From Bdellovibrionota bacterium (GTDB taxonomy: Bacteria > Bdellovibrionota_C > UBA2361 > OMII01), in the NCBI GenBank assembly GCA_044356215.1, contig JBIKWQ010000063.1, positions 1 through 19,615 on the forward strand: 19,615 bases of DNA, in the 5' to 3' direction. The notes below the pieces were generated by a model that saw only the letters and a program-made list of their open reading frames with translations, searched no databases and was not told where the DNA came from. A program made the translations under genes and the position numbers. Of the stretch, positions 1-19,615 are shown in pieces. Position 1 is the stretch's first letter; each line of letters starts with the position of its first letter.

Positions 1-297
1 CTCGCTGGCTCGCATTTTTAGCGGAAGCTCCCTGGTTCAATTCCAGGTGCGGCCAGGAATGGCCCCACCTGGACTTGAACCAGGCATCTACTGTTCGCTT
101 CGCTCACGATTAGAAAATGCTCGCTAGCTCGCATTTTTAGCGGAAGCTCCCTGGTTCAATTCCAGGTGCGGCCAGGAATGGCCCCACCTGGACTTGAACC
201 AGGCATCTACTGTTCGCTTCGCTCACGATTAGAAAATGCTCGCTAGCTCGCATTTTTAGCGGAAGCTCCCTGGTTCAATTCCAGGTGCGGCCAGGAA

Positions 298-322
<25 letters not shown>
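1..322. repeat. Tandem array of 119-bp units (~2.7 copies visible, truncated at window start) made of direct and inverted copies of the tRNA-Ile2 3' end
   Basis: Units start at 1, 120 and 239 and differ only at 7 (g versus a). 60-84 and 179-203 are identical to tRNA 298-322. Inverted copies lie at 20-55, 139-174 and 258-293. Confidence 0.97.
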
Positions 323-371
<49 letters not shown>

Positions 372-566
372 TTAGGATGAAAAAATATGAAGCTCCTTCA
401 TACAACTCTCCTCCGCCCGATGCAACCCTTGACCGTCACTGAGGGTAAAACCACTCATATTTAGCCTCTGGCGCCTAAATCGTCTCTGCTTAAAGAGTTT
501 TTGGGTGTACGGGGCTGGAGCAACGGGATACTATTAACCCGATTATTATTGTTTTTAAGCGAGTTT

Positions 567-1295
567 ATGTCAGAAACGGGGTCCCCACAGGTTCTACAAG
601 CACTTATCCAGTTAAGTAAGGTCGATGGTCGTATCGCGGTTGTTACCGCCGAGTTAAAACAACTTGATGTTGAACGCACAGCTCGAGCACATTCCCTTAT
701 AGCGCTAACCCAAAAGCGCGATGCGCGTTCCAAGGTTTTAGCTGATAAGAAGAGCTTGGTTTCTCGTGAGGAGAAGTCAATCAAAGGTGAGCGAGAAAAG
801 ATAAATGATCGCAGAAGGGCTCTTGGGACCCTGAACAATTACAAGTTGCAGGAGGCCGCGGAGCGAGAGATCGATTATGTCTCAAAGCAGATAGGCCAGC
901 GTGAGGACCTACTTCTCGGCATCATGCGAGAGGTTGAGATTCTAGAGAAAGAGACAATCGATGCTGATGCAGCGATTCAGGGGATGCGAGAGGAGTTAAC
1001 CGTTTTTGAGAAGAGTTCATCAGAGAGCATAGCTGAGCGTAAGGCTGAGCTAGCTACCCTGCAGGCTGATAGAGCAGCGCAGGCCACAGCCATCGGTAAC
1101 GCCCAGACCCTTACTTTATACAACCGCGTCGTCGCTAAGTTCCCGAGTGATCCAATAGCAGATGTAGTAAATCGAGATAGTTGTGCTGGATGCTTTATGA
1201 AGGTTGGACCTCAGGTGCCTGTTCAGATCTCACGTGGAGATGTGGTAAAGTGTCCAGGGTGTGGAAGGCTTCTTAAGTTGCCAGCAGAGAGCTAA
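567..1295 (+). CDS. Coiled-coil protein with C-terminal C4 zinc ribbon (CT398/DUF164-like)
   Basis: Long heptad-rich helical region, then CAGC...CPGCGRLL. ATG 567 preferred over TTG 501. Confidence 0.88.
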   Translation: MSETGSPQVLQALIQLSKVDGRIAVVTAELKQLDVERTARAHSLIALTQKRDARSKVLADKKSLVSREEKSIKGEREKINDRRRALGTLNNYKLQEAAEREIDYVSKQIGQREDLLLGIMREVEILEKETIDADAAIQGMREELTVFEKSSSESIAERKAELATLQADRAAQATAIGNAQTLTLYNRVVAKFPSDPIADVVNRDSCAGCFMKVGPQVPVQISRGDVVKCPGCGRLLKLPAES

Positions 1296-1330
1296 TAGCT
1301 CTGCTAATAGCGATATGAGCTTTTTTCAAG

Positions 1331-1720
1331 CAAGAAGGAGTTGAGTGGATGATCGCTTGGTAGTGGGCTTGCTCACTACCGAGAGGAAAGTCGGGACTTC
1401 ACAGAGTGAGTTGGCCGTTAACGACGGCGTCGGGTGACCGACGGAAAGTGCCACAGAAAAGAAGACGACCTATCTCTGTAAAAGGGGATAGGAGACGGTG
1501 AAACGGTGAGGTAAGAGCTCACCAGCGCGTAGGTGACTACGCGGCTTGGTAAACCCCAGCTGAAGCAAGGCCAAATAGGAAGGCGTTCCGTGGAAACGCG
1601 GACGGTGTGACTCGCGCCGGTCCTTCGGGTAGTGCCGCTCGAGCGCGCCGGCAACGGCGAGCCTAGATGAATGATCGTCTTTTAAAGACAGAATCCCGCT
1701 TATAGCTCGACTCCTTCTTG
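1331..1720 (+). ncRNA. rnpB: RNase P RNA, type A
   Basis: GAGGAAAGTC, GGAAAGTGCCACAGAAA, GGTGAAACG, GGTAAACCCC, GAAGCAAGGCCAAATAGG, CTAGATGAATGAT and ACAGAA..GCTTAT motifs. P1 pairs 1331-1346 with 1705-1720. Confidence 0.97.
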
Positions 1721-1733
1721 GTTGGGGAAAGCA

Positions 1734-2348
1734 TTATCGCTTCTTAACTTTCGGCTCTGGCGTCGGTGTCGGCGTCGGAGGTATCGGAGTAGGCGTAGTT
1801 TGAACGAAGGTTACTCGAACATTACCTTCAGCTTGGCTCCTGTCTTCGTTTAGATAAACCTTAATCCTGTCAGCGATAAGCACGCTCTCGGCTTGTTTTA
1901 ATTGAGGGTTGTCAGTCAGGGTTACAACCGAGGTAACCGCGTCGTACACAGCAAGTTGGCTGGTGGCATTAATGTCCTGCTTGGTGATTACCACGTCTCC
2001 CTTGGCGACGATCTTCTGGATCTGATTCTGCTCGTTGTAATTTCCCTCAACTATCTTCGAGGTAAGGGTCATATCTCCCTGTGTAACTACAACGTTACCC
2101 TTGTAAGTAAAAACGCGAGTCTTAGCGTTTAATGTGAGAGAATCTGATTTTATATTTGTTGGTAACTTACCGAAGTCCTCGTTCTTCGCGTTGTCACCCA
2201 GTAGCGAACTGGTCTTAAAGGCTCCAAGTGATGAGCTCTCTTTTTCGCTCTGAGCGATAGAGGTTCTTGAGACGGTAAAGATAGAAACTCCGAGAGCGAA
2301 TGAGGTAAGTAATCGAGATATCGCTGAGGTAATTCTTATCTGTTTCAT
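1734..2348 (-). CDS. lptA: LPS transport periplasmic protein LptA (OstA domain)
   Basis: Signal peptide; IKSDSLTL..FTYKGNVVVTQGDMTL, AVYD..VTLTDNPQLKQ, GNVRVTF; directly downstream of lptC. Confidence 0.88.
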   Translation of the reverse strand: MKQIRITSAISRLLTSFALGVSIFTVSRTSIAQSEKESSSLGAFKTSSLLGDNAKNEDFGKLPTNIKSDSLTLNAKTRVFTYKGNVVVTQGDMTLTSKIVEGNYNEQNQIQKIVAKGDVVITKQDINATSQLAVYDAVTSVVTLTDNPQLKQAESVLIADRIKVYLNEDRSQAEGNVRVTFVQTTPTPIPPTPTPTPEPKVKKR

Positions 2349-2350
2349 CA

Positions 2351-3007
2351 CTATTTCTTACGAGGCTTTATGACGCTCGTTACTCCGTTTGTTATAAAGA
2401 TCTCTTGAGAATCTAACTTAGCCAATAGCCTATTTCCAGTTAACGCGAACATCGGGCTATCCAAATTCACTGGTACCGGAATGATTACAGTTCCCTCTTT
2501 TTCGTTATAAATCGCCCGTGTCGTCGTGACCGTAGTGTCCTTGTTATAAACAGCGACGACGTTGTCGATTAGTTCAGCGGCGGAGAGTTGTGTGCCGGAG
2601 AGCGTCAGGTCTGCCTTCTCCGCAGTTAAGTGGATCGTGTCGCCGTTATCACGCGTCACATTGAGATCCGGCTTGTCTATCATCGCTTGTGCCTGAGCTG
2701 GGTCGTAGTTGCCATGTTGCCCACGAATCTCCCAGACAGTTTTGCCGTCTTTAACTAGGCTGCGATGAAATTCGTTTAGCGTAAAACCAACACCAGCCAC
2801 CGGGGTTTGATTAGGATCTGGTGTCGTCGCGGTAATCGGTGTCGGTGTCGCGGGACCTTGAATGGCCTCGCGAGTCAGTGCTGTAGATTGGGTCGGGACC
2901 CTAACTGAGTTGCGCCGATAAATCGTTATCGCGCTAATTAGAAAAAACGTGCCTAAAAGCCCGAGGCCTAACCACAAGCTCTGTTTTCGTGTTAGGTGAA
3001 GTGCCAC
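2351..3007 (-). CDS. lptC: LPS export protein LptC
   Basis: Single N-terminal TM helix; DGKTVWEIRG and later beta-jellyroll-like strands; lies between kdsA and lptA. Confidence 0.8.
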   Translation of the reverse strand: MALHLTRKQSLWLGLGLLGTFFLISAITIYRRNSVRVPTQSTALTREAIQGPATPTPITATTPDPNQTPVAGVGFTLNEFHRSLVKDGKTVWEIRGQHGNYDPAQAQAMIDKPDLNVTRDNGDTIHLTAEKADLTLSGTQLSAAELIDNVVAVYNKDTTVTTTRAIYNEKEGTVIIPVPVNLDSPMFALTGNRLLAKLDSQEIFITNGVTSVIKPRKK

Positions 3008-3019
3008 TTGTTCAATTCC

Positions 3020-3838
3020 CTAAAGACCAACCGCGGATCTAATTGAGCAGAGTGTCTTTAAGAGCGGACCAACTTGGGGGAGGGGAAGCATGCACGGACC
3101 ATCTGATGGCGCGTGATCTGGGTCTTGGTGACATTCAACAAAAACACCGTCAACCCCCACAGCCACGGCCGCGCGAGCCAGCGCTTGAACGTATTCGCGG
3201 GAACCACCTGATGAGCCACCTCCGCCGCCAAGCTGTTGCACCGAGTGGGTGGCGTCAAATACAACTGGATAGCCAGTATCGCGCATCATAATCAGACTGC
3301 GCGGGTCCATCACGAGATCTCGGTACCCAAATGAAGTTCCGCGCTCGCACAGAAGGATCTTCTTGTTGCCGGTAGAGGCGATCTTCTCAGCGACAAATTT
3401 CATATCAGAAGGGTGAAGAAACTGCCCCTTTTTTACGTGGACCGTTCTTCCTGTGCGACCAGCCGCTAGTAGTAGATCTGTCTGCCTGCAAAGGAAAGCT
3501 GGGATCTGGAGCACATCGACTACTTTCCCCACTGTCGTTGCCTGTTCCTCTGAGTGAACATCGGTCAAAACAGGAACCCCTAACTTTTCTCTGATCTGCT
3601 GAAGAATCTTAAGGCCTTCGTCCATGCCGACTCCGCGCGCGCTAGATGCGCTAGTGCGGTTGGCCTTATCAAAAGAGGATTTAAAAACGAATGAAATAGG
3701 TAAGTCGCGTGTGGCTTTAATAACCGCCTCGCCTACCATCAAACAGTGATCTAATGACTCGATCTGGCAAGGGCCAGCAATTACCAGCAGCTTTTCTCCG
3801 GCACCTACCTTTACCTGACTAGAGATCTCTACGGTCAC
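3020..3838 (-). CDS. kdsA: KDO-8-phosphate synthase
   Basis: IAGPCQIES, FKSSFDKANRTS, LQIPAFLCRQTDLL, KKGQF, FDATHSVQ, SDGP. Confidence 0.97.
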   Translation of the reverse strand: MTVEISSQVKVGAGEKLLVIAGPCQIESLDHCLMVGEAVIKATRDLPISFVFKSSFDKANRTSASSARGVGMDEGLKILQQIREKLGVPVLTDVHSEEQATTVGKVVDVLQIPAFLCRQTDLLLAAGRTGRTVHVKKGQFLHPSDMKFVAEKIASTGNKKILLCERGTSFGYRDLVMDPRSLIMMRDTGYPVVFDATHSVQQLGGGGGSSGGSREYVQALARAAVAVGVDGVFVECHQDPDHAPSDGPCMLPLPQVGPLLKTLCSIRSAVGL

Positions 3839-3843
3839 TTTAT

Positions 3844-5637
<1,794 letters not shown>

Positions 5638-5789
5638 CTACTCGGAAGCGGTTTAAAATAGAAAAAATCCGAACGTTAGAGTCTAACGACTGCGGGCGGC
5701 TATCGGGTCCAGGGAGCTGAGGGCGCTCATTCTTAATCCCGTGGGAAACCTGGTATCAGAATAAGAAAACATCCTAAATGCGGGGGGTT

Positions 5790-6371
5790 ATGAAGACAAG
5801 ATTTAGGCAGCATGTGTTACTAGTAGCGACTTTAGCGGGGGCGTTTATTATATTATCGGCTCGTGCGGAGGCCAATCCCGGAGCAGATAGCGAGCCTCGG
5901 GTTGAAGGATCTCAGCAAGGTGTCAGGACCGTGGATCACGTATTGCGAGAGGTTCAGAAGCAGGTTAAGGGCTCACGATACTCGATTAAAGTGACTGATC
6001 TTGATGATGTGCTGATATTAGAGGGTGAGGTGGACTCAGAAAAAGCCCGACAAGAGATCGTTGCGATAGCGAGCTCCATCGCGTCCAAAAGAGTAAGTGA
6101 TGAACTACGTATTCGTCCAGCCATAAGCGATGAGCAGATCGCGGAGAGGGTAAAACAAGCGCTTCTGCGTGATTATCCAAGTGTAGCGAAAAAAGTTCAG
6201 ATAGGGGTAACGGACGGAGTCGCGCGGCTCTCTGGGGATCTTAGGAACCACCGCGAGGTAGATGAACTACTTTCGACTACCTTGATGGTGGAGGGGGTCA
6301 AGGATGTAAAGAGCGAAATCACGATAGGGGGAAGAGCTTACTACGGACAGCGGCAGAGAGCAGGGCGGTAG
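5790..6371 (+). CDS. Exported dual-BON-domain (OsmY-like) protein
   Basis: Signal peptide (ARAEA); two BON-like repeats (IKVT..LILEGEVDS; SDEQIAERVKQAL..GVARLSG..VEGVKDVKSEI). Start may be 5778. Confidence 0.85.
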   Translation: MKTRFRQHVLLVATLAGAFIILSARAEANPGADSEPRVEGSQQGVRTVDHVLREVQKQVKGSRYSIKVTDLDDVLILEGEVDSEKARQEIVAIASSIASKRVSDELRIRPAISDEQIAERVKQALLRDYPSVAKKVQIGVTDGVARLSGDLRNHREVDELLSTTLMVEGVKDVKSEITIGGRAYYGQRQRAGR

Positions 6372-6429
6372 TCGTAGATTGTAATTGCTAAACCCCACAT
6401 ACCGGACTAGCATGATGCGCTAGTCCGGT

Positions 6430-7644
6430 ATGAATAATAAATCTCCAACTCCAATAGTAGTTCTTAAACAGGGGCGCGATGTCGCGGTCCGCAGGCGCCA
6501 TCCGTGGATATTCTCAGGTGCGGTCGCCGAGCGGCACGGGACCTTGCAACGAGGTTGCTTCGTTGAAGTGCGCTCAAAAAGTGGTGAGGTGCTAGGTTGC
6601 GGCCACTGGGGGACTAAAGGTATAGCGATCCGGATGTTGTCGTTTGGCTCCGCTAAAGAGGAGTCGGCGTTGATTCAGGAAAGGCTGGTCTCGGCGATTA
6701 ATTTGCGCCGCTCTCTTGGCTTGCTAGGAAATCCTTTGACGAATGGCTACCGAGTCGTCCACGCAGAGGGTGATGGACTTCCTGGATTGGTGGTCGATCT
6801 ATACGGCGATGTGGCGGTAATACAGTGTCACTCCGCGGGCATGTGGCGGCTTAAAGATGTAGTGGGGGATTCCCTGCGTGGAGTTGAGGACCTAGGGGTA
6901 AAAGATGTCGTTTTCCGGCGTGTTGAGGCGCAGATTGAGGGCGACTCTGACCGAGATAATGAGGCCGCGGATGGATCTCCAGAGATCACTGTTCCAGAGC
7001 CATCCAAAGTCGTTACATTCTCAGAGAACGGCCTAAGGTTTATCGCCGATGTTACAGGTGGGCAGAAAACCGGTTTTTTCTTAGACCAGCGAGCTAATCG
7101 TTTGAGGTTAAAGGAGCTCTCTGCGGGTAAAAACGTTCTTAACGCTTTCTGTTATACGGGAGCGTTCTCGGTTTATGCTTTTGCGGGCGGCGCCGAATCT
7201 GTAGTTTCAGTCGATACGTCAAAGGCGGCGATTGATCTCTGTCGCCAGAATGTTGTCGCTAATTTCGCCGGGAAGCAGCATCACGCCGAGGTCGCCGATT
7301 GCTTTAATTATTTGACGCAGATACCGGATACATTTGATCTGATAGTTCTGGATCCGCCAGCGTTCGCCAAACATCAGCGCGCGATTCAGAGAGCACTTCG
7401 TGGATATGAGACTATCAATACGTTGGCGCTCAAAAAGATTAAACCAGGTGGGGTGCTATTTTCTTTTTCATGCTCGCAGCTGATCTCAAGGGAGGTTTTT
7501 CGGGATGCCGTTATGCGAGCGGCGGTAAATGCAGGGCGATTTGTGCGGATCATCGATATATTGCAACAAGCCCCATGCCATCCTTCTAGTGTGTTCCACC
7601 CAGAAGGTGAGTACCTTAAGGGACTAGTGATGGTGGTTGAGTAG
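6430..7644 (+). CDS. rlmI: RlmI-family class I SAM-dependent rRNA m5C methyltransferase
   Basis: RRHPWIFSGA (PUA-like), HAEGDGLPGLVVD, GQKTGFFLDQR, FCYTGAFS, LDPPAF, FSCS, PEGEYLKG. Confidence 0.9.
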   Translation: MNNKSPTPIVVLKQGRDVAVRRRHPWIFSGAVAERHGTLQRGCFVEVRSKSGEVLGCGHWGTKGIAIRMLSFGSAKEESALIQERLVSAINLRRSLGLLGNPLTNGYRVVHAEGDGLPGLVVDLYGDVAVIQCHSAGMWRLKDVVGDSLRGVEDLGVKDVVFRRVEAQIEGDSDRDNEAADGSPEITVPEPSKVVTFSENGLRFIADVTGGQKTGFFLDQRANRLRLKELSAGKNVLNAFCYTGAFSVYAFAGGAESVVSVDTSKAAIDLCRQNVVANFAGKQHHAEVADCFNYLTQIPDTFDLIVLDPPAFAKHQRAIQRALRGYETINTLALKKIKPGGVLFSFSCSQLISREVFRDAVMRAAVNAGRFVRIIDILQQAPCHPSSVFHPEGEYLKGLVMVVE

Positions 7645-7662
7645 GGGAGGCTCGCTATCCAG

Positions 7663-8394
7663 TCACAACTCGAATTCTCTCGGATTCCAACCGAGTCCTC
7701 GGATCAGAGACCCAGTATTGTGAAAGAGTAGTCCATGATGTTCGAAGTCGGAAAAGGGCACATGGGTATGGCCAAAGAATATCTCCTTTGCTCCAATCAG
7801 AAGATCTGGATGGGTGTCGTTTAAATACCTTGAGATCCTGTTCGCTAAGCTTAGTTTTGAGTGTCTAAGATACTCGACAAAGTTAATTCTGAGACGAGTC
7901 ACTATTTCAGCAAAGGCGCGACTCGCAACGCTCGGTTCGCAAGAGTAGTATCTTTCTCTAACAAGTGTAAGGTCTGTCGCGCTTCTGGGTAGGTCTATCG
8001 CATCGCCGTGAAGAAATATAGAAGATCCGAGTCGCAACGTGTCCATCTCGATCCTTAGGTTGCTAATCGCTGAAGCAACTTGGATCAGGGCCGCGGTGAA
8101 CACGCGCTGACTGTCATGGTTTCCAAGTAAAAAGAAAAACTTTTTCGATGGATTAGAGTGGCAGAGATCTTTAAGCCAGGAGATCGCCTGAGTGGTTGTT
8201 TCTAGCGATGAGCTAAATCTCGATCGCTTGAAATCGAAAGTATCTCCATTAAGCACAATAGTCGAGTGTTCAGCTACAGAGCGATAAAAATTGGATTCAT
8301 ATCTTTTCCAAAGCGAGGCGCATCCAAAGATGTGCAGATCGGAAACTACGTATCCTTTGTTATTACCAGAGATCTCGCGGCTCGAAGTCTTCAT
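7663..8394 (-). CDS. Calcineurin-like metallophosphoesterase, LpxH/LpxH2-like
   Basis: Motifs SDLH, NGD, GNHD, HGD, GHTH, NTGS. ATG 8394 preferred as start. Confidence 0.8.
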   Translation of the reverse strand: MKTSSREISGNNKGYVVSDLHIFGCASLWKRYESNFYRSVAEHSTIVLNGDTFDFKRSRFSSSLETTTQAISWLKDLCHSNPSKKFFFLLGNHDSQRVFTAALIQVASAISNLRIEMDTLRLGSSIFLHGDAIDLPRSATDLTLVRERYYSCEPSVASRAFAEIVTRLRINFVEYLRHSKLSLANRISRYLNDTHPDLLIGAKEIFFGHTHVPFSDFEHHGLLFHNTGSLIRGLGWNPREFEL

Positions 8395-8601
8395 GAGCGG
8401 CGAAGATAATTCATCTAATTTCCAAAGGCAAAGTAGAAGAGACAGTAAATTACCCCCTTGCGAAAAAGGCGTTTTTAGCCCCATTATTATTACAAGATCG
8501 CGGTTGCTTCTGATTGGAAGCAATCAAGTTTTAGGTCGCCTATGAGAGGTCACTCATCCCACCTATAGGGATGAGGCCTGTCGTTCAAAAGGAGGTGATC
8601 C

Positions 8602-8658
8602 ATGTCAGCTATAGGAAATAAATCAGCCAGTCATGTGAACGAGGTGCTCGAGGTTTGA
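8602..8658 (+). CDS. Putative 18-aa peptide MSAIGNKSASHVNEVLEV
   Basis: ATG directly follows AAAGGAGGTGATCC (8588-8601); TGA at 8656-8658. No homology support. Confidence 0.45.
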   Translation: MSAIGNKSASHVNEVLEV

Positions 8659-8748
8659 GCAGTATCTATTTGTTCGCGTTTTGGCCGTGGTTATAAAGAG
8701 CCGAGAAGTATTCGGTTTTGGTTCACGGTAGTTTTCGAAAAGCAGTGA

Positions 8749-8781
8749 AGCGCGCGTCGTAGGAGTTAGGCGACGCGCGCT
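8749..8781. terminator. GC-rich hairpin, probable terminator between the small ORF region and convergent ridA
   Basis: AGCGCGCGTCGT/GCGACGCGCGCT 12-bp stem, 15 nt past the ridA stop; no clear U-tract. Confidence 0.55.
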
Positions 8782-8796
8782 ACATGCCCGGAAAAT

Positions 8797-9186
8797 TTAA
8801 GAAACAGCTATCATCTCAATTTCGACGATCGCCCCAAGAGGAAGAGCGCTCACCTGAATAGTTGATCGAGCGGGCTTGTGATCGCCCAGTGCGGTTGAGT
8901 AAAGGCCGTTTACTGTTTGAAAGTTCGCCATATCTGTCAGAAAGATCGTCGATTTAGCGACATTTTTGAAGCCTAGGCCGAGTCCAGCTAGAACGGCTTT
9001 CAAATTGGCCAGCACTTGCTCAGTTTGAGATGTAATATCAGCGCCAATCAGGGTACCGGTCTCTGGGTTAAGGCCAACTTGGCCTGAAAGAAAATACATA
9101 TTACCGACCTTTACGGCGGGTGAGTACGGCCCGACGGCTTTAGGTGCGTTAGCGATCTCTTGAAAACACTCTATCTTAGCGGTCAT
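8797..9186 (-). CDS. ridA: RidA/YjgF family enamine/imine deaminase
   Basis: APKAVGPYS, LSGQVGL, KPARSTIQVSALPLGAIVEIEMIA. Confidence 0.95.
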   Translation of the reverse strand: MTAKIECFQEIANAPKAVGPYSPAVKVGNMYFLSGQVGLNPETGTLIGADITSQTEQVLANLKAVLAGLGLGFKNVAKSTIFLTDMANFQTVNGLYSTALGDHKPARSTIQVSALPLGAIVEIEMIAVS

Positions 9187-9355
9187 AAAAGACTCCGTGT
9201 AAAAGTTTAATCCGAAAACATGTTAGTCATAGGTGGGGTTGGTTAAACAGGGGGGATTTTCCATCCGAATTGTTAGTTTTTTATGAGAAGACTGTTTTCT
9301 AGTTCTAAAAGTCTCAATGTAGTTGTATGACCGTTTAGCGTATAGGGGAGTATTT

Positions 9356-10039
9356 ATGAGCCAGCTAATAGTTGTAATCGAGGACGAAGAAGATATCCGC
9401 GAACTTATTCGCTACAACCTTGATAAGGAGGGATATCGAGTTCTTGCGGCCCATTCTGGCGAGGACGGACTGGAGCTAGTGATGAATTCTATGCCCGACC
9501 TAATTGTTCTTGATTTAATGCTTCCTGGCATTGATGGATTGCAGGTGTGCCGGCAACTAAAAGCAGAGCCAAAAACTAAGACTATACCGATAGTGATGGT
9601 CACAGCGCGTGGGGAAGAGCCGGATGTTGTTTCTGGCCTAGAGTTGGGCGCTGAAGATTATGTATCCAAGCCATTTAGTCCCAAGGTACTTGTTGCCAGG
9701 GTTAAGACAGTTCTTCGCCGTAGTCAGGCTGGCGAGTCTGATCCGCAAGCGATTCTTCGATATGAGCAGCTTTTAATTAACCCGCAGCGCCGCGAGGTGG
9801 CGATCGGTAATGAACGCATTGAGCTAACTAATACCGAATTTAAGTTGCTCTATTTTCTATTGCGACAACCTGGGGTTGTTTTTACCAGGGACCAGATAGT
9901 TGATGGGGTTCATGGGGATGATTACCCAGTAACCGATCGCTCTGTTGATGTGCAGGTAGTCGGGCTAAGAAAAAAGCTCCTTGAGTACGGCCAATGCATT
10001 GAGACCGTAAGAGGGGTGGGGTATCGTTTTAAAAATTAG
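9356..10039 (+). CDS. phoB: OmpR-family response regulator, PhoB-like
   Basis: IEDE, LDLMLPGIDG, VTARGEE, KPFSP, DRSVDVQVVGLRKKL, IETVRGVGYRF; SD AGGGGAG before ATG 9356. Confidence 0.85.
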   Translation: MSQLIVVIEDEEDIRELIRYNLDKEGYRVLAAHSGEDGLELVMNSMPDLIVLDLMLPGIDGLQVCRQLKAEPKTKTIPIVMVTARGEEPDVVSGLELGAEDYVSKPFSPKVLVARVKTVLRRSQAGESDPQAILRYEQLLINPQRREVAIGNERIELTNTEFKLLYFLLRQPGVVFTRDQIVDGVHGDDYPVTDRSVDVQVVGLRKKLLEYGQCIETVRGVGYRFKN

Positions 10040-10069
10040 CGATAGCCTAACAGATTGCCAACAGCGTGT

Positions 10070-11473
10070 ATGAAGCGGATTACACTCCCCCGTTCGATGT
10101 CATTTTTGGGAACGCTTGTCGCGTTCGCGGCACTTTTGCCTCTGGCGGTGATAGCATGGACCTATTGCGAAGAGCGAGTTTTGCTCGAGTTGGCGACCGG
10201 GTGGGCCGTAATAATTATTCTGCTGGGTGGAGTTTATGCGTTCGCGGTGGTCGATGGCGCTTTTGAGAGGATCCGGAGATTAGCGCGTTCTGTGCGCGAA
10301 GGGGATCTCAAGGCGAGACTTTATCCGAATAGGTCTCCGCAACTCACCCCTCTCTATAGCGAGCTGAACCAAATGGCATACGCACTGGATGACAGGATGC
10401 GTGCTCTGTCTAGCGTTGCCGAGGAGCAAGAGGCGATCCTAGGAAGTATGATTGAAGGGGTTCTGGTCGTTGACCAAAAGGGGCATGTTCGGATGATTAA
10501 TAGGGCAGCTCTTAATTTTTTGGATATCACGACGCTTAACGCGGCGGGTCAACCATACAGTGAGGTGATAAATGACAATCGGGTCTGTAATTTTATCGAA
10601 GCGGCGCTCACTCAGTCAAAGCTTGAACCTGTCACGATTACGGTAAGCGGGCGTGTGGAGCGAATATTAGAGCTTCGTTCAGCTCCATTACTGGCCAGGG
10701 ATCAGGTGGCGCCTGGAGTTTTATTCGTTTTCTACGATGTCACGAGGATCCACCAACTGGAGGCAGTCAGACGCGATTTTGTCGCCAACGTTTCGCATGA
10801 GCTAAGAACCCCCGTGACCTCAATTAAGGGGTTTATTGAGACGCTAATCGATGGGGCAAAGGATGAGCCCGATTCTCTCGATCGATTCCTGGCGATTATC
10901 GCTAGACAGGCGGAGAGATTAAATTCGATATTTAACGATTTACTTACCTTAGCTCGACTAGAAGCGGGGGGAGATGGGGCTAAGATAGATCTCGAGACTC
11001 GTGCTATCAGAGATCTAGTTCAAGCCGCGATTGACGATTGCTCTCACCGGGGAGATGCTAAGGGTATGCGGCTTGAAGTGCTGATCAATTCCGACGTTAA
11101 GGTGAGGGTAAATTCGAGTTTGATTCAGCAGGCGCTCGTCAATCTGATCGATAACGCGATTAAGTATTCAGACAGCAATAGAGTTGTTCGTGTAGAGTCG
11201 CGGACTGAGAGTGGATTCGTTCAGATAATCGTCGTTGATCAGGGGCCAGGGATTGAACCCGTTCACCTAGCCCGGGTCTTTGAGCGTTTCTATCGCATCG
11301 ATCAAGGGAGAAGTAGGCAACTTGGTGGAACTGGACTGGGCCTAGCGATAGTTAAGCATATAGCTCATGTGCACGGCGGGGATGTGTCGGTTGAAAGTGA
11401 GGTAGGCAAGGGGAGCAGATTTTCTATATCCCTTCCGGCGGAGAATTATCCGTTGCCAAGTCCCAGAGTCTGA
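10070..11473 (+). CDS. phoR: PhoR-like sensor histidine kinase (TM, HAMP, PAS, HisKA, HATPase)
   Basis: RRDFVANVSHELRTPVTSIKGF, NLIDNAIKYS, DQGPGI, FERFYRID..RSRQLGGTGLGLAIVKH. Confidence 0.87.
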   Translation: MKRITLPRSMSFLGTLVAFAALLPLAVIAWTYCEERVLLELATGWAVIIILLGGVYAFAVVDGAFERIRRLARSVREGDLKARLYPNRSPQLTPLYSELNQMAYALDDRMRALSSVAEEQEAILGSMIEGVLVVDQKGHVRMINRAALNFLDITTLNAAGQPYSEVINDNRVCNFIEAALTQSKLEPVTITVSGRVERILELRSAPLLARDQVAPGVLFVFYDVTRIHQLEAVRRDFVANVSHELRTPVTSIKGFIETLIDGAKDEPDSLDRFLAIIARQAERLNSIFNDLLTLARLEAGGDGAKIDLETRAIRDLVQAAIDDCSHRGDAKGMRLEVLINSDVKVRVNSSLIQQALVNLIDNAIKYSDSNRVVRVESRTESGFVQIIVVDQGPGIEPVHLARVFERFYRIDQGRSRQLGGTGLGLAIVKHIAHVHGGDVSVESEVGKGSRFSISLPAENYPLPSPRV

Positions 11474-11511
11474 TAAATAGTTAGAGTGTAATAATTCTTT
11501 GAGATTCCCAT

Positions 11512-12006
11512 ATGAGATATAGAAATCTTTGTTGTCTCTTCACGGTGTCAGCGCTGCTTTTAGCGGCAGAGGCCTTTGCGGGCGATCTAAGTAAGCGCGT
11601 TCCAGGGGGTGCATCTTTCGGGGATGTTCTTACCCTTTGGGGAGAGCCAGTAGATAAGGTGGAAGAGGGAGTTCTCAAGCAAACCGTCTGGTACTACAAA
11701 GACGGAGCAAAGGTTGTTTTCAAGAATGGTCGTGTGAGATCTTTTAGGCCAACCAACGCGATTATCGCCCAGCAGAGTATGATGGAGGCGCAGGCTAAGG
11801 CCGCGCCCGTCGCAAGTGAAGTCGCAGGGGAGACTCGCGATCTTGTGCGAGATATAGCGAAAGAGGTCCCTTCGGGCCCGGATATGCCCTATGTAGAAGC
11901 TCCAGCCGCGCAGGCCCCACAGGCGATTAATCCGAATCCGATAGCTCCAAGAGGAGGAGCCCCAGCGATAATTCCGGGAGATGAGGTGCTGGAGGAGCAG
12001 GATTAG
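11512..12006 (+). CDS. Secreted hypothetical protein with SmpA/BamE-like small domain and Pro/Ala-rich tail
   Basis: Signal peptide (AFA-G); GASFGDVLTLWGEP..WYY..VVFKNGRV pattern. Confidence 0.7.
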   Translation: MRYRNLCCLFTVSALLLAAEAFAGDLSKRVPGGASFGDVLTLWGEPVDKVEEGVLKQTVWYYKDGAKVVFKNGRVRSFRPTNAIIAQQSMMEAQAKAAPVASEVAGETRDLVRDIAKEVPSGPDMPYVEAPAAQAPQAINPNPIAPRGGAPAIIPGDEVLEEQD

Positions 12007-12059
12007 CGAAAAGAGGCAAAACTGGCTACCGCGATGTTTTTCCGCCTACTAATCCCTAG

Positions 12060-12311
12060 GGAAGGCCGGCAAAACCCCTCCCTACTGCGAAAGCGGATCT
12101 TGAGGTGCTCTTCGAGTTTTCGAGATGGGAAAAAATCCTCAATGTATCACAGGGGATACACCTCCGGCCTTCGCTAAAGCTACGGCCGGCGAGGCTTTTG
12201 TCGGACCAGACGTAGCCTTGGCGAAGGCTGGTGCGGTTTTTTCCCATCTCGAAAATCGAATATCAACTCAACCTCCACTTTCTCGCTACGGGTAGGTTTT
12301 GCCGGCCTTCC
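12060..12311. mobile_element. 252-bp MITE, IS5-like ends, flanked by CTAG duplication
   Basis: Perfect 17-bp TIRs GGAAGGCCGGCAAAACC (12060-12076 and 12295-12311); CTAG at 12056-12059 and 12312-12315; internal perfect 19-bp IR (12117-12135 and 12237-12255). Confidence 0.85.
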
Positions 12312-13516
12312 CTAGGCACTAAATAAACCAATCGCGCTCTGTGCTGCATTACCCCCGCATGGCGTTTTGCTTCGTCGCCCCTTCCCCAGAAAAGATCAAC
12401 TCTATTAGTTCCCGTGATCGCGCCACCTGTATCCTGGTCAACGACAAACCTGGATGCAGGAATGAATCGTGGGCCCGATGTCGCGCTATTGTGATCTTCA
12501 TTAAATGTCGGCTTAGAGAACTCGATAAACGCCAGTGCTCCTTTCGGAGCGAAGCGCGGGTCTGTGGCGATTGTTCTTCCAGGGGTCGCTGGAACCCCAA
12601 GAGATGTAATAGCCCTGTCCCTAGATTTGCTAAAGAACACGTAACTCGGGTTTTTAAAAAGGATGCTATCCCGATCAGATGGCGACATCTTCCGCAGCAG
12701 CTCTTCTATGCTGTCGGTGGTTACGGGCTTGGGAGCGATTTGGGCCTTAAGAAATTTACCGATAGCTTCATATCTGTGGCCATTTTTGTCGGCATAGACT
12801 ATGTGTTCCTCTGTTCCATCACTGTGTCTTACAGTTCCAGAGCCTTGAATGTGGAGAAAGAAAGCATCGATCGGGTCAACCCAAACTAACTCTAGGCCTC
12901 TTCCGTCTAGCTTGTTTTCTCCATCGATCTCCGCGCGCGTGAAATATGGAAGAACTTTGTCGCTTTCATGCCTAGCTTTAAGAGGCTTCTCATCTTTGAA
13001 CTTCTCGGAGAAATTAGCTAACTGGACCGAAAGGAGATCCTCTGGTTTCGCTAATAATGCTCGCGAGAAGACCTTGGTTCTATGCCTGTTGCCCGGTATT
13101 ACAGGTTCAAAATAGCTAGTAAGAAGGACCTCGCCCCATGATTGACCACCAAAAAATTCGAAGAAGCGAAAGTTCTCAGATATATATTTAAGCTTCTCAG
13201 ATGTGCTGATGGGCGTATCAAGAACAGAGTTAAGTCTCTCAAGAGCCGTGGCATATTTCGATCTAGCTATCGATATTGAGCCAAAGACCATCTCTTTTTT
13301 AGCTGTTTTCCTGAGGGCTGCGAGCTCAGCGTTGATAGCATCGCTCAACCCAGAGAGCTCTAGGTCATCGCTTAAAGTAGGGGCTGAGATCTCTCGGAAT
13401 GCGGCTGAGGGTCCAGATGGCGTGACTCGCGCGCAAGCGCTTACTGAGCAAACAAGAGCGATAGAAACGATTCTGCATAGCCAACTGGGATGAGGAAATT
13501 TTTGTGTGTAGTTCAT
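12263..13516 (-). CDS. mltA: Membrane-bound lytic murein transglycosylase A (lipoprotein)
   Basis: Lipobox VSAC; TSYFEP, FFLHIQGSG, NPSYVFF, TIATDP, DQDTGGAITG..RVDLFWGRGDEA. Start uncertain. Confidence 0.93.
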   Translation of the reverse strand: MNYTQKFPHPSWLCRIVSIALVCSVSACARVTPSGPSAAFREISAPTLSDDLELSGLSDAINAELAALRKTAKKEMVFGSISIARSKYATALERLNSVLDTPISTSEKLKYISENFRFFEFFGGQSWGEVLLTSYFEPVIPGNRHRTKVFSRALLAKPEDLLSVQLANFSEKFKDEKPLKARHESDKVLPYFTRAEIDGENKLDGRGLELVWVDPIDAFFLHIQGSGTVRHSDGTEEHIVYADKNGHRYEAIGKFLKAQIAPKPVTTDSIEELLRKMSPSDRDSILFKNPSYVFFSKSRDRAITSLGVPATPGRTIATDPRFAPKGALAFIEFSKPTFNEDHNSATSGPRFIPASRFVVDQDTGGAITGTNRVDLFWGRGDEAKRHAGVMQHRARLVYLVPREGRQNLPVARKWRLS

Positions 13517-13853
13517 CGCGCTAGTCCTATTTTGATACCGATGTGATACCACGCCAAACGCGACGTGTTCAACATTGGATTATTTATGACGACTGTCGAA
13601 AATTTCGGAGGTGATGCCGCTGTAACACCAAACGATTCAACAAAGTTACTGCTCACTAATAAGGTCAATCTATTGACAAAAACCCCCTGTTTTCAAGAGT
13701 GTTTTGGGGCAACACAATCAGACTACATAATCTTCAGCACTACCAAATAAAAACTGCAACCTAATCTCGGCACCCGCATCGAAAGGGAGAACGCATTAGC
13801 GTTTGTTTTGAAGAGGGGAAGGAATCCCTCTGATGTTTTTATGATGAGGTTGT

Positions 13854-15494
13854 ATGAAGAGTCCCTACACTGCCAGGAGGTGGTTAGCGGCTTTCGGCGC
13901 TATCTTGTTTCCTCTTGCCGCTTTCGCGGTTGGATCACCAGAGTCTTCCCCATACCGTTCTAACTTCGAACTACATCAGGTCTATCAGGTAGCGACTCAA
14001 AAGGGGTCGTCAGGTGATCTTGATGTCATTCCAACCGTGAGGCTTCAGGGTCGCGTACGCGGTGTTGGTTTCGTCGACGCGCGTTATAACGTCAGGCGCA
14101 ATAAGACATGGACGGCCTCGATGCGCAGATCGGGTCGTGAGACTGGTGATGAGATGTCTCCAGTTTTACTTCAGGGCAAGATTGCCAGCGGTGGGGCATG
14201 GCAGGCCACGGGCAAAAGGATCTACCCATCGGCCGCGTCAATTATCGGAAAAGAGTTGAAGGTGTCTTTCCCAGGCAGAGCTAAGGGAAGCCGAAAAACA
14301 TGGCAGCGAGTTTATACGATCCGTATGACGCTTGACGGGTCGATTCTCGTAAAGGCAAAGGTTTCAAGTATTCCTAAGTCAGCCGCGCGCCGTGGGGCCT
14401 GCGGGGCGGCTGCTGACAGCGCGTCACTGAGTGAGAGTGTTGTTAACTCGCAAGCAGCAGTGGAGGAATCAGAGATTGTTCCGCCTATAGTGGGTGAAGA
14501 GACTCCGATTCCGAAAGAACTAGCGCGAGTCGTGACGATCAGCACAGACGCTGACCCTGAGTGGTATCAGAAATATGGGGAACAGAGTAACGCGGCGATC
14601 GCGAGTTTAATAAATGCCACAGAGGCGATCTATAATAGGCAGTTGGGACTGCGCTTTAGGATAGTTAAGCAGCATGTTTACACCGATTCCTCTCCCTATA
14701 CGACAACCGACTCGGGTATGTTACTGACAGCTTTCACAAGAAACGTTGAGAACGTGGCGAATCTTGGGGTTAATCCGAATACGTTTCATCAGGATGTAGA
14801 TCTGAAGCACCTTTTTACTGGTAAAGATATAGATGGATCAGTAATCGGCATAGCCTACATCGGAGCTTTGTGCGCAGTTCCATCTCTATCTTTCGGTGTG
14901 ACTCAATCCTATATGGAGGCCGCTAATGCTGGTATTTTTGCGCATGAACTAGGACACAATTTTGGAGCGACGCACGATGCATCTGATCGGGAAGGATTGA
15001 TGTATCCTAGCATCTCGATTCCTCCCGCGCAGAAATTCTCTGATGTATCGCTCGGTGAAATAACTTCGCATCTATCAAAATATGGCTCCTGTATCTCCCT
15101 TGAGGAGATGTCGCCTCGCGCCGATGGGACGCCGGGAGGGGGGCCAAATATACAACTTCCACCGGCTCTATCATCGGCAACTCTGAGTATTAAGCGTTCC
15201 CGAGCCGGTGACCGGAGCGATCCATTAGTGCGTTTATCAGGTTCCTTAATATCACAGTCTGGTAGCCCGATATCATCTGTTGGAATAAATCTTCTCGTGT
15301 CTGATGAAAAAGTTGGCAAAGCAGTCTCGGACAACGCCGGCAATTTTGAGTTTTTTGTCAGGATGCAGATCCCAAAGGGTAAGAGGGTTTATGTTTATGT
15401 AGAGACGGAAGGAGGAGAGATCTTCTCCAACTTTATCTGGCTTAGCCGAACCGTGCCTGCACCGCGAGGACGTTCCCGTAGCTCTCGGCGATAA
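13854..15494 (+). CDS. Secreted reprolysin-like (M12B) zinc metalloprotease
   Basis: Signal peptide; HELGHNFGATHD (HExxHxxGxxH+D), Met-turn GLMYP, IGIAYIGALC; beta-rich C-terminal domain. Confidence 0.88.
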   Translation: MKSPYTARRWLAAFGAILFPLAAFAVGSPESSPYRSNFELHQVYQVATQKGSSGDLDVIPTVRLQGRVRGVGFVDARYNVRRNKTWTASMRRSGRETGDEMSPVLLQGKIASGGAWQATGKRIYPSAASIIGKELKVSFPGRAKGSRKTWQRVYTIRMTLDGSILVKAKVSSIPKSAARRGACGAAADSASLSESVVNSQAAVEESEIVPPIVGEETPIPKELARVVTISTDADPEWYQKYGEQSNAAIASLINATEAIYNRQLGLRFRIVKQHVYTDSSPYTTTDSGMLLTAFTRNVENVANLGVNPNTFHQDVDLKHLFTGKDIDGSVIGIAYIGALCAVPSLSFGVTQSYMEAANAGIFAHELGHNFGATHDASDREGLMYPSISIPPAQKFSDVSLGEITSHLSKYGSCISLEEMSPRADGTPGGGPNIQLPPALSSATLSIKRSRAGDRSDPLVRLSGSLISQSGSPISSVGINLLVSDEKVGKAVSDNAGNFEFFVRMQIPKGKRVYVYVETEGGEIFSNFIWLSRTVPAPRGRSRSSRR

Positions 15495-15547
15495 ATTAGG
15501 GTACCCAAACCGGAGGGGCTCCCGTAAAGTAGCCGAGGAGGCTGAGT

Positions 15548-15925
15548 ATGACAGATCAACGTGGCAAACTAGAGGACGGCTTATCGCAGGCGATGAAGGC
15601 TATCGACAATCAGATAGCGCGCGCGATGCAAAGAACCCCAGCGGAGCGGGAGACTCAAGGAGTTCAGAAGTGGGAACCGTACGCCACACGAGTTGAGGGA
15701 ATCGCCTCCTTTCTTCTTGAGGAAGTTGGAGATAACCAGGTAGGTTTAGATTCGCTTATTGTCTGCGCGCAGGCTTTCACAAAGGCTTTGCAGCTTTTAG
15801 TTGATGATCTTGGCGAGGATGGTTTGGGCAAGTTACGAGCTGCGTACTGTCTTGACGCGATGAACAAGATCTCCCGGGATGCCCAGAGGGTTACTGACGC
15901 ATTGTCAGAGGATAGGCTGATCTAA
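15548..15925 (+). CDS. Hypothetical alpha-helical protein
   Basis: 125-aa ORF with SD GAGGAGG; fills the gap between co-oriented genes. Confidence 0.75.
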   Translation: MTDQRGKLEDGLSQAMKAIDNQIARAMQRTPAERETQGVQKWEPYATRVEGIASFLLEEVGDNQVGLDSLIVCAQAFTKALQLLVDDLGEDGLGKLRAAYCLDAMNKISRDAQRVTDALSEDRLI

Positions 15926-15988
15926 TCCATTCCTCGCCATAATCTCAATCATGGCCGTTCGCCGCGGGATTTTGTATTACTCCTCTGT

Positions 15989-17125
15989 ATGCGAATCCTT
16001 CACTGTATTACCGGGCTATCTGGCGATGGCGCGCAGCGCATGCTGCTACGTTTGGCTCAGAGCTTGCGTGGCTATGGTGTTGATTCAGCGGTTGTTAATC
16101 TCGGACCTGACGATGGAGTGGCAAGAAATTTTGAGGATGCGGGAGTTAAGGTTTGGTCGTTGAATATAGCGGCTAATCCTTTTGGGATGATCAGAGGCGC
16201 TAGAGCGCTCAGCTCCATAGTAGATGCATTTAAGCCTGAGCTGGTTCAGGGGTGGATGTATCACGCGAATTTATTGGTCAGCGCGGCCCGCGTCTATTCT
16301 TTTAAGAGGTTCGCATCTCTATGGAATATCCGTCGTGGGTTAGATGATTATTCCGAACGTAGAGCCAAGACCCGCTGCGTCATCATGGGGAACGCTTGTC
16401 TGTCAGGGAACACTGGAGGAATAATTTACTGCTCTGAAATTAGTAGAGAGCAGCATGAACGTTTCGGGTTCAACTCAAGGCGAAGCATGGTTATAGAAAA
16501 CGGCTTCGATACTAACCGGTTTCGGCCACGGCCTGATCAGAGGCTCGCTATTAGGCGACGATATGGTATCGGAGATAAAGAGTTCTTGATCGGAAATATA
16601 GGTCGATATGATCTCGCTAAAGGGCACAAGTTTCTGATTGAAGCCTTCGCTAAATTAAACGATCTAAACGCTAGGCTAATAATGATTGGGAGAGGGGTCG
16701 ACACATCTAATCACGAATTGGTGTCGATGCTAGACCAGCTTGGGTGTCGCGAAAGGGTTATATTGTTAGGAGAGCAGTCGGCCGTAGAGAATATATTGCC
16801 GGCTTTTGATCTTTACTGCTCATCATCGATTGCAGAGGGGTTTCCCAACGCCATCGCGGAGGCTCTTTCGTGTGGCATCGCCAGCGTAGTAACCAACACA
16901 GGGGCCTCTCGAGAGATAGTCGATGGATCAGGGTGGGTCGTAGAGACTCGCGATAGTGAGGCGCTGCGTAGAGGTCTTGCCGAGGCTCTGCAAGTCGGTG
17001 ATGCGCGTCTTAAAGAATTGGGTCAGTTGGGTCGTGGACGTATCGAGACTCGCTATGGGCTGCGGGCGATAACGGAGAGGTACCATCGGGTTTATGAGGA
17101 GGCGCGCATGCATGGAGCTTGCTGA
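15989..17125 (+). CDS. Glycosyltransferase family 4 (GT-B)
   Basis: MRILHCITGL..GAQRML, IENGFD, GRYDLAKGH, EGFPNAIAEA (Ex7E). Confidence 0.93.
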   Translation: MRILHCITGLSGDGAQRMLLRLAQSLRGYGVDSAVVNLGPDDGVARNFEDAGVKVWSLNIAANPFGMIRGARALSSIVDAFKPELVQGWMYHANLLVSAARVYSFKRFASLWNIRRGLDDYSERRAKTRCVIMGNACLSGNTGGIIYCSEISREQHERFGFNSRRSMVIENGFDTNRFRPRPDQRLAIRRRYGIGDKEFLIGNIGRYDLAKGHKFLIEAFAKLNDLNARLIMIGRGVDTSNHELVSMLDQLGCRERVILLGEQSAVENILPAFDLYCSSSIAEGFPNAIAEALSCGIASVVTNTGASREIVDGSGWVVETRDSEALRRGLAEALQVGDARLKELGQLGRGRIETRYGLRAITERYHRVYEEARMHGAC

Positions 17126-17210
17126 TTCGCGGGTGTTTCAGCCATGAGGTCCTTTATAAAGTCAATTATTATAGGTGGTTGTCTTATCACAACCCAAGCG
17201 TAACTATTAA

Positions 17211-17240
17211 TTGACCAAGCATCCCCCCGGCTGGTATCCT
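17211..17240 (+). promoter_or_regulatory. Candidate sigma70 promoter of the RRM gene
   Basis: TTGACC-N18-TATCCT with extended -10 TG. Confidence 0.45.
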
Positions 17241-17381
17241 CTTGGGAGTTTCTGGTTACCGCTCCGGGACCCTTACCGGTGTTTGTTGATTGCTCGCTGA
17301 CTTTTAGTTGGTGGCAGCAGTGGGCGCTTTCGTCACTGAGTTCCTGCGGCGTACTGGGTTAATTTGTGCCGTGGAGGGCTC

Positions 17382-17765
17382 ATGTCAAATAAGAAGTTAT
17401 ACGTAGGTAATCTGCCTTTTTCGCTCGGTGATGCCGAGCTGGGAAATCTTTTCTCTCAGGTCGGTACAGTTGTATCTGCCCGAGTTGTTTTAGATCCAGC
17501 TACAGGTCGCAAGCGTGGGTTCGGATTCGTCGAGATGTCAACTCCAGAGGAGGCTCAGGCCGCTGTTGATAGTCTAAATGAGAAAGAAGTAGAGGGTCGT
17601 AAGATCCGAGTTGATATCGCTCAGGAGCGCGCGCCACGTGAAGGTGGTGGTGGTGGCTACCGTGGTGGTGGCGGCGGTGGTGGCGGAGGCGAAGGATTCC
17701 GTCGTCGTCGACCAAACGGCGGTGGAGGCGGAGGACGCTTCTCAGGTGGCGGTGGAGGACGATAA
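17382..17765 (+). CDS. RRM RNA-binding protein with glycine-rich tail
   Basis: RNP2 LYVGNL, RNP1 RGFGFVEM, Gly/Arg tail; SD GGAGG before ATG 17382. Confidence 0.96.
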   Translation: MSNKKLYVGNLPFSLGDAELGNLFSQVGTVVSARVVLDPATGRKRGFGFVEMSTPEEAQAAVDSLNEKEVEGRKIRVDIAQERAPREGGGGGYRGGGGGGGGGEGFRRRRPNGGGGGGRFSGGGGGR

Positions 17766-17799
17766 GTCCCAACTGCACCACTAGTTTAATAAGCTAGCT

Positions 17800-17833
17800 A
17801 AAGGCCACTCGGGGAGACTCGAGTGGCCTTTTT
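17800..17833 (+). terminator. Rho-independent terminator, possibly bidirectional
   Basis: AAAGGCCACTCGGG-GAGA-CTCGAGTGGCCTTTTT. Confidence 0.88.
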
Positions 17834-17888
17834 AAATGGTGCTCTCATTTGTTTCAAAAGTGAAAGGGGCTGGGTTTATTTCCAACCC

Positions 17889-19355
17889 TCAATCCAACTT
17901 CAGCGCATCAGCTAGCGCCTGGCGCATCGCTTTGAATGTGCACATAGTCTGGTGATCCCCGTTAGTGTCATTTGATTCGGGAGCTTCGAGATATAACACG
18001 CCGACTTTCTTAGCATCACCAAGTGAGGCATACATCCCGGTAAGCCCCGCTCCATGTGAGTCTCCCTGGCGTTCAATCAGCGGCTGAGCGCACGAGAGCG
18101 CTGTCGCGGCTATGTCAGGTTCGCAGGCACTGGCGCTCATAAAGCTTGGGAATCCACCGGACGTTTGAGGTTCGCCTAGTGTGTGTTTAAGGAACACTCG
18201 CTCTAACGGTCTGAGTTTTACATCGCCGAAGATAGTACGGGGCATCAGCGCGAAAGCGGCAGGGTCTACTAAAAAGATACAGCCCCCAGTGAAGCCAGCT
18301 TCTGGTATAATCTTTCTGATCAGTGCCTCTAACGCGCTACTTGTCTGTTGAGGTTCCGATATCTGAGCATACAAAGCTTGCAGCGAGGCTTGTGTTTCCT
18401 TCGCGCACTGAGTCACATAGCGGTTTAACTTTGATTTAGAGCGATTCTTGTGAGAGGCGATGTTTCTCTCAGGATTAAATTCCTGTACCGACCGGAAGAT
18501 CCCTTCGAGCGCTTGCTTGTATTGCTTGGAGCACTCAATAGCCTTGTTCTTTATAAGAGAGATCCCTTCAGGTCCCACTGTCTTGTGCAGATAGTCGCTG
18601 GCCATCTTCCAGTCATTCTCAGCCGAAGGGTAGGCCTCTGGGTTGTCAGCTCGTGCCAGAGCGGCACCGACCTCACACAGTTGATCGTAATTATCCCATA
18701 TATGATCGTGCAGTGAAGGAGCTGTTGCCTGATCTTCCGATAAGACTGGTTTAAGAACGCGCATCGCTAGGGTTACGGGTGAAAACCCTAGCTCCTGAGT
18801 CAATTTCTCATCAAGGGATTGTCCCTTGTTTAGGTTTTTTACAACTCTTGAATAGAGTGAGGGATAGTTCCACGCGATAAGATTAAGACCGGTCTCGCGG
18901 ATGACTCCGCGGCTAAATCCGGTATCAGGATCGAGGTTCCTCTTCGCGCTCAAGACCTCGGCTGTAGAGGCGACCAGCGCTGTCTCCCTTAAACGAGTCG
19001 CTTGCAGAGGTGAAACCGATTGAAGTAGGTGACTGAGAGGTAGATGCCCGTCATCGTTGATGATGCTCTCTACGGCCTTTGGGCATCCCCACATCAGAAG
19101 TGCCACAGGATTGTTTACTATCTGAGGGTCTAGACCTTCTTTGTTCGCCACTGAATTTAGCTCCTTCACAATAAATGTGAAAAGAGCGAAGTCCTGTTTA
19201 AGGTCCTCGAATAATAATTCAGGTTTACTCGCGTACGTCCCGTCGTTTAGTCGGTGCCTGATAGCGGTAAGAACCTCTAAGTTGATCGGGAACCAGAGTG
19301 AGGACACGTGCTTTGATGCACGATCGAGACGCCTAGCGGAGAAATTGTCATTCAT
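17889..19355 (-). CDS. Degenerate HDOD-domain protein with possible GAF-like C-terminus
   Basis: WFPINLEVL..I, LKQDFALFTFIVKELN, GVIRETGLNLI, ELGFSPVTLA resemble HDOD blocks; GCIFLVD and VGVLYLE resemble GAF strands. Confidence 0.6.
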   Translation of the reverse strand: MNDNFSARRLDRASKHVSSLWFPINLEVLTAIRHRLNDGTYASKPELLFEDLKQDFALFTFIVKELNSVANKEGLDPQIVNNPVALLMWGCPKAVESIINDDGHLPLSHLLQSVSPLQATRLRETALVASTAEVLSAKRNLDPDTGFSRGVIRETGLNLIAWNYPSLYSRVVKNLNKGQSLDEKLTQELGFSPVTLAMRVLKPVLSEDQATAPSLHDHIWDNYDQLCEVGAALARADNPEAYPSAENDWKMASDYLHKTVGPEGISLIKNKAIECSKQYKQALEGIFRSVQEFNPERNIASHKNRSKSKLNRYVTQCAKETQASLQALYAQISEPQQTSSALEALIRKIIPEAGFTGGCIFLVDPAAFALMPRTIFGDVKLRPLERVFLKHTLGEPQTSGGFPSFMSASACEPDIAATALSCAQPLIERQGDSHGAGLTGMYASLGDAKKVGVLYLEAPESNDTNGDHQTMCTFKAMRQALADALKLD

Positions 19356-19615
19356 CGCGGTACTCTTTAGTTTGGGGGGGGCGGGTGGACACGTCGTATT
19401 CCCACAATCCCTCTTGTTCGGTAGAAGGGTCGACTGATTTGCTAAAAGCCTTTAGGCGATAGTCCGAAATAATCAGGAGAGAGGTGCTTGTTAGTGGAAA
19501 TTATTAACCTAAAAACGGCAGTTGCGGGTCCCAAAACGGCGCATCTGGCTAAAATCACTGCGGCTTTTGAATTTTCGGTGCTCACCCTGACGGTGCCAGG
19601 GTTGCGCGCCGAAAA

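What the first reader, a model, noticed from the sequence alone, without database searches (positions are those of the whole stretch)
1..322. Tandem array of palindromic elements whose arms are copies of the adjacent tRNA-Ile2 3' end
Seen: downstream of the tRNA lie near-identical 119-bp units. Each can be read as a 115-bp element (e.g. 60-174) with 34-nt inverted arms (28/34 complementary), both homologous to the tRNA T-arm and acceptor 3' strand, enclosing two small hairpins, with GGAA between elements. Established: direct repeats of tRNA 3' ends follow some E. coli tRNA genes (tyrT-type), and integrative elements duplicate tRNA 3' ends, but in direct orientation. Inference: alternating direct and inverted tRNA ends suggest a REP/BIME-like element family that builds its arms from the tRNA and amplifies in tandem, or an array of decoy attB sites or tRNA-mimic RNAs. 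One mismatch across copies implies recent expansion or homogenisation.
Basis: partly seen in the sequence, partly recalled or inferred. Interest (0 to 1): 0.78.

Follow-up and report, generated by a model that had tools for sequence, protein, structure and literature searches.

The report
tRNA-linked DNA hairpin repeat array
Behind a tRNA gene sits a tandem array of short repeats, each made of a mirror-image copy of the tRNA's end, two small DNA-type hairpins and a direct copy of the end; E. coli's long-unexplained tRNA-linked repeats and look-alikes in other bacteria and salt-loving archaea are built the same way, which suggests a shared element that works as single-stranded DNA.

Summary
The array is real: 2.8 copies of a 119-bp unit behind tRNA(CAT), with arms 28/34 complementary and one mismatch. 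On the tRNA strand each unit is an antisense tRNA end, a 47-nt core with GA-flanked hairpins, and a direct copy of the tRNA's last 25 nt.

A core-blind genome scan gave 45 loci. In 31 the same plan follows a tRNA, in haloarchaea and four bacterial groups. The antisense T-loop matches the local tRNA in 28 of 31. C-GNA-G mini-hairpins, a DNA-specific motif, number 43 on the tRNA strand against 9 opposite.

Its tRNA-linked repeats (TLR/RtT) carry the same hairpins (35 vs 4) and, in 6 of 13, a clear antisense T-arm. So this is a close-fitting variant of the TLR class, with no sequence homology to RtT.

Best reading: a non-autonomous single-stranded-DNA element that targets tRNA T-arms. No mobilising gene was found nearby. 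Copy number and the left flank stay unchecked.

The parts
298..371 (-). tRNA(CAT) gene, probably Ile2; CCA not encoded; the target and template of the array
   Evidence: Ile2 label from recalled identity features
294..297 (-). 4-nt junction; loop of the hairpin formed by the tRNA end and the antisense arm
260..293 (-). Unit 1 antisense arm, 30/34 complementary to the tRNA's last 34 nt and 28/34 to the direct arm
213..259 (-). Unit 1 core, 47 nt, not tRNA-derived
   Evidence: (p 0.41 for a tRNA 5' remnant)
233..256 (-). Core hairpin 1: 7-bp stem, tandem GA/GA, GC-TA-GC tip
214..224 (-). Core hairpin 2 tip: GA-flanked GC-GAA-GC DNA mini-hairpin; the same 11-mer lies just before the direct copy in several E. 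coli TLRs
179..212 (-). Unit 1 direct arm; 179-203 identical to the tRNA's last 25 nt (T-arm to discriminator)
60..178 (-). Unit 2, identical to unit 1 (antisense arm 141-174, core 94-140, direct arm 60-93)
1..59 (-). Unit 3, cut by the window edge (antisense arm 22-55; the one variant base is at position 7, in the hairpin-1 loop)

Best explanation
The array is a tRNA-linked repeat (TLR-type) array: a small, gene-less element that acts as folded single-stranded DNA on the tRNA sense strand. SHOWN: each unit is antisense T-arm + GNA mini-hairpin core + direct copy of the tRNA 3' end; the arms track the local tRNA; the hairpins sit on one strand and covary. INFERRED: when the sense strand is exposed (during transcription or replication), the antisense arm pairs either with the tRNA's own T-arm or with the unit's direct copy. 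A trans-acting strand-transfer enzyme encoded elsewhere (HUH/Y1-type, tyrosine-recombinase-type or another nuclease; not identified) recognises the GNA-capped structure, breaks at or in the T-loop and joins the core in. This duplicates the tRNA 3' end and leaves the tRNA intact. The antisense arm serves as a base-pairing guide and is copied from, or corrected to, each new target. Repeated insertion or unequal exchange between the duplicated ends builds the tandem array. Confidence is about 0.85 for the TLR-type class, about 0.7 for action as ssDNA, and about 0.45 for the whole mechanism.
For: (1) The scan pattern fixed only three T-arm motifs, nothing of the core. It gave 45 loci: 31 tRNA-anchored elements, 6 plain tRNA-operon pairs and 8 without a called tRNA anchor. 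Five of the 8 score strongly with the haloarchaeal profile. (2) The antisense T-loop equals the local tRNA's in 28 of 31 (permutation mean 6.9, maximum 16 of 20,000). With one locus per tRNA type it is 8 of 9 in archaea (p 0.0015) and 7 of 8 in bacteria (p 0.00035). (3) C-GNA-G hairpins: 43 on the tRNA strand (26 of 31 loci), 9 opposite, shuffle mean 8.3. GA-flanked ones: 25 against 0. All four N occur (GAA 19, GCA 12, GTA 6, GGA 6). RNA-type GNRA loops are barely above shuffle (16 vs 12.7) and CUUCGG is 2 vs 2. GCGNAGC mini-hairpins are far more stable as DNA than as RNA and occur at ssDNA priming and promoter sites (PMC13037366, passages). (4) In 18 haloarchaeal units, 94.7% of 450 cells pair, 13 of 25 pairs have two-sided changes (0 of 500 shuffles), and only 6 cells are G-T. 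The alternative tRNA:antisense pairing is equally kept. (5) In 12 of 12 bacterial loci and in the window, the antisense arm matches the tRNA further 5' of the T-loop than it matches the unit's own direct copy, while direct copies mostly begin at the T-loop: a guide-like asymmetry. (6) One core family sits on many different RNA genes. In haloarchaea: Gly, Leu, Ser, Arg, Val. In E. coli: Tyr, Lys, Arg, Pro, Ser and 5S. In L055 the core splits a tRNA-Ala gene just after G53. (7) E. coli: 13 of 18 trailers tested are TLRs, with GNA hairpins 35 vs 4; the 5 non-TLR trailers have 0 on the sense strand. (8) The haloarchaeal hairpin module also stands alone at a fixed place on plasmids; in 2 of 5 fetched it lies beside a gene with a weak SSB-like OB-fold match.
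Against: No integrase, transposase, GIY-YIG or reverse transcriptase among 146 near and 125 farther ORFs (5 were repeats; my own rough gene calls; the second call left out the six operon-pair loci), nor among 18 window proteins. No ORF family is shared across phyla other than tRNA read-throughs and housekeeping genes. No empty/filled pair of sites was shown. The window's antisense T-loop differs from its tRNA at one base, and its core matches neither the haloarchaeal profile, RtT nor E. coli DNA, so common ancestry is not shown. In Geothrix-group loci the direct copy does not match the tRNA acceptor strand (4-7 of 13). In 7 of 13 E. coli TLRs the antisense match is short and not clearly significant. 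The 5S TLR has no antisense to 5S (p 0.81). Related genomes inflate the raw counts. The window's plus strand is G-rich (skew +0.09), so the hairpin strand is probably not the lagging-strand template here. E. coli TLRs are transcribed and processed as RNA (PMC8144298).
Confidence: 0.45

Rival explanations
1. The units are host-kept RNA elements: co-transcribed trailers cut out as small RNAs (like RtT or RrB). The direct copy is a processing site, and the antisense arm tunes pre-tRNA folding or turnover.
For: E. coli 5S TLRs are transcribed, processed and bind Hfq and CsrA; the authors propose the repeat as an RNase E site (PMC8144298, passages and Discussion part 1). In RNA folding, the tRNA plus the antisense part is more stable cross-paired than folded apart in most loci (window: -70.5 vs -44.5 kcal/mol). 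Orthologous tRNA loci keep the unit across genera.
Against: The loops are GNA triloops with free N, not GNRA or UUCG, and G-U pairs are rare. The reported phenotypes are modest, and the early rtT phenotype was reassigned to a nearby gene. The distribution looks patchy: 45 hits among 185,579 genomes with a strict pattern.
Confidence: 0.22
2. The units are shrunken relics or decoys of T-loop-targeting integrative elements: tyrosine-integrase attL/attR scars, or a folded-ssDNA attP used by an Xer- or IntI-like recombinase. They may now soak up phage integrases.
For: Class II integrases use the 7-bp T-loop and need it matched (PMC1762012, passages). Direct copies start at the T-loop and all three loops covary. 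L055 is broken at the T-loop edge. A folded unit would give a duplex site from one strand, as integron attC and CTX phage do (recalled).
Against: No integrase or remnant in cis. One core on many tRNA types does not fit tRNA-specific attP sites. E. coli direct copies start inside the loop and lack the left T-stem, so they are poor decoy attB sites.
Confidence: 0.18
3. The unit arose locally by replication template switching (a direct-inverted-direct triplication of the T-arm) and was then amplified; no dedicated enzyme is involved.
For: The direct-inverted-direct order matches inverted triplications (PMC4689423 and PMC13334657, search listing and abstract start only). The window's 4-nt-loop fold-back, and a bare fold-back after tRNA-Leu in L027, look like such products.
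Against: The 47-nt core is not tRNA-derived. Recurrent strand-specific GA/GNA hairpins and covarying helices are not expected from copying errors.
Confidence: 0.1
4. The tandem copies are an assembly artefact of a single unit.
For: The units are near-identical and shorter than a usual short read. Such elements often lie at contig ends: 11 of 39 loci within 500 bp of an end, 2.3 expected. Reads could not be checked.
Against: One real difference lies in a loop. Arrays of diverged units exist elsewhere, at 54-87% identity in 6 loci, and the finished E. coli genome has three direct copies after tyrV. An artefact would not explain the unit itself.
Confidence: 0.05

Closest known systems
E. coli tRNA-linked repeats (TLR; tyrT 178-bp repeats; Rfam RtT RF00391)
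   Same: Lie directly behind a tRNA gene, end in an exact copy of its 3' end, occur in tandem (definition in PMC8144298). Shown here: both also carry sense-strand GNA hairpins just before the direct copy, and often an antisense T-arm.
   Different: No sequence match to RtT or E. coli DNA (the RtT model does hit E. coli TLRs). The direct copy is 25 nt with the whole T-arm, against 18-19 nt. The antisense arm is longer (34 nt) and folds straight back over a 4-nt loop. There is no terminator-like site in 1-600.
REP / BIME / REPIN with RAYT
   Same: Short, gene-less palindromes in clusters; RAYT acts on single-stranded REP DNA (PMC3733652, passages).
   Different: The arms come from the local tRNA. 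No RAYT nearby. The single GTAG is the tRNA's own sequence. No dispersed copy in the other 19 kb of the window.
tRNA-targeting integrative elements, class II (T-loop) tyrosine integrases
   Same: Duplicate the tRNA 3' end from the T-loop on; T-loop identity matters (PMC1762012).
   Different: Only about 120 bp, no integrase, carries an inverted T-arm, and one core occurs on many tRNA types.
Haloarchaeal PATEs and SMRs (IS200/IS605-related)
   Same: Small non-autonomous palindromic repeats in haloarchaea (PMC3119063, passages).
   Different: Described there as making no target duplication; the passages seen link partial tRNA copies only to prophages or their remnants.

Membership tests
TLR class (PMC8144298 definition) | Located in or directly behind a tRNA or rRNA gene | tested here: met
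   starts 1 nt after the discriminator
TLR class (PMC8144298 definition) | 3' end identical to the last 18-19 nt of the upstream RNA gene | tested here: met
   25 of 25 nt identical
TLR class (PMC8144298 definition) | One to five copies per locus | tested here: inconclusive
   at least 2.5 copies, cut by the window edge
RtT RNA (Rfam RF00391) | Score at or above the family's gathering threshold | tested here: not met
   no hit at gathering or at E up to 10; positive control hits E. coli TLRs; no hit in the 40 loci scanned
TLR class / RtT | Transcribed and processed to a defined RNA | not testable with these tools
   needs RNA data
REP/BIME/REPIN | GTAG or CGTC tag at the foot of the palindrome | tested here: inconclusive
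   one GTAG precedes the T-arm copy but is shared with the tRNA; no CGTC; not seen at that place in the aligned relatives
REP/BIME/REPIN | RAYT gene flanked by the repeat | tested here: inconclusive
   none in the window or the loci; left flank and rest of genome unseen
REP/BIME/REPIN | Many dispersed extragenic copies | tested here: inconclusive
   none elsewhere in 19.6 kb; genome not available
T-loop integrative element | Direct duplication of the tRNA end from the T-loop | tested here: met
T-loop integrative element | Integrase gene between attL and attR | tested here: not met
   119-bp units; no ORF of 80 aa or more in 1-460
Haloarchaeal tRNA-linked unit family (found here) | Sequence match to the profile of 18 units | tested here: not met
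   no window hit at E up to 1; only the architecture is shared

The most novel reading that the evidence does not exclude
TLRs, RtT and this array are the footprints of one cross-domain class of DNA-guided mobile elements. A GNA-capped ssDNA core carries an antisense 'guide' that is rewritten from each new tRNA target. An unidentified trans-acting enzyme uses guide-target pairing at the T-loop to insert the core and duplicate the tRNA end. That would be a natural, self-programming, base-pairing-directed insertion system.
Probability: 0.3. Interest if true: 0.88.

Novelty: new variant of a known kind. Interest (0 to 1): 0.62.

Why it matters
TLRs have been known in E. coli since 1978 and are described as having no known function; they have been studied as RNAs (PMC8144298). 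The window shows their plan in an unusually clean form. It points to two features that the passages I saw do not mention: an antisense copy of the local T-arm, and one-strand DNA mini-hairpins. The same plan recurs in haloarchaea and several bacterial groups. This turns an old open question into direct tests in E. coli K-12 (loop swaps, strand swaps, guide swaps, a hunt for the enzyme). If a guide-directed insertion enzyme exists, it would be a new targeting chemistry at a near-universal safe site. It also matters in practice: these units often sit at contig ends and, at relaxed thresholds, are called as pseudo-tRNAs.

Tried and rejected
Direct relatives of the window's unit: none in plasmids or E. 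coli genomes; the phage rows listed (30 of 2140 records) matched the tRNA or its T-arm only. The source genome was not among the 45 scan hits, so the left flank could not be extended. Virus and metagenome contig collections stayed unchecked, and the cluster look-up for window proteins could not be made.

Idea that the unit is a decayed full inverted tRNA: rejected (p 0.41 in the window; 1 of 32 loci under 0.05).

GIY-YIG association (a recalled lead): no motif match in ORFs of 70 aa or more and no Pfam hit. No shared mobilising gene by all-against-all BLASTP of 2,985 ORFs.

Relaxed ARAGORN was noise and was not used for counts. Rfam at E up to 10 gave only sub-threshold hairpin matches. The haloarchaeal profile does not reach the window. 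Searches with haloarchaeal, gammaproteobacterial and E. coli units against phages and plasmids found chromosome-like copies and the plasmid hairpin module, but no enzyme-bearing form among the ten hits fetched.

Dropped before counts: 6 operon pairs (L011, L016, L023, L024, L027, L043) and 8 loci without a called tRNA anchor (L005, L008, L015, L019, L021, L029, L031, L035). In E. coli, 7 of 25 tRNA genes had spacers under 40 nt and were skipped.

Literature: ten searches found no paper describing antisense arms or ssDNA hairpins in TLRs. Rudd 1999 is not held, and the supplements of PMC8144298 were not read; either may already note the inverted arm.

Full report
Observation. The window begins with 2.8 copies of a 119-bp unit directly behind a minus-strand tRNA(CAT) at 371..298. 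On the tRNA strand a unit (297 to 179) reads: a 4-nt junction; a 34-nt antisense copy of the tRNA 3' end (30/34); a 47-nt core; and a direct copy whose last 25 nt are exact. The antisense arm can pair with the tRNA end (z -11.9) or with the direct copy (z -9.9). The core has two hairpins with GA-flanked tips, one of them GC-GAA-GC. The single variant base lies in a loop. The rest of the window is housekeeping (zinc-ribbon protein, RNase P RNA, lptA, lptC, a DAHP/KdsA-family synthase, CTP synthase and others), with no mobility gene.

Generality. My one genome scan asked only for three T-arm motifs in direct-inverted-direct order and gave 45 loci. Six are ordinary tRNA pairs, 8 have no called tRNA anchor, and 31 are tRNA-anchored elements. 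Of the 31, 19 are haloarchaeal and 12 bacterial (Geothrix group, Gammaproteobacteria, two actinomycete MAGs and UBA10199; names from record titles, higher ranks recalled). The two free T-loop positions of the antisense arm match the local tRNA in 28 of 31. After collapsing to one locus per tRNA type the match is 8 of 9 and 7 of 8. The window itself is one of the mismatching cases. Direct copies mostly run from the T-loop to the discriminator or beyond, while in all 12 bacterial loci the antisense arm matches the tRNA further upstream than it matches the direct copy. The Geothrix-group loci depart from this: their direct copies do not match the acceptor strand. Six loci have arrays of diverged units. 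Eleven of 39 loci lie within 500 bp of a contig end against 2.3 expected, so copy numbers from short reads are unreliable, here too.

DNA rather than RNA. The core was not part of the scan pattern, yet C-GNA-G hairpins number 43 on the tRNA strand and 9 opposite (shuffle mean 8.3). GA-flanked ones number 25 against 0, with all four N; RNA-type loops are hardly enriched. In 18 haloarchaeal units both alternative structures covary beyond all or nearly all shuffles, with only 6 G-T cells in 450; relatedness inflates these counts. GCGNAGC mini-hairpins are much more stable as DNA than as RNA and occur at phage and plasmid ssDNA priming and promoter sites (PMC13037366, passages). The haloarchaeal hairpin module also occurs without arms at a fixed place on plasmids, beside TFIIB-like genes (3 of 5 fetched) or weakly SSB-like genes (2 of 5). 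In one plasmid tRNA array it splits a tRNA-Ala gene at the T-loop edge.

The link to E. coli. Thirteen trailers end in an 18-19-nt copy of the tRNA end. Six of these have a clearly significant antisense T-arm (tyrT, tyrV, lysQ, lysV, proK, serX); the others have only short matches. The 13 units hold 35 GNA hairpins on the sense strand and 4 opposite, against a background of about 1 per kb, with the last hairpin 5-19 nt before the direct copy; the 5 other trailers have none on the sense strand. The 5S-linked repeat has two GNA hairpins and an inverted T-loop-like word but no antisense to 5S. PMC8144298 (passages and Discussion part 1) defines TLRs by the 3' copy, counts 22 in K-12, and states that they have no known function. 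The word 'inverted' does not occur in its main text. The window meets that definition but does not match the RtT model (control) or E. coli DNA. It is a TLR by plan, not by detectable descent. It also misses the haloarchaeal profile, so convergence on one plan is not excluded.

Mechanism. The best reading is a non-autonomous ssDNA element whose antisense arm pairs with the tRNA T-arm, and whose insertion by a trans-acting enzyme duplicates the tRNA end; arrays then grow through the duplicated ends (0.45). Architecture, arm tracking, strand bias and covariation are shown. The enzyme, the act of insertion and the rewriting of the arm are inferred. No candidate enzyme lies in cis, but my pattern could only find short, gene-less units. 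Rivals are a processed-RNA role (0.22), integrase relics or decoys (0.18; T-loop crossover in PMC1762012, passages), template-switch triplication (0.10) and an artefact of copy number (0.05). REP/RAYT systems (PMC3733652, passages) and haloarchaeal PATEs (PMC3119063, passages) are analogies only; PMC3184786 (passages) added nothing.

Verdict. The feature is real and belongs to a known but unexplained class, so it is not categorically new. What is new, as far as ten searches and the passages read show, is the shared hidden plan, its reach into archaea, and the sign that it works as DNA. Rudd 1999 and the supplements of PMC8144298 were not seen and could lower this. Left flank, reads, source genome, and virus and metagenome contigs remain unchecked. 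Interest 0.62.

Noticed in passing
window 12055-12317: A second, 263-bp nested palindrome between convergent genes (outer arms about 24 nt, inner arms 19 nt perfect). It has GTA/GAA purine-rich internal loops on both strands and looks like a MITE- or REPIN-type element; no real plasmid match.
   Followed up: partly
window 1337-1718: RNase P RNA class A, flanked by a 27-nt inverted repeat (1319-1345 / 1706-1732).
   Followed up: no
L055 1927-2069 (Haloarcula halophila plasmid): An array of at least 20 tRNA genes on a plasmid; one tRNA-Ala gene is split by the haloarchaeal core just after G53.
   Followed up: partly
L049-L053 about 2001-2030: A conserved GA/GNA hairpin about 70 nt past a TFIIB-like or SSB-like gene; similar short matches occur on many haloarchaeal plasmids. 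A possible single-strand origin or transfer signal.
   Followed up: partly
L001, L004, L018, L030, L042, just after the first unit: A second unit type follows, ending in a shorter copy of the tRNA acceptor strand, with GNA hairpins on the opposite strand.
   Followed up: no
L027 1767-1812; L016 4023-4075: Between two tRNA genes, a bare inverted copy of the first tRNA's 3' end or T-arm, without a direct copy; possibly a minimal or decayed form.
   Followed up: no
L008 1885-2042; L031 4001-4122 and 1448-1531: T-loop-like direct and inverted motifs in two Bacillota MAGs, with a different AT-rich core and no tRNA anchor called; unexplained.
   Followed up: no
L063 258-430 (E. coli rrnB T1-T2): The 5S-linked repeat between the widely used rrnB terminators contains an inverted T-loop-like word and two GNA hairpins, hinting that it came from a tRNA-linked unit.
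   Followed up: partly
window 17364-17765: RRM-domain RNA-binding protein with a glycine-rich tail; source of the short 15-bp tandem repeat.
   Followed up: no
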